Virus record (IMG/VR): IMGVR_UViG_3300023243_000351 | DNA length: 64,000 nucleotides | Source: a virus | Direction: 5' to 3' (one strand) | Shown here: piece by piece, positions 1-64,000 of the stretch | How positions within the stretch are numbered: position 1 is the stretch's first letter | Layout: the number at the start of each line of letters is the position of its first letter | Notes under the pieces: model-generated | Databases searched by the model: none | Told to the model about the DNA's origin: nothing | What the model saw: only the letters and a program-made list of their open reading frames with translations | Position numbers and translations under genes: made by a program

Positions 1-854
1 TTAGTTGAGAACGAGTCTACCTCTTTAAGCAGTTTTGCATTCATTAAATCTAAAATATTACCCAACATATCAACATCAAGTAGGTTAAAGTCTAGTCTTG
101 TGAACACTAACTCGTCTTCATCTAATTCATTGTTGTCAAGAAGATTAACGTCAAGTTCATTAAAATCTAATATGGACTGTTCACGTTCAGCCTGAGTCTC
201 GTCCTCTTTTTCTTTTGGCTTTTGTACAATTAACAGGTTGTTAATTTGATTTACATCTAGGTCCAATAGGACAGGTGGTGTTGGTACATTTTCTCGTGTG
301 TTGACCATTGTTGCTTGATATGCCTGGTTAAGTATTACCTGCCCTATATCGCTTTCAACAGATATCTCTCCCACAGTGCCATCTGCGTTGGGCAACAGTA
401 TAACAAGACTCCTGCCTATTTCGTCTACGGTCATGCTGAATGCAGTACCACGCACACCAATACGTGCTGTTGGTGTTTGTATGTCTACGCTTTGTCTGTT
501 GTTTTTAGCAATCTTACCTGATGCATACTTAACTGTGCCCAAGCCCACTTTCATCTTGAGCTTACTTTTTGTAGGGTCAGCGGCATCATATATGAAATCA
601 TCAATGATTAATTTGCTGTGTTTTTCAATTTGTATTTTGGTATCATCATTGAAGCCAATACCAATAATACCGTCGGCGGTGCTTATTGTGTCCAGCATCT
701 CTACACCCAGATCTTTTTCTACTGTGATTTTGTCATTATCGCGTGTAAGTTGTGCAGGGCCGGTTTGTTTTTCAACTGTACCGATCCCTGCATAACACGT
801 ACTAATCTGAAACGTTAATAGTAACGCTAGAAGTTGAACCATTTGTGTTAACAT
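1..854 (-). CDS. FecR-domain periplasmic protein (3'-partial, runs off the window; not in the ORF track)
   Basis: Manual translation: signal peptide MVQLLALLLTFQISTCYA, then KLIIDDFIYD...GTVKYASGKI...TPTARIGVRGTAFSMTVDEIGRS (FecR motif). Start at ATG 854 or 842, overlapping the curlin-like gene. Confidence 0.8.
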   Translation of the reverse strand, partial: MLTQMVQLLALLLTFQISTCYAGIGTVEKQTGPAQLTRDNDKITVEKDLGVEMLDTISTADGIIGIGFNDDTKIQIEKHSKLIIDDFIYDAADPTKSKLKMKVGLGTVKYASGKIAKNNRQSVDIQTPTARIGVRGTAFSMTVDEIGRSLVILLPNADGTVGEISVESDIGQVILNQAYQATMVNTRENVPTPPVLLDLDVNQINNLLIVQKPKEKEDETQAEREQSILDFNELDVNLLDNNELDEDELVFTRLDFNLLDVDMLGNILDLMNAKLLKEVDSFST

Positions 855-1500
855 CTACTGTACTCGCCTCTGCACCTGATTGAGTAATACTTAGAGTTGA
901 ACTGCTGCCGGTATGATTAAGCAGAGTGTCGTGTTGTGAAGCACCACTGTGGGTAACTGTAACGGTGTTGGTACTGCCGTCAATGTCAATGTCTGTGGTT
1001 TTGTCTAGGATACTAGTTGCTGTGGAATCCTCAGTTACTGTTATAGTATTACTGCCACTGCCGCTGGTTAGGTCAATGTCTACGTTAACATCGTCAACAA
1101 GACTTTGTGTAGCGCCAACGTTTACACCAACAGTGTTTGTGTTGCCTGGATTGGTGATGCTGATTGTAACATCATCACTGCCACCGTTGGTGCCTCCTGT
1201 AGTACCTACCTGTATGTCAATGTCTGAACTATTGCCATTAGTGGTTGCTGTTACACTGGCGTTGTCGCCGTAAACATCGTAATCTAATGCATTGCTTGAT
1301 CCAACTTGGTCAATGTCTAATATGGTGCTGGCGCCATCGCTCTTGCTGTCGTCACCGCTTGCGCCAACGCTGTTTCCAGAACCGTCTTGATCTATAGTGA
1401 TTGTGGCTGATGATCCAACCTGATCAATATAGATCAAGTTGTCAGCCCATGCCGGACTGCTTATTAATAAAGACATGAATGCTAATGCTATCCTTGTCAT
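802..1500 (-). CDS. Secreted curlin-like repeat protein (CsgA/CsgB-like)
   Basis: Signal peptide ending AWA; repeats such as IYIDQVGSSATITIDQDGSGN, LDIDQVGSSN, LSITQSG (x-Q-x-G-x-x-N); G/S/T/N/D-rich; adjacent to csgG. Confidence 0.65.
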   Translation of the reverse strand: MTRIALAFMSLLISSPAWADNLIYIDQVGSSATITIDQDGSGNSVGASGDDSKSDGASTILDIDQVGSSNALDYDVYGDNASVTATTNGNSSDIDIQVGTTGGTNGGSDDVTISITNPGNTNTVGVNVGATQSLVDDVNVDIDLTSGSGSNTITVTEDSTATSILDKTTDIDIDGSTNTVTVTHSGASQHDTLLNHTGSSSTLSITQSGAEASTVDVNTNGSTSSVTINVSD

Positions 1501-1609
1501 GTGTGTCGCTCCTTTTGGGTGGTCCCCATTATACGTGCCAATATCTTAGTATTATCGCACGTTAGTATTTAAATAATAAGTTGCTATCATTAAATATGTA
1601 TGTTATACG

Positions 1610-2428
1610 CTAGTCTACGTAATTACTCCATCCTGTTGATTTATCATCTAGCATAGTGTAATCCCATAGTTTTTTACGTTTTCCTTCTTTGGTTAACTCA
1701 ATTACTGCTTGTTCAACTGCCTGTTTTACTGCATAATTAACTGGTTCATTGGTACTGGTACCTGACTCTACCTCTAGAACTTGTGTGCCTTGATCGTAGA
1801 ATTTAAACACGTTTATGCCAAGACTAGTGCTTAAAATCGTCTTTTCGGTGCTCACATTTAGCAATACTTCTCCCGACAGTACACTTACCGCTCTAAGCCC
1901 TATTGTGACTACATCTACACGCCATTCTTGTTGTGCACCAATGCCCATAACCCTGGCACCAATACCACCTGTAAATTTGTTTGTATCATAACCAATAATG
2001 CCGCCTTCGATTATAATACCAGCAAACTTCATTGCACCCAATTTCTGTTTCTCATCAAACTCACTTCGTGCATTACGTATAATCTGTCTTTCTTTGATTA
2101 GGTTGTCCAGGCCATTGCGCTCTACAACATCAAAAAACTCACCATCTGCTAGTGCCATTAGTGCATCTATTAAGTATACTTCTGCACCTTGTGTTACTGC
2201 TGTACTGATGTTGGCAATGTTATCTGCTGGTTTACGTTGTCCAGTCTTATCTTGGAAACTGTATATTGCAACTGTCACAGGCTGTCCGCCTTTAATTGCA
2301 GGGAAATTAATTAAATGTTTCTTGACTGGGGTTTCAGCAAGCTCAGCTGGTCTGCCAAGTTTTGGATTAGTCGAGGCGCAACCAACTAACAAAAAAACCA
2401 ATAACGCCACACATATTCTACCTAGCAT
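1610..2428 (-). CDS. csgG: Curli secretion lipoprotein CsgG
   Basis: Lipobox LVGC; motifs VAIYSFQDKTGQRKP, STAVTQGA, VVERNGLDNLIKERQIIR, IIEGGIIGYDTN, TNEPVNYAV. Confidence 0.92.
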   Translation of the reverse strand: MLGRICVALLVFLLVGCASTNPKLGRPAELAETPVKKHLINFPAIKGGQPVTVAIYSFQDKTGQRKPADNIANISTAVTQGAEVYLIDALMALADGEFFDVVERNGLDNLIKERQIIRNARSEFDEKQKLGAMKFAGIIIEGGIIGYDTNKFTGGIGARVMGIGAQQEWRVDVVTIGLRAVSVLSGEVLLNVSTEKTILSTSLGINVFKFYDQGTQVLEVESGTSTNEPVNYAVKQAVEQAVIELTKEGKRKKLWDYTMLDDKSTGWSNYVD

Positions 2429-2437
2429 GCATCTCCT

Positions 2438-2980
2438 TTAAAAGGCAAAACTGGCAACAGGAATTTCAACCTTCGTAACTGATCCATCTGTTTGCGTTAC
2501 GTTTAATGTTACTAGGTCGTCGGTCATTTCATAAGCCACTGTATTGCCTAGTAGATCAATAGTACCACTACTTTGTGGATTTTCCCCAAACAGTTTGTCT
2601 GAAATTTGCTTACTAAGTTCAGCATAGATTCTACTTTCTAAATTAGCCAAGAACTTATTAACATTAGAGTTTTCTTTTTCACGCTCAATTTCTCTTGCCG
2701 CGGACTCTAACTTAGATTTGATTTCTGCTCTTCTAGTGTGTGTTAGGTTTTCAATGGTCAACACATGACTACTGTAGCCTATACCGTTAAAACTAGGGTT
2801 ATTAAACTTATAAGTTAAGTCGCCTGCTGTTGCCGCACTGATAAAAAACATGCCCACAAGGAATCCCATAATAAAACTCCAAAAGCCAAAACTCAACACT
2901 GTTGATATAGTATAGGTTACTGGGTTGGACTTTTTAAACTTCTGCCAGGCTGCCTTTTCATAACTACTTTGATGATTCAT
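2438..2980 (-). CDS. csgF: Curli assembly protein CsgF
   Basis: Mature N-terminus GDLTYKFNNPSFNG resembles the CsgF FxNPxFxG motif; FLANLESRIYAELS; directly upstream of csgG. Confidence 0.85.
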   Translation of the reverse strand: MNHQSSYEKAAWQKFKKSNPVTYTISTVLSFGFWSFIMGFLVGMFFISAATAGDLTYKFNNPSFNGIGYSSHVLTIENLTHTRRAEIKSKLESAAREIEREKENSNVNKFLANLESRIYAELSKQISDKLFGENPQSSGTIDLLGNTVAYEMTDDLVTLNVTQTDGSVTKVEIPVASFAF

Positions 2981-3293
2981 TTTTTGTTTTAGCTCCTTGG
3001 TCCTTGACCTGTTTTAGTTTTAGTTCTAATTCTTGTGCTTTTTGTAAATTTGCTCTAGCTTTTGCATCTAGTTCAAGAATCATGTTTAACTTTTGGTTCA
3101 GTCTAATTAAATCGTTATCAAGCATACGAATTCTGTCAATCAACGCAATCAGCGTCATTTGTGCTTCGCTTAGTACAGGATCAATTTCTTTTGTTGCCCA
3201 GGTCCATATGTAATATACAAAGTACCCTAACCCACACGCGGCTATAATCGGAAAACCATATTGGTTTATTGCGCCGGCTACATCAATGTCCAT
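2964..3293 (-). CDS. Small single-pass membrane protein with coiled-coil tail (GFPI motif)
   Basis: INQYGFPIIAACGLGYFVYYIW TM segment; paralog of 3310-3591; coupled to csgF. Confidence 0.7.
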   Translation of the reverse strand: MDIDVAGAINQYGFPIIAACGLGYFVYYIWTWATKEIDPVLSEAQMTLIALIDRIRMLDNDLIRLNQKLNMILELDAKARANLQKAQELELKLKQVKDQGAKTKNESSK

Positions 3294-3309
3294 TTAGTAG
3301 CCTCTCATT

Positions 3310-3591
3310 CTAGTCGCGACGAGCATCGTTCTTGCCGTCTGCTCTAGCAATACGGTTCAAGTCTGGTGTTACCCCAAATGCATTGCTCATGAGTGTGTCA
3401 ATACGAATCACGTCATGGTTCATGGTCTTAACACGATTGTCCAATGCGTTAATTATTCCTGTAAGTCCTTTTACACTGCCCATTACACCGTCAAGGATAA
3501 AGCGCATAGTAAGGAATACAAAGTACCCGCCGGCCAGTGCCGCGGCGATAGGAAAACCAACTTCGGCAATCAATTGAAGTATTTCTGTCAT
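3310..3591 (-). CDS. Small single-pass membrane protein (GFPI motif), paralog of 2964-3293
   Basis: IAEVGFPIAAALAGGYFVFL; DNRVKTMNHDVIRID aligns with DRIRMLDNDLIRLN; RBS AAGGAG and TAAATA upstream. Confidence 0.7.
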   Translation of the reverse strand: MTEILQLIAEVGFPIAAALAGGYFVFLTMRFILDGVMGSVKGLTGIINALDNRVKTMNHDVIRIDTLMSNAFGVTPDLNRIARADGKNDARRD

Positions 3592-3661
3592 TTTGAATAG
3601 CTCCTTCTTTAGTGTATTTACCCAAATTTTTACAGTTTACTCATGGGCTATAAATAATTAC

Positions 3662-4027
3662 ATGAGAAAACTACTACTATTACTGCTGTTAGTGCCATTT
3701 ATAGCACAAGCAGAATACGCAGACTGGGACAAATACGATAAAGAATTATTCTGGATGTCAACCACAGCTATTGCAGTTGACCACTTGACCACAAGAGATA
3801 TGGCTAGTAGATATGATGAAGGATATCGGGAACGCAATCCAGTGCTGGGAGAGCACCCAGACAAGGATACAGTGGATTTGTTTTTTCTAGTAAACTATGT
3901 TACACACTACTACCTGACAGATTATTTTCAAGGGGAACACAGACCTGTGTACTTGATGACTAGGCTAGTAGTTAATGGAGCGGCTTCTATTAATAACGTT
4001 AAGATTGGTCTTGGAGTACGATTTTAG
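3662..4027 (+). CDS. Secreted/outer-membrane hypothetical protein
   Basis: Likely start is ATG 3662, 5 nt after TATAAATA; signal peptide MRKLLLLLLLVPFIAQA; ends IGLGVRF. Confidence 0.6.
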   Translation: MRKLLLLLLLVPFIAQAEYADWDKYDKELFWMSTTAIAVDHLTTRDMASRYDEGYRERNPVLGEHPDKDTVDLFFLVNYVTHYYLTDYFQGEHRPVYLMTRLVVNGAASINNVKIGLGVRF

Positions 4028-4331
4028 TGGACTGATTGTAACGTTTACAAATTTCTTCATAGAACGTATCCAACTCTCCACCAAACTTACCAGTCAAGTG
4101 TTCTGCTAGGTCATTACATAGTTTAGCATCACCGTCTTTGTTTGCTTGCACGAAATCGCCATGTAATTTCTTCCAATGATCCAACATTACAACTTCTGCT
4201 AGTGGTACCTTGGTTGCTTCTACTACACACCATGTGTCTAATAGATTACCATCAATCACATTTGGCTCTAATTCTAAGATGAGATACTTTTCAAACATCT
4301 CGTCTGTGGGTTGTTCCCATACAATATTCAT
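3999..4331 (-). CDS. Hypothetical phage protein
   Basis: 110-aa ORF overlapping the stop of the upstream exonuclease gene. Confidence 0.6.
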   Translation of the reverse strand: MNIVWEQPTDEMFEKYLILELEPNVIDGNLLDTWCVVEATKVPLAEVVMLDHWKKLHGDFVQANKDGDAKLCNDLAEHLTGKFGGELDTFYEEICKRYNQSTKIVLQDQS

Positions 4332-4861
4332 CGTTTCTTCAATCCTTGTTGTTTATAAATTTGTTGAACTGCTGTTGCTTGATAATAACAATCTATTAAA
4401 GCATTGTGTGCACCTTTAGCGTCCTTATCTCTAGGATCTCCAAAAGTTTTAAACAATGTACGACTATCTCTTATCTGCCAAAAGTTCCACGGCATGGGCG
4501 TATCCATGTCACGATACAAATCTTCAAGAATAACTGCATCAAATGCAGGCCCTTGGCACCATATGTTATCAGTCCCTACTAGGAACTTATTAAGTTTTCC
4601 TAAAAAAGATGATACACTGTCACGTTCGTGATCACCGAGGGCTTCTTCTCGAACATCTTCTGCTTGCTTGCCCCACCAATCAATTACATCCTGGTGTACA
4701 TGTCTGCCTAGTGCTATTTGTTCGTCTACATCTATCCTAACATACAATCCGTCGTCTGTATTCACATCCGATGCGTATGGGTCAAACTTAACAGCACCCA
4801 CAGTCAACACGACACTCTGCGGACGAGTACCTAACGTCTCAATATCTAACATTATATCCAT
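4328..4861 (-). CDS. DEDDh 3'-5' exonuclease (exonuclease VIII / DUF5051-like)
   Basis: MLDIETLG (ExoI), WCQGPAFD (ExoII), RDSRT, HNALID (ExoIII). Confidence 0.85.
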   Translation of the reverse strand: MDIMLDIETLGTRPQSVVLTVGAVKFDPYASDVNTDDGLYVRIDVDEQIALGRHVHQDVIDWWGKQAEDVREEALGDHERDSVSSFLGKLNKFLVGTDNIWCQGPAFDAVILEDLYRDMDTPMPWNFWQIRDSRTLFKTFGDPRDKDAKGAHNALIDCYYQATAVQQIYKQQGLKKR

Positions 4862-4869
4862 AATATTTT

Positions 4870-5175
4870 TTATGCTGGCTGTAGTTTAACTTCGAGGGGG
4901 AATCCGTTGTTACGAGCAAGCATTGTTACTTCTACACCTTTTTGCTCAGCAACTTCATATGTAAGTGTTTTTACTACGCTACTACCGTCGTTATGAATCT
5001 TAACAGTTAATTCTTTTGCTATTTCTTCACTATGATGGAAAATTACTTTCAGACTCTCTACAACAAACTCTACTGTGGTCTTATTGTCATTGAGGTAGAT
5101 TACATTGTAAAGATTAGGTGGTTTGATACTTGTTTTAGATTTTGTAGATTGTTTTACTTCAGTTTTTTCACTCAT
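4870..5175 (-). CDS. clpS: ATP-dependent Clp protease adaptor ClpS
   Basis: PPNLYNVIYLNDNKTTVEFVVESL...VKIHNDGSSVV...YEVAEQK...ARNNGFPL. Confidence 0.92.
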   Translation of the reverse strand: MSEKTEVKQSTKSKTSIKPPNLYNVIYLNDNKTTVEFVVESLKVIFHHSEEIAKELTVKIHNDGSSVVKTLTYEVAEQKGVEVTMLARNNGFPLEVKLQPA

Positions 5176-5205
5176 AGCTTACACTCTCGGTCATCTAGTT
5201 AGTAA

Positions 5206-5232
5206 GTGGGGGGAGTTGCCTCCCCCCGGCGT
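5206..5232 (-). terminator. GC-rich hairpin between hsp20 and clpS
   Basis: GGGGGGAG-ttgc-CTCCCCCC inverted repeat just downstream of the hsp20 stop; no clear U-tract. Confidence 0.4.
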
Positions 5233-5248
5233 TTATAACTATATTATA

Positions 5249-5707
5249 TTACTTAGTAAAGGTAATTGCAATCTTTTTAGGCTTTTGTTCGTCCGGAACA
5301 ACATGCTCTAAGCTGACTGCCAGGATGCCATTTACTACTGTTGCACCTTTGATCTCAACATTCTCGTTGAGAGTAAATGTGCGAGTGAATGTGCGAGCAC
5401 TAATACCTTTGTGCAGGTATTCGTGTTCTTCTGCTTCTGCTTCCTGCTTCTCCCCGGTGATAGTCAACACATTGCTTTTGAATTCAATGTTCAACTCATC
5501 TTCACCAAACCCTGCAACTGCAACCTGGATCGCCCAGTTGTGTTCGTCAATTTTGATGATGTTGTATGGAGGATAATTATCTGCTTTTGAATTGCCCAAG
5601 TGTGTTCGGGTCAGTTCATTAAACAAGTTGTCAAAGCCGATGGCATGACGATTAAGTGAAGCAGTAAATCCGGGAAGGTTGGTCGTACTAAGTTTGTATG
5701 ATGTCAT
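5249..5707 (-). CDS. Small heat-shock protein (Hsp20, IbpA-like)
   Basis: IGFDNLF, NYPPYNI, VAVAGF, YLHKGISARTFTRTFTL, NGIL, PKKIAI; start reassigned to ATG 5707 behind AGGAG. Confidence 0.95.
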   Translation of the reverse strand: MTSYKLSTTNLPGFTASLNRHAIGFDNLFNELTRTHLGNSKADNYPPYNIIKIDEHNWAIQVAVAGFGEDELNIEFKSNVLTITGEKQEAEAEEHEYLHKGISARTFTRTFTLNENVEIKGATVVNGILAVSLEHVVPDEQKPKKIAITFTK

Positions 5708-5784
5708 AGTTTTCTCCTTTATGTTAAGCAAGTTATGACTTGTGATGTTGTAGCCCGATAATCGGCACTACAAGTATATTTATA
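5708..5784 (-). promoter_or_regulatory. TATAAATA promoter plus ROSE-like RNA thermometer leader of hsp20
   Basis: TATAAATA at 5784-5777; 5' hairpin UUGUAG..CCGAU/AUCGG..CUACAA; CUUGCU (5732-5727) placed to pair with SD AGGAG (5718-5714). Confidence 0.6.
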
Positions 5785-5803
5785 CAGGATACAAGACTAG
5801 ATG

Positions 5804-6046
5804 TCAATCTCTTATTAGTTCATACGATTCACTTCGGGAGTGTTCTGGATTAAATGATACTAAAAAATCCACATAGTCTTGTTCTGTAGACAAACACAAT
5901 TGAACACACCAGTTCTTAATACCAATGTGTTTGATATCTATATCGTGTTTTTCAGCCCAAGTCCTAACATCGTATTCTATTTCAGTGCGAGCCCATCCCA
6001 CTGCATGTATTCCATTTGCACGTGGAAGGACCCACTGGATATGCAT
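5804..6046 (-). CDS. Hypothetical protein
   Basis: 80-aa ORF abutting the bS21 stop codon. Confidence 0.55.
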   Translation of the reverse strand: MHIQWVLPRANGIHAVGWARTEIEYDVRTWAEKHDIDIKHIGIKNWCVQLCLSTEQDYVDFLVSFNPEHSRSESYELIRD

Positions 6047-6295
6047 TTAGTACATCTTTTTAGGCAACTGCTCTTCTAGTAGTTGCTTTTTCCATCTGCG
6101 AACTGCGGCGGCATGTTTCCGCTTGCGTCTTGTAGTGGGTTTTTCAAAAGATTCTTTTGAGCGTAAAGTTTGTAGTACTCCGCTTTCGCTAACTTTTTTC
6201 TTTAGTTTACGCATAGCTTTTTCTACATTGTCGTACTGGACTATTACCTTATTGCCAAAAGGTCTGCCTGGTTTTTTTTCAAAGTTGGTTGCCAT
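6047..6295 (-). CDS. rpsU: Phage-encoded 30S ribosomal protein bS21
   Basis: VIVQYDNVEKAMRKLKKKVSESGVLQTLRSKESFEKPTTRRKRKHAAAVRRW matches the bS21 pattern (EKP...RKRK..AA.RR). Confidence 0.92.
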   Translation of the reverse strand: MATNFEKKPGRPFGNKVIVQYDNVEKAMRKLKKKVSESGVLQTLRSKESFEKPTTRRKRKHAAAVRRWKKQLLEEQLPKKMY

Positions 6296-6301
6296 AGTTT
6301 T

Positions 6302-6661
6302 TTATTTAGTTTGTTGTTTTTCGAGCTGTGCAAAATAGTCAAATGGTGTGTCGACTTTAGTTGCATCAGTAATGTAAGTCTTTGGTCCGTAGTAATAAAC
6401 GTTGCTGTTTTTGCAAAGATCCTCGTTGTCGTAAGGTTCCGCGGTATTAACAATCACGGCGTCACTTTTTTCAATTGCTTTAGCCAACCAATCAGTATCA
6501 TCCATGCCCTGATGGTACAAATATACATTGTATGCATTGTTTGTACCTTTGGCTATTTGGCCTAATAGTTCAACATCCTTAGGAGACGCATCAACTACTG
6601 TTACTGTGTGAAAATCGTCTTCTACAAAATCTGGTGGTGTTATAAAATTACTGTAATCCAT
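6302..6661 (-). CDS. Hypothetical phage protein
   Basis: 119-aa ORF in the operon (ITPPD near the N-terminus). Confidence 0.6.
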   Translation of the reverse strand: MDYSNFITPPDFVEDDFHTVTVVDASPKDVELLGQIAKGTNNAYNVYLYHQGMDDTDWLAKAIEKSDAVIVNTAEPYDNEDLCKNSNVYYYGPKTYITDATKVDTPFDYFAQLEKQQTK

Positions 6662-7256
6662 CTTTCCCCACTATCTGTTGTATTTGTTCTAGTTCGGCGT
6701 CACTTAAATCATCTGCGGTATATTCTCCCGACTGCAATTTATCAATCAAATGCTGTATGTACGCCTCATTGTAAGTATAACTGTCTGTCGTTGATTTGTC
6801 AAGCTCTATCCACTTCTTATTGTTCCATTTATACAATTTATTTGGTAAGAAATCTGTCCTAATATACATATCACCTTTGTTTGGCCTAATCGGAAACTGG
6901 TTTCCAAATCCACACTCGGCTGTGTTCACCACAGTATCGTTATCAGCTCTTACCTTAACACTGTAAATAGGAAGTAATGGATGCAATGCTTTGAATGCTT
7001 CTATGTTGTAGTTCTTTTTTTGATACTTGACTACATCATCCAAGCCACGCTTTATAGCGATATTAGGATCTGTTGCTTCTTCTTCACCTATAACAAAATC
7101 GTCTATTGACACTTCTGCTGGACTGGGCTTTGGCTCCGCAACGATTTGATTGGGCTTTTGCTTGTCTAATTGATCAAGTGCCCAATCAAGTCTTTGTAGT
7201 GCTAATCTATATTTGTCCCAGAGTTGGTTTACTGACTCCTGGTAGTCGTTAGGCAT
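6648..7256 (-). CDS. Hypothetical phage protein
   Basis: C-terminal GFGNQFPIRPNKGDMYIRTDFLPNKLYKWNNKKWIE; N-terminal helix resembles that of 7249-7434. Confidence 0.65.
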   Translation of the reverse strand: MPNDYQESVNQLWDKYRLALQRLDWALDQLDKQKPNQIVAEPKPSPAEVSIDDFVIGEEEATDPNIAIKRGLDDVVKYQKKNYNIEAFKALHPLLPIYSVKVRADNDTVVNTAECGFGNQFPIRPNKGDMYIRTDFLPNKLYKWNNKKWIELDKSTTDSYTYNEAYIQHLIDKLQSGEYTADDLSDAELEQIQQIVGKDGLQ

Positions 7257-7434
7257 TAGTTCCTAGTCGTGCTTCAACTTTTGCCTCAAGCTCAGCAATA
7301 TCTGCTGGCATTGTAAAGTCAAGATCAAGTTCACTTTGCAGTGCTTCATTCTCGTCCAAAGCCTCGTTGAGTTGTGATAGGGCATTCTTGTACTTTGCCC
7401 AAATTTCATCAATTTCCTGTTGTGGTTTAGCCAT
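7249..7434 (-). CDS. Small coiled-coil hypothetical protein
   Basis: Overlaps both neighbours; helix similar to the N-terminus of the next gene. Confidence 0.55.
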   Translation of the reverse strand: MAKPQQEIDEIWAKYKNALSQLNEALDENEALQSELDLDFTMPADIAELEAKVEARLGTNA

Positions 7435-8788
7435 TCTTTTTCCTTAGTTTGTCGTCTACGTTACGCTCTAGTTCTGCTATATCGTCAGGTGCGCCTGTTT
7501 TTAGATTCTGTTCTACATATACTTCTTTAACTATTACAGTGTCAGCACCGTGTGTTTTTTTATTGCGAGCCCATTCAAACTGTTTGGTACTAGCAAGTAT
7601 AAGTGTAAGTGCTAGTGGATCAAACACAACAACCAACAACACTATGACCCAGCGTACTGCTTTTTCCAGTAGGTTTTGATCTGGACTTTGGTCGTATATA
7701 AATGCGGCAATGTATTTTATTGGTCCTACTTCTGCTTCTAGTTTCCTGTATTCTTTTTCGAACACAAAAACTTCTTCACGTATTTGATCAATCTCCGTTT
7801 GTTCTTTGTCAACAAAATTCTCAAGTTCTTCTACCCTACCGTCAATATCTACAGTTTTAGTGTTTGACTGGTCACGTAGTTTTTGTATTCTATTATTAAC
7901 TGATTGTAATTCTGATCCGTACTTGGCATCAATACTGCTAAGTGTTTCTGTTAACTTGGCGTTGATACTTTTGATCTCACGCTGTGCCGCACTGGCAACT
8001 GAAAGCTCATTTGCTTTGGCCTGCTGTGTTGCTTCTAACTCAATCTTCTTGGCTTGCTCTGTTGCTTCTAACTCAATCTTCTTGGCATTGGCTACTGCTT
8101 CATCTAGGCCTTTTTTACTAAAGGAGTTTTCATATCGAGCCTGGGCGGCGCCAATGTCTGCTGTCTTACGGGCTTGTGCTGTGGCGATGTTTGCTGTCTT
8201 ACGTTCTTGTGCGGCGGCTATGTCTGCTGACTTGCGCTCTGCGGCTTGTACTAATCTATCATTCTGTAACTGTATTTGCTTTTCTGCATCAGCACGAGCA
8301 TTGGTTTTTTCTTTGTTAACTTGCACACGGATTTCTTTTAGTGCATCGTTGTCACGATCAACTAGGTTGTCCACACGTACATCTTCACCTTTAGATAACC
8401 GGGTAAGCTCGTCGGTCCAACGAACTATCTTGGCTTCCGAACGAGTCATTTTACTCTCAAGCGATTTGATCTGTGCTACCTGTTCTTCACTTAGTGAAGT
8501 CTGTTCAATGTGTGCTTTACTCAGGAAGCCAAAAATACCCATTGAGGTGATAAACATCAACACAGTAATTGCCGGGATCAAGTACCATTTAAACAGTCTT
8601 GGTGCACGATGCCAATTTTGGTGTAACCAAACTGTAGCAACAATCTTACCAGTTTCTAGTGCGCCACCCATGATAATCACAGGCATGACTGCGGCACTGA
8701 ACACTGCAATCAAGCCAGCAATACTGTACCAAGCCGCAATGAACGAAATGGATATTGCTGTAACGAATGTAAGTATGGCTAATAGCAT
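7427..8788 (-). CDS. Membrane-anchored long coiled-coil protein
   Basis: Three N-terminal TM segments, long coiled coil with 11-aa repeats, AEVGPIKYIA, C-terminal TM (VVFDPLAL). Confidence 0.8.
   Translation of the reverse strand: MLLAILTFVTAISISFIAAWYSIAGLIAVFSAAVMPVIIMGGALETGKIVATVWLHQNWHRAPRLFKWYLIPAITVLMFITSMGIFGFLSKAHIEQTSLSEEQVAQIKSLESKMTRSEAKIVRWTDELTRLSKGEDVRVDNLVDRDNDALKEIRVQVNKEKTNARADAEKQIQLQNDRLVQAAERKSADIAAAQERKTANIATAQARKTADIGAAQARYENSFSKKGLDEAVANAKKIELEATEQAKKIELEATQQAKANELSVASAAQREIKSINAKLTETLSSIDAKYGSELQSVNNRIQKLRDQSNTKTVDIDGRVEELENFVDKEQTEIDQIREEVFVFEKEYRKLEAEVGPIKYIAAFIYDQSPDQNLLEKAVRWVIVLLVVVFDPLALTLILASTKQFEWARNKKTHGADTVIVKEVYVEQNLKTGAPDDIAELERNVDDKLRKKNG
8027..8245 (-). 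repeat. 33-bp (11-codon) tandem repeats within the coiled-coil gene
   Basis: AKKIELEATEQ/AKKIELEATQQ (near-identical 33-bp units) and RKSADIAAAQE/RKTANIATAQA/RKTADIGAAQA. Confidence 0.8.
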
Positions 8789-8794
8789 AGTGTA

Positions 8795-8844
8795 TATTTA
8801 TTGGGTAGTTGACTAATTATATAAGGAACAGGGCAGTTAGTCAA
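8795..8844 (-). promoter_or_regulatory. Tandem sigma70-type and TAAATA promoters
   Basis: TTGACT (8844-8839), 17 bp, TATAAT (8821-8816); TAAATA at 8800-8795, 6 nt before the ATG. Confidence 0.7.
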
Positions 8845-8860
8845 CTGAATTTTTTGCCAA

Positions 8861-9586
8861 TTAAACCTGCGTTAGGTTATGCAACACACCTTCGCCAAAC
8901 ACTGCGATTTCGTGTGAGCCGCTTGCGGTGGCCGCTTGGAACTGTATATCAGACTTCTCGTCGTACTTGAAAGGCATCTGACGTTGGATGTGCATGTTGT
9001 CAGCAAAAGTAGTTCGTGCTACGTTCAATACTCTACCTGCCGCATTGCTAACATAATTTCTAAAGATAGCAGGTTTACCAGCAGTACTATCAGCACTGAA
9101 TGCGTCGATGCGATACAACAAGAAACAATGATTTCTCGGTACTGTGTAAAAACTTTCTTGGCATCTACCATTTCCTGGCAGTATGGTTTTGTAGAATGTA
9201 GCAGAGCCCCCAAGGTCGTTACCTATGTCTATGGTTCCTGCATTTGATCCTGTGAGAATAATTGCGGTGTTGATTCTAAAAAAACTTGCTGTGGTTGTTT
9301 GCACTGCTGTGCCTGCCAGTGTAACTGTGTCTTGGATGGCATCATAGTTAGCATCAAGACCGATAAGTAGAACCTGCATAGTGTCGGCGCTTTGGGTGCT
9401 TTTGATCTGCATCTGTTGTACGGCAGGAGGAAAAACGTATGTTGCGGTTTTGCCCCATAGTGCTCTAAAGGCTGTGGTTGCGGCTGTCTGGTAGCCAAAA
9501 ATATTCTGTACTGAGTTGCCACCAGTATCGTCAAGTGCTATTGCGGCGCTAAAGTCAAAGTACTTTCTATTTGCCATATTGGCCAT
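8861..9586 (-). CDS. Conserved phage protein, probably virion-associated
   Basis: 241 aa, beta-rich, A/T/G-rich; last gene of a TAAATA-driven operon. Confidence 0.55.
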   Translation of the reverse strand: MANMANRKYFDFSAAIALDDTGGNSVQNIFGYQTAATTAFRALWGKTATYVFPPAVQQMQIKSTQSADTMQVLLIGLDANYDAIQDTVTLAGTAVQTTTASFFRINTAIILTGSNAGTIDIGNDLGGSATFYKTILPGNGRCQESFYTVPRNHCFLLYRIDAFSADSTAGKPAIFRNYVSNAAGRVLNVARTTFADNMHIQRQMPFKYDEKSDIQFQAATASGSHEIAVFGEGVLHNLTQV

Positions 9587-9589
9587 TGG

Positions 9590-10027
9590 TTACTCTGCCC
9601 AAGGTCGGCCTAACAACAATCCACCTGAGTTGGCATTGTCGACCACGTTGTTGCCAACATATCTTGTAGGTAACTCAGTTCTGTCGTATGTAGCAGGGTC
9701 ACCTAAGAATTCTCGTTTGGCTGATGCAATTTCTAGTTTCTGTATTTGGCGAGCTTCCAGTGTACCGTCTGCTTTGGCCTTGCATATCAAGAACGTACCA
9801 GTACCAAACCCAAGAGTTGCTAATGTATCAGTACCATTGTTGGTAATGTTTATGAGTGGGTTGGTGTTTAGAAAGATATCACCGTACATGGCGTCAGTTA
9901 AACTTGCACTTTCTTCTTCCTGTGCTCTGATCAGTGCTGGGACGTCGTCAAGCTGTAACCCGTCGTCTAGTGTTATAGGTATTTGTCTACCTGTGAGACC
10001 TTTGACTGTGATGGTAATGTTGGCCAT
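9590..10027 (-). CDS. Protein with a ubiquitin-like (beta-grasp) N-terminal domain
   Basis: ITITVKGLTGRQIPITLDDGLQLDDVPALIRAQE resembles ubiquitin MQIFVKTLTGKTITLEV...ENVKAKIQDKE; C-terminal LPTRY...GGLLLGRPW. Confidence 0.5.
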   Translation of the reverse strand: MANITITVKGLTGRQIPITLDDGLQLDDVPALIRAQEEESASLTDAMYGDIFLNTNPLINITNNGTDTLATLGFGTGTFLICKAKADGTLEARQIQKLEIASAKREFLGDPATYDRTELPTRYVGNNVVDNANSGGLLLGRPWAE

Positions 10028-10030
10028 GTG

Positions 10031-10378
10031 TTATTTCCTTGCTTGGTAATCTGGATACATGCTGGTTGCATCAGTTCTAATGTCTGCAGGGTTCTTAGCC
10101 TTGTGTACATCGTCACCTGAAGGAAATGCGGCTTGCATAGGAGCGATAATTTCCTTAGGCTCGTTGGCATATCCTGCATTGTCGCAACCACATGGATCAC
10201 GTCCGCAGACATCACATGCGCCATCATCGCCTACTTTTAATATGCCAGCTAGTGTTTGCATGTCCATGGTCTCTTGGTCTGGCTCACTGACAGCGATAGC
10301 AATCATAGGTTCCTGTGCTGGCTGTTCTGCTTGGTCAACTATGTCTAGCACAGTGCGTATAATGTCTGTTATTCTCAT
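10031..10378 (-). CDS. Hypothetical protein with a CxxCxxxPCxC motif
   Basis: MRITDIIR N-terminus; CDVCGRDPCGC; TAAATA 5 nt upstream of the ATG. Confidence 0.65.
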   Translation of the reverse strand: MRITDIIRTVLDIVDQAEQPAQEPMIAIAVSEPDQETMDMQTLAGILKVGDDGACDVCGRDPCGCDNAGYANEPKEIIAPMQAAFPSGDDVHKAKNPADIRTDATSMYPDYQARK

Positions 10379-10395
10379 ACTAATATTTAGTCAAA

Positions 10396-10421
10396 AATAA
10401 ACCCGCTCCAGCGGGTTTATT
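10396..10421. terminator. Intrinsic terminator hairpin
   Basis: AATAAACCCGCT-cc-AGCGGGTTTATT perfect inverted repeat downstream of 10449-10682. Confidence 0.75.
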
Positions 10422-10448
10422 GATTAACTTGAAAAATTTAAAAAGCGA

Positions 10449-10682
10449 TTACTTAGCTTTCCAAACGGTATACAAGACCCAAACAGCTAACAAGCCTACT
10501 AGACCTTGACCACCCAATGTGTTAACAACATCTGTCACGTTACCGATAACACTTGGGGTTGGCAAGAACGGAATTGCTGAGTTGCCCATTAATAGTTCTA
10601 AAACAATACTTAATGCTAGGACTGAAACAACTACTTCAGCTAATTCACCTGCCCACGTTTTGATTGTGGCTAATATTTCCAT
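10449..10682 (-). CDS. Small two-TM membrane protein
   Basis: Hydrophobic 77 aa with GLVGLLAVWVL; own GGAG RBS, leader hairpin and terminator. Confidence 0.7.
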   Translation of the reverse strand: MEILATIKTWAGELAEVVVSVLALSIVLELLMGNSAIPFLPTPSVIGNVTDVVNTLGGQGLVGLLAVWVLYTVWKAK

Positions 10683-10788
10683 TTTTTATATCTCCATTTA
10701 ATGAGCCGCGATTAAATTGCGGCTACAGGATATTTAAAGGAATAAGAGAGTAGTTATGTGACAGTTTAACTGATTTTGGTATATTTAG

Positions 10789-11100
10789 TTAATGCACTAT
10801 AAAACTGCCCAATTCAAAGTAAAAATTGCCTCTTTGTATACTTCCTCGTATAGAGTCTATAAACTTTTCATTATCTTCCGCTTCAATCCTGTTATCAATA
10901 ACATGTCCGAGCAGGTCAAACAACTGGAGTAACTGCTGCTTAATCTCGTCATAGTCAGGATCATCCAACTCCTCAGCTCGCTCGTGAATGTAGTCCATCA
11001 ACTCCTCTAGTTCGTCCTCTTGGAGCCGGTTAACGTCAGTTTTTCCTGTAGCAATTTTATCCAGCAATTGCTCTAGTTCTTTTTTGTATAATATCTGCAT
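10789..11100 (-). CDS. Acidic hypothetical protein
   Basis: 103 aa; TAAGTA 5 nt upstream of the ATG. Confidence 0.6.
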   Translation of the reverse strand: MQILYKKELEQLLDKIATGKTDVNRLQEDELEELMDYIHERAEELDDPDYDEIKQQLLQLFDLLGHVIDNRIEAEDNEKFIDSIRGSIQRGNFYFELGSFIVH

Positions 11101-11201
11101 AATAATACTTAGTAAGGTTAATAATTTTTAGTCTAGGTATTTAAGTGCTTCTCGATTGCCCTAGCTTCTCCTGGTCTTAAATTGTATTGAGCACCAGACC
11201 G

Positions 11202-11480
11202 CTATCTATCCGCAGTCATGGCTTGGTATACACCCAATTTTGCACACGCTAAAGCGGATGGGCACACCGTCACCTCGTTGCGCTTGACCTTGCTCGGTAC
11301 GGGTAGAGTTTTATTCGCCTCAACGTAAAAAGATAACCCAGCCTCTAAAGCATCAACGGCATTGAGTAACGCCTCTTCTTTATCAGCACCAAAAGTAATG
11401 GCTTCTGGAACATCCCGAAATGTCGCCAAGATGGTGTCGCCATCTTTCGTTAAAGTGACTGGATATTTAAACATATTCAT
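11202..11480 (-). CDS. hicB: HicB-family antitoxin, N-terminal domain only (no HTH), with no adjacent hicA
   Basis: KYPVTLTKDGDTILATFRDVPEAITFGADKEEALLNAVDALEAGLSFY...LPVPS matches the HicB N-domain; stops before the DNA-binding domain. Confidence 0.85.
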   Translation of the reverse strand: MNMFKYPVTLTKDGDTILATFRDVPEAITFGADKEEALLNAVDALEAGLSFYVEANKTLPVPSKVKRNEVTVCPSALACAKLGVYQAMTADR

Positions 11481-11504
11481 TTTTTCCTCATTGTTTTGTG
11501 TATC

Positions 11505-11621
11505 TCATATAAATTCACCGGGCATTCCTTTTAAAGATTGTTTAGCCGTGGCATGACCTTGCTCTGCTTCTTTCTTTGTTTCTTCGATGTTCATGTTTTC
11601 AAAGTTCATATCTTTGTTCAT
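11505..11621 (-). CDS. 38-aa ORF, possibly a Sel1-repeat remnant
   Basis: AGGAG RBS; MNKDMNFENMNIEETKKEAEQGHATAKQSLKGMPGEFI. Confidence 0.4.
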   Translation of the reverse strand: MNKDMNFENMNIEETKKEAEQGHATAKQSLKGMPGEFI

Positions 11622-11703
11622 GTTGTTTTCTCCTTTTAAAGATATATTTGATACAAGCTGTCTTGAGTACTTTGCTCTGCGGCTTTTAGTATTTCTTTAA
11701 AGC

Positions 11704-11901
11704 TCATGTTGTTTCCCTGTAAGTCATTTTGAGTGCTTCTTGATTGCCCCAGGCATTATAATCATCAGCTACTGAGTTGTATGTATCAATGAGTCTATCA
11801 ATATCTTCTTTGATCATTGCCTGTTCCTGCAAAGTCATGTTGGGGTGAATAGAGTGTTTGATTTTCTTTAACTCATATATAAACTCTAAAACGTCAGTCA
11901 T
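11704..11901 (-). CDS. Hypothetical early protein
   Basis: TAATG overlap with the upstream ORF; GGAGG RBS. Confidence 0.6.
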   Translation of the reverse strand: MTDVLEFIYELKKIKHSIHPNMTLQEQAMIKEDIDRLIDTYNSVADDYNAWGNQEALKMTYRETT

Positions 11902-12080
11902 TATTCAATTACCTCCGATTCGACAGTTAGATTGCGAAGTGCAGTTTCTTCTAACCCATTGTTTAACTGCGTTATTATAAGTTCACATTGATACTGATTA
12001 TTAGGAAATGGTTGTGTAATTACCTTACCATCTTCTGCAACATACCAACGTTTTCTTGGTGCCATAGCATAATTAGCCAT
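11901..12080 (-). CDS. Hypothetical early protein (MANYAMAPRK...)
   Basis: Start reassigned to ATG 12080 behind AGGAG; removes the overlap with rpoZ. Confidence 0.6.
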   Translation of the reverse strand: MANYAMAPRKRWYVAEDGKVITQPFPNNQYQCELIITQLNNGLEETALRNLTVESEVIE

Positions 12081-12093
12081 AATGTTTCTCCTG

Positions 12094-12312
12094 TTATTTA
12101 GAATCTTGATTATATTCATCCACTGTATACAAACCTTGTTCGATCTCTCTAATAGCAGTACTGGCTGCCTTTTCGTCTTGGATTTCCGTAACTCTAGGCT
12201 CGGCACCTTGTGCAATCTCGCGAGTCCTTTGTGATGCCATCAGTATCAGTAAATACTGATCGCCGCCGCATACTTCGATTGCTTTGTCTGACCTTCCTGC
12301 AATTTTGGACAT
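12094..12312 (-). CDS. rpoZ: Phage-encoded RNA polymerase omega subunit
   Basis: DKAIEVCGGDQYLLILMASQRTREIAQGAEP...EKAASTAIREIEQGL aligns with omega (NRFDLVLVAARRARQM...KTTVIALREIEEGL); AAGGAG RBS. Confidence 0.85.
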   Translation of the reverse strand: MSKIAGRSDKAIEVCGGDQYLLILMASQRTREIAQGAEPRVTEIQDEKAASTAIREIEQGLYTVDEYNQDSK

Positions 12313-12327
12313 ACTGGTTCTCCTTGT

Positions 12328-12642
12328 TTATAAAATAATTTCGTTCAAACTGTCAAACCCGGCATTAGCAACAATGTACTGATTGCCATATGTTTCACTT
12401 TCTATCATGTAGCCAATTTCTAATTTGGCTACATGATCGAGCAAGTAGCCTGAAGTGGTGGCCTTGTGCCGCACTTCGTTTAAATTATGAGCGTGTATAC
12501 ATGCCACCCTTTTATATTGTCGTTTAGCCATTGCCTGCCTTGCATGATCCTTGTTGAAGAACAGGCTATCTCTTCCATAAAAACTCTTGTTGTGATACAA
12601 GTCACTATCACGTTCCATCTGATAAATTATAAACTTGTACAT
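12328..12642 (-). CDS. Hypothetical early protein
   Basis: 104-aa ORF in the early operon. Confidence 0.55.
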   Translation of the reverse strand: MYKFIIYQMERDSDLYHNKSFYGRDSLFFNKDHARQAMAKRQYKRVACIHAHNLNEVRHKATTSGYLLDHVAKLEIGYMIESETYGNQYIVANAGFDSLNEIIL

Positions 12643-12651
12643 CTTGCCCTC

Positions 12652-12825
12652 TTAGTAAGACAGTTGTGTATCGAAGTGATGCTGTTCTAATTGAATTTCA
12701 CGTTCAAGTTGTTCACGTTTAAAAGTTAATTTCTTACGCAAGTCCATCTTATCTTGTTCTGTACCAGCACAAATAAGATCGTACTCAATTGAATTAATAA
12801 AGTGTACCATTTCTTTATTGGTCAT
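12652..12825 (-). CDS. 57-aa hypothetical early protein (not in the ORF track)
   Basis: MTNKEMVHFINSIEYDLICAG...; GGAGG RBS; TAATG coupling. Confidence 0.55.
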   Translation of the reverse strand: MTNKEMVHFINSIEYDLICAGTEQDKMDLRKKLTFKREQLEREIQLEQHHFDTQLSY

Positions 12826-13055
12826 TACGCTACCTCCACTTTGTATTCAAAAGTATAAATTTCACGCATAATCTCGTAAACACGTTCACGGTCTACAGTA
12901 TCACCACCGCCCCAATTTACTTGGTCTGACATGCGACTAAAGTAAATGTCTACTGCATGGGCTATTTCTTTTTTAGTAAAGGCCATGTCGTATAAGCCAC
13001 CCATACCGTAAAAGTCGTTGCAGTAATTTACAAACTCTTTAACTGTTAACTGCAT
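12825..13055 (-). CDS. Hypothetical early protein (MQLTVKEF...)
   Basis: Start reassigned to 13055 behind AAGGAGCTAA; YCNDFYG...GGGDTVDRERV. Confidence 0.65.
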   Translation of the reverse strand: MQLTVKEFVNYCNDFYGMGGLYDMAFTKKEIAHAVDIYFSRMSDQVNWGGGDTVDRERVYEIMREIYTFEYKVEVA

Positions 13056-13057
13056 CT

Positions 13058-13146
13058 TTAGCTCCTTATTAGTTAATATACGTAGTATTATAGATGTTTT
13101 TGGACAAACCGTCAACCAAAAAAAATCCTTTGTAATCAACAACTTA
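13058..13146 (-). promoter_or_regulatory. Early-promoter repeat copy 1 (sigma70 promoter, RBS, IHF-like site)
   Basis: TTGACG (13115-13110), 17 bp, TATAAT (13092-13087); RBS AAGGAGCTAA; AATCAACAACTTA at 13134-13146. Confidence 0.85.
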
Positions 13147-13287
13147 GATTGTTTTGAAACAACGGAGTAATGCATCACCTAACCAAACAGTACACGAAAA
13201 GCCAGATTTTGTAGCGTTCTCAACCGCTTGCTCTAAGGTGTCAAACTGTTTTGAATAACCAAAGCTGTAAAAATCTACTTTATACAT
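13144..13287 (-). CDS. 47-aa hypothetical early protein (not in the ORF track)
   Basis: MYKVDFYSFGYSKQFDTLEQAVENATKSGFSCTVW...; directly behind promoter copy 2. Confidence 0.6.
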   Translation of the reverse strand: MYKVDFYSFGYSKQFDTLEQAVENATKSGFSCTVWLGDALLRCFKTI

Positions 13288-13288
13288 A

Positions 13289-13359
13289 TTAGCTCCTCGC
13301 TGTTACTAGTTAATATACTTACGTATTATAGAGTCTTTTGGACAAGCCGTCAACCAAAA
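13289..13359 (-). promoter_or_regulatory. Early-promoter repeat copy 2
   Basis: TTGACG (13353-13348), 17 bp, TATAAT (13330-13325); GAGGAGCTAA RBS; 30 bp identical to 48591-48620. Confidence 0.85.
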
Positions 13360-13451
13360 CTATACGTCATTGTATACAAAGACTTTTTTAGAGTGTTTTT
13401 AGAGTGGTTTCAGCCCAGGATTGGGCTGTTTGGTGTCACTTTGTTGTGGTT

Positions 13452-13679
13452 TTAGTGCAGGGTAATGTCGTTATTAAACTGTTCAAGGTCAGTAACATCC
13501 AACAGTTTCATAATTTGTTTGATAATTTTCGGCGGATTATTGTCAAAAATTGCTTCTGGGACAAAGGCATACTTCAAGTTGCCGTCTGAATCAAATACAA
13601 AGCCATAGTCTTCTGCATCTATGTCTTGCTCTTGTTGCGCTTCGATTACTTCAAAATCATCTGCAATAGGCTTGCTCAT
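13452..13679 (-). CDS. Acidic hypothetical protein
   Basis: 75 aa; AAGGA RBS. Confidence 0.6.
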   Translation of the reverse strand: MSKPIADDFEVIEAQQEQDIDAEDYGFVFDSDGNLKYAFVPEAIFDNNPPKIIKQIMKLLDVTDLEQFNNDITLH

Positions 13680-13690
13680 TCTACTATCCT

Positions 13691-14122
13691 TTATTCCGGG
13701 AAGACCATCTGTTCTTGCACAATGTATGGATCTTTAATTTCACCAGACTCAATTCTGCGTCTTTCTTCTGACCGTAAGTAAGTTACAATAGCAACTATAT
13801 CCATACCGTCAATGGTTGTACCAAATGCACCCATTGTGCCGCCTAAACTCTGATTGGTAATGCCCACACTAATGGTTGTGAATATACCCATGTTGGTATT
13901 TGAACTGTATGTAAACTTGCCACATGTTAAGCAAGGACCTTTGCCACCTTTGCCTTGGCCACCATGACAGAAGGAACAACGTCTGTCGTACCACTCTCGA
14001 CCATTTTGTACTGTGTCTGAGTTCGTAATATCTAGTGCCAGATCATTTTCGTTCATCTGATGAAGATCAGCTGAGAATAACAATGTGGGAATAAACAATA
14101 GAAAAAATAAAATCTTTGACAT
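13691..14122 (-). CDS. Periplasmic monoheme class I cytochrome c
   Basis: Signal peptide; CSFCH heme motif; GGKGPxL; distal Met in GGTMGAFG; C-terminal helix IVAIVTYLRS. Confidence 0.85.
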   Translation of the reverse strand: MSKILFFLLFIPTLLFSADLHQMNENDLALDITNSDTVQNGREWYDRRCSFCHGGQGKGGKGPCLTCGKFTYSSNTNMGIFTTISVGITNQSLGGTMGAFGTTIDGMDIVAIVTYLRSEERRRIESGEIKDPYIVQEQMVFPE

Positions 14123-14165
14123 ACTAAACCTCCAATAGTATTTATTTGGCTACTATGTTAGCAGT

Positions 14166-14792
14166 TTAGTTTTGGCTGTTTCTATCACCGTAAAATATGT
14201 GTGTGCCTATTTTAGCCAATTTAGGATAACGCCAGACAGGGCTAACATAATCTGCATGATAGAATACTGCTTGTTTTAAGCCAGGTAATCTTTTGCCTTC
14301 AATTAATACCTGTCTGGCTACTTCATAGCAACGGTCAAAGATAGTTTGATTAACTGACGAAATGCGATCTGATTTACCATCACAGTACCAACTGAATTGG
14401 CAACGATGTTTTACAGGATAATATACACTCTTGTCTTTCCAGGATGCTTTGGTTGGGCCTTGATATACCACATCACATATATCATCAGGGAAACTGTTGT
14501 GTGCCACTCGGTTAAGAGTGACCTGTGCCACAGCAATCATACCTTCAACTGGCTCACTACGAGCTTCCCAGTATATGTTCCTAGCAAGGCAATCCAATTC
14601 TCGCCTAACCTGTCTCATGTCAACAGGCGATTGCTTTACTGCTGTGTTAATAATTTCGATAGTTTCTGCGCCCACTGCTTGGTTTGCTGGCGCTTTAACA
14701 TTACTAGTGACTGCAATAATTGCATATACTACCAGCCACGTTCCTAGAAAAAATGTTACTAATCTTGACCATTTGGTTAGATCTTGCTTCAT
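14166..14792 (-). CDS. Cell-wall hydrolase (SleB/Hydrolase_2 family)
   Basis: CLARNIYWEARSE, AVAQVTLNRV, FPDDICDVVYQ, CQFSWYCDG, FYHADYVSPVW, IGTHIFY; N-terminal TM. Confidence 0.92.
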   Translation of the reverse strand: MKQDLTKWSRLVTFFLGTWLVVYAIIAVTSNVKAPANQAVGAETIEIINTAVKQSPVDMRQVRRELDCLARNIYWEARSEPVEGMIAVAQVTLNRVAHNSFPDDICDVVYQGPTKASWKDKSVYYPVKHRCQFSWYCDGKSDRISSVNQTIFDRCYEVARQVLIEGKRLPGLKQAVFYHADYVSPVWRYPKLAKIGTHIFYGDRNSQN

Positions 14793-14908
14793 GTTTTTCT
14801 CCTATCTTACCGCATCCAGTATTTAAAAGCGAGTCGGATGTAAGTTAACAACTGCTATTATACTATAATAGTGGGGTATAATCAAATTTTTTGGTATAAA
14901 TACATATT

Positions 14909-15214
14909 ATGCCAGCAATATGTAGAGTAGGTGACACACTAACAACCGGACATGGATGTGATACCACAACAACCATTGCTTCGCCAAACAACGACGGCAC
15001 TGTTCATGCTAACGGTATTGACATTATAGTAGTTGGTGCTCCGACAGTATCTCACCTAATACCCAGTGGAGATTCATGCGTACCTCACGTGGCATTTTTA
15101 AATGCTGGTTCAGGTAGTGTTTTCCTCAATGGTATTGGAGTAGGTAGAATAGGTGATAGTGCCGACGCCGGTGCTATGATAAGCGGATCACCTACTGTGT
15201 TTGCCGGCGGCTAG
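14909..15214 (+). CDS. PAAR-repeat spike-tip protein (T4 gp5.4-like)
   Basis: MPAICRVGD..TGHGC...H...PH...GSGSVFLNG..GRIGD...GSPTVFAG; TATAAATA at 14895-14902. Confidence 0.9.
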   Translation: MPAICRVGDTLTTGHGCDTTTTIASPNNDGTVHANGIDIIVVGAPTVSHLIPSGDSCVPHVAFLNAGSGSVFLNGIGVGRIGDSADAGAMISGSPTVFAGG

Positions 15215-15511
15215 TTAAGGCCTAACAATTTCCAACCCAGTTGTGGTCTTGATATAGTGTGTTTTGATTTGATCAATGCATTCAGCAATCATAACAACAT
15301 GATTTTTTTGAATAGACGCACTGGTATGTGGATCTGCTGTGAACAGTGCTTGAATTAATCCAACACCTTGCTGACCAGGTACTACATTGCATGCCTTCTC
15401 GACGTTGTAGTGATCTGCTGTTTCGCTGGTAATCTTTGCAACTATCTCTTCCCCAGTGATTAGTTTTAGTGCGCAGATCTGTCCTTCCCATTTACTATTT
15501 TCTAATAACAT
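15215..15511 (-). CDS. Conserved phage protein, Sm/LSm-like fold
   Basis: ALKLITGEEIVAKI...YIKTTTGL pattern; follows glutaredoxin. Confidence 0.55.
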   Translation of the reverse strand: MLLENSKWEGQICALKLITGEEIVAKITSETADHYNVEKACNVVPGQQGVGLIQALFTADPHTSASIQKNHVVMIAECIDQIKTHYIKTTTGLEIVRP

Positions 15512-15512
15512 G

Positions 15513-15758
15513 TTAACTCTCCTTGAGCTTATCGAAAAATTCAGTTGTTTGATCTGCTAACCCATTGTATCCTCCAGGTAGCAGTTGTTCATTGATATAA
15601 ATCTGAGGTACTGTACGCAAGCCAGCGTCAACGATGCGTTTCCTTGCATCTGCATCTTGTTCAATGTTTACTTCGGTGTACTTTATACCTTTGATCTCTA
15701 GTAGTGCTTTGGCCTTTGTGCAAAAAGGACAATTGTTTTTTGAATATATTGTAATCAT
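15513..15758 (-). CDS. Glutaredoxin
   Basis: IYSKNNCPFCTKAK, RTVPQIYI, GGY; promoter TTGACA, 16 bp, TATAAT ending 7 nt before the ATG. Confidence 0.95.
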   Translation of the reverse strand: MITIYSKNNCPFCTKAKALLEIKGIKYTEVNIEQDADARKRIVDAGLRTVPQIYINEQLLPGGYNGLADQTTEFFDKLKES

Positions 15759-15868
15759 ACGCTTAATTATACTTGTTAAAAATTATTTGTCAAACCCCGA
15801 TTAGTCCTAATTAGTTGATCTGGTACCAAGCTGTAGCCACCTACGTATATTCCTCTGTCTATTTTCAT

Positions 15869-16999
15869 TTATGTTCTAGTAGCTGTTAAGTCTTCTAACT
15901 TCCAACCTTTAGTTTTGCCTTTTTTTGGAATACCCCATTTCTTTTCAATTTGCATTTTAAGAGTACTCCAACTTAAATTATGTGTTTTACAGAAATCAGT
16001 AGATTCACCGCCGTATAATATGTGCTCATCCCCTGTTGGAGATGTTAGTCTGTAAGTGTGGCTATTTTTATTTTTTTTACCGATTCGCAACTTTGCTTTT
16101 TTGCTAATTAATGCCTTGGTACTTTCTTTTTGTGTTTTACCGTACATTGGGTTTCCGGCACCAGAATTTAATTCACTAAATCGTTTTCGTGTTTCGATGC
16201 TGTGTTGCTTAGGGCCATATCCACCTCTCTCTTTCTGAAGGCGTGATCTTAATTCTCGTTGTTGCTTTGCTTTGTTAACCCCGTATATTTCTTCGTATGT
16301 TCTACCTTTCTGATTAGGTGGGCGGGCATCAGGACATATATTGGTTAATATGCCATTCTTGTCATATCCTTTTCTACCATACTTTTTAATTGCAGTGGCC
16401 TCGATATCATACGCTAATTCCTCGTCTAATATGTTTTCAGCAATGTATTCAATTACTGGCTCTGCTCCGGACTTTCTTATACTCGCGATTTTATTTTCTT
16501 TGTAAACATTTCTAGTGTCGGACACAGTCCGTAAATGTGTTGTTGCTCTGTCACCTGTACCTTTGCCGATATAAAATGGTTGGTTATTTCTCGGATCCAC
16601 TATTTGATATACATAATACATTCGGTCACTCTCCTGTTTTAAATATTTAGCAAGAGACTGAGAGTAACAGTTAGGTATCGAGTAATCGTTGGATTGGTCT
16701 GAACTTAACGCAAAAATAATGTGTTCTCTGTTATCTTTATATGGTGTTACGTCTACTAACGTGTTATCTTGCCATACACTGTGTCTTATGGCCTGCACAA
16801 CATTGAACCCCTTTATAAAATAATAGCCAATTACTTTCTTGCCGCCGTATATACTAGAGTGTATTCTAACATTGTTATGGCAGTTATTATACTCGTATGC
16901 AGACTGTGCGTTAACTTTAACTGCTCCTACCCAATTACAATCGAGAGCTTTTGCCATAGACATAATCTCATTGTCAATTGTAACTGGGTTACTCCACAT
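15869..16999 (-). mobile_element. Free-standing GIY-YIG homing endonuclease with NUMOD3-type repeats, fused to an N-terminal Cys-His-Asp domain
   Basis: YYVYQIVDPRNNQPFYIGKGTGDRATTH (GIY-YIG), HSIETRKRFS/GAGNPMYGKT (NUMOD3-like); residues 1-126 carry C40 (NNCHNNV), H73 (IRHSVW), D83 (LVDVTP); internal TAAATA and AGGAG before Met127 (nt 16621). Confidence 0.85.
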
Positions 17000-18127
17000 T
17001 TAAAGAGTAAAGCCACTGAACGTGTTTGAGTCCACGTCTTGTTTGGTTCCACCAATTATATATGATGATATTTGAGTTTGCTGTGGTGCCACCTGCACTT
17101 CTGCCCCAGCAATCCACTTTTGTGTCCACGGCAACGGATTGCTACCTGTTTTAATACCACAACTAAGCCCAACTGCTGTCATACGCTTGCAGGTCAACCA
17201 ATCAATGTACTGACACAATAATACTGTGTTTAGTCCAATCATACTACCGTCTTTGAACAAGTATTGTGCCCAATCTCTTTCCTGCTTGGCGGCATTAAGG
17301 AACATTGTTTCACATTCCTCTTTAGTTTCTTCGCGGATCTTTGCAAAGTCCTTGTCGTCTGACGGTAATATTTTAAGTAGTGTTTGTGTACTGCCCAAGT
17401 GAACATTTTCATCACGTGCAATCAGTTTAATAATCTTAGCATTGCCTTCCATCTTTTTAAGTTCAGCAAATGCCCAACTGCATGCAAACGAAACATAAAA
17501 ACGTATACCTTCTAACGCATTAACATTGTTTAAGCATAACCATAGTTTACGTTTTAACTCGTAACGATCAACTATAACTTCCTTGCCGTTAACCTTGTGC
17601 TTGCCTACGCCAAGTAGATTATAATACTGCACAGCTTTAATCAAGTCATCATAGTAGTGACTAATGTCTTTGGCACAATCTGCAATCTCTTTGATATCGT
17701 GTAGTCCATCAAACACTGTACTCGGATCGCTGTACACATTACGAATAATATGTGTATAACTACGACTGTGTATTGTTTCATTAAATGCCCAAGTTTCTAT
17801 CCAAGTTTCCAACTCTGGGATGGTAGCGATAGGCAAAAATGCTAGATTAGGTGAGCGTCCTTGTACACTGTCCAGTAGTATCTGTCTTTTAAGATTACTG
17901 GTGAAGATATGCTTTTCATACTCAGTAAGTTCCTTAAAGTCTTTTGCATCACGCAATACATCAACTTCTTCAGGTCTCCAAAAGAAACCTAACTGCTTGT
18001 CTGTCAACTTGTCAAATTGACGATACTTTAGTGTGTCGAATCTCTGTATTGCCGGAGTACCTGCTTCGTCTAGGAACGCAAGTGACTTGGTATGATCTTT
18101 ATTATTTTTAATATTGAATACGCTCAT
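17000..18127 (-). CDS. nrdB: Class Ia ribonucleotide reductase beta subunit, with Q at E350/E352
   Basis: [39 protein letters not shown] all intact; C-tail [13 protein letters not shown] versus E. coli VQVAPQEVEVSSY. Confidence 0.97.
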
Positions 18128-18137
18128 GTTTTCTCTC

Positions 18138-20441
18138 TTAAATTACACAACTTTCGCAATCATCTTGATCTTCGTAGTCTTCAAGCTCTTGCTGTTTTGC
18201 TTCACCTAGTGCTTCTACTATGTATTCACCTTGTCCATCATATGTATTAAAGTAGTACAACTGCTTTAATCCATACTTGTAACACATCAACAAGTGTTGT
18301 AACATTGATGACATTGGAATCTTTTCGTCCTCGTAGTGCTGAGGATTGTAAGATGTGTTTACACTAATACCTTGATCAATGTACTTTTGAAGTACGCCAC
18401 ACAGTTTAATATATCCCTCCGGGGTAGTCTGATCCCACAGTAGTTCATAACGGTTCTTTAACCGCCTATATTCAGGCACAACCTGCTTTAATTGGCCGTG
18501 CTTTGACCCCTTAACGCTTACAAAACTTCGCGGTGGCTCTATACCATTAGTAGCATTACTGATCTGCGCACTTGTTTCTGCAGGCATCAATGCCATTAGT
18601 GTTGCATTACGCTGACCAGTCCGTTTTATTTGTTCTCGCAGATCATTCCATGGCATACGCTCTTGATGCTTGACCAACTCGTCAACATCCTGCTTATACG
18701 TATCAATGGGTAAACGACCTTGCGCAGATTTTAAATCGTTCCATCTGGTGCATGCACCTTGTTCTTCCGCTAAGTCTGCAGAAGCCTTGATCAAATAGTA
18801 AGACCAGGCTTCTGCGTACTCATCTACCAGTGGCAACGCCGCTGGGTCACTGTAACTTACATCATTCTTAGCCAAGAAATAAGCAAAGTTAATGATGCCT
18901 ATACCTAACGGTCTAAACTCTTCTGTTGCTTTACGTGCGGCTTTAATTGGATAACCTTGGTAACTCAACAGTGCATCTAGGCCGCGTACTGCCAACTTGC
19001 ACATTTTCTCAAAGTCATGTGGGCTTTTTACATTGCCCCAATTGATCGCTGATAAAGTACACAGGGCGATCCTACCATCCTCGTCATTGACATCTTTCAA
19101 TGGTACAGTTGGTAAATCTATTTCTGCGCAAAGGTTACTCATCTTCACAGGCGCGATCTTTTCATCGAACGGTGAGTGCGTATTAGCATGATCCACGTTC
19201 TGTAAATAAATTCTTCCAGTGTCTTTGCGTTCCTGCATAAACCTACTAAACAGATCTGCTGCCTTGTAGGTCTTCTTCCTCAGTTTAGTATTGCGTTCTG
19301 CTCTCTCGTATAGCTCTTTGAATTTGTCTTGATCATTGAAGAACGCTTCATACATCTCTGGTACATCATGCGGACTAAACACAGTGATGTCTCCATTTGT
19401 GATTAGTCTTTCATACATTAACTTATTAAATTGTACGCCATAGTCCATTTGACGCACACGATTATCCTCTGTGCCTTTGTTGTTTTTAAGGACCAAGAGG
19501 TCTTCGATTTCATAGTGCCATATTGGATAGTAAAGTGTTGCGGCACCATTTCTTACACCTCCCTGACTACAACTACGTGTAGCAGATTGGAATAACTTGT
19601 AAAAAGGAGTTACGCCTGTGTGAAAAGCATCTCCTTTGCGTATAGGTGCACCTAATGCACGTATACGTCCTGCACCAATGCCAATGCCTGCTTTTTGTGA
19701 CACGTACTTAACAATACTTGCGGCTGTTGCATTGATACTGTCTAAACTGTCGTCTGTTTCAATCAGCACACAACTGCTGAACTGTTTTTGTGGTGTGCGC
19801 ACACCTGCCATAACCGGTGTAGGCAAACTTACATCAAAATTACTGATTGCGTCATAGTAATCACGTACCCATTTGAGTCTAATATCTTTAGGGTAGTCTT
19901 GGAATAGTGTCGCGGCTATTAACATGTAAGCCATTTGTGGAGTCTCAAACATCTCACCAGTAACACGATTTTGTACAAGATACTTGCCACGCCATTGTTC
20001 CATAGCAACATAGGTGAATGTTTCATCACGATCATGTTTAATATAACTATCTAATTTCTCCCACTCATCTGTATCGTATGCTTCTAATAGGCCGCGATCG
20101 TAAAAACCACTTTCGACATTGTGTTCTACCAGTTTTAACAATGGCCAAGGTGCATAGTCCCCATATACTTGTTTACGTAGATGATAGTTAATTAGTCTGC
20201 CAGCAACATACTGATAGTTTGGAGCTTCTTCTGAAATCAAATCAGCGGCACTTTTAATAAGTGTTTCTTGTATGTCTACTGTTTTGATCCCAGTATAAAA
20301 TTGGATGTGGCTTTTTAGTTCTACTTCACTGGCACTTACACCTGTAATACCTTCAGTTGCCCACATAACAACCTTGTGCATTTTTTCTATGTCTAGTTCT
20401 TCTTTGATTCCATCTCTCTTGATTACTTGAATCTTTGTCAT
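18138..20441 (-). CDS. nrdA: Class Ia ribonucleotide reductase alpha subunit
   Basis: N-terminal ATP cone (VIKRDG), QFSSCVL, SNLCAEI, ALCTL, LYYF, C-terminal CESC. Confidence 0.97.
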
Positions 20442-20457
20442 TCGTGCCCCATCATTA

Positions 20458-20904
20458 TTATTCTAACGTTAGTTCTGTTGCGTCATAGCAACGTTTCAAT
20501 GTTAATGTTTCTGCAATATCAGTTTTATTTAATACCTGATTGTCAATCAAATTAAGTACATATTTTCCTTGATTCAAATAGGCTACACAATATTGATACC
20601 CTGTGTTTGAATCAACATACACATGTACTTCAAGTTCTAAATTCGTTCCGTGCTTGCTATGATATAAAGTATACACTATTCCCAGGACTTTAGCAAGATC
20701 ACAATAGTAGTTATCTATAATTAAATCCCAGGCATTTGGCCAACTTTCGGGATTGTCTAAATCTAAATAAAAGGCAGTCCAAGGACAGGGCTGCCAGAAA
20801 TCTATTGTTTCTTGTAATGCTTCTTCAAAAGGAAGTTGGTTGATCTTGAATCTAAAATTTTTCCAGCACTTCAATCTAGAAGCACTAGTGCGTAACTTGA
20901 ACAT
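20458..20904 (-). CDS. Conserved hypothetical phage protein
   Basis: WPNAWDLIIDNYYCDLAKVLGIVYTL; between the tail-like gene and nrdA. Confidence 0.6.
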   Translation of the reverse strand: MFKLRTSASRLKCWKNFRFKINQLPFEEALQETIDFWQPCPWTAFYLDLDNPESWPNAWDLIIDNYYCDLAKVLGIVYTLYHSKHGTNLELEVHVYVDSNTGYQYCVAYLNQGKYVLNLIDNQVLNKTDIAETLTLKRCYDATELTLE

Positions 20905-20907
20905 CTT

Positions 20908-22278
20908 TTAACTAATAAATTGATTGATTGCGTATTTAAATGTGCCTGTGCCTGATTCTAATGTGACGGTTAAACTAGTGGCATTGGCGAATAAGTTTGC
21001 TTTAACACCAACTCCATTTTCCACATGTTGATCATGAAACTCTGAACTTGTTCCATCTGTACTGAATTGGTATGTACCAAAACGTTTTGCTGAACTGTTA
21101 CTGATTTGATACTTTATTTCGCCTGCTGTGTTAGCAACGAATGTTGCAATAACCGGCGAAGCAGTACTAATTGACGCACTACGTGCTACTCCGTATCTTA
21201 GATTACCTAGTTGCATACCAGTAGTCAGTGCGCTTCCGTTAGTATGTACTTCACCAAAGGAAACAAAACTAGTTGCGCCTGCAGTAGTTTTTCTTGTGCC
21301 AACAGTTCCGAAGTAGTTGTTAATACTACTAACACTATCAACACTGTTCAATACTATTGCAGTATTGCTGATACCATCAAACTCAGAATTAAGTATGTTA
21401 ACAAACTTTGTAGTAGATCCCATGTTTACAATACCGTTACCACCACCTAATATTTTGACTTTGTCTAACGTAATATTTTGTGTACTGGTGCTGGTACTTA
21501 ATATTTCAATTACGTTAGGGTAATAAGTTCCTGCTTTGATATTAGACTGAAAAGCTGTGTTTGTTATTCTAACATTACTAGCACTATCGATGTTTAGCAA
21601 AGGATACTGAACGTCTGCAGATACGTTTTGGAACGTTAATCCGCTTATATCGATTTGATCAGGTAGTACTGCACTGCCTGTCCCAATTGTTGCTCCACTT
21701 TGGAATGCGCTGTCTGACAAATTTGCTACAGTTAAATTACCATAAGTTAACTTAATTGTACTGCTAGACGGTCCGTCACCTTGTAAACTTGTGTTAGGCG
21801 GAATGCTAATAACATTACTGGTTAAGTATGTTCCTGCAGGAATATAAATTGTTCTTCGTGTGCGAGTATCGAAATTATTTTCTGATTCTTTATATATCTG
21901 TTCGATTGCACGACGGATCGATGCCGTATCATCCGCAACACCGTCACCTACTGCGCCAAAGTCTCTAATATTAACAAAGTCATCAAATTTCTGTTGGAAA
22001 CTGCGTACTGTTGGATTAAGGATACTACTGCCAGTTTCGACAGTATACTCTGTAACATTTCCCTTAAAAGTATACGAACCAATCAATGCCGCTAAGTCAG
22101 TGTATTGTGTTAACACTTCTGTAATACCAGTAGCTGGTGCACCTTCTGCTACGGTACCGTTACCGATATATAATTTACGTGTGTCTACACTCCAGCCGAG
22201 CTCTGCGCCAGCAAGTTGTGGTAGGTCTTGATTAAGACCTCGTCTATGTTGAATTCTACTTATTTGGGTAACAGCCAT
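20908..22278 (-). CDS. Tail-fibre/tailspike-like virion protein with pectate-lyase-3 beta-helix
   Basis: ISRIQHRRG...LAGAELGWSVDTRKLYIGNG N-terminal module; VNIRDFGAVGDGVADDT...IYIPAGTY...LQGDG. Confidence 0.75.
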   Translation of the reverse strand: MAVTQISRIQHRRGLNQDLPQLAGAELGWSVDTRKLYIGNGTVAEGAPATGITEVLTQYTDLAALIGSYTFKGNVTEYTVETGSSILNPTVRSFQQKFDDFVNIRDFGAVGDGVADDTASIRRAIEQIYKESENNFDTRTRRTIYIPAGTYLTSNVISIPPNTSLQGDGPSSSTIKLTYGNLTVANLSDSAFQSGATIGTGSAVLPDQIDISGLTFQNVSADVQYPLLNIDSASNVRITNTAFQSNIKAGTYYPNVIEILSTSTSTQNITLDKVKILGGGNGIVNMGSTTKFVNILNSEFDGISNTAIVLNSVDSVSSINNYFGTVGTRKTTAGATSFVSFGEVHTNGSALTTGMQLGNLRYGVARSASISTASPVIATFVANTAGEIKYQISNSSAKRFGTYQFSTDGTSSEFHDQHVENGVGVKANLFANATSLTVTLESGTGTFKYAINQFIS

Positions 22279-22303
22279 CTATTAAATCCTCATTATTTTG
22301 TAT

Positions 22304-23002
22304 TTATGCGGTTTCGTAGTATAGCTCAACTCTCTTCATCCACTGCTCGCTCCAGTGATCAAATTCGTCTGCTTCTAATATAAACTCCTGATATTGCGGA
22401 GTATCATCTTTAGACTCGGGCTTTGCGCACATTAAAATAACACCTGTGTTAATATCTGTACCGTGCATTTCGTTGTGTGCTTGTGCATACGCTGTTAACT
22501 GCAAGAAATAATCGCCGATCCACTCACGTTTCTTAGGTTTGTTGGTTTGTTTAAAGTCAATTATAGCAGGCCTACCGTTCCACACACCAACACAGTCAGT
22601 TGTGCCTGCATATAATCCATCGTAGTAAACTGGTACTTCACAACCCCAGTATTCATTCTCACTATCCATTCCTTTCAACACGACTTGTGCGGCCATAAAC
22701 CATGCAGTCTGTGCATACGGGTTAGTAGGAAACGCACCCAAGTCGTCTTCTTTTACAAAACGTTCAAGATAAGCATGCATACGTGTTCCGCGGCTTGCGG
22801 CTTCAGTTACAATTTCCTGTGCTTTCTTTTCGCCTACACGCTTCTTCCAATTACGTAGAGCTTGCTTTTGTTCTTCAGGCTTGGTGCGATCTAGTATTGT
22901 GGTTACGCTGGGCAACTTATTGCCTGTGGGTGTTGCATAGTATCTTTTACCACCAACATTAACTCTGTCAATGGGTTTGTATTCATATCGTTTAGTTATC
23001 AT
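22304..23002 (-). CDS. PD-(D/E)xK exonuclease
   Basis: LPSVTTIL, RGTRMH, YAGTTDCVG, IIDFKQTNKPK, YFLQLTAYA; start reassigned to MITKRY. Confidence 0.88.
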   Translation of the reverse strand: MITKRYEYKPIDRVNVGGKRYYATPTGNKLPSVTTILDRTKPEEQKQALRNWKKRVGEKKAQEIVTEAASRGTRMHAYLERFVKEDDLGAFPTNPYAQTAWFMAAQVVLKGMDSENEYWGCEVPVYYDGLYAGTTDCVGVWNGRPAIIDFKQTNKPKKREWIGDYFLQLTAYAQAHNEMHGTDINTGVILMCAKPESKDDTPQYQEFILEADEFDHWSEQWMKRVELYYETA

Positions 23003-23612
23003 GTGTTTCGATCCATGCAGATAGTTCATCTGCTATTCGTTGATGACCCTGGTGATCTGGATGATCTCCTTGAGGAATGTTTGCTCCACTTATTTCATGA
23101 AGTGACTTGTTATAAAATAGTTCAGTAGGTAGTAGTTTTATTCCTGTCATTGCAGGGATGCTTTGCAACGGTACGGTCCAATTGTAAACAAACAGACATG
23201 TTACGCCTAGAGTTTTACACAATCCATATACCATTAGTAGATCCTTAATGGCGTTAGCGTGAGCTAAATCTTGACTGTAAATATATTTGTAGTATTTCGA
23301 CCCAATCGCATGATTTGAGTTGGCCGGGTGTAGTTCCATTGGGTATCCGTTTTCCCAATACCAACTCCTGTCAGGATTAGTAATACAAAATAGTACTATG
23401 TCTCCTTTTCTGATCGATTTACGCTCAACTGCTTTAACAAACTGCCAAGTTGCTTGTTCAAGAGATGTGGCTGCTTGACTTAGATTGTCTAATAGATAAT
23501 TATTTTCCTGTGCAACAAGATACGGAAATCCTTGTTTCACTACGTCATGTAGGTCCACACCTGCAGGCCAACTATCACCAAATACATAAAGGGTTTTGTC
23601 TTTAATGCTCAT
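22992..23612 (-). CDS. SGNH/GDSL-like hydrolase or acyltransferase
   Basis: VFGDSW nucleophile motif and C-terminal DHPDHQGH. Confidence 0.65.
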   Translation of the reverse strand: MSIKDKTLYVFGDSWPAGVDLHDVVKQGFPYLVAQENNYLLDNLSQAATSLEQATWQFVKAVERKSIRKGDIVLFCITNPDRSWYWENGYPMELHPANSNHAIGSKYYKYIYSQDLAHANAIKDLLMVYGLCKTLGVTCLFVYNWTVPLQSIPAMTGIKLLPTELFYNKSLHEISGANIPQGDHPDHQGHQRIADELSAWIETHDN

Positions 23613-25314
23613 GGTGCATCCTTCTATAGATTTGTTTTGCATAATCATTGCGCTTACTGCTGGACGATGCTGAAATATGTTGTAATGTCCATTTAAGAAA
23701 CTGTCCGTTAGTGTTCAACTTCGAAGTCATGTCTGACACTGCCATAGAACATGCAGTGATCGGCTTCGCTGTGGGTGTACGATCCAGTTCAGTTGTAAAA
23801 TAGAACTTGTTGTGTATTAACCAGTTTTCAGCCAAATTGTCTCTTAGAATCTGATAAAGATCACTTACTAAGAATAAGTCTACTATCTTATCTGCGTCAA
23901 AGCTAATATAGTCCATTAACTTTCCTACTTTGTACACTTTGTAAAAATTTATAGTTGCATGTATTAAACTTAGCATTGTCATCTCTATAAAGTCGTGTTG
24001 AGTGAATGACACACAACTTTGCGTAAAAGGACTACTGAATTCACTTTGTCCGTGGAAGTCCCATCTTAGGGAGTTACTGTACTCAAACTTCCATTTATTA
24101 ATATACTCGTTACTTCTGGCTGCCGGACTTGCAGATAGCAGTTCGCTTACATATACAAATGGTATTACATGTTCGTTGGCCATGTCAGACAAGGTTTGTC
24201 TCCAGGAATCAACTGTCTGTCCGGGTAGTCCTTGTATTAACTGTACTGCTGATGGTAGGTGCGGGTATAACTCTCTAAGTTCTCTTATATGACTAGTGTG
24301 TACATCCCACCCGACGTCGGGTCTATCTATGTTCTCAAGTATTGTTGGATTATTATCTTGTACACTTATTACGAAATGTCTACACAGATTTGCTTTTGCC
24401 ATAGTATGGAATATTTTTATGTTGTTATCTTTTCGTAATTTGCTTACTGTGTAATCTAATCTAAAACTTGCATTTTCGTTTAGATTCTTATCTGCCATAT
24501 ACTCTATTAGATCAACATCCTCTTGGTACTGACCCAGGTTTGCGTCTGCCATGAATAAACTTTTTACTCCAACTGCTTGGAATAAATCAATTTCATCTTT
24601 GTAACTGTCTTTCCTGCGTGTTGTTTTGTTTCCGTAACCGCTATTCCAATCACAAAAAGTACATGCGTAAGGACATCCCCTAGTCAGTTCGTACGAAATA
24701 ATTGGTTGCAGTTTTTTCTCGTACATGTCGTCAACCATGGCTTTGAACATTTCTGCATTATGTAAGTATGGACTTATTTTAGATTGCGGAACATATTCGT
24801 ATTCGGCTACAATTGCACCCCTATTAGAATCAGGCCACGCCATGTTTGTAAGTTCTTCTTTTACTAAAGGTTTGTTAAGCACCATCCTCTCAATGAACTC
24901 AGCAAATGCTTTCTCGCCTGGCCCATAAAATGCATAATCAACAAATTTATGTTCTAAGAAGTAATTTGGATTTATATTAACATCTACACTAGGGCCCCCT
25001 GTAACAAACAGTATGCTAGAATCTACTCGAGGTCGGATTCTGTCTAACTGTGCTAGTATTGCTATGTAGTTCCAGATATAATGAGTAGTGCAGAACATAT
25101 CTGGTTTTTCTTGTTGGATCAGACTTACTAGCTCATCGTCAGATAACTTAACTTGTTGTGGGATCGCCCATTCCAACTTCTTGGCTATTTGTGGTTTTTT
25201 AATTTCTATATATGTCTTAAGGTAAAGACTAGTTGATTTCACAAAAACGCTGTCATTAGGATGTACAACGTCATGGAATAGTTTATCTTCAGAATGGTAG
25301 AATAATATTTTCAT
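23602..25314 (-). CDS. Cobalamin-binding-type radical SAM protein
   Basis: TRGCPYACTFCDW (CxxxCxxC); N-terminal YIWN...GGPSV...GPGEKAF; DANLG; LIQGLPGQT. Confidence 0.85.
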   Translation of the reverse strand: MKILFYHSEDKLFHDVVHPNDSVFVKSTSLYLKTYIEIKKPQIAKKLEWAIPQQVKLSDDELVSLIQQEKPDMFCTTHYIWNYIAILAQLDRIRPRVDSSILFVTGGPSVDVNINPNYFLEHKFVDYAFYGPGEKAFAEFIERMVLNKPLVKEELTNMAWPDSNRGAIVAEYEYVPQSKISPYLHNAEMFKAMVDDMYEKKLQPIISYELTRGCPYACTFCDWNSGYGNKTTRRKDSYKDEIDLFQAVGVKSLFMADANLGQYQEDVDLIEYMADKNLNENASFRLDYTVSKLRKDNNIKIFHTMAKANLCRHFVISVQDNNPTILENIDRPDVGWDVHTSHIRELRELYPHLPSAVQLIQGLPGQTVDSWRQTLSDMANEHVIPFVYVSELLSASPAARSNEYINKWKFEYSNSLRWDFHGQSEFSSPFTQSCVSFTQHDFIEMTMLSLIHATINFYKVYKVGKLMDYISFDADKIVDLFLVSDLYQILRDNLAENWLIHNKFYFTTELDRTPTAKPITACSMAVSDMTSKLNTNGQFLKWTLQHISASSSSKRNDYAKQIYRRMHHEH

Positions 25315-25382
25315 AATATACAGTCAAGAGTATTATACTACACTATCATGTGCATACATGTCAAATTTATTTAAGTACAGTA

Positions 25383-25844
25383 TTATAGATTAGGTCGAGC
25401 TTTTGCGGCACGTTTGGCCATCGAATCAACTTTCTTCTCAGGCGCTGTTTTAGGAGCAGTATCTTGTTCTGTATCAAGATCCAAATCTTCATCATTTACT
25501 GGGTTAATATACACGTACTTTACTAGTTCGCCACCTTGCCCCAATGTAACCTTGTTGTCTTTACTTTTAACTGTTACGTCCTTGACATCTTTAATTAGGC
25601 TTTTAGCATTTTCGTTGTTCTTCGAAATGTTTAGTAGCGTTTGATAATTAAACTGTGGGAAACCAGCGGCCTGCACAAGATTAATTAAGCTATCAGCACG
25701 TATGCGTGGCTGTTTGTGGGTGTCAGCCGCTCTGTTTTGTAGATAAGATAAGATAGTTAATAATGCACCGTTTTCGTGATCCGTTGCATCATCTTCAAGC
25801 ATGTCGTCGATGACGTTCTCAACAACAATATCATTGACTTTCAT
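25383..25844 (-). CDS. Conserved phage protein, probably head-associated
   Basis: MKVNDIVVE N-terminus; C-terminal VDSMAKRA. Confidence 0.6.
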   Translation of the reverse strand: MKVNDIVVENVIDDMLEDDATDHENGALLTILSYLQNRAADTHKQPRIRADSLINLVQAAGFPQFNYQTLLNISKNNENAKSLIKDVKDVTVKSKDNKVTLGQGGELVKYVYINPVNDEDLDLDTEQDTAPKTAPEKKVDSMAKRAAKARPNL

Positions 25845-25847
25845 TTA

Positions 25848-26531
25848 CTAGTCTCGCTTTTCGCGACCAACTTCATCTGCACCCACAGCTGGTTCTGTAG
25901 CATCAAACTCATCACCAACTTCAACATCAACTTCGCCGGCATCAACTGGAGGAGCCATGTCTGCTTCTGGACTGCCCATTGCCATGTCCATTGGTTGGTC
26001 TGTTTGCTCACCTGCCAATGCACGAGCTGCCATATCCATCTGTTCACGTGATGAACTGATTGCGGCTTGAAGAGTTTCTAGTATACCGCCAACACTGCCT
26101 TTGAAGTTTTCTGCTTCAGTCATGCCAATTTGATCACGTATTGTGTCAAGTAGTGCTGGCATCTGCTCGTTAGCCATTTCGCTAACATCTTCAAGCATGT
26201 CTTGTACGCTGTCAACCATATCTTTAGCGGCTAGTATAGCCTGGCTACGACCCATTTCACTTTCTTGAATTAGTTGTTGTTTGTTCTCAACCATCCATTT
26301 GTGAATTCCTTCACGTACCATCAACAAGTGCATGTATTTTGGATTTGTTTCTGCTTTGTGTATACCATGACTGTTTTTAATCTTGTCAAGGCTTTCTGTC
26401 AGAGCATTAGCAAGACCGTATGCCTTACTAAAGTCTAGTTTGCTGTAGTTAATCTTTTTGCCAAAACGGCTTTCCATAACTTTATTAATCTTAGTTGCTG
26501 ACGGTTTAGTGTTCATTTCAGATAGTTTCAT
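25848..26531 (-). CDS. Conserved phage protein, scaffold/prohead-core-like
   Basis: MKLSEM N-terminus; helical AILAAKDMVDSVQDMLED; acidic tail; ends GREKRD. Confidence 0.55.
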   Translation of the reverse strand: MKLSEMNTKPSATKINKVMESRFGKKINYSKLDFSKAYGLANALTESLDKIKNSHGIHKAETNPKYMHLLMVREGIHKWMVENKQQLIQESEMGRSQAILAAKDMVDSVQDMLEDVSEMANEQMPALLDTIRDQIGMTEAENFKGSVGGILETLQAAISSSREQMDMAARALAGEQTDQPMDMAMGSPEADMAPPVDAGEVDVEVGDEFDATEPAVGADEVGREKRD

Positions 26532-27051
26532 TGTTCATATTCCTAAAGTTATTGTATTTAGCCGAGTTAATTGTTTTCTGTAAATTGATTATGGCATGTT
26601 CCTGCTGTAGTTTGGCGTCAATGTATCTGTTGGTAAACATTTCTTTCTTATCAATGTCTCCCCGACCCTGCTCTATCTTAATGTGTCTTGCATAATATAC
26701 CAAATCAGTGGTTAAATTACCCAATCTGCTGTCCCATTTTTTAATTTCACAAGATTGCTGATATTGATCTCGTGTGCAACCGATACAATACAGCATTGCG
26801 TTTAGTTTTGATAAGAAGTTGTGTATATACTGCCCGTCTCTGGTTACTTCCCAACAGTCTTTGTGTATACCTTTGACTTCGTACGGACCAATAAAAAACC
26901 TGTAATTACCAACCGGAATAACTACAGGTTTGTTTTTAAATTTATTAAGCTCTTTGTTTGTGAATCGTTTGATGTACGCAACTCCCATGTTGAGTACTAT
27001 GTCAGTTAATAATGCCTTTTCTTGCTTTGTAGATAATCTTGCCTTCTTCAT
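26518..27051 (-). CDS. Hypothetical phage protein
   Basis: ORF in the operon; true start uncertain. Confidence 0.5.
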   Translation of the reverse strand: MKKARLSTKQEKALLTDIVLNMGVAYIKRFTNKELNKFKNKPVVIPVGNYRFFIGPYEVKGIHKDCWEVTRDGQYIHNFLSKLNAMLYCIGCTRDQYQQSCEIKKWDSRLGNLTTDLVYYARHIKIEQGRGDIDKKEMFTNRYIDAKLQQEHAIINLQKTINSAKYNNFRNMNNETI

Positions 27052-27223
27052 TTGTTTGTCTTAGTAATATGTCTTTATTAACAAGTGAGTTTGCTAATTC
27101 TTGTTCTCGTTCGTTCAGTTCAGCTTTTCTAATTACAGGCTTTTCCTGAAATTGACCTAGTACATCTGATTCTTCATTTGTAATAGGCAGGCTAACTTTA
27201 TTTACTAGTTCTATTATCTTCAT
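27002..27223 (-). CDS. Small conserved phage protein
   Basis: MKIIELV...ITNEE...LNEREQELANSLVNKDIL. Confidence 0.6.
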   Translation of the reverse strand: MKIIELVNKVSLPITNEESDVLGQFQEKPVIRKAELNEREQELANSLVNKDILLRQTNEEGKIIYKARKGIIN

Positions 27224-27225
27224 TA

Positions 27226-27519
27226 TTATTTTATGGTTAGTTGAACAACAGTGGCAATTAAACCTGCGAGCAGTGCCGCACCCACAGCAGTCATTACACC
27301 AATCAGTGTTTTATTGGATTCATTGCTTGCTAATTGACCCAGGGATTTGAATTCGGACAATTTTGCCCGTACATATATAATATGCTCTTCGACACCATTG
27401 AGTCTTGCTTCAACATTGTCTAGTTTTTTGTGCAACGTTTTGTACCTTTCAGCGCATAAATCAACGTGCGCTTCAAGGTCTTTTCTTTCACTCTCTGCCA
27501 TTTCTGTTTCCATTTTCAA
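27226..27519 (-). CDS. Coiled-coil protein with C-terminal TM
   Basis: LEAHVDLCAERY, coiled coil, hydrophobic C-terminus; TATAAATA upstream at about 27595-27602. Confidence 0.65.
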   Translation of the reverse strand: MKMETEMAESERKDLEAHVDLCAERYKTLHKKLDNVEARLNGVEEHIIYVRAKLSEFKSLGQLASNESNKTLIGVMTAVGAALLAGLIATVVQLTIK

Positions 27520-27598
27520 ATTTGATCGTGCTCTACAATACTACAGGGTTCTGTTACTTGCCGTGAGAGTGTGCCAATGAATGCCGTTAATATACTAT

Positions 27599-28024
27599 TT
27601 ATAGTGTTATACGTTGATCAATAAAGTGTATGTTTTTAATAGCACCATGTGGGTAAAATATAGGCAACATAAACCTTGCTGTTTCATCTAGTCCTTGTAT
27701 GATTGGTACTTCTGCAAAGTCATCGTACAACCGCCCAACAGTGTCTTTTCCTTTAGTAAAAACGCTGTGTGCTTCCACGCCAAAACTAAAATACCAAACA
27801 GTGTGCAATCCCCTATACATTTCTCCAAAGATACTATCGCCTGACAGTTCATAACTACTGTCAATCGGACCGTTGATCTCAAGTGGTTGGGTTCTCAGAC
27901 TGAGAACTTGGATCAGTGTTTCCCAGTTACGCTGTTGGTTACGCACGTGATCGTTGCCGGTACGACTACGTGTTACTCCGGTATTAGTTATGTCGACTAG
28001 TGTAAATCCCGTATAGTACTGCAT
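27599..28024 (-). CDS. Conserved phage protein
   Basis: TLVDITNTG...RNQQRNWETLIQVLSLR...VPIIQGLDET; TATAAATA 5 nt before the ATG. Confidence 0.65.
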   Translation of the reverse strand: MQYYTGFTLVDITNTGVTRSRTGNDHVRNQQRNWETLIQVLSLRTQPLEINGPIDSSYELSGDSIFGEMYRGLHTVWYFSFGVEAHSVFTKGKDTVGRLYDDFAEVPIIQGLDETARFMLPIFYPHGAIKNIHFIDQRITL

Positions 28025-28042
28025 ACAGATATTTATAACAGT

Positions 28043-28390
28043 CTAGGATACAGTAAAACTTGTTCCTTCAGTTACTGTAGTTGTTCCAAGGTTTACCGCA
28101 CCTTTCGATGTTCCGATGGCCTGTATTTGTTGTTGCAAAGGCACAGCATCCAAGCAACTGTGTGCTTCAACACATACATGCACGGTTCCGGTTGCACCAA
28201 CTGAACTAACTGCTAGTAAACCCGGAATGGCTTGCAGTATTGCTTCATACGCTTCATCAGACCCATCGTCTTCGAACCGTAGATCAACGCCCGTGTCAAT
28301 CTTAAAGAAACGTACACTTCCGCCAAAACGGTATAGTGTGTCTGTTGATCCTGCAAATTCGTAGCCCGAACTTCTTGATATTCCTGCCAT
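28043..28390 (-). CDS. Small virion structural protein, paralog 1
   Basis: MAGISRSSG...LQQQIQAIGT; own TAAATA and GGAG; start reassigned. Confidence 0.6.
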   Translation of the reverse strand: MAGISRSSGYEFAGSTDTLYRFGGSVRFFKIDTGVDLRFEDDGSDEAYEAILQAIPGLLAVSSVGATGTVHVCVEAHSCLDAVPLQQQIQAIGTSKGAVNLGTTTVTEGTSFTVS

Positions 28391-28419
28391 AGTGTATATC
28401 TCCACCAATATTTAGCCAC

Positions 28420-28444
28420 AAAAAAAGGTGCCGGAGCACCTTTC
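28420..28444 (-). terminator. Intrinsic terminator
   Basis: AAAAGGTGC-cgga-GCACCTTTT with a U-tract on the minus strand. Confidence 0.8.
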
Positions 28445-28466
28445 TTGTTACTCTTAATTACTATTA

Positions 28467-28811
28467 TTACAAAGCGATGTAAAAGTCTTTTGCTGTTACA
28501 GTTGCTGAAGCTAAGTTAACACTGTCAACAGTACCTAATGCTCTGATTGCCGCTTGTAATGTACCAACTACAACTGCGGCACCACCTTCGGTCATGAAAG
28601 TCTGTTCTGTGTTTGAGTTACCCAATGTACCAGCGGCAAGAATTGTAGCTGTACCCATGATTGTTTCTAAAACTGCTTGTTGTGCGCCTTCTGGTCCAGC
28701 TGAACCATTAATTGCGTTAATATAGTCAATTGTAAAAAACTGTGCTTCTTTACCGATTACTTCATATCCTAGCGTAGTTGCTGTAGGATTTGCTCTTGTT
28801 AAACCTGCCAC
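28467..28811 (-). CDS. Small virion structural protein, paralog 2
   Basis: GTG start (MAGLTRANP) behind AGGAG; LQAAIRALGT. Confidence 0.6.
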   Translation of the reverse strand: MAGLTRANPTATTLGYEVIGKEAQFFTIDYINAINGSAGPEGAQQAVLETIMGTATILAAGTLGNSNTEQTFMTEGGAAVVVGTLQAAIRALGTVDSVNLASATVTAKDFYIAL

Positions 28812-28855
28812 TTTAAATCTCCTAAATAGTATATGCAAGTATTTATTAATAAGCC

Positions 28856-28884
28856 AAAAAAAAGCAGACCGAAGTCTGCTTTTT
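28856..28884 (-). terminator. Intrinsic terminator
   Basis: AAAAAGCAGAC-cgaa-GTCTGCTTTTT; UUCG tetraloop on the minus strand. Confidence 0.85.
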
Positions 28885-28908
28885 GTTTACTGCTGTTAGT
28901 TAAGTTAA

Positions 28909-29340
28909 TTAACTAGCTAGTCTAATACCAACTTTACGAACATCCATTGTGGTTGTGGTCATAGGACCGTTAGCACCAATGTTTGCTGCCAAGTCCGCAC
29001 GTAATGCAGTCTGCATTGCGAGTGCGCTTTCCCATGAACTACGCTCTAGAACAACACTAACTTGTGAGTTAGCGACTGTAGCGCCAAGGTCAACCTGATA
29101 TGCTACCACGGTTGCGTTGTTACTAATTGCGTTCAATACTGTTTCAACAGCACCTGCTGTTCCGTTTGTACCGCGACGTAATTCGCCTGCGATGTTACCA
29201 GCCACAAACTGAATGTTGTATGCGTCAATTGGTGATGCAATACCAGTGTTGATGATTACTGAGTTTGCGTTTTGAACTAGCGAATCGCCAACGTTAACTA
29301 CAACTTGACTATCACCGTGTACTTTTGTTAATCCTGCCAT
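28909..29340 (-). CDS. Small virion structural protein, paralog 3
   Basis: MAGLTKVHG...MQTALRA; TATAAATA (29388-29381) and AGGAG. Confidence 0.6.
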   Translation of the reverse strand: MAGLTKVHGDSQVVVNVGDSLVQNANSVIINTGIASPIDAYNIQFVAGNIAGELRRGTNGTAGAVETVLNAISNNATVVAYQVDLGATVANSQVSVVLERSSWESALAMQTALRADLAANIGANGPMTTTTMDVRKVGIRLAS

Positions 29341-29410
29341 TTTAATTCTCCTAATATTAGTGCGAAATATCGCATGCTAATATTTATACAGATTTAAAAA
29401 AAATTAAGAG

Positions 29411-31258
29411 TTACTTGGCAAAATTTGCGGCGCTGAAGCCGGCGCGATCGACTACTTTAACTAGTCCTTGTGGGGTGGGGAAAACAAAACCTTCGCCTGC
29501 AGGTTTATTGTTTACAAATTGTCCAAATCCTTGGATTTGTGAATCTAACTGATCATGTAGATTTTGTTTGTACTGCAATATAGCACTGAATATGGTATTA
29601 ATTCCGTTGTATCCTGGACTAGCAACGGTCTTACCTTGTGCATCTTTAGCAAATAATAACCCACTATAATCATCACCTACTAAATTTTGATATTGTTTGG
29701 CACTGGTGTTACTTTCCAACCATGTGTAAAGTGGTTGTTTTGTTTGCCCTGTTACAAATTGATTAAAGTAACGTTGTATCTGCTGTATTGTACTTGCAGG
29801 TATTTGTGCCAACAATGCATCTACTGCTGTACCATGCTGTTGTATTGTGGCAGTGGCACGTTTAGCTAACTGTACAGGCTGTTTTAACTCGAAGCGTAGT
29901 CCTGCACTTGGTGTTAACACTGCTACACCACCTGGAACATTTTCAAGGCCTTTACCGTCCCATTGAGTACTGGCACCACCTAGCTCTGAGAACTTTTGAT
30001 GTACTACTATACCACCTATACTATTACCTACTATTTTTCCTAGATTACTGTTAACCGGTATACGATACTCAACGGTATTTGGTTTAAAATTGTATGATCC
30101 ACCCTGCGGGTCTAACTTACCAGAATATAGCAAGTCTCCCCAATAAAACCCAGGACTCTTCGTAGCCGCATCCAACCCTGGCCAAATCTGTGCTAGTTTG
30201 TCGTATAAGTCACCACGCAACCCGCCCGATGCTTTGGTGCTGTCGTACTGCTTCCACTCATCTACATTCTTGGCTAGTACGCCTTTGTTCCACATATACT
30301 TGTCCATTACTGCAAGTTTACCGTCTGCAGGATCTCTACCAAATATAAGTGCAGGGAACCCGTCCCACTTGATAGTTAAATTGTTAGGATTTGCTACTAG
30401 TGCATTAAGTCCTGCTAACTGTTGTTTTGCCGCGGCACTGCCTGAGAATATAGCATCCTCTGGATGCGGAGTACGACCTTTTGTGTTTTCTGTTAGGCTT
30501 TTTACAAAACCAAACTTGCTACTTTCTGCCATGCTGTTGAACCAAGCACCTGTGCCCGGCAGTGGTGCAGACTCTGGTAACTGTATATCTGACTTTTCTA
30601 ATGTTTCTCTTGCTCTGCCAATCAGTTGTTCGTAATTGCTTGACCCTTTAATAGCGGCAACTATATCATCTGCTGAGCTGAGTTTTGCTACAGGAATGCC
30701 AGTTACCTTGCTTAGTGTAGCCGGACTCTTGCCGTTCTCATAAGGTTGGTTGGTATCTCTAAAAACCAATCCGTTTTTATAACTCCACTTTAGATTAGGC
30801 TGTAGTTCAGCAACAATACTGCTTAGTATAATGTGTCTTGCCATACCTGGTAGTACACTGCCTTCACCACTGCCTGCCATAGCAAAGGATTGCCAGGCTG
30901 GGTCATCTGTAAACATCAAATCTGCTTGTGCAAATCCGTTAGCAGAGTTGCCTGCTATAGGTGCTTTAACGTGTACACTATCACCGGACTTTTTGATGTC
31001 TGTTTTAGCAACACCTGCGGCTAATAGTATTTGTACCAGTGTGTCTTTGTCTGTGGTGTTGGCATCTACCTGTAAGTCAAGGTCACCTGATGTGTCTTTT
31101 TTGCCTGTACTTCCCAACCAAGTGTTTGTGGGGAATGGTAGTCCGGAAACTTTTTCAAGCCAGGCTACAGTGGCAGGAATATCCTCACGTTTGATACGTT
31201 GTGTTAAAGGTTGCTTGTCTGCACCTTTAAATATATTTCCGCCTTCGAGTATTATCAT
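29411..31258 (-). CDS. Two-domain protein: Pol-beta-type nucleotidyltransferase plus ligase-like (KxDG) domain
   Basis: LGSTGKKDTSGDLDLQVD and QADLM in the N-half; HPED, TIKWDGFPALIFG, GDLLY, EGFV, KVVDR in the C-half. Confidence 0.6.
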   Translation of the reverse strand: MIILEGGNIFKGADKQPLTQRIKREDIPATVAWLEKVSGLPFPTNTWLGSTGKKDTSGDLDLQVDANTTDKDTLVQILLAAGVAKTDIKKSGDSVHVKAPIAGNSANGFAQADLMFTDDPAWQSFAMAGSGEGSVLPGMARHIILSSIVAELQPNLKWSYKNGLVFRDTNQPYENGKSPATLSKVTGIPVAKLSSADDIVAAIKGSSNYEQLIGRARETLEKSDIQLPESAPLPGTGAWFNSMAESSKFGFVKSLTENTKGRTPHPEDAIFSGSAAAKQQLAGLNALVANPNNLTIKWDGFPALIFGRDPADGKLAVMDKYMWNKGVLAKNVDEWKQYDSTKASGGLRGDLYDKLAQIWPGLDAATKSPGFYWGDLLYSGKLDPQGGSYNFKPNTVEYRIPVNSNLGKIVGNSIGGIVVHQKFSELGGASTQWDGKGLENVPGGVAVLTPSAGLRFELKQPVQLAKRATATIQQHGTAVDALLAQIPASTIQQIQRYFNQFVTGQTKQPLYTWLESNTSAKQYQNLVGDDYSGLLFAKDAQGKTVASPGYNGINTIFSAILQYKQNLHDQLDSQIQGFGQFVNNKPAGEGFVFPTPQGLVKVVDRAGFSAANFAK

Positions 31259-31890
31259 TTTTGGTAACTGGTAATTAACTCGTCTAAGCTGCCATTAGGA
31301 TTGACGTATGCTTTGTAATCGTCACTCCACCATCCTGCAGGTGTAAGGTTAAATCCTACATTCCCTCTGAGTCCTGTTCCGTCTCGCCCTAGTGCTTCCA
31401 TCCACTTGGATAACGGCATTGTCACACTGGCACTGTAGTTGCTTACATGTGGCGGAGTTGCTTTGATATAAACTTCACTAGGGTCTGTATTAGCAAACTT
31501 GTTAGGATCAACATAAACGTCTACGCTATCAATATACTGCCGTTCTGCGTCAGTAATTCTGCCACTTTGTAGTACACCTTGCTTGACCAAGTAATCAACT
31601 TTGCGTTTGATGTTAGCATTAACCTTTTCCATTTCTGTATCAATTGGATCGGATGTTGGGCCAGGTTGCTGTGTGTCTTGTGGTTGGTCAGGTTGCGGTG
31701 TATCTGTGGTTGTATCTGTGGTTGTATCTGTGGTTGTATCTGTGGCTGTATCAGTATCGTCTGCCTCGGGATCTGCCGGGGGTGCGATCCCTCTGTAATT
31801 GGACCACTTGGTAAAATCCGATCCCGAACCAGCGGCAACTCTATTGCGAATTACGTCCATTATTCCTTCAGTTATTTCTTTAATCTTCAT
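31255..31890 (-). CDS. Hypothetical protein with low-complexity T/D/Q linker
   Basis: Start reassigned to MKIKEITEG; (TDTT)n repeat. Confidence 0.6.
   Translation of the reverse strand: MKIKEITEGIMDVIRNRVAAGSGSDFTKWSNYRGIAPPADPEADDTDTATDTTTDTTTDTTTDTPQPDQPQDTQQPGPTSDPIDTEMEKVNANIKRKVDYLVKQGVLQSGRITDAERQYIDSVDVYVDPNKFANTDPSEVYIKATPPHVSNYSASVTMPLSKWMEALGRDGTGLRGNVGFNLTPAGWWSDDYKAYVNPNGSLDELITSYQK
31699..31752. repeat. 12-bp tandem repeat (TGTATCTGTGGT), about four units
   Basis: Directly visible; encodes (TDTT)n. Confidence 0.85.
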
Positions 31891-32131
31891 TCTTAAGTCT
31901 CCGTATTCCGCGAGTAAACTTACTAGCATCCTGTCCCCGAATACTATTCAATAGTCGGCGTTCTAGTTCCAATGCTTTCTCAGGCTCGTAGTTTTCTTTT
32001 ATATAATTAATTAAATTTATAGCACCTTGTATCACGTGGCCTGCACGACTTTCTATCAAGTTAGCACGATCACGTGTAACAGGCATTTCTGCAAGCTCTG
32101 ACAAGATGCTACGAGTTTTCTTTTGCAACAT
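31880..32131 (-). CDS. Conserved small phage protein
   Basis: KKTRSILSEL...IESRAGHVI...ELERRLLNSIRGQDASKFTRGI; TAAATA and GGAG upstream. Confidence 0.65.
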   Translation of the reverse strand: MLQKKTRSILSELAEMPVTRDRANLIESRAGHVIQGAINLINYIKENYEPEKALELERRLLNSIRGQDASKFTRGIRRLKNED

Positions 32132-32171
32132 TTACTCCAAGTTTGTAGTATTTATGTGGGCTACAGTTTAA

Positions 32172-33578
32172 TTAGCCTGCCTTACTTTTAAGTCCAGCTA
32201 ACATTTGTTTTAGTTTTGTGCTGTCTACACCAGCATTTATCTTGGCAGATTCTTGTGGCTGACTAATTGTTGTAACACTGCTGGTGCTTTTTATTTGATC
32301 CATGATAGCTGATGGCTTTTGTCCACCAAATCCACCACTTTCACTTTGTCCTTCTTCACCTGGGTCTGTAATACGCAAGCTCTCTAAGTTAAACTCTAGG
32401 TCAACTTTTTGTCCTACACCACTACTGCTTCTAGTTTTCATCAACTGTATCTGATACCTACCACGTTCACGCATTGCACGACTTGTAAAAATACCAAACA
32501 CATTATCTGCTGTGTTGATCTTACTGATACCACCCGATATGTGGCTGTGGTCAAATTCAATTTCTTCAACAGCACTACGATTCAACTGCGATGCTGTAAT
32601 CATTAATATTTCAAACTCTTTTGCTAGGTTACGCAACTCTTCACTTACATACTTGTCTTTAACAAACAAATCACTTGGTGATACTTTAGCACTAACTGGC
32701 ATAACCAAGTCTAAGTAATCCACCATAATAAAGTCTGCTTTTTTTCCTGTCTGTACTTCTAGTTCTTTTAAGTATGCTCTAATCTGATTAACATTGCTCT
32801 GTGCTGGCATGTACTTGATACGCAAGTTACCTGATTTCTTGCCTACCATACGTATCTTCATTTCGAGTGTGTCAAGGTCCTTGAATATTTCTTTGGTTGC
32901 AACATTAGCAACCATTGCATCCATACGCATAGCACACAGTTCTTCACTAAGTTCCAGTGTTAAAAACACACCGTTAAGTCCTTGACTTATCCAGTTGATA
33001 GCAATGTTCTGCATGAACAAACTTTTACCACTACCACTGCCACCTGCAAAAATGTTTAGCTCGCCTCTGTTCATACCACCAAACAAGCGTCTATCCATAG
33101 TAGGCCAGCCTGTGCTGACTTGTCCGTTGTTATCCTTGATCTTCATAAGCCTTGCTCTAGGATCTTCGAAGTAGTCTGTACCCATGTCCTTGGTAAGACT
33201 GATCTGCACTGCGTCTTTGATCAGTTTTTCAACTGGATCATACTCGCCATTCTCAATCATGTCCGCGGCTTTGAGGATAGCACGTTCGAGTTCGTGCCTG
33301 CGACTAAAGCCTTCAAACTCTACCATGAACCAATCATAGTGTCCTTCACCAACGTCGGGCACTTCTTTAAGATCAACTCCTGTTTGGGCCAGTATCTGTT
33401 CCTTTGTGGGCATAGTTTTATATTCACTACTATGCTCCCTTATAAACTTAGCCGCTTCACGCAGACTTCGATCAAAGTTCTCTTCATTGAAAATGTTCTG
33501 CACACGCACAAATGTTTCTGCGTCCTGCATCATCATTTCTAAAAACAATTTTTGTATTTCTGCTGAATATTCTTTCAT
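32172..33578 (-). CDS. Replicative SF4 DNA helicase (DnaB / T4 gp41-like)
   Basis: STGWPTMD, Walker A GGSGSGKS, TLELSE, VDYLDL, TASQLNR, LMKTR. Confidence 0.93.
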   Translation of the reverse strand: MKEYSAEIQKLFLEMMMQDAETFVRVQNIFNEENFDRSLREAAKFIREHSSEYKTMPTKEQILAQTGVDLKEVPDVGEGHYDWFMVEFEGFSRRHELERAILKAADMIENGEYDPVEKLIKDAVQISLTKDMGTDYFEDPRARLMKIKDNNGQVSTGWPTMDRRLFGGMNRGELNIFAGGSGSGKSLFMQNIAINWISQGLNGVFLTLELSEELCAMRMDAMVANVATKEIFKDLDTLEMKIRMVGKKSGNLRIKYMPAQSNVNQIRAYLKELEVQTGKKADFIMVDYLDLVMPVSAKVSPSDLFVKDKYVSEELRNLAKEFEILMITASQLNRSAVEEIEFDHSHISGGISKINTADNVFGIFTSRAMRERGRYQIQLMKTRSSSGVGQKVDLEFNLESLRITDPGEEGQSESGGFGGQKPSAIMDQIKSTSSVTTISQPQESAKINAGVDSTKLKQMLAGLKSKAG

Positions 33579-33586
33579 ATAGTTAA

Positions 33587-34237
33587 TTATACACTAAAAT
33601 TTTGAAAATTAATATCTTTATTTCCGTCAAGATAGATTACATTGCTGTTAAGTTCGTTTGTGTCCATACCTAATATTGTATCAACGAACACGCCTGTGCT
33701 GGTTTGATTTTGGTCAAGTTCCATTGGATTTATTCCGCAAAAACAAGCATCGCCTGTTCTACTAAAGTTCTTCATTATCAAATAGTTCTGATACTTATTA
33801 CCAATATAGTCTGCATGGTTAATGTTTGTGTGCTGGTACACAAATGCAGACAACATCCAAGCCACTCTGGAGTTTTTATTCAATGATACAGTTTTAATTA
33901 TGTGATATGGTAGTATTACGCTAACAAAATACTGTTGTGTCCAATTCTTTTCTAGTCTCCATGTATCAATTACAGGAACTTCTTGATTAAAGTTGTCATA
34001 GCTTAATGCTGACCCGTTTTGGTTAAACAGTATAAAGTCGATAGTTGGTAACAATCTCAAGAACTTCTCTATAGTGCCTTGATTAACTGTGTTCCAATCG
34101 ATAATATGTTGATATAGATTATCTTGTTCTGCTAGTTTTGTACTTGATAAACTACACACTGTCCAGCCTTTGGCTAGTAGTTGCTGTTGTACAGTTAGTC
34201 CCCACTTGGACCCACATCCTAATAGTAATGCATTCAT
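33587..34237 (-). CDS. Divergent short-chain dehydrogenase/reductase
   Basis: LLLGCGSKWG Rossmann loop, ILFNQN, YIGNK (YxxxK). Confidence 0.6.
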   Translation of the reverse strand: MNALLLGCGSKWGLTVQQQLLAKGWTVCSLSSTKLAEQDNLYQHIIDWNTVNQGTIEKFLRLLPTIDFILFNQNGSALSYDNFNQEVPVIDTWRLEKNWTQQYFVSVILPYHIIKTVSLNKNSRVAWMLSAFVYQHTNINHADYIGNKYQNYLIMKNFSRTGDACFCGINPMELDQNQTSTGVFVDTILGMDTNELNSNVIYLDGNKDINFQNFSV

Positions 34238-35364
34238 AGTTCTGTAAAAATATCTCGCCAGTTCGCACTTATTTTATCTGCGAACGATTCAAAGAATGGT
34301 TCGTAATCTTCTTCTTTTGAATTTTGTAATTCTCCTAAGCAATTATCCAACTGTCCAATTAAGTTTTGATTGCAAGGAAAATTATTTTTGTGGTTAATTA
34401 TTTTTTCTGCACACTTGTCTTTAAGATCCTGCGACAAATTACGGCATTGTATGTTTGTGTGTCCCATAGTAACCTGATTGATCGTGAAATCAGTTATACC
34501 GTATCCGTTATTAAAGAACTGTTGTGTGTCTGTTAAGTAAAGTGCGCTGGCTACAAAAAATACAGAATTGACCCTAATGTCGAAATGTGTGCTCTTAAGG
34601 AATTGTAGATTGTTTAGGAACTTGTGCCAATTTGCGTCACGCCTGATATATTCAAATCTACTACCTGTTGTGTCAGCACTTATGGTTATTAACACATTTT
34701 TAAACTTTAACAGTTCTGTGATCACAGGATTGTTCTGTTCAAACATCATGTTTGTGTTTACTCTAAAAGTGCAGTCAATTGACTTGTCCAGTTGTTTCAG
34801 CAATCGTACGTTGTGTTTAATAAGTGTAGGCTCGCCACCACTGAGATATATTTCTTTCATGTGATGTTGTCTACTTACTATTAAATCAATGATTGTATCA
34901 GCCTGTTCATCTGGCGTATGCTGAATTGGTTTACCTTGTTCTTGTGCAATTGCGCTACTTTGTTTAGCCCAACATGTAACACACTTCAAGTTGCAAGTAC
35001 TACTCCAATGCAAATCAATAGCATTCAATTGAAATGCTGTATTGTCAGAATAATCTACATCTACATCTTTAAACATAGGATTATATAAGTCACGTAAGAA
35101 CTTATATCCTGTATCGCTTTCCTGTAGACTACATGTTCTACAGTTATAATTAGGCAATTCTTTATAAGTATTATTTCGCACATGCTGTGCAGGCCAATCG
35201 TTAACAATGTCTTGGATAGAGTTATTACCTAGACGTCCCAGTTCGTGCTGTCCATTCACACATGTAACAATTCTGCCATCTACCTCTACCTTAACATGAT
35301 TCCACGGTACAGCGCAGAAAGTTTTAGATTGCTTAAACAAATAAAATTTCTTTTTGGGATCCAT
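34234..35364 (-). CDS. Radical SAM protein with N-terminal SPASM/twitch-like Cys cluster
   Basis: CNLKCVTC, SGGEPT; N-terminal FCAVPW...TC...CRTC. Confidence 0.85.
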   Translation of the reverse strand: MDPKKKFYLFKQSKTFCAVPWNHVKVEVDGRIVTCVNGQHELGRLGNNSIQDIVNDWPAQHVRNNTYKELPNYNCRTCSLQESDTGYKFLRDLYNPMFKDVDVDYSDNTAFQLNAIDLHWSSTCNLKCVTCWAKQSSAIAQEQGKPIQHTPDEQADTIIDLIVSRQHHMKEIYLSGGEPTLIKHNVRLLKQLDKSIDCTFRVNTNMMFEQNNPVITELLKFKNVLITISADTTGSRFEYIRRDANWHKFLNNLQFLKSTHFDIRVNSVFFVASALYLTDTQQFFNNGYGITDFTINQVTMGHTNIQCRNLSQDLKDKCAEKIINHKNNFPCNQNLIGQLDNCLGELQNSKEEDYEPFFESFADKISANWRDIFTEL

Positions 35365-36395
35365 TACCTGTACAGTCTCTTCTTCTTTAATTCAATTTTC
35401 AATCTACTTGTTTCTCTTGCTTCTAGTATGCTTTTTAACACAAACAACTTACCATACTTTACTGTTGCTTCGTTTAGATCTTTACAAGTCTCTTGCCATA
35501 CAGGAAAACTCACTGTCCATCCTGCTTCGATTGCACGATCCACTAGCTTTTTTCCTGCACGGTCTGTGTCTGGTACAACTATTACTTCACGTTGTAGCCT
35601 ATCAATTAATTCAACTTGTGTGTCACTTGCTTCACTGCCCTGTATGCTAACACCGTTAACGCTCATTGCATCAAACGGTCCTTCTACCACAACAACAAAC
35701 TTTGAATCTTTGTATTGCTTGTCTAAATTAAACACATAGTCCGAAGGATGATCACTCCAGTACTTGGGTGTCACTGTGTCTTCTAATGCTCTTGCACTGC
35801 TTCCTACCAGTTTGCCTTCATGGTAGTACGGTACTATTATTCTACGATTATAATTGTATGCTTTGGTGTCAGAAAAATAAAACTCATACTTGCTGGTATT
35901 GATTGCCCTGTTGGCCAAGTACTGTACGCCTTGTGTAAGATGGGGAGGAATCAAACAGGTATCATCTTCGATCATTCTTGTCATCCAGGACGTTAAACTT
36001 ACTGCGCCAGCGGGCATCTTTCTGGGCTCAAACTTGATTTCTTCTATTTTGGTTTTTTCAAGTTCTTCAGGTGCTACAAGTTCTTTCAACCTAACAGCAC
36101 TTATAACCAAATGCCTTATTGTTAAGTCCTCGGCACCCAACCAAGATAACAGTTTTCTAAATTTAAAACCTAAATGCCAACCTGGTGTGAATCCTGTGGT
36201 AAAGCCACAGTTAAAACAATGATAAGATATTCCACCTTTGGAATCGGTTTTGACTCCTCCCCTGCCTTTACGATCTGGGGTTTCACCATTGTGTGTACAG
36301 CACACTGCGTTAAATGATATCCATCCTGTTTGCTGGCTTTTTCGATTGTCCGCAGGAATTAGTTGCAACAAGGCTTGCTGAATAGTATCTAACAT
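35364..36395 (-). CDS. DNA primase (Zn finger plus TOPRIM)
   Basis: YHCFNCG; VVEGPFDA; VPDTDRAG; KDLNEA. Confidence 0.9.
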   Translation of the reverse strand: MLDTIQQALLQLIPADNRKSQQTGWISFNAVCCTHNGETPDRKGRGGVKTDSKGGISYHCFNCGFTTGFTPGWHLGFKFRKLLSWLGAEDLTIRHLVISAVRLKELVAPEELEKTKIEEIKFEPRKMPAGAVSLTSWMTRMIEDDTCLIPPHLTQGVQYLANRAINTSKYEFYFSDTKAYNYNRRIIVPYYHEGKLVGSSARALEDTVTPKYWSDHPSDYVFNLDKQYKDSKFVVVVEGPFDAMSVNGVSIQGSEASDTQVELIDRLQREVIVVPDTDRAGKKLVDRAIEAGWTVSFPVWQETCKDLNEATVKYGKLFVLKSILEARETSRLKIELKKKRLYR

Positions 36396-36412
36396 TCAGT
36401 TATTATACAGGA

Positions 36413-37114
36413 TTATCGTACAGTTGCCAAGCCCAATAGGCTAAAAATCTTGATGTACATCCACCCAATATCAAACTCAAACATTCGTGCGCTAAGTTTA
36501 GCACTGGCTGGGTTTTGATGGTGATTGTTGTGTAGCTCTTCGCCGCCAATTAATATACCCCATGGAACAATGTTGTTGCTTTGATCTTTAGTATCAAAGT
36601 TACGATAGCCATAGTAGTGACCTAGTCCATTGATTACACCAGCGGCCCAGAACGGAATCCATATCATTTGGATCGCCCATACTGCCAATCCCCATGGTCC
36701 AAACAAAGCAAGGTCGATAGCTAGCATCAAAAGAATACCTATACGACTGTGTTTGGTATATACCCTGCGTTCCACCCAATCGTCAGGTGTGCCTGCGCCA
36801 TATGCTTCAACCATGGCAAAGTTTTTGCTGGCTTGATGATAGAGTCGCGCACCATCAAACAATACTTTGTGCAATCCGCATATTACAGGGCTGTGCGGAT
36901 CGCCTTCTATGTCTGTGTGCCTGTGATGTTTACGGTGTACTGCTACCCACTGCTTAGTGACCATGCCTGTGGTTAGCCAGAGCCAAAACCGCATCATATG
37001 ACTTACTACAGGATGAAAGGTTACTGATTTATGTGCTTGACTGCGGTGTAAAAACAAGGTTACGCAGGCAATGGTAATATGTGTTACCACAAGTGTAAAG
37101 ATTAATTCTGTCAT
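36413..37114 (-). CDS. Membrane fatty-acid (delta-9-type) desaturase
   Basis: Three His boxes: HRSQAH, HRKHH, HNNHH; GDPHSP; EFDIGW. Confidence 0.92.
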   Translation of the reverse strand: MTELIFTLVVTHITIACVTLFLHRSQAHKSVTFHPVVSHMMRFWLWLTTGMVTKQWVAVHRKHHRHTDIEGDPHSPVICGLHKVLFDGARLYHQASKNFAMVEAYGAGTPDDWVERRVYTKHSRIGILLMLAIDLALFGPWGLAVWAIQMIWIPFWAAGVINGLGHYYGYRNFDTKDQSNNIVPWGILIGGEELHNNHHQNPASAKLSARMFEFDIGWMYIKIFSLLGLATVR

Positions 37115-37119
37115 ATTGT

Positions 37120-37605
37120 TTAGGTAATTCCGGTACCGTTGATGTACCAGGTGTTGGTGTCCACTTTCAACACTGTAGCAACACCATAGTTTCCAACTAC
37201 TCTTGCAACACTTGTGCTATTGCCTGCTAGGAATAACCCAACGTTAGAAGCCATTGGCTCAACTCTAACAACTCCGGCAGCGTTTGCAATTATCTGCATC
37301 TCTGTGCCAATTGGCAATGCTAGGTTTGCATTAAACGGAATGGTAATACTCCTAACAGTACCGTCAGCATAAAAATGCTTGCCGCGATCTGCATTGGCCA
37401 GTGTCACGTTTGAGGACAATACCGTTTGTGGTACGTCATTGCCTATTAGGAATCCACCTGCTGTGGCTCCGTCTTGCACCCTTACTGCATTTAGGTCTGT
37501 GTCAACAACAAGCTCGCCTACTAGGCCTGTATAAGTTGAGCTTACTGATGTATTGCCTCGCTTGGCCAATAAGTGTGTAGTTAGTGTTACGTTACTGGTT
37601 GTCAT
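37120..37605 (-). CDS. Short tail-fibre-like virion protein
   Basis: KRG..YTGLVGELVVDTD..VRVQDGATAGG N-module; C-terminal GVATVLKVDTNTWYING. Confidence 0.65.
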   Translation of the reverse strand: MTTSNVTLTTHLLAKRGNTSVSSTYTGLVGELVVDTDLNAVRVQDGATAGGFLIGNDVPQTVLSSNVTLANADRGKHFYADGTVRSITIPFNANLALPIGTEMQIIANAAGVVRVEPMASNVGLFLAGNSTSVARVVGNYGVATVLKVDTNTWYINGTGIT

Positions 37606-38099
37606 TATATTTGTCCCGAATCTATCACAGCATTAGCGGCAAAGTTAAGCGGATCGCTTTCGTACCATCCCGGCAATACTTCCATCTTTAATTGTGCGCC
37701 AAAGTTATCATCCACGTACAGAGGTCTGTCAATATTAGTTGTGCTGTTTGTTAGTTTAAGTGTAAGCAGATACATTCTCTGCTTTAGTGCTACTGTGGTT
37801 GCTTTAGGAATAGTTACACTGCACAAGCCAGTTGCGGCATTATCGATCGTAACAGCCAAACTTTCTACAGCACCCTTTTCGAATGGATCTTGGATGTCCA
37901 ATTGCATGGTGTTGCCGGTTAGATCAACGGCTTTCTGTTGTTGGTTTCTAACAACAATCTGTAGTGGGTTATCAATACCCTGGTATACTTTTATTGGCTG
38001 GCTGAACACGACATGTTTCCTTGGTGGCAAAAAGATTCCCTGGTCCAGAATTTGGACCCGGATAATATTATCATATAAATAACTTTGGATTTCATACAT
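37605..38099 (-). CDS. Virion/baseplate protein (BppU-like Ig fold)
   Basis: IKVYQGIDNPLQIVVRNQQQKAVDLTG...PLYVDDN; TAAATA 5 nt before the ATG. Confidence 0.55.
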   Translation of the reverse strand: MYEIQSYLYDNIIRVQILDQGIFLPPRKHVVFSQPIKVYQGIDNPLQIVVRNQQQKAVDLTGNTMQLDIQDPFEKGAVESLAVTIDNAATGLCSVTIPKATTVALKQRMYLLTLKLTNSTTNIDRPLYVDDNFGAQLKMEVLPGWYESDPLNFAANAVIDSGQI

Positions 38100-38120
38100 T
38101 AATGTATTTATTGAACTTAT

Positions 38121-38498
38121 ATGGTTGACATAGACTACGAGAAACTATTAACAGATTATCCCTTCCTAACCTACTTAATATATGGTAATAACGAATATAT
38201 AGGGATAATTCAGAATGTAGATGACATAGTCACTACAATATACGATTATGGTGCCTTGAAAAGCGTTGAAGAAAAGCAAATATTCTTAAAATTAGCTGAT
38301 ACATGGTGGTGGGAAAGTAATCGACTTATCCCTATAAACGTATTTTTAAAAGCAGAATGGCAGCCATTCAGAGTTGTTGTAAAAACTATGAACAGTAAAG
38401 GCGTAGAAATAAAATTTGGTCCGCAGATTAGTTTAAATTCGATATCGGCAAAACGCACAAAACGAAGAAGTATTACTCTTGTCCGGAAATTAAGTTAA
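38121..38498 (+). CDS. Conserved phage protein
   Basis: YPFL...EYIGIIQN...WWWESNRLIPINVFLK...KRRSITLV; TATAAATA at 38074-38081. Confidence 0.7.
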   Translation: MVDIDYEKLLTDYPFLTYLIYGNNEYIGIIQNVDDIVTTIYDYGALKSVEEKQIFLKLADTWWWESNRLIPINVFLKAEWQPFRVVVKTMNSKGVEIKFGPQISLNSISAKRTKRRSITLVRKLS

Positions 38499-39051
38499 TA
38501 TTTACAGCAACCAAGTGCGCATAACTTACTGCGTGTGCTTTCTTAAAGTAATAACTATCATCAGTCGGCTTTTCCCACACAGTTTTTTCAACTCCAGCCC
38601 AGGGCTTGCCTATTAGGTGGCGTTTTGCAGGACGCATAACAGCCAAGAACATTGCCAACTTTTCAATTGCGTTGATCTTTTCTGGCATCTGCACAAGAGT
38701 GCTGTAGTGATTTCCTATGTGTATAAGTTTACTACAAAAATCTGGATCATATAAACTTTCCCAAACTGGTTCCTGTGCCATCAATCGATCCAAGTGTGCT
38801 TCGTTTTTTATCTGTGAATACAATCCTACATTGAGAATGTCTAATTTAATGTACCCACGATCTTCTGCAGAGTCATGGTCGATTGTAGCAAAGCCCGTAA
38901 ATGGATCAACTGGAATATCAGTAAAGTATACACCTGTGTTATGTTTAACAAGACCGGTGTTACGCAATATACTAGCTGGAGTTTGTTTAAAATACTTCAG
39001 AGCTTTTACTCTATCACCTACATCGATATCAATATCACTGGTAAACTTCAT
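38473..39051 (-). CDS. Miniature DNA polymerase III alpha (DnaE)-like protein
   Basis: SDIDID, KHNTGVYF, GYIKLDIL, LAVMRP, YYFKKAHAVSYA correspond in order to DnaE motifs, in 192 aa. Confidence 0.75.
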   Translation of the reverse strand: MKFTSDIDIDVGDRVKALKYFKQTPASILRNTGLVKHNTGVYFTDIPVDPFTGFATIDHDSAEDRGYIKLDILNVGLYSQIKNEAHLDRLMAQEPVWESLYDPDFCSKLIHIGNHYSTLVQMPEKINAIEKLAMFLAVMRPAKRHLIGKPWAGVEKTVWEKPTDDSYYFKKAHAVSYAHLVAVNINLISGQE

Positions 39052-39728
39052 AATCCTGCTTCCGCTAACAAGTGTTTAGTCCACTCTACATCACCCATGT
39101 AGTCAATAAACTTTCTATTCCAGTAGTCTGGATCAATCCAGGGGAGGATAACACTAATTTGATCATCCCCAAGAGTAGATAACCAATCCACACCGGAAAC
39201 ACAATTAAACACAATCCAAGGACTAATGCGCCCGGTACTGATATGATGGCAAATCCTATTAGCATTACCATACCGAAAATAGTCTTGGAACCCCGCAAGT
39301 CCCGAACCGTTGCTTGCATAATCTTCCATGGTTTTAAGAGCACGTTCAAGAGCATCCTGTACTGCCTCCTTCTTTAAGTATTCACGCATCCATTCATCAT
39401 AAAAAACATCTTTTGTCCAGTAGTCTAGTTTCTTGTTATTTTTCAATAACCAAGTTGTGTAATTTTGTATGTTGAGGCATTTGATGTTAACACAATGCCT
39501 GCCAAATTTTACAAATGCCTTGTAGTATGGACTGGTTATAAAGTCTGCATAACTTTTGTTTTTTGCACTGCCCTGTGTTGTTTCGAAAAACTGCAAGTAA
39601 GCTCTAAGTCCAAACTGCACACCTGTTTCTTTTTCCTGTTGCCATCGTCGCTTGGGCTCACAGAGATGTGCCGCAAGTGTTGATTCCTTGCGATAACTCT
39701 TACTACAGTACTTACAGGTGTAACTCAT
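39048..39728 (-). CDS. Conserved phage protein with N-terminal zinc finger
   Basis: YTCKYCSKSYRKESTLAAHLC; GRISPW; coupled to the mini-DnaE gene. Confidence 0.7.
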   Translation of the reverse strand: MSYTCKYCSKSYRKESTLAAHLCEPKRRWQQEKETGVQFGLRAYLQFFETTQGSAKNKSYADFITSPYYKAFVKFGRHCVNIKCLNIQNYTTWLLKNNKKLDYWTKDVFYDEWMREYLKKEAVQDALERALKTMEDYASNGSGLAGFQDYFRYGNANRICHHISTGRISPWIVFNCVSGVDWLSTLGDDQISVILPWIDPDYWNRKFIDYMGDVEWTKHLLAEAGL

Positions 39729-40440
39729 GTTTCCTTATATGTGTTTCCAAGTAGTTGTTTATCCATTCGTGTGCGCCTGCCTCACGGTGTCGCATTTCTG
39801 CTTCTATGTGTTCTTCGTCGGACATGTATGGCACTCCTGCTCTGTGTTGCTCGCGTACAGCACACCATGTAAAATCATTTACTATGTTTTTATTACCTTT
39901 TAGTAATTTTATTCTATTAGGTGCTTTTATCAATGTATCGGGCCACCAAATGTCTGCTTGTTGATATATTATACAGTTATGTCCTCGATGTGTCAAACTA
40001 TCGATCATTGCTAACATTTGGTACATTAAATTTTCTACTCTATCTACTAGAGATAGTTTTTCATACCGTTCTCTAAACAAGATCCACTGTTTGGTTTCCC
40101 AGTCGTTCCATTCTGCTACCCATCTATTCTTACCAAAATGTTGATTTTGTGGGTTGGTCCAAGCACCTTCCCATACTTCTTGTTTGGTATGTCTATCTGT
40201 GTAGTGGCAAATGGGTAGTTCTTCCCTGCTTATAAAAGTAAACCCTATTACATATAGAGTCTTGTGCGGTGTTTCGTGACTGTGTTTGAGTGTTGTTCTA
40301 ATGATCCGACTATTAGCACTTCCTGTTATGCTAATGTCATGCGGTGTTAAGTTAAATCTCTTTGCCAGATCAATATGACCGTTGCCTTGAGTATATGACG
40401 CCATGTAACTGCATCCGTTAGTAACTAGTTCAGTAATCAC
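39712..40440 (-). CDS. SGNH-like protein
   Basis: LVTNGCSY, GSANSRIIRTT, late His (HREAGAH). Confidence 0.55.
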   Translation of the reverse strand: MITELVTNGCSYMASYTQGNGHIDLAKRFNLTPHDISITGSANSRIIRTTLKHSHETPHKTLYVIGFTFISREELPICHYTDRHTKQEVWEGAWTNPQNQHFGKNRWVAEWNDWETKQWILFRERYEKLSLVDRVENLMYQMLAMIDSLTHRGHNCIIYQQADIWWPDTLIKAPNRIKLLKGNKNIVNDFTWCAVREQHRAGVPYMSDEEHIEAEMRHREAGAHEWINNYLETHIRKHELHL

Positions 40441-40898
40441 TTGAGTGCGTCTCTGATCTTCTTGTCTTCCCAGCCGTTCAACTTTGCTAGTTCTTTAAGT
40501 TCTTTCTTGTCGCTAATTTCTGCTAGTGTTTGCAAGTCTTCATCTGTGTAGTCTGGATAAAAGTTGCGCAAGAACTTAACCACCTTGTTGTTGTTAACAC
40601 GTTTCTTTTGTTTGATCCATTCATGCCTGTGTGTGCCCATACCTGGACTTACAGTTGTTGCCAACAACCATTGCAGTTCTGGGTACTTGCTTAAATCAAA
40701 CCAATTTTTGTTTAATCGTTCATTGCAACTCATCAGATAGTATCCCTGCAATTCAGCACTGCCGCCTACTGCACTGCCCCAACGGATCATTAAGAAGTTG
40801 CTGAACTTTTTGCGTTCCTCATCGGTGAGTTCGCTATAGAATGATCTGTTCTTCTGATCAAACTGTTTCATTTCATAAAATATGTCTAGTTTATTCAT
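40437..40898 (-). CDS. Conserved replication-region protein (possible clamp-loader small subunit)
   Basis: ERKKFSNFLMIRWGS...NERLN...PELQW...HEWI pattern; product is inferred. Confidence 0.45.
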   Translation of the reverse strand: MNKLDIFYEMKQFDQKNRSFYSELTDEERKKFSNFLMIRWGSAVGGSAELQGYYLMSCNERLNKNWFDLSKYPELQWLLATTVSPGMGTHRHEWIKQKKRVNNNKVVKFLRNFYPDYTDEDLQTLAEISDKKELKELAKLNGWEDKKIRDALK

Positions 40899-41191
40899 AC
40901 TGGATGATGCATTGTTGGTCCGTCGTCGTCTTTCTTACTAAGTTCATACAGTACTTTAGCACGTTCTAGTGCTTCTTGCAAGGCGGGATTGCCCTTTGCG
41001 GCAGTTACAATTTTATGCCAATAGTGTGATTCTTGTATCCAGTTGTCAACTGGGTATGTTCCTATTAATACTCTTTCACTGTGTGATTTGCCAACAGGCC
41101 TACCCCAAATATTACCATATGTGTCGTTTTCGTAAATGTACTTGGTGCCTGTTTCTACTGTTTCCCATTCAATTTGATCTTTTGGATCCAT
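40895..41191 (-). CDS. Hypothetical phage protein
   Basis: YIYE...NPALQEALERAKVLYELSK...MHHPV. Confidence 0.6.
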   Translation of the reverse strand: MDPKDQIEWETVETGTKYIYENDTYGNIWGRPVGKSHSERVLIGTYPVDNWIQESHYWHKIVTAAKGNPALQEALERAKVLYELSKKDDDGPTMHHPV

Positions 41192-41774
41192 CTATGTATT
41201 TCCTTGCAGGTTCTGTAACTATGTATCTACCAGTTAGCCTATCCTGGAAGCCCTCAATGACTTCACGATGCAGGGGTAGATCTTCTAGCCCATAGTCAGG
41301 CGATGTACATTCGTAGTTGGTGTTGAACGTACTAGCAAAATAAATTTGCGGTATGTCAATGTCTTTAACACACTCATGCACAAACTTGTGGTGTAGGTGT
41401 CCATAATCACCATCTTCATTATGTGTCAGTATTAGTCTATAGCCACGTGCCAGGTACTGTATCTTTGCTTTTGCTTCTTTGCCATCGAATCCCAACTCGC
41501 CACGCTCTACATAACTGTAGTCATCACGGTTGCCCAGGAAATACGTATCAATGTTGTGCTTGCGCCAAAATGATCTTACTTCCCGTGCTCTGTCATCCTT
41601 GTCAAAGTAGGTTAGGTATATTATATCCCATTTGAATTCGGGATGAATATGCAGGAACGGATATCCAAATATAATGCAATCATCTGGATGTGCTACCAGC
41701 AGTAGTGCTCTACCAGCACTTGGAGTAGTCAACGATTTCACTCTGTCTTGAGATATCTTTAACAAAATATGCAC
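41169..41774 (-). CDS. PIG-L/LmbE-family N-deacetylase
   Basis: VAHPDDC and THNEDGDYGHLHH metal motifs; start uncertain because of overlap. Confidence 0.75.
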   Translation of the reverse strand: MHILLKISQDRVKSLTTPSAGRALLLVAHPDDCIIFGYPFLHIHPEFKWDIIYLTYFDKDDRAREVRSFWRKHNIDTYFLGNRDDYSYVERGELGFDGKEAKAKIQYLARGYRLILTHNEDGDYGHLHHKFVHECVKDIDIPQIYFASTFNTNYECTSPDYGLEDLPLHREVIEGFQDRLTGRYIVTEPARKYIDGSKRSN

Positions 41775-42213
41775 ACCTTGGCTTTTTTACATTAGTATCT
41801 AAGGGTATAGCAAGTAATTGTCCCGGACGTAATTTAGGGAAATACCATTTTACATCTTGGTATATGTCAGCTATTTCTATAGGAGCAAAACTTGGTCTGT
41901 AATCGGTTAACGGATTAAAAATATAAGTGTTGAATCCTCTATCATTAATACTTGTCAACGGAACTACTTCTAGGTCTCCTACGTCCGCTTCTCCGATCAG
42001 TACATGCCAATCCACAGGCATTTTAATCTGGGCGTCACCTATACGCAATACCAGTGCCGGGCTATTAAATGATTCAAGGAAGATCAAAGGAATGTAAAAG
42101 TAATCAGGATTACGAGGGTCGCTATTGTCTAGCACCGCAAAACGCATATCGTCTACTTCGTCAGGTATCTCATTTAGTTCATATGCTACATTATCAAGTG
42201 TTAGTATTCTCAT
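41710..42213 (-). CDS. Conserved phage protein
   Basis: MRILTLDN...LDNSDP..PDYFYIPLIFLESF...WYFPKL. Confidence 0.7.
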   Translation of the reverse strand: MRILTLDNVAYELNEIPDEVDDMRFAVLDNSDPRNPDYFYIPLIFLESFNSPALVLRIGDAQIKMPVDWHVLIGEADVGDLEVVPLTSINDRGFNTYIFNPLTDYRPSFAPIEIADIYQDVKWYFPKLRPGQLLAIPLDTNVKKPRCAYFVKDISRQSEIVDYSKCW

Positions 42214-43208
42214 TAGTAAGTTAATCTCCAGTTCTGAAAGCTATGGTCGTACCATATTTTTATATCGGCGTGGGGTTGTTTGGGGAAGTTTTTGTTTCTC
42301 ACCCTAATTAGGACTGTTTTTGCAGGACTGCCCCATATAGTGTCTTCGACACTCATGTAAATATCATCTATCATTCTTGCTCGCCATTTTACTATTATAA
42401 CAAAATTCTCATATTTACAAAAGGATGGTAAGTTTTCCTTTGGTATAGTAAAGGCAACATGATCAACACTGGTATTGGCATCGTTAAGGTCAACCACAAA
42501 TGGCTCATGTTGGTATTCACAATCAAACTTTAAATCAATACCATCTGCTTTAAAGTGAGGCAATTGCTGAAACAGATTGTTTATCATGTTGAATCTGTAT
42601 AGTGTACTATCCGCGGGATGTTTTTCCTGGAATGAGTGGTTAATTGTTTTTTCGTATGCGTGGTCGATCTCAATGTCAGGTTGAAATTCAAAGGCTTCTG
42701 ACTCGGCGTAGACTAAAGGTAGTATAGGATGGTTCTTGTAAATCTCTGCTGTTACTTCAATCTTTCCTGGAATAAAAGTTCCGCCCCACTGTTTAGCATG
42801 CTTGGACAGGTCAACAATATTCTCGTTAAAGATAGGATTGCCAATGGTCTCTGAAATAAAATAATCTATGTCGTCTGGAATATCCAATCTGTTACAACGT
42901 AAGAAGTTTTTGTTAATTACCTGTATGTTTGTAATACCAAGTTTACTGATCATGTCTCTGGCATACTCTGCTCGACCTGGATCCATTTCGATGCTGTAAA
43001 CTTTCTTTGCTCCGGCCTTGGCGGCTAGAATACTTAACAGTCCTGTGCCTGTACCTATGTCACACATGACACTGCCTGGTGCTACACGTTCTATCGCGGC
43101 TTTGTATGCAATATTACGTCCAGTATCATTGATCATTGGCATGTAAATACCGTTGTTTTTGAACCAATCAAAGTCGTCTGACGATTGTGTCAACGTATTG
43201 TCAGTCAT
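42213..43208 (-). CDS. SAM-dependent methyltransferase, protein-arginine-methyltransferase-like
   Basis: MINDTGRNIAYKAAI, DIGTGTGLLSILAAKAGAKKVYSIE, ISETIGNPIFNE. Confidence 0.75.
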   Translation of the reverse strand: MTDNTLTQSSDDFDWFKNNGIYMPMINDTGRNIAYKAAIERVAPGSVMCDIGTGTGLLSILAAKAGAKKVYSIEMDPGRAEYARDMISKLGITNIQVINKNFLRCNRLDIPDDIDYFISETIGNPIFNENIVDLSKHAKQWGGTFIPGKIEVTAEIYKNHPILPLVYAESEAFEFQPDIEIDHAYEKTINHSFQEKHPADSTLYRFNMINNLFQQLPHFKADGIDLKFDCEYQHEPFVVDLNDANTSVDHVAFTIPKENLPSFCKYENFVIIVKWRARMIDDIYMSVEDTIWGSPAKTVLIRVRNKNFPKQPHADIKIWYDHSFQNWRLTY

Positions 43209-44016
43209 TTATGGTAAACCTGTTCCTTATAATGTCCGCATACCTATCTGCTAGATATTCTTGACTTTGTTCTGCACCATGGTATCCTGGGTCTTCACCC
43301 GAGAACGGATATTCATTGGTTGCATACGCTGGCGTGTCTTCAAACTTGAGTGTAAAGTGTTGATCTGGTATCGAAGTAGGAAAGTGATCTCTAACCATGT
43401 CACTGGTCCATATATTACATGCCACCAACAAGAAAGGGATCTTGTAATAGTGTAACTGCATGATGCCATCACGTATGATCCACCTGTCTTGTTGTAGTTT
43501 CCAGTTACTGTCGTACATGAAGTTAATGTATTGTCTTACTGCCTGGTTTGTATTCTTGTCTAACTGCTGACTACGGTAATGATGATCATAGTTTTCTGCT
43601 AAACTAAAAATAGTTTCTGATATCATTCTGTAGTTGTTGTTACCCCAGTTGATATTGTTAACTCCTGCCGCTGGATCATAACCTGTGCCGTGATCAGTTT
43701 GCAGGTGTTGCTGTAGGTCACTGTTCCACCCTTTGTTTTCATTCTTAGGTGCTACATAAGGGGCGGCACCTCCTGGTATTTCCATCCTGTCAGCGAACGT
43801 GGGTGCTACTATAGCAAAGTCTGGCTTTTGGCGTAGTATCTCATCTACCATTACACGTATGCCGCCATTGCTCATGCCTTGACGTGCCAGGTGTACCAAA
43901 TCCCAATCCAGCTTGGCCGCTAGTTTTTCACCCCAGCTGGTTCCTAGTAGTGCAGGGTCTGTACTGGGCGCACTGAAACTGCACCCTGTGATCATTAGTT
44001 TTTTTCTTATTGCCAT
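43201..44016 (-). CDS. SGNH-like protein
   Basis: LMITGCSFS, LARQGMSNGGIR, DPGYH. Confidence 0.55.
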   Translation of the reverse strand: MAIRKKLMITGCSFSAPSTDPALLGTSWGEKLAAKLDWDLVHLARQGMSNGGIRVMVDEILRQKPDFAIVAPTFADRMEIPGGAAPYVAPKNENKGWNSDLQQHLQTDHGTGYDPAAGVNNINWGNNNYRMISETIFSLAENYDHHYRSQQLDKNTNQAVRQYINFMYDSNWKLQQDRWIIRDGIMQLHYYKIPFLLVACNIWTSDMVRDHFPTSIPDQHFTLKFEDTPAYATNEYPFSGEDPGYHGAEQSQEYLADRYADIIRNRFTIND

Positions 44017-45461
44017 TCTGTTTTCTCCACGGCAAACGGATAGTTTGCATCTCGATAAAATGCTTTACGTTTAGTCAGGTGTCTTTTTGCGAACTTGCAG
44101 GTACTGGTTATGTCCCAGATCTGTACGAAGTCTTTGTCTTGGGCTTTACGAATACCCCTACCAATTGACTGGATAACCCGTACAAAACTTTTACCAGGCT
44201 CAATGAGAACCAGATTAAAAATACGGGGAATGTTAATGCCAACACTAGCAACGCCATAGGTGGCGATGATGATCTTACCTTCTGCCTCTGCCACTTCGTC
44301 ATAATGTTCTTTTCGCTCCAATGCTTTGGTTGCACCTGACACAAATACACTACCGGGCAAGCGTGAGTGTAGTTCTTTGCCTGAGTTTATTCTGTCTACT
44401 AGAATAAGTGTATTACCTGTGTCTGTAATTTTACTTATCATTTCTGAAATGTAGTCTAAACGATCGCTGTTCTCCAGCAGATACTTTAACTCACTTTGGT
44501 AGTTGGTGTATTCAGTATGGTCGACTAACTGTACAACATTAACATGGCACATAGCCAGGTGTCCTGCTTCCTGTAGTTCACGTGCGCTTAGTTGTCCAAT
44601 AACAGGTCCCAAGTTGCAGAATATACTCATGAATTCAAACTGCTCTTTGGGTATTGTGCCGGTTAGTCCCCAACGGATTGGGATACATCCCATAGGTCCA
44701 CTCAGCAGTGTTTTAAGTGCGTCTGCTTTAGCACCGTGTACTTCATCAACAATAACACCAACAACACCTTCTAAGAACTCGCCTATAGTAATATCTGCTT
44801 CTGCGTTCCTAGTTTGTTTAAGCATGTTGTTGAGGCTTTGCCAAGTACATATTGTGTGCAGCCGACCAAACTCTTTTCTATCGCCATAGTAAACACCAAC
44901 GTCCAGGTCCAAGTTAACAAAGTCTTCTTCTGTCTGTGTAACCAAGCTCTTGTTGGGCACGATAATAATAGTGCGGCCGTACTCACCAACCTTGTCAGCA
45001 AGTGCCGCAGTCATAATAGTTTTACCTGCGCCTGTTGCTACTTCTTGTACGCACTGGGGGTTCTTTAAGAAGCCGTTAATCAATTCAACTTGGTAGTCCC
45101 TGAGTTCTATTGGTTCACCAACCTTGGGATGATTCTTGGGCCATACTTTGTGTGAGTAACTTTGTTCATTTACTTCTGTAAAGTCAAAGTTAGTTCTGTA
45201 GTCTCTGAGGTCTTCTACTTCAAGATCGTAACCTTGTTCATCTAGATACGGAAGTATCTCTGGTAATATATTAATGTAGGTGCTACCGCCAAGATTAAAG
45301 AATGGCACTTTACCATCCCAGCGTCCTAGTCTGACTGCTGGTTGATAACGTGCGCCAGGAACATCAAACTTATACTTGCGCACCAATGCCGTCCTGGTAC
45401 CAAGTTCTAGTCCTTCGATCTTTACATTAACTTCATCTTTAATTATTAACTTGGCTTTCAA
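44007..45461 (-). CDS. SF2 DNA helicase, UvsW-like
   Basis: LRDYQ, ATGAGKT, VDEVH, GLTGT, QSIGRGIR; TTG start behind AAGGA. Confidence 0.9.
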   Translation of the reverse strand: MKAKLIIKDEVNVKIEGLELGTRTALVRKYKFDVPGARYQPAVRLGRWDGKVPFFNLGGSTYINILPEILPYLDEQGYDLEVEDLRDYRTNFDFTEVNEQSYSHKVWPKNHPKVGEPIELRDYQVELINGFLKNPQCVQEVATGAGKTIMTAALADKVGEYGRTIIIVPNKSLVTQTEEDFVNLDLDVGVYYGDRKEFGRLHTICTWQSLNNMLKQTRNAEADITIGEFLEGVVGVIVDEVHGAKADALKTLLSGPMGCIPIRWGLTGTIPKEQFEFMSIFCNLGPVIGQLSARELQEAGHLAMCHVNVVQLVDHTEYTNYQSELKYLLENSDRLDYISEMISKITDTGNTLILVDRINSGKELHSRLPGSVFVSGATKALERKEHYDEVAEAEGKIIIATYGVASVGINIPRIFNLVLIEPGKSFVRVIQSIGRGIRKAQDKDFVQIWDITSTCKFAKRHLTKRKAFYRDANYPFAVEKTEWQ

Positions 45462-45462
45462 T

Positions 45463-46620
45463 CTATTTTCCTTTGTATGTATTGTACACTTCTGTAGCAA
45501 AGAACACAACCTTTTCTGCACGTTGCAACAATAAAGTTTTTTCTGCACCATGCATCATGCCAGCACTGGTTACTAACAAAGGAATATCCTGTGGCCAGTG
45601 TGAACGATATTTGGTAAAGTACACAACCTTTTTGTCTGTTGTGTCGATAGGTTCATTGTTACGTGGTGCAAATAATACCTCATCTTCGTTAAAATAACCT
45701 AACACAAACTTATCGCGTAGTCTGTTACTAAGGTCTGGTTCGTATACATAAACTGGTAATCTTTCTGTAACCTGTGCATAGACAAATAGTGCATCCAGCA
45801 CTTCTTTGTTGGCATCTGGGTTGTAGTTTACATGATTACCTTTTAGTAGGTTAAACAAGCGTGTGCTTTCAAACTTTTTCAAGAACAAGTCTTCAACTTG
45901 CTGACTCACTAAGAAATAGCACACACCAGCCAGATCGATAACTTTTATTAAGTTGTTGATAGTTATGTCTCCTGCTTTCTTGGTCACAAATTCTAACAGC
46001 GATGCAGGGGCATTACGAATAACCAACTGAGTGTCCACAACATCCAACTGTACGTGTTGTGGTTTAGTCTGCGTTATCTTTTTCTCAATATCAAACAGTT
46101 GTGAGTCAATTTCAAAATCATGATGCCTCGCAATAAACATTGTAGCGGCTAAGTTGGGCTCTGTTAGTGCTATGCGCCACTGTTTGGTTTCTTCATTATG
46201 AAAACGCCAACTACCGCAACTGATCTTAGTAGCATCTCTAACCATGTCAACAATCTTAGGTTCAAAAGAAAACTGTAGTACTATTTGGTCTTGCTCTAGC
46301 CACATCATTCGTCTGCGATCAATTGTACGCAAAGGCTTTCTGTACTGGGGATTTTCAACAGGAGCAACGTCTACTCTTTTTGCCTCCAATTGTCGTTTGT
46401 ATTTTAAAATCAGTTTGCAAGCCAGTTCGGCCTGCTTGTCTGTTAACCCTTGTCCCCCGCGGACACTTGTGGCCATGCTGTTAATTACTCTAACATCATA
46501 CCTAGCCAAACTGATTATGGGCTCTATCTTCCCGAACATACCGTAGTACTTGTTGGTTACCGGATCCCTGTCACCATTTATAATTTCTAAGTAATCTTCA
46601 ACGTAGGTAAATTTTTGCAT
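45463..46620 (-). CDS. Conserved hypothetical protein
   Basis: 385 aa (LTDKQAELA..LILKY); promoter TTGACT, 17 bp, TATACT upstream. Confidence 0.7.
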   Translation of the reverse strand: MQKFTYVEDYLEIINGDRDPVTNKYYGMFGKIEPIISLARYDVRVINSMATSVRGGQGLTDKQAELACKLILKYKRQLEAKRVDVAPVENPQYRKPLRTIDRRRMMWLEQDQIVLQFSFEPKIVDMVRDATKISCGSWRFHNEETKQWRIALTEPNLAATMFIARHHDFEIDSQLFDIEKKITQTKPQHVQLDVVDTQLVIRNAPASLLEFVTKKAGDITINNLIKVIDLAGVCYFLVSQQVEDLFLKKFESTRLFNLLKGNHVNYNPDANKEVLDALFVYAQVTERLPVYVYEPDLSNRLRDKFVLGYFNEDEVLFAPRNNEPIDTTDKKVVYFTKYRSHWPQDIPLLVTSAGMMHGAEKTLLLQRAEKVVFFATEVYNTYKGK

Positions 46621-46656
46621 GTTAGATATAAGTATACACTAGTATTAGAAGAAGTC

Positions 46657-46743
46657 AAAAAAAGACCTACCGGATTATTACATCCGATAGGCCCAAGGGA
46701 ACCGACATAAAAGGAGCTAACAAAAATGTCGGTTTACTGCTCG
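46657..46743 (-). ncRNA. Candidate structured 3'-UTR RNA: anti-Shine-Dalgarno-loop hairpin plus terminator
   Basis: 9-bp stem (46700-46708 / 46726-46734) with loop UUUUGUUAGCUCCUUUU, then a 12-bp terminator stem with G-U pairs and U7. Confidence 0.55.
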
Positions 46744-47781
46744 TTAAGCACTCTTCATACAAGTTGACTCTGTCATTGCTTTCCAGTTACCCGGGAAGCT
46801 CTTGTATAATTGTGCAATCTTAATCGCCATACGCAAACTCATTTCACGTAATCTGCTCTTGTTAGTATCCATAAACTCAATAATATCATCTTGTCCACAT
46901 TGTTCAATATCCATCTCAGCAAACAATGCACCACTCTTAGCAATCTGTTTGATACGCAATATTTTATCACGCATACTGTCCAGTGTAAGATCCAAGTAGT
47001 GACATCGTGACTGCAATGCATCCAAGTGATCACGTAGTTTCTGTGAGCGTACCTTGTCAAACTTCAAATTGGTGATAAAAATCACACTGCCTTTGAAATA
47101 GAACGAGTCGGGTATGCCTTCGCTACGCAATACTCTGGATTCTGCTAACCAACTTATCTTGCGTTTCTTACCTGAGTCCAACGCACCCTTGAGCAAGTTA
47201 AGAGAAACGTCATCCAGTAGGATTGAGTCACAGTCATCAAACACAACCAAACAGTTCTTATCCGAATACTTGTAAAGTGTTTGGTATAAGCCAATTGGTG
47301 TTGCGGCACCTTTAACCACTTCTGCTCGTAGCCTGCGTCCTGCAATCTGATCAAACAGTGTAGCCTTTTCAATCTCTTTCTCCACACCGTAACTCTTACC
47401 AACTCCTGGAGGGCCGCTAACGATCATTGCTGTAATCTCGTTTTGTGTTGCGGCTTTGGTCATGTCCTCTAGTATTTGAAAACGCTGAGCAATCTGTTCA
47501 ATACGTTCTGCGTCACCTACATTAGCATTTGGATCTGCTTCAGCCTGTGTAACCAATTGCTGTACTGCTGTGTCTGAGTCAGTTGTGAACTCGTAGTCAG
47601 CCACACTGCTTAATTTAATACGAAGTTTTTCTGGGCACCCAGGAAACTGGTTACCATTTTCTACTGTTACGAATCCACCGTTGGTGCCAGGTTGGAACTG
47701 TTTTACTAGTTGGAAGGTCTTTCCACTGACATCCATATTGCGATATGAACCGTTTTTAATTTTTATATACGCTGTAGACAT
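46744..47781 (-). CDS. AAA+ ATPase
   Basis: Walker A GPPGVGKS; Walker B VVFDDCD; IFITN; ALQSR. Confidence 0.88.
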   Translation of the reverse strand: MSTAYIKIKNGSYRNMDVSGKTFQLVKQFQPGTNGGFVTVENGNQFPGCPEKLRIKLSSVADYEFTTDSDTAVQQLVTQAEADPNANVGDAERIEQIAQRFQILEDMTKAATQNEITAMIVSGPPGVGKSYGVEKEIEKATLFDQIAGRRLRAEVVKGAATPIGLYQTLYKYSDKNCLVVFDDCDSILLDDVSLNLLKGALDSGKKRKISWLAESRVLRSEGIPDSFYFKGSVIFITNLKFDKVRSQKLRDHLDALQSRCHYLDLTLDSMRDKILRIKQIAKSGALFAEMDIEQCGQDDIIEFMDTNKSRLREMSLRMAIKIAQLYKSFPGNWKAMTESTCMKSA

Positions 47782-47785
47782 ATAT

Positions 47786-47866
47786 TGCTCCTTTGAAAAT
47801 TATAAAATTAACAGTTGTTTTCTTATTATATGTGTATTATAGACTCGTTTGGTCCTTCTGTCAACC
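47786..47866 (-). promoter_or_regulatory. sigma70 early promoter (divergent repeat copy)
   Basis: TTGACA (47864-47859), 17 bp, TATAAT (47841-47836); AAGGAGCAAT RBS. Confidence 0.8.
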
Positions 47867-47869
47867 TTT

Positions 47870-48037
47870 TTAATGTACCATTTCCCTCACATCCACATCA
47901 CACTCAACTACCCAATCGTTAAATTGGGTAAACTTATTAACTTCTACACCTAAACCAACTGCTTCATTTACAAAATGTTGTAGTAGCGAATTATAAAGTT
48001 CGTCTGGCATAGATTCTTCATCAAACTTAATTTTCAT
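47870..48037 (-). CDS. Small hypothetical early protein
   Basis: MKIKFDEESMPDELYN...; TAATG coupling. Confidence 0.55.
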   Translation of the reverse strand: MKIKFDEESMPDELYNSLLQHFVNEAVGLGVEVNKFTQFNDWVVECDVDVREMVH

Positions 48038-48330
48038 TATAACGCTCCTGTCCATCTAATTTCAAAATCTTCTAATATGTTACCACGTGCAAAGTTGGTT
48101 GCTGGTGCGGCATAACATGCGGCTTTAAGTATGTCACCCTTGCGAAACTTTACACCGTCCTGCTTAACAATAAAACTGTGAACACAGCGGTGGCTGGTAA
48201 CTTTGTAATACTTCTTGCCTTCACGGATCTCAATACCGTCAGCAAACTCTTTCTGCATGTCTACATTATCGCAACGACTGTTGTAGTCTTGAATCATTTT
48301 TTGCTTTAGGATTTCTAATTGTTGTTCCAT
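48037..48330 (-). CDS. Conserved small phage early protein
   Basis: GKKYYKV...VHSFIVK...GDILKAA..APATNFARGNI; start behind AAGGAG. Confidence 0.7.
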   Translation of the reverse strand: MEQQLEILKQKMIQDYNSRCDNVDMQKEFADGIEIREGKKYYKVTSHRCVHSFIVKQDGVKFRKGDILKAACYAAPATNFARGNILEDFEIRWTGAL

Positions 48331-48343
48331 TTTAATCTCCTTA

Positions 48344-48577
48344 TTATTCACAAAAGTCAAATGCGTATTCGTCAGTGTCACCGCATCTGTTCATTTCCAC
48401 GTTGCCGTATACTGCACGTAGTTGGATCAGTACACTTTTCATTGCATCCATTGTCATACCATTAATAAACATTGTACCGTTGTACCAGTTTCTCCAGTAG
48501 AACTCGTCTTTAACTACTGTATCAAGAACTGTATCAACGTCTTGCTCTACCATAAGTTCGAATGCGTTATCAGTCAT
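48344..48577 (-). CDS. Hypothetical early protein
   Basis: First gene behind promoter copy 3; ends EYAFDFCE. Confidence 0.65.
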   Translation of the reverse strand: MTDNAFELMVEQDVDTVLDTVVKDEFYWRNWYNGTMFINGMTMDAMKSVLIQLRAVYGNVEMNRCGDTDEYAFDFCE

Positions 48578-48581
48578 TTTG

Positions 48582-48675
48582 TTTAGCTCCTTACTAGTTA
48601 ATATACTTACGTATTATAGACGATTTTGGACAACAAGTCAACCAAAATTATAAGTTGTTTACAATCAGCTAGTTA
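48582..48675 (-). promoter_or_regulatory. Early-promoter repeat copy 3 with IHF-like site
   Basis: TTGACT (48641-48636), 17 bp, TATAAT (48618-48613); AAGGAGCTAA; AATCAGCTAGTTA at 48663-48675. Confidence 0.85.
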
Positions 48676-48682
48676 CGTGTGC

Positions 48683-49012
48683 TTACTTTTCTTTTTTAAT
48701 GCTGTATATGATGCCTTGCGGTGTCTTTTGAGTAGTAATACCTTCCGCTTTCCAATGTGCATCAAGTTCAGCTAACATTTTTTTATCCGCTACCCTAGCG
48801 TTTTCTACTTTAATTGCTATTTTAGTTTTACGAAATGTTTTGTGAACTTGCTTGTGATAATAAATTAATTCAAGTGCAAGACGCATCTGTTCAGCTTTTA
48901 ATTGTTGTGCTTGTGAATAATTTTGCTTGTGCATATTGCTAGTACCGACTGCGTTCATACGTGCCGCCCAAGCAAACTGTCCTGCGCTTCTGTTGTTAGT
49001 AGTATCGTCCAT
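48683..49012 (-). CDS. Hypothetical early protein
   Basis: Start reassigned to MDDTTNNRSAGQF behind AAGGAGCTAA. Confidence 0.65.
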   Translation of the reverse strand: MDDTTNNRSAGQFAWAARMNAVGTSNMHKQNYSQAQQLKAEQMRLALELIYYHKQVHKTFRKTKIAIKVENARVADKKMLAELDAHWKAEGITTQKTPQGIIYSIKKEK

Positions 49013-49014
49013 TT

Positions 49015-49119
49015 TTAGCTCCTTATTAGTATTATTAATAACTGTACTACAAGTGCTATTATAGGCTATTTTGGACAAACCGTCAACCGTTTATTTTATT
49101 AAGTAAATTCAACAACTTA
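49015..49119 (-). promoter_or_regulatory. Early-promoter repeat copy 4
   Basis: TTGACG (49086-49081), 17 bp, TATAAT (49063-49058); ATTCAACAACTTA at 49107-49119. Confidence 0.8.
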
Positions 49120-50255
49120 GCGGACTTATCAGATAGGAAATGCTGTTGATTGTGAAGGAGAATTTTACGCATGTCATGCTGATCAACCATGTGTTCCGAG
49201 TGGCTCATGCGGCTGATTTGTTCTACAGTATGTAAACATTGTTTTAGACGTTGTTCCGGATCTTCTATGCTGTCATAACTTTCGTCTATATAATCCCCAA
49301 ACGTCTTATAGCCCAACTCATGTAGTAATTGTAAACTACCCGATGCTCCAACAATAACAAATGGTTGTAGGTTTAGTATGGGCTTGAATGTTTTCTCAGT
49401 TAAGAACAAGTTATTGATGTGTGTTTCAACAATCACATTATAATATGCCTCCTGAAAGAAACGTGTATCTATTAGTTTGTGTGAGTTGTGTTCGTAGTCT
49501 TGTAAATCATCACAACGATATGGTGGAGTAAATCTTTCTAATACGGTATGGTCCCAAGTATCCCAATTACCAGTATCACTGTCCCTTGTTTCGTATTCAA
49601 CTTGGTACTTGCGGTCTGTGTAACTAAAGTATGCGTCATCAACAAGCCCATGTTCGACTAGTGTTGCGGCAAACAATCTTCTAAATGGTTTGTCCACACG
49701 GTTAAGACAAGTAAACTTTTTGCTTCTAATATCTGTGTTAACTTGCATCACATAGCCACCATCTGCATGCAAGTACTTGTAGTAGAGTTCGTCGTCTGGA
49801 AAATAAGAATAAAACTCGCCCTCTACTAGGGCATTAGCAATAGTAAACTTGAACTGTTGATACGGTATGTTATGTTTTGTTAGTTGCTCACGTATACACC
49901 GATCAATATGCCAATCAATGTTGTCGCCTTCGCTGTAATAGAACCATATAGTGCATAAGCCTTGTCGTGCCAATTCTTTAGCACGGTCACTTACCAATGC
50001 AATATAATCTATACTTGGGTCAAAGTAATTTAGATTTACAGGATATACACACTGTTCGGTTACATCACGTACATGTTCAACACGGTACTTGATATTGTGT
50101 TTCCAAAGATATCGCAGGAATCTAAATTCGTAACTGTACGGCGGGGAGATAGCAAGGTCCCACCATTGCTCGCTTCTAAATTCAATAGTGTTGTCTGTAA
50201 CTAAGTTTGGTAAGTAGACACCCCCACGTTCGTAGGTGTCAAATACAAATATCAT
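49083..50255 (-). CDS. Putative glycosyltransferase (GT10-like C-terminal motif)
   Basis: FTCLNR...NVIVET...FLTEKTFKPI...PFVIVG...LGYKTF..IDESYD. Confidence 0.55.
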   Translation of the reverse strand: MIFVFDTYERGGVYLPNLVTDNTIEFRSEQWWDLAISPPYSYEFRFLRYLWKHNIKYRVEHVRDVTEQCVYPVNLNYFDPSIDYIALVSDRAKELARQGLCTIWFYYSEGDNIDWHIDRCIREQLTKHNIPYQQFKFTIANALVEGEFYSYFPDDELYYKYLHADGGYVMQVNTDIRSKKFTCLNRVDKPFRRLFAATLVEHGLVDDAYFSYTDRKYQVEYETRDSDTGNWDTWDHTVLERFTPPYRCDDLQDYEHNSHKLIDTRFFQEAYYNVIVETHINNLFLTEKTFKPILNLQPFVIVGASGSLQLLHELGYKTFGDYIDESYDSIEDPEQRLKQCLHTVEQISRMSHSEHMVDQHDMRKILLHNQQHFLSDKSAKLLNLLNKING

Positions 50256-50611
50256 TTTTGACTATCACCAGGGCGAACCCTGTAATTATCCTCTACAGAG
50301 TCAGGTGTGCTGACTTCTATTATGGTACCTGCAACATCACAGATAATTTGGTGTGGGAGCAAAGGCACGTTGCGCCAAGTGTCGCCAGGCTTTAGTTTTA
50401 TTTCTTTCTCTGAAGCGTCTTTGGTGTCAATATACTTAACGGTATACTCACCGTCCCATACATACCATGTCTCATCTTTTTCACTATGGAAATGCATACT
50501 GAACCTTGCTCCTTGATTAAATTTCATTAGTTTACCACAGTACTTGTCGTTGGTAGCCCATATGAGTTCATGTCCCCAACCTTTTTGCACAAAGCCTTCT
50601 AGTCTAGCCAT
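50252..50611 (-). CDS. Cupin, sugar-isomerase-like
   Basis: KGWGHE, SMHFHSEKDETWYV, PH, EVSTPD. Confidence 0.8.
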   Translation of the reverse strand: MARLEGFVQKGWGHELIWATNDKYCGKLMKFNQGARFSMHFHSEKDETWYVWDGEYTVKYIDTKDASEKEIKLKPGDTWRNVPLLPHQIICDVAGTIIEVSTPDSVEDNYRVRPGDSQK

Positions 50612-50612
50612 A

Positions 50613-51368
50613 TCAAAAGTATGTTATGTTGTTACGTGGAAAAAAGCATTCGTTGTTTTGTAATGGTTTGATTTTCATAGTCTCCAACACTGCGGTCTTG
50701 CCTAAGCCCATTGCTAAACTGTAAGCTACACTTTGATTGCCCACAAATAGATCAGCACCTTCAATTACAGCGGCCATCTCTAGCATATCTTTTACTTCGT
50801 AGTGCTGTATAGGTCCAACCACGTTAACAAAATCTTCGTGTTCATGTTCGTTGCCTAGAAAAATAGCGTTTTCTCCCATCTTGCCATCGTGATACATTTT
50901 TTGCCACATAGCATCACCACGTTGTAAATCTCTATAACGCATGGTGCGATTGACCACAACAGGTGCTACCTTGTTGGATGCGGCTGTTAACCAAGTTTTG
51001 TCGTAATCCTCTACTTTAAATTCTATCTTGTGTGTGATACACATGGCCTGCACGTAGTTGCCTTCGAACCCTCTAAACAGCACACCGCGGAACTTGTCTA
51101 AATCAACATCGTGAGTACCGTCCCATACTATCACATCATCAATGTACGGCTGTGCCAACAACAACGGTTTCAGCATGTCAAAATCTGCTTGTGTAAAGCG
51201 ACCTCGGTGTGCTTCATCTACTTCTTCAGGTTTGTATGCGTAATCACTTACACAGTTTTCTATATTGTTGAGTGCAATAGCAATAGTGCCTCCACCCATG
51301 CGTTCCACAGCAAACAAACTGTAGATCAAATCACCGAATGTTCCCGAATGTTTATATACTTTGCTCAT
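50613..51368 (-). CDS. Putative GT-B glycosyltransferase (GT9-like)
   Basis: HSGTFGDLIYSL; MAAVIEGADLFVGNQS. Confidence 0.6.
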   Translation of the reverse strand: MSKVYKHSGTFGDLIYSLFAVERMGGGTIAIALNNIENCVSDYAYKPEEVDEAHRGRFTQADFDMLKPLLLAQPYIDDVIVWDGTHDVDLDKFRGVLFRGFEGNYVQAMCITHKIEFKVEDYDKTWLTAASNKVAPVVVNRTMRYRDLQRGDAMWQKMYHDGKMGENAIFLGNEHEHEDFVNVVGPIQHYEVKDMLEMAAVIEGADLFVGNQSVAYSLAMGLGKTAVLETMKIKPLQNNECFFPRNNITYF

Positions 51369-52261
51369 AGATATTCCAATACTGCTTTTGCTATTTTGTC
51401 TGCATCAAACAGACGGCTACAACGGAAGTCTTCGGGTCCGTGTATGCAATTGATTTGTCTTACTGGTTTGGGTTGTAGTTCATTACAACCAACACAATCA
51501 ATTTCACTTTTGATTGCGGTTACTTCTTTATCCCTGGGTGCTACACGCTCCGGCAGCAAGTGTGTGTGCAGACTGACCATTTTGGTTTTACTTGCAGACG
51601 CTATGTGATATGGCCCACTGTCAATGCCTACAAAACAATCAGCACCATCCATCAACAGTTTGGTTTGCTGTAGATTTAGTTTCCCTCTTGCATCCACAAA
51701 CAATGGGTGATCAACCGTGCCATCCTGCTCACTGCCAACACATACAATTTTAAAGTCTACACGTTCAGTAAACAACTTTTCAAATACTGCATACCAAGTT
51801 TCCCAAGCCATGTTTTTCATTGCCCAGTGCCACTGTCTTATGTGTATGCAGATGTACTTGTCTAGTTCATTGTCTGTCACGAACTGCTCAACCACAGTGT
51901 GGTCTTTTTGGGTAGGATACAGTTCGGGTTGCATGTTTTCAATGTTGCTTATGTCATTGCCAAATGCACGATAGAAGTAACAATCAACGTAGTGCATGTC
52001 TTTAGCTAATTCGTATGCATCATCTAGATCAATATACATGTCATACGTACTGGGGTCAGGCATTGCATTGGTATGATATAAATGACTTAGATGAGGATTG
52101 TTGTTAAACACATCCAAGAACTCTGTGGCCATGTCAACGGTTGAGCGTGGGAAACGTTTACGCAACTCACGTATAACACCGGTGGCCATAATAGCATCAC
52201 CTAGTGCGGCTCTGCGTCTTACCAGTATGCGTGTTTCAGGGTACTCAAGCGGTTTTTTCAT
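51365..52261 (-). CDS. Glycosyltransferase family 9 (heptosyltransferase-like)
   Basis: ALGDAIMAT, NNPH, FVGIDSGPYHIA, C-terminal CxxC...C. Confidence 0.85.
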   Translation of the reverse strand: MKKPLEYPETRILVRRRAALGDAIMATGVIRELRKRFPRSTVDMATEFLDVFNNNPHLSHLYHTNAMPDPSTYDMYIDLDDAYELAKDMHYVDCYFYRAFGNDISNIENMQPELYPTQKDHTVVEQFVTDNELDKYICIHIRQWHWAMKNMAWETWYAVFEKLFTERVDFKIVCVGSEQDGTVDHPLFVDARGKLNLQQTKLLMDGADCFVGIDSGPYHIASASKTKMVSLHTHLLPERVAPRDKEVTAIKSEIDCVGCNELQPKPVRQINCIHGPEDFRCSRLFDADKIAKAVLEYL

Positions 52262-53378
52262 TGTTTAAAAAGTGATCTATAGATTGATGAAGATTTTTGC
52301 CGAAGTCGTCGTTCCTATAGAGTTCAAAATTTTGTTCTATAAGTGGTTTGCAATCATTGTAGATTTCAGCAATTTCTTCTAGTGGTTTGTTTAAAAATTC
52401 TATTAGGCTTCGGCGAGCCGCGAGCAGTCTTTGCCATGGGTGTTCTATGTCATCATAACTGGTGTCGAATACATGATCAAATGTGTTGTATCCTTTATCT
52501 CGTAAGTACTTAACAGCGTTATGTCCGCCTACATAAAAGAATATTTGTTTGTATGCGATACTATTAAAAACTTTCTCGCTAAAGAATATCCCAGGACACT
52601 CGTAAAATGTTTCAACGGTTAGTCCAACAAAAGCTCTGAGATAAAATGCGGGATCTGTCTTTTCAACCTGATCAGTTGAATCTAGCGGAGGTAACGGTAC
52701 ACGATGTTGCATAAAAACACAGTCGTCAATGATATGCTCTCTATTTTCAACCTTGTGTGCTATGGTTTTTACATTCGTGTATTCATCTAGGTTTTCTTCG
52801 TCATTGTACTGTGTAATATCATGAGGTATGGCTGATTCTATGCACTTGTAATTAACAAGACTATCTTCGATAATGTTGTTTTTGTACAGACCTGCAAGCA
52901 TATATCTTCTCCACAGGATGTCTTTGGTGCTGGCCCAATAGAGTTTTTTGTCTCTAGGGTAGTTTATGTCTTGTGCAACATCTCGCCCAGATTCTATAGA
53001 CTGCTTGTCGAATATTAGATTCGAGAACTGCGAGAACTGACATATTCTGTACAACCCAAACTTTAGTTCTGGAATATTGCGAGATACATTACTTAGTTTT
53101 CCGTTAATTACTATAATTTTGTTGGGTATGCATTCAGCCAATGAATTTAACGGGGCTACCCATCCGACGTTTTCATCCACACTCCATGCCATGGCATTGA
53201 GTATTATCAATGTGTCGGCTGTTAATGTAGGTATGTTACTAATACTAGCAGATAGTCTCGAAATAAAATCAGCAATCCTGCTGACGTCCAGGACGTCAAA
53301 TTCTAACATTAGGTAATCATCAACAGGCAGTTCAATATCTACTTCTAGAGCATTATATACAAATTTATAATTAGCCAT
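52245..53378 (-). CDS. Putative glycosyltransferase, paralog of 49083-50255
   Basis: LTVET...FFSEKVF...GYNTF..FDTSYD. Confidence 0.55.
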   Translation of the reverse strand: MANYKFVYNALEVDIELPVDDYLMLEFDVLDVSRIADFISRLSASISNIPTLTADTLIILNAMAWSVDENVGWVAPLNSLAECIPNKIIVINGKLSNVSRNIPELKFGLYRICQFSQFSNLIFDKQSIESGRDVAQDINYPRDKKLYWASTKDILWRRYMLAGLYKNNIIEDSLVNYKCIESAIPHDITQYNDEENLDEYTNVKTIAHKVENREHIIDDCVFMQHRVPLPPLDSTDQVEKTDPAFYLRAFVGLTVETFYECPGIFFSEKVFNSIAYKQIFFYVGGHNAVKYLRDKGYNTFDHVFDTSYDDIEHPWQRLLAARRSLIEFLNKPLEEIAEIYNDCKPLIEQNFELYRNDDFGKNLHQSIDHFLNNEKTA

Positions 53379-53718
53379 TTTTTATTTCCCTTACTGGATC
53401 ATCCAGCAACTTGGCCATATGATTCTTCATTTGTATTCTTAGGTTGTTGAAATCTCTTATCTCCAACGCCCTGCGTCCAATTTCTGCAAGGTCAACGTTA
53501 TCCAACTTGCATTTTTTAAAGTCATCTTCCAAGTTCCAAATAGAACTGTGAAGATCTGCTAATGCAGTTAACCAGACTGATATCTTTTCAAAGTCAAATT
53601 CTTTCAACTGTGCTGTATAGAAATCTAGTTCTTTTTGATTTGCGCCATCAGTCCGCTTGTGTTTGACCTGTGCTATTGTGTATCTGTCTACCAGTTCAAT
53701 CAATGGAAACTTATACAA
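53371..53718 (-). CDS. Small helical protein of glycan loci
   Basis: ELVDRYTI...IWNLED...N..R..K.. Confidence 0.55.
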   Translation of the reverse strand: MYKFPLIELVDRYTIAQVKHKRTDGANQKELDFYTAQLKEFDFEKISVWLTALADLHSSIWNLEDDFKKCKLDNVDLAEIGRRALEIRDFNNLRIQMKNHMAKLLDDPVREIKNG

Positions 53719-54922
53719 CTTTCACCTCGGGAAAATATCTAACAAACTTGTCGTTCGGATTGTTTCTTTTTGTTAGTATTCTTGCTTTGATCTCGTCAAA
53801 GAAGTTCCATGCAAGCGGTACAAACACAACCTTGTGATTATCTGTGATGTTTTCTAATAGACTGGTCATGCTGACTACACCAATGTCTTTGCCTGGACTG
53901 TATGTGTTTTGTTTAAGTTTATTGTCGTCAATGATTGCATCCAGTGTTGTCTCGACATAGTTTAAAAAGGTATTACCTTTTGCAGCCGCACCGTAACCGA
54001 TGGCAGTGTAACCTTGATCTTGTAAATCAGTAATTGCTTTATCATATTGTTGAGCAATCTGTTTAGCACGAGTAGCCCACACTGAGTATATGTCGGGGGT
54101 ATACAGTTCTTTTTCAAGTTGTTTAAGATTGTGTATGTGCTGGGGTCTGGACTGGGTAGTACTAACAACAAATACATAACTGTTGCCATGCACTGGTGTT
54201 TTTACAACATCGCATAAAAACAAACCTGCACGTTCGCACAACTTTTGCATTGAGTTGATGTTGTAAAAGTTAACATGTTCGTGATAGATTGTGTCAAACT
54301 CGCCATTCTGTACCATTTCACTTTGACTTGTCTGTATAAACACATAGCCGGTGTCTTTAATCAATGGCTTAAGCAACTTTAAATATTCGTCAGGATTGGG
54401 GTTATGTGCAAATGCATTTTGTGCTACAACAATATCAAATTTATTATTGCCGATCTGGTCAACTGCATGCTGATCCCAAAAACCACAAATCATATCGTCT
54501 ACTACACTGCTGTTGGTTGCATATAAGTTTTCTGCTGGGTCCACACCAAATGTTCTGTAGCCTGTTGCGCTGTACATGCTTAATTGTGTACCGTCATTGC
54601 AACCAATGTCCAACACATTACCACGGGCTTTGCCCACATACTCCTGCGTCCACGCACTAAACCAACGCATGTATTCTACATAGGTTTGGCTAGTGCCGCT
54701 TACGTATGCGTAGTCTTTGTATATGATTTCTGGATCAACCACATCTGTTAACTGTAGATGGTAGCAATCAGTGCATCTGTTAACTGCTAGTGGATACAGT
54801 TCGTTTTGTCCAGGTTGCTTTAAAAAATTGTTTGCTAGTGGTTGCAATCCCAGATCTAGTGTTAACTCTAAGTTGTCACTACCACATGCAAGACACTCTG
54901 TGAGTGGTGTGCAGTTTTGCAT
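53711..54922 (-). CDS. NDP-sugar C-methyltransferase
   Basis: CLACG..LDLGLQPLAN..C..C Zn site; LDIGCNDG; FDTIYHEH; GYGAAAKG; LAWNF. Confidence 0.9.
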   Translation of the reverse strand: MQNCTPLTECLACGSDNLELTLDLGLQPLANNFLKQPGQNELYPLAVNRCTDCYHLQLTDVVDPEIIYKDYAYVSGTSQTYVEYMRWFSAWTQEYVGKARGNVLDIGCNDGTQLSMYSATGYRTFGVDPAENLYATNSSVVDDMICGFWDQHAVDQIGNNKFDIVVAQNAFAHNPNPDEYLKLLKPLIKDTGYVFIQTSQSEMVQNGEFDTIYHEHVNFYNINSMQKLCERAGLFLCDVVKTPVHGNSYVFVVSTTQSRPQHIHNLKQLEKELYTPDIYSVWATRAKQIAQQYDKAITDLQDQGYTAIGYGAAAKGNTFLNYVETTLDAIIDDNKLKQNTYSPGKDIGVVSMTSLLENITDNHKVVFVPLAWNFFDEIKARILTKRNNPNDKFVRYFPEVKVV

Positions 54923-54923
54923 T

Positions 54924-55643
54924 TTAGTTTTGTATAGGTTGTCCGTTTGGTGCTATACTTCCTTCTACACCAAGTACGGGAATTTCGGTGACTAAGTCAG
55001 CTGGCAAGAACTTGTACAACACATGCTCTATGTCTGCATACCCACCATCTGTTACTCTTTGTGCCATGTAATTCAAACTATCTTCGTATACCTTGACAAT
55101 ACGCTCTGTAATGTCAGCAGGCCAACTCCAAAGCCTAGCCATGTACTGCAAATCAATTCCAGTTACCCCTGGCGGAAATTGACTCTTGTATTTTTCGCCA
55201 ATGATAATCCTGTCTGCATATTCTTCGTACAGTGGCAAACTCTCATTGAACTTTCCATTTAGAATATAGCGACCTGACATTTTGTGAATCCTATCACAAC
55301 CGTCAAAGTCGCCGTCATCTAAACATAGGCGGAGTGTTTTACCAAAACACAATATCTCAGTACTGTTTTTTACAATATCCCAGTTATCAGTACCTTGATA
55401 AATCGCTTGGACTTCGGCGTCCTCACTGTAATCAATCAGTAAGTCTGAACGTTCTTCTAACAGGTCACTCTGGGAATCTGTTAGTGGTGTTCCGGTACAC
55501 TCCATTACTATGATCTTTGCATCCGGGACCCAACTCTTAATAGTGCTGAGTGTGGTGATCGTTTGCTGTAGCCTAGCCGCCGGACTATATACACCAAACT
55601 TCGAATTTACTGCACTTGTTACTACGAAACAATGTTTTATCAT
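54924..55643 (-). CDS. Putative glycosyltransferase
   Basis: FVVTSA...RLQQT...KMSGRY...DIEH; inside the glycan locus. Confidence 0.5.
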   Translation of the reverse strand: MIKHCFVVTSAVNSKFGVYSPAARLQQTITTLSTIKSWVPDAKIIVMECTGTPLTDSQSDLLEERSDLLIDYSEDAEVQAIYQGTDNWDIVKNSTEILCFGKTLRLCLDDGDFDGCDRIHKMSGRYILNGKFNESLPLYEEYADRIIIGEKYKSQFPPGVTGIDLQYMARLWSWPADITERIVKVYEDSLNYMAQRVTDGGYADIEHVLYKFLPADLVTEIPVLGVEGSIAPNGQPIQN

Positions 55644-56674
55644 TTACGCAACCATCTGTTGTTTTCTAGCGTCCAGTGGACCACTTGTTTTATACGTTCG
55701 CTTAGTTTAATTTTTGGCTCCCAGCCCAGTGATGCCAACAAACTACCGTCCAATGCATAACGCATGTCATGTCCCGGACGACTTGTGTGGAAGTCTGTCA
55801 TTTCGTAGTTGAGTGGCTTACCTACTGCTTCAGCAATCCATTGTGCCAACTGTAAGTTGTCAACTTCTTCTGTGCCTACCAAGTTGAACTTAGGACAGTG
55901 TGCATGTCCATAGTCTCCTGTGTGTACATAATCTTTAAGACCAAGAATATGCATTAGTCCATCAGCAACGTCCTTGGCATGAATGTACATTCTAGAGCCA
56001 GCAACTGTACGTGAAGGATCTGAATGAATTACAACCTTGTTGCCGTCACGCACGTTCTGTATGGTCATTGGAATGAACTTCTCAGGATGTTGTCGCTCAC
56101 CAAACACGTTCATAGTGTGTGTAACAGTGATTGGCATCTTGTAAGTATTCTCATAGGCTACACAAAACTCTTCAGCGGCTGCTTTTGATGCACTGTATGG
56201 ATTGGTACTGTTATACCTGTCATACTCTTTGTATGCTACACCCGGAGGTGCTATACCGTATATCTCATCTGTGCTAAAGTAAACAAACTGCTCAAGATCG
56301 GGCAAGTGTTTCCTTGCGTAGTCTAGCATGTTTACGGTGCCAACAACATTGTCTTGCACAAATTCCATTGGGTATGTGATACTGCGATCTACATGACTGC
56401 CCGCGGCAAGATGTAGCACAATATCTATGTGTCCAATGTCCTGTATAATTTGGCTGTTGACTTCTGCTTTGAGATCATGAAAGATAACTCTCATGCGATG
56501 AGCTACTTCTTTAGGATCATGCTCCTGTAGTACATCCCATAAACGGTTTAGGTTACCCGAAATATCTAGTCTGTCAAGACTTACAATATTCCAGTCTGTT
56601 TCTCGAAGGATCTTATCTATTACGTGATGCGCAATAAAGCCCGCACCGCCAGTAATCAATACTGTCTTTGACAT
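55640..56674 (-). CDS. dTDP-glucose 4,6-dehydratase-like enzyme
   Basis: TGGAGFI, HLAAGSHVDRSI, STDEIYG, PYSASK, HPEKFIP, RPGHDMRYA. Confidence 0.9.
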   Translation of the reverse strand: MSKTVLITGGAGFIAHHVIDKILRETDWNIVSLDRLDISGNLNRLWDVLQEHDPKEVAHRMRVIFHDLKAEVNSQIIQDIGHIDIVLHLAAGSHVDRSITYPMEFVQDNVVGTVNMLDYARKHLPDLEQFVYFSTDEIYGIAPPGVAYKEYDRYNSTNPYSASKAAAEEFCVAYENTYKMPITVTHTMNVFGERQHPEKFIPMTIQNVRDGNKVVIHSDPSRTVAGSRMYIHAKDVADGLMHILGLKDYVHTGDYGHAHCPKFNLVGTEEVDNLQLAQWIAEAVGKPLNYEMTDFHTSRPGHDMRYALDGSLLASLGWEPKIKLSERIKQVVHWTLENNRWLRK

Positions 56675-56717
56675 ATAACTCCAGTGTTGTTTGAATAAAT
56701 CTATTTATCGGTGTGTA

Positions 56718-56876
56718 TTAGTCGCTTGCTGAAACCTTGGGATTAATAAAACGCTTCACACAGGTCATAACTTTACGAGGTGTGTCAAAAACATATTCGT
56801 GTGTTTCACCATCTTCTGTAGTAACTGAAACAACATAACCATTTGCTACTTTGCGTACATCGATGTTTTCAAACAT
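56718..56876 (-). CDS. 52-aa hypothetical protein (not in the ORF track)
   Basis: MFENIDVRKVANGYVV...HEYVF; own promoter TTGACA (56936-56931), 17 bp, TATAAT (56913-56908) and GAGG RBS. Confidence 0.6.
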   Translation of the reverse strand: MFENIDVRKVANGYVVSVTTEDGETHEYVFDTPRKVMTCVKRFINPKVSASD

Positions 56877-56932
56877 ATTAGTGCCTCTTTTAGTTGATTA
56901 GATGTTAATTATAGGCTCTTTAGGGCACGTTG

Positions 56933-57664
56933 TCAAGTGTTTTTTAACGTTTCGTTGTACCGCACAGCTTCTGCTACTATAGTTGCGTCTGGATGCTCGT
57001 ATATTAATGCTTGGGTATCTTTAGGGAAGCAGGCTCCGCCAAAGCCACGTTCTTGTGTGACCCAACTGTGGCTGTCGCCAATCCTTGCATCTTCTGTTAC
57101 GAACTTTCTAACATCTTCAAACCTAACACCCTGCTTTTGGCATATATCATACACTTGATTAAAGAATGCAACCTTGGTTGCTAGGAAAGCATTTTTAAGG
57201 TATTTGGTCAGTACCAGTGTGGGTATATCACTTTTAACAATGTATGCCTTGGCAAAGTGCCTGAAGAATACCATCTCCCAAAAGTCAACACTGCCGCCAC
57301 CTATATAGATGTGTGTTTGACCAGCATAGTCCGCATCTGCTGTTTCAGCACGTAAGAACTCTGGATTAAATGTAACGTTCCAGTCTACCAGCTGATCCAG
57401 ACCAGTTTGATCTATTGTGCTTTTGACCAGTATGGGTATTTGTCTGTCGTACTGTTTGACTACACTGCTGACTATTGAGAAATCGCAACTGCCTTCTACG
57501 TTTTCTGGTGTAGGTACGCACACAATAACACCATCTGGATCTTTGTCTGTGCAGGTTTCTAGTTCAGGGTGTAGTGGATCAAAAATAGTAAAACTATCTC
57601 GTTCAGCAAACTTGTTTACTACAGCTCTACCAACGTATCCGTATCCGTGTAAATGAAAGTGCAT
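56933..57664 (-). CDS. UDP-glucose/GDP-mannose dehydrogenase (short form)
   Basis: GYGYVG, VCVPTP, KST, NPEFL, KY..NAFLATKV, GFGGACFPKD. Confidence 0.9.
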   Translation of the reverse strand: MHFHLHGYGYVGRAVVNKFAERDSFTIFDPLHPELETCTDKDPDGVIVCVPTPENVEGSCDFSIVSSVVKQYDRQIPILVKSTIDQTGLDQLVDWNVTFNPEFLRAETADADYAGQTHIYIGGGSVDFWEMVFFRHFAKAYIVKSDIPTLVLTKYLKNAFLATKVAFFNQVYDICQKQGVRFEDVRKFVTEDARIGDSHSWVTQERGFGGACFPKDTQALIYEHPDATIVAEAVRYNETLKNT

Positions 57665-57676
57665 AAAAACTCCAAA

Positions 57677-57710
57677 ATAAAAGGGGTAGTAACAATTACC
57701 ACCCCTTTAT
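57677..57710 (-). terminator. Terminator downstream of the porin gene
   Basis: AAAGGGGTAGTAA...TTACCACCCCTTT imperfect hairpin with AT tails. Confidence 0.6.
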
Positions 57711-57737
57711 TATACTTAATTAACTGTTAAATGTCAA

Positions 57738-58349
57738 TTAGAATTTAACTGCTAACCTAGTGCCAAGAATCATGTGTGTTTTAGCCCAGTCACCATCTTC
57801 ACCTGCTGTTAAGTACTCAACATATGGTGTAAGTTTAACTGAACTGTTTTCGTCTGAATCTAATGTCCAGTCGTAACCAGCTTGCCATTTAACATCATCA
57901 ATTTTTGCGTCACCAGTCTTGCCAGCACCAAATGTCCAACGTGGTTGCAGTTTAACCCATGCGCTACCTGCCTTAAGTCCGATAATACCACGGTATCTTG
58001 CGCTGTCGTCTTTTGTGCCTTCAAAATAACGATACTCAATTCGGTGTGCAAGACTCAATGGACCTGCTTTAAGAATCTTGTGTGTTAACTTTGGACGAAT
58101 CTCTGTGACTACACCATCTTCAGCATAACGAAGTGCAAGCTCTAAGCTGTCAGATAACTTGTACTTTCCTTCAACGTGATCGTAATCATCGTTGCCCATG
58201 GTTCTAACTTCTACACCCCAGTTACCACTGTTGAGGTTGTAGTTGTGTTCAGATGTATTCCAGTTATCATCTGCGGCTTCTGCTTCTTTACCACATCCAA
58301 TAATTGTTGCAAGTGCAACTGCTGATACTATTGCTACGATTTTTTTCAT
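57738..58349 (-). CDS. Small outer-membrane beta-barrel porin
   Basis: Signal sequence; amphipathic strands (HRIEYRYF, LTPYVEY); C-terminal Phe beta-signal GTRLAVKF. Confidence 0.7.
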   Translation of the reverse strand: MKKIVAIVSAVALATIIGCGKEAEAADDNWNTSEHNYNLNSGNWGVEVRTMGNDDYDHVEGKYKLSDSLELALRYAEDGVVTEIRPKLTHKILKAGPLSLAHRIEYRYFEGTKDDSARYRGIIGLKAGSAWVKLQPRWTFGAGKTGDAKIDDVKWQAGYDWTLDSDENSSVKLTPYVEYLTAGEDGDWAKTHMILGTRLAVKF

Positions 58350-58501
58350 TTGTATATCTCCAATTTAAATTTTGTTGTATAAATGTTACAGTTACGGTAT
58401 TTCTACAAATAACTCTAGCAATTACTTATAGGTGGGTGTTGCCAATAAACAACACACTTAACTATTTTTGGACAAAAATGTTACAGTCCGTTTTAATATC
58501 T

Positions 58502-59509
58502 TTATTCTAAATCGCTTGCTTGTAATACTGGCAGACTGTTCATTCTATCCATCATTTCTTTACGTTCTGCTTTACTCATTGGGATCATACCAGAATCAGC
58601 AAGGATACCATCATCACTCCAGTGCTTTGTCCACTCAGTCATGTATTCCACAATACCCGGAACAACATTAACATGTGCATGCTTGACATAGAAGTAAAGA
58701 GCACGTGATGCTTTATACTTGCCTTCAGCAATAGCATCAAAGGTTGGTATAACACCAGATAGTTCTGCACCCTGTACCGTGTCACTGTTCTGATCCAAAT
58801 ACGAAAACCCAAATATACCAAATGCAGTTAAATCCTCATTCAGCTTTTGGACAATCAGGTTGTCCTGTTCGCCCGCCTCTATGTAAGCTCCGTCAGTGCG
58901 CATTGCACGACAGTTCTTTGCTTTATACCCAATTGCTTTTACTTCAGGGTCTTTTTTACAGTATGCTTTTTCATTAACAATCTCAGCAAAACTTGCTCTT
59001 GTGCCTGATGTTGTTGGTGGGCCATACACACGTATTTCTATGTCAGGAAGTTCTGAATTAACATCCTGCCATGTCTTATAAGGATTCTCCACCATCTTGC
59101 CATTTACTGGAACCTTGGCAGTTAGTGCCTTGCCAAGATCGCTTAATGAAATTTTAAGTTGTGGTACATCTTTTGAGTTTGCTAATACTATACCATCATA
59201 CCCAACTTTAATTTCAGTAACAGTAACTTTATTTTTATCGCAATAGGCAAGTTCTTTCACCTTCATTCTTGAGCTTGCATTGCCAATATCAATAAACTGT
59301 GTGCCAATCCCATCACACACGCCTTTCTTACCAACGCTAGAGCCACCCGATTCTACTACTGGGGTTTTTAAGTTTGGATTTTTTCCTAGTTGTTCTGCCA
59401 CAATTGTTGCGAACGGAAATACGGTTGAAGATCCAGCAATACTAACGTAATCTCTTGCATGGATTGATGAACTAAATGCTAATACTAACACAGCGAGTAA
59501 TAATTTCAT
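58502..59509 (-). CDS. pstS: Phosphate-binding periplasmic protein PstS
   Basis: IAGSSTVFP, ESGGSSVG, IGNASSRMK, GYDGIV, GPPTTSGTR, SRALYFYVK. Confidence 0.93.
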   Translation of the reverse strand: MKLLLAVLVLAFSSSIHARDYVSIAGSSTVFPFATIVAEQLGKNPNLKTPVVESGGSSVGKKGVCDGIGTQFIDIGNASSRMKVKELAYCDKNKVTVTEIKVGYDGIVLANSKDVPQLKISLSDLGKALTAKVPVNGKMVENPYKTWQDVNSELPDIEIRVYGPPTTSGTRASFAEIVNEKAYCKKDPEVKAIGYKAKNCRAMRTDGAYIEAGEQDNLIVQKLNEDLTAFGIFGFSYLDQNSDTVQGAELSGVIPTFDAIAEGKYKASRALYFYVKHAHVNVVPGIVEYMTEWTKHWSDDGILADSGMIPMSKAERKEMMDRMNSLPVLQASDLE

Positions 59510-59549
59510 TGATATATCCTCCTTGGTTTACTCGCTATTATTTAAACAT

Positions 59550-59593
59550 AATAGTGTTACAGTAACGTTACAATTATATTAAATTTTTGTTAC
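59550..59593 (-). promoter_or_regulatory. Pho-box-like 11-bp direct repeats upstream of pstS
   Basis: GTAACaaaaat-TTAATataatt-GTAACgttact-GTAACactatt at exact 11-nt spacing. Confidence 0.7.
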
Positions 59594-60423
59594 TGCGGAA
59601 GATATGTACGTGCGGAAGGATAATCGCCTGTGATAACACTGGTGCTGTTGCGTATGGATTCTGGGAAGTAATCATCTAGGGCAACAGGTGCAAACTTGTA
59701 GCGTTCATCTGTTTGTATTATGCCATGCCCTTTGCGTATGCTTTCTTCAACGTTCAACTGTTCTAGTATCCACGGATCGTTGGTTTCGTCGTGTGCAAAA
59801 CTACCAATTTTTTGTTTAGCAAACTCTTCGTTGCCAAAATACGTAAAGTGCCACCCAGCATGTTCAATCATTTCCACAGTGTCATCTTTGTGGTTATACG
59901 GAAAGCCTTGTAGTTGATGCCTTGCTCGTCTAAAGTCTTCTGGATTGTCCAGCAGTTTCTTCCTACATGCACTGCTCCACACAACATAGTTGTCTTGGTT
60001 AATTAGCATGTAATTAAACTTAAAGTTAAACAAGGGCATTCTGAATGGCCATATACTTGCACTACTTGCTCTAAGTTTCTCAATGGTTTCTGTTCTGGGT
60101 ATTTCATCTATATCGCTTACTATGATTATATCATTGTCGTCTGCATCCCGCACACCGTTTAATATAGCATTGCGCTGATGTCTTTCCCTGCCCCATGTAT
60201 CTGTGTCTTTGGGCATGTCTGTAACAGGATAGTAGATAATTTTATCTGCCCATTGTGCAAAACGTTCTCTATTGTTGTAGTACAGCAGGTCTTTGGGATT
60301 GTCTTGGAATGTTCTATTGGCTTCTACTAATACAAAATAATCCACATGATCATATAGTTCACGCAGTCTGAGCTCAAGAAGCCCAAACTCATTGAAAAAG
60401 GGGAAACTGTCGTATATTTTCAT
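59590..60423 (-). CDS. Glycosyltransferase family 17
   Basis: IYDSFPFFNE..LLELRL, FVLVEA, QRNAI, SDIDEIP, GWHF. Confidence 0.88.
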   Translation of the reverse strand: MKIYDSFPFFNEFGLLELRLRELYDHVDYFVLVEANRTFQDNPKDLLYYNNRERFAQWADKIIYYPVTDMPKDTDTWGRERHQRNAILNGVRDADDNDIIIVSDIDEIPRTETIEKLRASSASIWPFRMPLFNFKFNYMLINQDNYVVWSSACRKKLLDNPEDFRRARHQLQGFPYNHKDDTVEMIEHAGWHFTYFGNEEFAKQKIGSFAHDETNDPWILEQLNVEESIRKGHGIIQTDERYKFAPVALDDYFPESIRNSTSVITGDYPSARTYLPQ

Positions 60424-60475
60424 AGCAATACTTAGTATAATAAATATTCTTACAAATGATTTTCAAGGACAATAT

Positions 60476-61120
60476 ATGCCACATGCCGTAGCGACGCTAT
60501 ATGATGACAACTATCGCGACCTCGCTGAACTAACAAATGAACCCAAAATAGAATACTGTGAACGCTACGGTTACAAGTTCTTTGAACTAACCGAAATGAA
60601 GTACAGCAAGATCACAGGCTTCAATAAAATACATTATACACTAGAACTTTTTAAACTGCATCCTGATATTGATTGGTTGTTGTTTTCAGAGTGCGATGCT
60701 ATGATTACTAATCTCACTATTCCCATCGATGAGAAGATAGACAACGACTACCATGTAATAGTGCCAGTGGACAGACTAAACATAAACACAGGAAACTTCT
60801 TGGTGCGCAACACAGAGCAAGGCAGAGCTTGGCTACAAATGATAATAGACAAAGAGCCAGACTACATATTAATAGAGTGGGCTGAACAACAAGTTGTTAT
60901 TGACACTATTGAAGAATACCAAGACATTGTTAAGATTGTTCCGCAAAGGTACATGAACAGTTACGAGCCACAAATTTATGATTACTGTGATGCCAGCAAA
61001 GATATTATGGGCAACTCAGGCGCATGGGCACAAGGAGATTGGATAGTACACTGGCCCGGCACTTACAAAAACGTTAGGCTCAAAAGAGCAGAGCGAGTTG
61101 GTAGACAAATAATCAGATGA
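60476..61120 (+). CDS. Glycosyltransferase (GT34-like)
   Basis: KIEYCERYGY, WLLFSECDAMITN, INTGNFLVRN, EQQ, GDWIVHWPG; start reassigned behind AAGGA. Confidence 0.75.
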   Translation: MPHAVATLYDDNYRDLAELTNEPKIEYCERYGYKFFELTEMKYSKITGFNKIHYTLELFKLHPDIDWLLFSECDAMITNLTIPIDEKIDNDYHVIVPVDRLNINTGNFLVRNTEQGRAWLQMIIDKEPDYILIEWAEQQVVIDTIEEYQDIVKIVPQRYMNSYEPQIYDYCDASKDIMGNSGAWAQGDWIVHWPGTYKNVRLKRAERVGRQIIR

Positions 61121-61965
61121 AGGTTTACATCACAGGCGCAACTGGGTTTGTAGGACTCAATCTAGCCGATTACTTTCGTACAAGAGGACATGCGGTTATA
61201 CTACACGTGCGTACTGACGACGTCACAGCACATCGGCAACTCACAGCACAGTTGCAAAGTTTCCAGCCAGATGTTATAATAAACTGTGCGGCAGAGATAT
61301 ACGATGCTAATAAAATGTTTGAACCAAACATACTGCTCACATACAAGTTACTCGAATATGTAAGAGACGCTAAATGTCGTATGATACAAATTGGCAGTAG
61401 CAGTGAATATGGCCCAACAGAATACGCAACAGCAGAAGACACACTGCTGAAGCCAGTGGACTTTTATCAAGGCACAAAGGCCGCGGCTACGCTCATGTGC
61501 CAAGGTTGGGCAAGGGCGCACGATTTAAAAATTTACATAGCAAGACCTTACAGTGTGTATGGTCCAGGAGAAAGACCACATAGACTATTTCCACACTTGT
61601 GGAGAGCATTCAAGTACAATGAACCTATGACACTGTACGAAGGCTATCATGACTTTATCTACATACATGATTTTTGTCGTGGTATAGAAATGCTAACACA
61701 GGACAACATTGCACCAGGTGAAATTTATAACTTTGGTAGCGGAGTGCAGGTAAGCAACAAAGAAGTACTGCAAATATTCGAAAAAATAACAAAGAAAACA
61801 GCACCAGTAACAGAAGTATTTGAAATTAGAAAAGCATTCGAAAGTAAACTGTGGGTGTGCGACACAACAAAATCAAAACAGTTAGGTTTTGAATGTAACT
61901 ATTCATTAGAAGAAGGTATAATATATTTTTTAACCAAGGCACATTATGAGAGCAAAAATACTTAG
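61117..61965 (+). CDS. NAD-dependent epimerase/dehydratase
   Basis: TGATGFVG, GSSSEYG, YQGTK, RPYSVYGPGE, DFIYI. Confidence 0.9.
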   Translation: MKVYITGATGFVGLNLADYFRTRGHAVILHVRTDDVTAHRQLTAQLQSFQPDVIINCAAEIYDANKMFEPNILLTYKLLEYVRDAKCRMIQIGSSSEYGPTEYATAEDTLLKPVDFYQGTKAAATLMCQGWARAHDLKIYIARPYSVYGPGERPHRLFPHLWRAFKYNEPMTLYEGYHDFIYIHDFCRGIEMLTQDNIAPGEIYNFGSGVQVSNKEVLQIFEKITKKTAPVTEVFEIRKAFESKLWVCDTTKSKQLGFECNYSLEEGIIYFLTKAHYESKNT

Positions 61966-62656
61966 AACAAGCAAAGGTAACAAAATTAACGTGGTTGCAG
62001 AATCTGCAGAAGCAAAATTACATTTTGACGAGCCAGAAAACCATGTAGACACCATACTAAAACAGATTAACGAAGAACGCATGTACGATCCTATTTTCCT
62101 AGACAAAAAAGATATGACTGTGTTAGACTTGGGTGCTAACATAGGACTGTTTAGTTTATATGCCGCGGACAGTTGCGACCGTGTTGTTGCTGTGGAAGCA
62201 GTGCCTAGCACCTATAAGATTGCCCAAGAGCTTACAGCAAAGCATCACAACATAGAAATGCGACCATATGCAATCAATAACTATAATGGAGATGTTAGTT
62301 TTTATCTTAACGAAAATTCAACTACCAACAGTTTAGTAGGCCACAAAGGGGATGAGATTACTGTACCCGGTATTACCATTGCAGGTTTGCTAGAAACATT
62401 AGAAATTGACCATGTTGACTTTGTTAAATGCGACATTGAAGGATCAGAAGTGATTGCACTAACAGAAGAAACGGTAGGAGCAGTAGCAGACAAGATTGAC
62501 TTTTGGTTCATTGAAATACATCAGACCAATAATGAAAGTCATCAATGGCCAGGTAACCTGGAAACGAACAGACAACAACTAAAGACTGTGTTTGAAAACT
62601 GTGGCTACACAGTGGAACCAGTTATACATGATCAATTATACGCATTCAAAGCATGA
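61946..62656 (+). CDS. FkbM-family methyltransferase
   Basis: VLDLGANIGLFS, VAVEA, FVKCDIEGSE, IEIH. Confidence 0.9.
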   Translation: MRAKILRTSKGNKINVVAESAEAKLHFDEPENHVDTILKQINEERMYDPIFLDKKDMTVLDLGANIGLFSLYAADSCDRVVAVEAVPSTYKIAQELTAKHHNIEMRPYAINNYNGDVSFYLNENSTTNSLVGHKGDEITVPGITIAGLLETLEIDHVDFVKCDIEGSEVIALTEETVGAVADKIDFWFIEIHQTNNESHQWPGNLETNRQQLKTVFENCGYTVEPVIHDQLYAFKA

Positions 62657-63273
62657 ACGAACTAGAACGTAGACTCTTAGACGTCACCTATCAAGAAAAA
62701 CTTAGTCATCTGAGCAGTACGCTTAGTGCGTTGCCGATTATTGAAGAAATATATCATCATCGCAATAACGACGAAGTTTTTATACTGAGCAATGGCCACG
62801 CCGGACTTGCACTGTACGTAGTTCTCGAGAAATACTACGGAGTTGATCCCGTAGCCATGTTGCATAAACATGGTATCCATCCGGGTAGAGATCTTGAAAA
62901 TCATTTGTACTGTAGTACAGGCAGTCTCGGCAGTGGTCTCCCTATTGCCATTGGGCATGCACTAGCAACACCTGAAAAGCGTGTTTGGTGCATGATCAGC
63001 GACGGTGAAGCCGCCGAAGGCAGCATATGGGAAAGTCTACGTTATATCACAGACAACAAGGTCAACAACATAGAAGTTTATGCAAACATAAACGGTATGG
63101 GTGCATATGATCCTGTTGACTCTGCAACACTGATTAAAAGACTAAGAGCTTTTATGCCACGTATTAGAATAAGACAAAGTGAATTACCCAATTGGTCATT
63201 TGCTAAAGATTTACTTACACATTACTACGTTCTCAAAGAACAGGACTACAAGGAGTTGATCAATGAGGCGTGA
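62653..63273 (+). CDS. Transketolase-like TPP-binding (N-terminal) subunit
   Basis: SHLSS, FILSNGH, STGSLGSGL, SDGEAAEGSIWE...N. Confidence 0.9.
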   Translation: MNELERRLLDVTYQEKLSHLSSTLSALPIIEEIYHHRNNDEVFILSNGHAGLALYVVLEKYYGVDPVAMLHKHGIHPGRDLENHLYCSTGSLGSGLPIAIGHALATPEKRVWCMISDGEAAEGSIWESLRYITDNKVNNIEVYANINGMGAYDPVDSATLIKRLRAFMPRIRIRQSELPNWSFAKDLLTHYYVLKEQDYKELINEA

Positions 63274-63745
63274 AGCGGCAGACTTGTTGTTAGGCAGTAT
63301 GGTTGACTCTGATCATGTGCGTGTTGTTACTGCTGATTTGGGATTTGGTGTATTGGACCAAATACGTGCGGCATTTCCAGAACGTTTTTACAATGTCGGA
63401 GCCGCAGAGTTTACCATGGCTGGTGTAGCAGTTGGGATGGCCAACGAAGGTGTAATACCTGTGTGCTACAGCATGAGCAGTTTCTTGTTGTACAGACCAT
63501 TTGAGTTGTTGCGCAACTATGTTAATCACGAACGTATCCCTGTTAAGTTAATTGGTAGCGGACGTGACTACGATTACAATCACGATGGCATAAGTCATTG
63601 GGCACACGACGACGAACAGGTGTTGGCAGCATTGCCTAATATCAAACTGTACAAACCAAACACAGTAGAAGATTTAGAAAACATATGGCAGGAGTTCTTG
63701 TTTAGTACAGAACCTGCATACTTGAATTTAAGAAGAAAAATATGA
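63263..63745 (+). CDS. Transketolase-like pyrimidine-binding subunit
   Basis: TADLG, RFYNVGAAE, DGISHW, PAYLNL. Confidence 0.88.
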   Translation: MRREAADLLLGSMVDSDHVRVVTADLGFGVLDQIRAAFPERFYNVGAAEFTMAGVAVGMANEGVIPVCYSMSSFLLYRPFELLRNYVNHERIPVKLIGSGRDYDYNHDGISHWAHDDEQVLAALPNIKLYKPNTVEDLENIWQEFLFSTEPAYLNLRRKI

Positions 63746-64000
63746 GTACAAAAGTTGTTTATGTTACAGGCTGTTTAGGCTTTATTGGATATCATGTTGC
63801 ACAGCACTGCCTAAGCAAAGGTTGGTATGTGCGTGGCATTGACAAAGGTACGTATGCCGCAAATGAAGACTTACTTGCAGAGCTCGAGACAAATACTCGC
63901 TTTGTGTTTGAACGCAAAGACATAAACGATATAGACTTTTTATACGATTGTGACTATATTATTAATACTGCCGCGGAAACACATGTAGATAATAGCATAG
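63742..64000 (+). CDS. Second dTDP-glucose 4,6-dehydratase-like enzyme (partial, runs off the window)
   Basis: Manual translation: MSTKVVYVTGCLGFIG...IDKGTYAA...INTAAETHVDNSI. Confidence 0.85.
   Translation, partial: MSTKVVYVTGCLGFIGYHVAQHCLSKGWYVRGIDKGTYAANEDLLAELETNTRFVFERKDINDIDFLYDCDYIINTAAETHVDNSI

Follow-up and report, generated by a model that had tools for sequence, protein, structure and literature searches.

The question raised by this locus is how a phage can afford glutamine at a position of its class Ia RNR where glutamate is essential. The window, the whole stretch of 64,000 nucleotides that was analysed, is phage DNA, with PHROG matches to a DnaB-like helicase, an exonuclease and an endolysin-like protein, and its sequence occurs in salt-lake metagenomes; an RNA run (X24) contains related phages only. 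On its minus strand, nrdA, nrdB, a 376-residue ORF (15869-16999) and a glutaredoxin gene lie in a row. The nrdB stop codon TAA abuts the ATG of the ORF, as a preliminary description of this DNA had it, and in many relatives free of the mobile element described below the glutaredoxin gene lies directly 3' of nrdB. The features on which the argument turns are the following.

18138-20441, minus strand: nrdA, class Ia RNR alpha with ATP cone, from family matches
17000-18127, minus strand: nrdB, class Ia RNR beta, 375 residues, tail recoded at 350
17078-17080, minus strand: codon 350, CAA (Gln) replacing the essential Glu; the insertion junction in relatives
17072-17074, minus strand: codon 352, CAA (Gln), a common polymorphism
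16622-16999, minus strand: thiol-enzyme domain without a family, residues 1-126 of the ORF, candidate protein-glutamine deamidase
16880-16882, 16781-16783 and 16751-16753, minus strand: triad codons C40, H73 and D83
16631-16635, minus strand: AGGAG, 9 nt before Met127, Shine-Dalgarno-like and of presumed function
16325-16621, minus strand: LEM-3-like GIY-YIG nuclease domain
16103-16210, minus strand: NUMOD3 DNA-binding motif, residues 264-299
15766-15793, minus strand: putative sigma-70-type promoter between the element and the glutaredoxin gene, a perfect 12/12 match to consensus and read from that match only
15513-15758, minus strand: glutaredoxin

No second nrdB was found within the 64-kb window, a weak match near 61.6-61.9 kb being located in an epimerase gene. 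Several other genes were observed in passing: a phage-encoded c-type cytochrome with a hydrophobic N-terminus (PF13442; 13691-14122, minus strand), a B12-binding radical SAM protein (23602-25314, minus strand), a PAAR-motif protein on the opposite strand (14909-15214, plus strand) and a cluster comprising glycosyltransferase 34, an NAD-dependent epimerase and an FkbM methyltransferase (60392-62656, plus strand). Permuted tmRNAs of alphaproteobacterial type were seen near nrdB in two related loci (L023:2738-3040 and L049:1721-2036), which hints at alphaproteobacterial phage hosts.

Residues 26-375 of the encoded NrdB align to E. coli R2, with QQTQ falling on QEVE, so that the two glutamines first read at 350 and 352 are confirmed both by position and by alignment. 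The diiron ligands, the radical Tyr and the equivalents of W48, R236, D237 and Y356 expected of a class Ia beta subunit are all present. In window numbering, derived from motif offsets, the iron-ligand and radical-path residues are W50 (the W48 of E. coli numbering, which the preliminary description had used), D86, E117, H120, Y124, E206, R238, D239, E240 and H243, and the Y356 codon is at 17060-17062 (minus strand). The one class Ia beta feature that the encoded protein lacks is Glu at 350, where the gene has CAA instead.

The E350Q variant of the E. coli enzyme was reportedly found inactive by Ravichandran in 2017. Both E350 and Y356 are essential for turnover, and free beta is disordered over about its last 30 residues (PMC8463856). 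E350 bonds to K154 and S647 of alpha, and its substitution disrupts radical transfer (PMC11482829). The window NrdA keeps the corresponding residues, K153 and S646, and Q350 phages show no variation at these positions (33/33 and 65/65). A compensating change was sought as well, and no NrdA or NrdB column besides 350 separates the Q350 from the E350 classes. Judged from these alignments, the alpha docking site would still expect a carboxylate.

What does accompany Q350 is the domain encoded immediately downstream. Viral contigs were gathered by DNA pattern for each tail type, and the domain was then searched for with a profile. It lies within about 1 kb of the Q350 allele in all 85 informative viral contigs, as compared with 1/240 for E350 alleles. 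The former comprise 78/78 informative Q350/Q352 contigs (80 were collected, two of which stop 101 and 134 nt past the motif and are uninformative), 3/3 Q350/E352 contigs and 4/4 Q350 loci that differ at residue 351; the latter split into 0/120 for E350/E352 and 1/120 for E350/Q352. Once duplicates were removed, Q350 was found with the domain 45 times and without it 0 times, and E350 with it once and without it 141 times. Independent pairs on the tree are concordant in 14-15 of 15 cases (p about 1e-4). The Q350 pattern had 0 matches in cellular genomes, where the E350 pattern had at least 120.

Since E350/Q352 alleles mostly occur without the domain (119/120), the link is with Q350, and Q352 counts as an ordinary polymorphism. 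The preliminary description had taken E352 to be as essential as E350 and had considered that Q352 might be repaired too; E352 is not needed, and Q352 is rejected as a required substrate. Q352 is nonetheless enriched in element alleles (80 vs 3), which are also accompanied by synonymous biases at codons 346-351. Judging by its codons, all this looks like a short co-inherited patch.

The converse association is looser. When retrieval started from the domain, distant homologues adjoining nrdB were found beside Q350 in 6/8 cases and beside E350 in 2/8, with very different NrdB tails. An intact domain adjoins an E350 nrdB at L302, L342 and L484, and probably at L299, where the contig is cut; the first three may be revertants, recombinants or the ancestral state. 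The rule is thus one-way: Q350 implies the domain, and the domain does not imply Q350. The expected strict pairing of the Q350 tail with a Cys-His-Asp domain therefore stands, and its counterpart, that E350 alleles lack the domain, is mostly right with a few exceptions. At L356, Q350 is followed by a frameshifted domain, one T short in a run of six and otherwise near-identical to L351, a frameshift that is probably an assembly error.

The distribution of Q350 is that of a mobile trait. In the NrdB tree, Q350 alleles are scattered, with 26 state changes, at least 12 of them forced by well-supported branches. Filled and empty alleles are found in pairs as close as 98.9% (L023/L246) and 97.2% (L007/L250) identity. 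Between the window and L004, the domains are 90% identical and the NrdB proteins 72%, which suggests recent transfer. Several filled/empty pairs regain DNA similarity past the element at about the codon 350 position. A profile of the tail further detected an orphan second nrdB tail 3' of the element; 18 Q350 contigs have one, as against 0/240 E350 contigs. Among the distinct orphan tails, 7/10 start with GAA or GAG at codon 350 and 0/10 with CAA, and three further E350 tail remnants are seen at L338, L340 and L343; such starts indicate that E350 is ancestral, that insertion took place between codons 349 and 350 and that the expressed tail acquired Q350. Past codon 352, the expressed and orphan tails share 87-96% identity in 7/10 loci, and in six of those seven (not L014) they are clearly closer to each other than to the tails of other elements, which may reflect either duplication at insertion or later homogenisation. 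At the level of sequence, these comparisons establish that a mobile element sits at the 3' end of phage nrdB, joined at codon 349/350 and always accompanied by the G-to-C change at codon 350.

A mechanism can be proposed in which the element combines a short recoded patch (codons 349-352) with a Cys-His-Asp enzyme and, in most cases, a homing endonuclease. The nuclease would cut E350 alleles (GAA/GAG) at the conserved codon 350 and spare CAA; that it cleaves E350 alleles, the G-to-C change conferring immunity, appears reasonably probable. The resulting Q350 beta would be unable to dock productively on the unchanged alpha. The thiol enzyme would then attack the side-chain amide of Gln350 in the disordered beta tail, release ammonia and leave Glu350, restoring wild-type NrdB, and we consider this deamidation of Q350 to E350 after translation to be likely. 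Loss of the enzyme gene would inactivate the phage RNR, and the element would be kept for that reason; such a dependence would also explain the survival of the enzyme gene after nuclease loss and the absence of any solitary Q350, even at loci from which direct repeats should let the element be excised. The genomic evidence is strong; the biochemistry is what we infer from it.

The enzyme itself belongs to no family that could be recognised. Neither Pfam nor PHROG gives a significant match to residues 1-126, the sole NCBIfam match of the full 376-residue ORF lies on the nuclease part, and profile searches of PDB sequences and Pfam gave no family for the domain. The C40, H73 and D83 proposed at the outset are present and invariant among copies: the Cys/His/Asp triad is intact in 97/97 domain copies, each of its residues is found in 148-149 of 151 aligned distant homologues, and the invariant columns in 38 diverse copies are C40, Y60, H73, D83 and P86. 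The domain dN/dS is 0.09-0.32. Papain/transglutaminase enzymes place the Cys at the N-terminus of a helix and the His and Asp on strands. In the predicted model (pLDDT 91.7), C40 opens a helix (40-51), H73 lies on a strand (67-77) and D83 ends the next one (81-83), which gives the invariant order, the helix start and the adjacent strands of that superfamily.

A VIA structure search returned as its top eight rows PeiW, TglA, 2hly, PeiP, two arylamine N-acetyltransferases, GdmF and SseI, all of which we take to be of papain/transglutaminase-like fold; LapG and cathepsin B come lower in the list, and the alignments cover about residues 30-107, the triad region. The best row, PeiW, has Z 3.3 and rmsd 3.0 over 74 aligned residues. 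Since the Z values of the top eight (2.5-3.3) are below the meaningful level of the tool, it is the agreement among the listed proteins, together with the conserved triad, that supports the fold assignment, and by this weak match the domain would be a papain/transglutaminase-like Cys-His-Asp enzyme. Foldseek against the PDB gave no match for either model searched, and a VIA search with a bacterial homologue was dominated by the helical hairpin of the latter. Prediction of a complex between the domain and the NrdB tail scored 0.26 and 0.05, for a mark of 0.32, and weighs neither for nor against the proposal.

The domain family counts 1,598 representatives at E up to 0.001. Its close structural relatives are phage proteins without annotation and bacterial SEC-C proteins. 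The bacterial SEC-C-associated proteins (ESM Atlas clusters, TM 0.79-0.87) have the same domain and the same C/H/D pattern; they differ by an extra helical hairpin and the SEC-C motif, and the one checked (P0119) does not adjoin nrdB. Another bacterial SEC-C homologue was seen next to a plasmid Rep3 gene (L481:1039-1647). Named neighbours in the ESM Atlas are YunG-like, with a score under 0.9 and TM 0.44, a predicted similarity that is a lead only. Among annotated phage records, no clear homologue was found apart from one unannotated match, and no cultured model phage was found.

With the chemistry read from a fold, other reactions on the Q350 tail must be weighed, such as acyl transfer to an amine, a cross-link to a NrdA lysine or non-catalytic chaperoning. 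The nearest folds span transglutaminase-like enzymes, isopeptidases and acyltransferases as well as one deamidase, proteases too have this fold, and the co-occurrence data would fit such activities equally well. A cross-link, however, conflicts with the dissociation of alpha and beta needed in each turnover (PMC8463856), and the invariant triad argues against a role in binding only. Moreover, only hydrolysis would restore the exact residue encoded by the 98.9% identical empty alleles, which favours deamidation and makes another chemistry unlikely.

The second half of the ORF was described beforehand as a GIY-YIG/NUMOD3 endonuclease, and this assignment proved correct. Residues 127 to about 225 match the LEM-3-like GIY-YIG family (PF22945) with 27.5 bits, at its cut-off of 27, and the GIY-YIG residues Y128, Y131, Y143, G145, G147, R151, H155, E200 and N220 are present, together with the NUMOD3 DNA-binding module. 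Most fused relatives have an AGGAG ahead of the nuclease start codon; the position of the window copy, 9 nt before Met127, suggests that the nuclease probably has its own internal start and may also be made alone. The residues just before the GIY-YIG start (window 16619-16640, minus strand) have a consensus Q-E-T-E-I that resembles the E350-form NrdB tail, and in L357 this stretch differs from the NrdB tail at 1/9 residues. It may be a mere constraint of the AGGAG or a relic of nuclease insertion into an orphan tail.

The fusion of domain and endonuclease claimed for the window is real there and proved to be optional in relatives. Among 53 distinct Q350 loci, 33 have a fused and intact pair, 3 a fusion with a truncated nuclease, 2 a split pair and 5 the nuclease first; 6 have no GIY-YIG nuclease of this kind, and another 4 do not extend far enough to be classed. 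In the six, other NUMOD3 or GIY-YIG genes are found twice (L012 and L024, with L075 resembling L012), and three loci (L026, L029 and L063) keep the domain with no nuclease at all. L485 has lost the nuclease and kept the domain with its triad. At L344:3001-4617, after a Q350 nrdB, the domain is at the C-terminus of a DUF723-repeat protein, a putative different nuclease partner. The constant partner of Q350 is the domain, not the nuclease; as read from these loci, decay or replacement of the nuclease leaves the enzyme gene and its triad in place.

These loci bear directly on the idea that the two traits merely travel together, Q350 being a tolerated mark of DNA immunity (or its defect being covered by a host NrdB) and the thiol enzyme a passenger with another target. 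Both do sit on one mobile element, so that part of the correlation is plain linkage, and the domain is also found with E350 (3 cases) and away from nrdB. The asymmetry of the rule and the nuclease-less loci nevertheless argue for a dependence beyond linkage: the domain and triad are kept after nuclease loss (L026, L029, L063, L485) as well as beside different nucleases. In 18 contigs the element lies between direct repeats of about 80 nt, whose recombination would leave Q350 behind without it, so that the absence of any solitary Q350 presumably counts against a mere passenger, as do the empty count in cellular genomes and the lack of compensating substitutions. Taken together, a hitch-hiking enzyme seems quite unlikely.

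The same one-way rule weighs on a reversed relationship, in which the enzyme would be a weapon against the E350 beta of the host or of rival phages and Q350 the resistant self. Related folds are often toxins or effectors, and Q350 is nearly always accompanied by the enzyme. Such a weapon, however, predicts that Q350 without the enzyme should be common (0 seen) and that the enzyme with E350 should be lethal (3 seen, triads intact), and it requires the Q350 beta to be active, all of which leaves it very improbable.

A more literal repair would be a swap of the tail, the body of NrdB being joined to the orphan E350 tail by RNA splicing or by transpeptidation by the thiol enzyme. Orphan E350 tails are often in frame with the last ORF of the element or behind their own ATG. 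Read-through of this ORF into the tail is seen in P0008, P0013, P0016, P0038, L002, L006, L008, L020 and L038, which means that the enzyme or the nuclease ends in an alpha-binding tail, and a tail with its own ATG is found in L010, L023 and L049; either arrangement may keep translational coupling to the next gene. An orphan tail is nevertheless absent from 55/71 Q350 contigs with long flanks, and none was found in the window, which is among them. No group I intron was matched by Rfam in window 14000-21000 at E up to 1, the region being fully protein-coding, and no intron was found in nine loci with orphan tails; we regard a tail swap as highly improbable. An artefact, whether an assembly error, which the preliminary description had named as one case that would undo its reading, or an altered genetic code, has a negligible probability, and assembly error is refuted outright: the same letters occur in other assemblies (contigs of runs X14, X19 and X22, the last two without a flag as possible sources, span both CAA codons with 0 differences), the QQTQ tail is present in 80 viral contigs, CAA and CAG are both used at codons 350 and 352 across at least 80 contigs, and the remaining conserved Glu residues of NrdB are encoded normally.

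Deamidation by an element-borne enzyme can be set against known systems. Filled and empty alleles among close relatives, together with horizontal movement, are what is found for free-standing GIY-YIG elements, and by its sequence and distribution the present one qualifies as such. Like the free-standing GIY-YIG and HNH endonucleases of T4-like phages (seg and mobE; intronless and collaborative homing; PMC2988022), its nuclease adjoins a conserved essential gene (mobE targets nrdB), and the elements share spread between phages, patchy distribution and target co-conversion. In contrast, the allele here has a missense change at a catalytically essential codon and a second enzyme; the junction, at codon 350, is about 80 nt from the element, whereas the cleavage sites of free-standing enzymes are hundreds to thousands of bases from the gene (PMC2988022). 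The nrd group I introns and inteins, the NrdA split by mobE in Aeh1 (PMC3045599) and the bypass of T4 gene 60 similarly place a nuclease gene at a critical site, with a repair step that restores the host protein and an imprecise loss that is lethal. Here, instead of splicing, bypass or reassembly, a side chain would be converted by a separate enzyme.

Papain-fold Cys-His-Asp glutamine deamidases do exist, OspI acting on Gln100 of Ubc13 (PMC3636029). OspI, Cif, CHBP and PMT (PMC3636029), as well as SseI, have the same Cys-His-Asp order and helix/strand placement, and a Gln-to-Glu conversion at one site, which is proposed here. Unlike them, the present domain is about 120 residues long, with no detectable sequence similarity and a weak structural score, and it would activate an enzyme of its own genome where theirs is a target in a eukaryotic host. 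An encoded Gln is turned into a functional Glu by a dedicated linked enzyme in the Pup/Dop system. The same is true of CheD/CheB (PMC3513319). These enzymes have different folds, however, and act in fixed, non-mobile cellular systems without a nuclease, where the Gln did not arise secondarily as a defect of an essential enzyme. By analogy, the element would work like an intron or intein (PMC2988022) and like CheD (PMC3513319), while being a member of neither group. The literature search, with most subscription papers outside it, found no paper on this arrangement; the system is real and widespread, and undescribed in the literature searched.

On balance, we lean towards a third route, beside RNA and protein splicing, by which a homing endonuclease could occupy an essential site: the target codon is recoded and so escapes the element's own nuclease, the enzyme carried along edits the translated protein back, and an essential phage enzyme becomes dependent on the element. 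If true, this would be a selfish element of a new class, one that offsets its own harm by editing a protein side chain, and the active sequence of an essential enzyme would differ from that of its gene. It would account for the apparently dead NrdB alleles of aquatic phages and would assign a function for the first time to a large Cys-His-Asp family that lacks annotation. RNR radical transfer would have a natural switch at E350, and a small site-specific deamidase would become available.

Follow-up and report, generated by a model that had tools for sequence, protein, structure and literature searches.

A conserved hairpin at the 3' end of an early phage transcript with a loop that covaries with the ribosome-binding site of its NrdC.10-family ATPase gene

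A family of uncultured giant phages from aquatic habitats has an early transcript, that of a NrdC.10-family AAA+ ATPase gene, ending in a hairpin that is a conserved structured RNA on the mRNA strand. Comparison among relatives identifies the ATPase gene's own ribosome-binding site (RBS) as the family-wide conserved partner of the hairpin loop, and loop and RBS very probably pair as RNA. The hairpin is probably an autoregulatory anti-RBS element of this transcript. The element was examined in the window, the whole stretch of 64,000 nucleotides analysed here, which is part of a large uncultured phage with 40% GC and nearly all genes on the minus strand. Related contigs reach 250–374 kb, and a helicase comparison places PA5oct and Paride (53%) and Atu_ph07 (47%) as the closest cultured relatives. 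The original prediction described a trans-acting anti-RBS RNA directed at the early cassettes; the anti-RBS loop that tracks an RBS in relatives stands, whereas the partner found across the family is the ATPase RBS. The features at the 3' end of the ATPase cluster are as follows.

46700–46734, minus strand: anti-RBS hairpin with a 9-bp stem and 17-nt loop (folding, stem covariation, strand test)
46709–46725, minus strand: open loop with a conserved GCUCC core, complementary to GGAGC-type RBSs (alignments, unpaired probability)
46657–46694, minus strand: intrinsic terminator closing the early cluster (13 pairs including G·U, U7 tail)
46744–47781, minus strand: NrdC.10-family AAA+ ATPase, 345 aa (PHROG 1250)
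47787–47794, minus strand: RBS of the ATPase gene, covarying loop partner across the family (duplex energies, tree tests)
47836–47864, minus strand: consensus early promoter of the ATPase transcript (promoter scan, 12/12)
46631–46658, minus strand: sigma70-type promoter of the next gene (promoter scan, 10/12), its −35 overlapping the terminator U tail
45463–46620, minus strand: near-leaderless 385-aa gene, the usual downstream neighbour, conserved behind the terminator
46726–46767, plus strand: 13-codon micro-ORF, incidental and not conserved (relatives' ATG count)

The minus-strand hairpin and the terminator, with its G·U pairs and U7 tail, were confirmed as originally described. The segment 46655–46743 folds with an energy of −32.2 kcal/mol (z −4.4), and none of 200 shuffled sequences was equally stable. 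Folding gives the loop an unpaired probability of mostly 0.7–0.99, with one position at 0.52. The terminator is the sole minus-strand terminator-like site in the region 46400–49300, and three early promoters (49086, 48641, and 47864) feed the cluster. As the scan detected no minus-strand terminator ahead of 46694, the RBSs of the genes at 49012, 48577, and 47781 can share hairpin-ended transcripts. The genes at 13055 and 13287 and the curli-like genes at 2980, 3591, and 1500 are out of cis reach. A promoter scan found no internal promoter near the hairpin and no plus-strand promoter upstream of it, and an Rfam scan of the whole window against 4227 families gave 0 matches at the gathering threshold. 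The 385-aa gene has no Pfam, PHROG, or cultured-phage match. RNA runs contain only 6–7% of the window's words, as assembled contigs; contig breaks at 46710 and 46734 were considered as RNA ends and rejected, as the same breaks occur in the run containing the stretch itself.

The four start regions cited in the original prediction are placed correctly, with AAGGAGCTAA exact at 48583–48592, 49015–49024, and 13058–13067 and carrying one mismatch at 13289–13298. Two equally good partners lie at 2980 and 3591 in the curli-like cluster, and a further partner is the RBS of the ATPase gene itself. When one mismatch is tolerated, the 10-mer is seen 7 times versus 4.0 expected. This count is unremarkable; what carries the case is how the element is conserved and covaries among relatives. 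The proposed test, that the loop be conserved and track the RBS in relatives, came out in favor of pairing, as the loop is kept and the ATPase RBS covaries with it.

Conservation was assessed using 239 ATPase loci, of which 142 remained after removal of near-duplicates and 105 possessed both a start codon and a terminator. The element is recognisable in 98 of these 105 loci (GCUCC core in 91, variant core in 7), while its absence from the other seven indicates that it is dispensable. It always lies directly 5' of the terminator, at 0–4 kb from the ATPase stop codon and with changing genes in between, indicating that it belongs to the terminator rather than the stop codon. Across 19 copies of equal length, 16 of the 17 loop positions are invariant and two-sided changes occur in six of the eight stem pairs; 93% of stem cells pair in these copies, versus 34–50% for slid partners. 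Scanning by motif first turned up exact copies of the window's 19-letter loop in 39 viral contigs (37 at the ATPase locus, 2 elsewhere), with a U-run following the loop in all 39. Multiple copies per genome were ruled out by the single copy found in each of five large contigs, two of them at least 90% complete.

When pairs were counted in a strand-neutral way in 80 distinct stems, 30 G·U stood against 2 A·C on the mRNA strand, identifying this strand as the working strand. That the working molecule is instead the other strand or the DNA, as a decoy that mimics the RBS and draws off a translational repressor or as the RBS of a micro-ORF, is very improbable. A decoy would also track the RBS, the plus strand of the window copy folds as well (−12.0 vs −10.6 kcal/mol), and the same 19 letters form a true RBS in an unrelated virus. 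Against these points stand the G·U excess, the fixed position of the element relative to the mRNA-strand terminator, and the lack of an upstream plus-strand promoter in the scan. The micro-ORF, which the original prediction held out as an alternative with the motif as its true RBS, does exist but was rejected, since its ATG is missing from 71 of 95 relatives, the 87%-identical locus L001 among them, and variably spaced in the rest. Similarly, a conserved anti-AUG was not borne out, with an antisense ATG in 24 of 95 relatives, approximately the chance level, and at variable spacing. The RBS in the unrelated virus (L264, L277) is the exact complement of the window loop, with an ATG, and occurs with neither stem nor ATPase; this match is probably chance.

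The relationship between the loop and the ATPase RBS was probed with a duplex test that used the 48 nt before the terminator in the 105 loci and assumed no motif. Predicted duplexes are stronger with a locus's own ATPase RBS than with foreign ones (−15.3 vs −13.0 kcal/mol; permutation p 5e-5), while a control region gives −8.9 kcal/mol, and the longest Watson–Crick run between loop and RBS averages 8.0. The window loop forms 8 contiguous pairs with its ATPase RBS, or 12 with one bulge (−13.0 kcal/mol). On an ATPase tree built by a quick method, with some anchors set by hand, 28 branch-disjoint pairs gave 20 for, 5 against, and 3 ties (p=0.004, 25 informative); this count has L017 on the against side, and the L017 anchor differs in the upstream-RBS and +5 tests. 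At position +5, the base after GGAGC, 7.9 of 13 independent pairs limited to well-supported branches changed the same way and 0.6 the opposite way (median p 0.02). The other single positions point in the same direction, with none reaching 0.05.

Changes in the core are likewise mirrored. By our own count, the ATPase RBS contains GGAGC in 88 of the 91 GCUCC-loop loci versus 2 of 14 others. The SD-led (Shine–Dalgarno-led) genes between the ATPase and the terminator have GGAGC in 1 of 40 cases, many of them homologues and hence non-independent. An RBS with GGGGC (GGGGCUAG) is matched by a loop with GCCC (CUAGCCC) in two separate clades (L146; L153 and L155), and GGAGU is matched by ACUCC in L090 and L149. 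Further mirrored changes occur in L151, L068, and L143, where GGAGCGAAA is paired with UUUCGCUCC while the sister locus L072 has GGAGCUAA. Two loci (L120, L166) have lost the stem and kept the complement before the terminator, ACACGGA with UCCGUGU. The recurrence of mirrored changes rules out chance or a one-off inverted duplication as the origin of the match. Mismatches after the core are found in few loci (L136, L158, L215, L013). One locus, L144, combines an L043-type ATPase and RBS with a mismatched, window-type loop and is a recent recombinant, and L100 contains a second anti-SD just 5' of the hairpin that fits its changed RBS.

Covariation of this kind bears on the pairing, and not on its sign or on an intramolecular versus an intermolecular route. 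In the mechanism we propose, strong host-type promoters would transcribe the cluster and ribosomes would load at once. When transcription arrives at the terminator, the stem displays the open loop, as folding and covariation show, and the loop would pair over 8–12 nt with the SD region of the NrdC.10-like ATPase gene, as suggested by covariation. The resulting duplex would block further initiation and cap the ATPase output per message. Repression, mainly of the ATPase cluster, is the outcome that we favor, if with some reserve. The pairing may occur by fold-back on the same molecule, a route put forward tentatively; action of a released 3' fragment on the cluster's own messages is possible, if somewhat doubtful. 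Folding of the whole transcript gives P 0.08 for the RBS–loop pairs, which is uninformative because nested folding is unable to represent a loop-to-leader pseudoknot.

All of the covariation evidence would fit equally well a helix that controls message stability or processing and not ribosome access. There is precedent for this in Bacillus subtilis hbs, in which a 14-bp helix joining the 5'-UTR with the 3'-UTR shields an RNase Y site and modulates cleavage (Braun 2017, PMC5737220). The hbs message resembles the phage element in the long-range pairing of two message ends and differs from it in that no SD-aimed loop is reported. Furthermore, the phage helix is short (8–12 bp) and might be displaced by a ribosome. 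A stability role is nonetheless judged quite unlikely, as the pairing always has the SD core at its centre and runs on in the direction of the start codon, the geometry of a translational blocker, while the AU-rich leader has other places for pairing.

The ATPase RBS is one of several predicted partners of the loop in the window. The remaining early cassettes are listed here with their predicted duplex energies.

48583–48641, minus strand: 77-aa gene at 48577, its early promoter cassette with RBS (−17.7 kcal/mol)
49015–49086, minus strand: gene at 49012 in the same cluster, its early promoter cassette with RBS (−14.7 kcal/mol)
13058–13117, minus strand: gene at 13055, its distal early cassette with RBS (−14.7 kcal/mol), in trans reach only
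13289–13355, minus strand: gene at 13287, its distal early cassette with RBS (−17.6 kcal/mol), in trans reach only

These sites raise the alternative that a stable processed small RNA acts in trans to shut off the genome's GGAGC-led early cassettes, giving an early-to-middle switch. This is unlikely, although several observations are in line with it. Besides the ATPase cassette, the window has four early cassettes that each contain GGAGCUAA, with duplex energies of −14.7 to −17.7 kcal/mol; two lie at a distance of 33 kb. Four or more RBSs in the window are stronger partners (−14.7 to −17.9 kcal/mol) than the ATPase RBS (−13.0 kcal/mol). In both groups of loci, promoter-proximal GGAGC sites gain approximately 2 kcal/mol when paired with their own loop instead of a foreign one, and no such gain was seen for sites without GGAGC or past the terminator. 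All nine family-type early cassettes of one relative (G001) carry AGGAGC, several RBSs of the window's sub-lineage end in AACAAAUG, a match to the loop's 5' half, and the element is single-copy, with a stem and terminator that folding suggests could make a stable fragment of 70–80 nt. However, in 38 of 45 loci outside the window's sub-lineage the ATPase RBS is a stronger partner than the best one upstream, even though this comparison leans to upstream sites by picking the best of several. At distal sites the +5 base matches in about a third to a half of cases versus 74% of ATPase RBSs, and many distal cassettes carry GGAGU. A switch of this kind would also draw on a hairpin that has no nearby internal promoter. 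If it were true, a lytic jumbo phage would use a 3'-UTR-derived small RNA for which GGAGC is the address read by the loop, and later genes would escape via other SD variants or leaderless messages, making it an RNA counterpart of T4 RegB.

The distal cassettes appear to track the loop weakly. In about 8–10 large contigs counted by eye, the base after GGAGC is C in 11 and T in 3 distal cassettes with G-loops, and C in 6 and T in 9 with A-loops (Fisher p 0.06); these sites are non-independent, being duplicated within genomes. Joint shut-off of the early cassettes, as put forward originally, is hence not a trait that the sequences of the family as a whole show. The idea that the loop explains why the early genes share an RBS also fell away, since the early promoter-leader cassettes form a family of duplicated repeats that need no RNA to account for their common RBSs. 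In the window these repeats are 62–88% alike (13065–13129, 13303–13367, 47834–47866, 48591–48655, and 49045–49088), and relatives contain 6–18 copies per large contig. Other repeats in the window lie within coding genes (a 12-nt tandem repeat at 31699–31758 and 33-nt repeats at 8016–8234).

The window's own sub-lineage differs from this pattern. It consists of 23 loci in which the loop is nearly invariant and the ATPase RBS drifts after GGAGC, and the loop pairs with AAAGGAGC, both upstream of the SD and across it. Here the upstream RBS is the stronger partner in 12 of 18 loci, again in a comparison that favors upstream sites. The 48577 cassette is a strong predicted partner on a read-through transcript shared with the hairpin. 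Since upstream early RBSs fit as well or better, multi-target action is possible in this sub-lineage, and the element is probably also directed at the upstream RBSs that share its read-through transcripts. The curli-like cluster (802–3591) was recognised by eye from CsgG-like and curlin-like genes; at 1500, 2980, and 3591 it has RBSs of the GGAGC type that rank among the best loop partners, and the curlin-like gene of G001 also has GGAGCUAAA.

A still broader reach, possibly to SD-led host mRNAs, was raised in the original prediction. A general anti-SD RNA that shuts down such host messages and spares leaderless phage ones is highly unlikely. The window loop shares CUCCUUU with what we take to be the usual proteobacterial anti-SD, and 10 of the 81 window genes look leaderless. 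However, the GCUCC core mismatches canonical GGAGG, and the loop's 3' side differs between lineages, following the phage ATPase RBS and not a fixed host SD, which leaves host shut-off unsupported. A weak hint to the host comes from a PstS-like phosphate-binding protein (58502–59509), whose nearest matches are marine Burkholderiales/Betaproteobacteria and Litoricola-type Gammaproteobacteria (72–78% identity). The ten genes (minus strand, starts at 6295, 8788, 10378, 11100, 15758, 28024, 33578, 36395, 38099, and 60423) have a TATAAT, TAAATA, or TAAGTA box 5–7 nt before the ATG and no SD; these middle and late genes are probable leaderless mRNAs. Among them is a phage-encoded bS21 ribosomal protein (6047–6295, PHROG 21469), which is apparently leaderless and could bear on SD-dependent versus leaderless initiation.

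Several known regulators share aspects of the phage element. Staphylococcus aureus RNAIII and RsaE are multi-target RNAs that display C-rich anti-SD seeds with UCCC motifs in loops. The phage hairpin likewise displays an anti-SD seed in a loop, but its core is GCUCC with lineage-specific flanks, as opposed to UCCC directed at canonical SDs. T4 RegB shuts off early messages at GGAG, a likeness in effect only, as RegB is a protein nuclease. In hok, fold-back of the 3' end times translation, much as could be the case here, and an antitoxin RNA is present. Fold-back inhibition in hok is cited in work on icaR of S. aureus, in which a 3'-UTR anti-SD motif pairs with the message's own SD over ~40 nt to make an RNase III substrate, with cis versus trans action left open (Ruiz de los Mozos 2013, PMC3868564). 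In the phage, too, the anti-SD and its target SD belong to one transcript, with the anti-SD in the 3' UTR. In contrast to icaR, its duplex is 8–12 bp, its loop is held by a covarying stem adjoining the terminator, and the element, in a lytic-type phage, lies up to 4 kb past the target gene and shows compensatory evolution across a family. OppZ and CarZ of Vibrio cholerae are autoregulatory 3'-UTR-derived sRNAs that inhibit translation of their own operon following RNase E release and with Hfq, and intramolecular pairing has been excluded for OppZ (Hoyos 2020, PMC7398697). Like these sRNAs, the phage element sits at an operon's 3' end, shares its terminator, and, judging by covariation, pairs with one of the gene initiation regions in its operon. 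It differs in belonging to a phage and not a bacterial operon. Its U-tailed terminator would be compatible with Hfq; a sequence relation to OppZ and CarZ was judged from the empty Rfam scan. By analogy, the element would work like icaR or OppZ/CarZ while falling outside any described family, and no description of the anti-RBS 3' element was found in the literature, the Minerva preprint included.

To our knowledge, regulation by end-to-end pairing of prokaryotic messages is limited to a few single-gene cases, and we know of almost no phage small RNAs with a known target. This phage family would supply natural compensatory mutants in which a 3' loop follows an RBS 1–5 kb away. The natural loop/RBS pairs are ready material for distinguishing cis from trans action and possibly for use as orthogonal translational brakes. 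In addition, these phages would keep the widespread, unexplained NrdC.10 ATPase at a tightly limited dose, which gives a lead on what it does. The predicted model of the ATPase has an N-terminal beta domain and an AAA+ domain, and its best viral fold match is NrdC.10 of Aeromonas phage 25 (E 1e-31). A fold search in the PDB returned generic AAA+ matches only, with no clue to RNA binding.

Ten cultured NrdC.10 loci, from Straboviridae, Ackermannviridae, Mimasvirus, and Asteriusvirus and including T4-like loci, lack the hairpin, and a scan of viral contigs seeded with PA5oct found nothing. In the cultured Pseudomonas phage PA5oct itself, the NrdC.10 stop is directly followed by a hairpin of another kind (L081:5164–5185). 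The 3' arm of this hairpin can form 8 Watson–Crick pairs, or 12 with G·U, with the phage's own NrdC.10 RBS, as seen in one lineage only, making it a possible analogue in which the anti-RBS is held in the stem.
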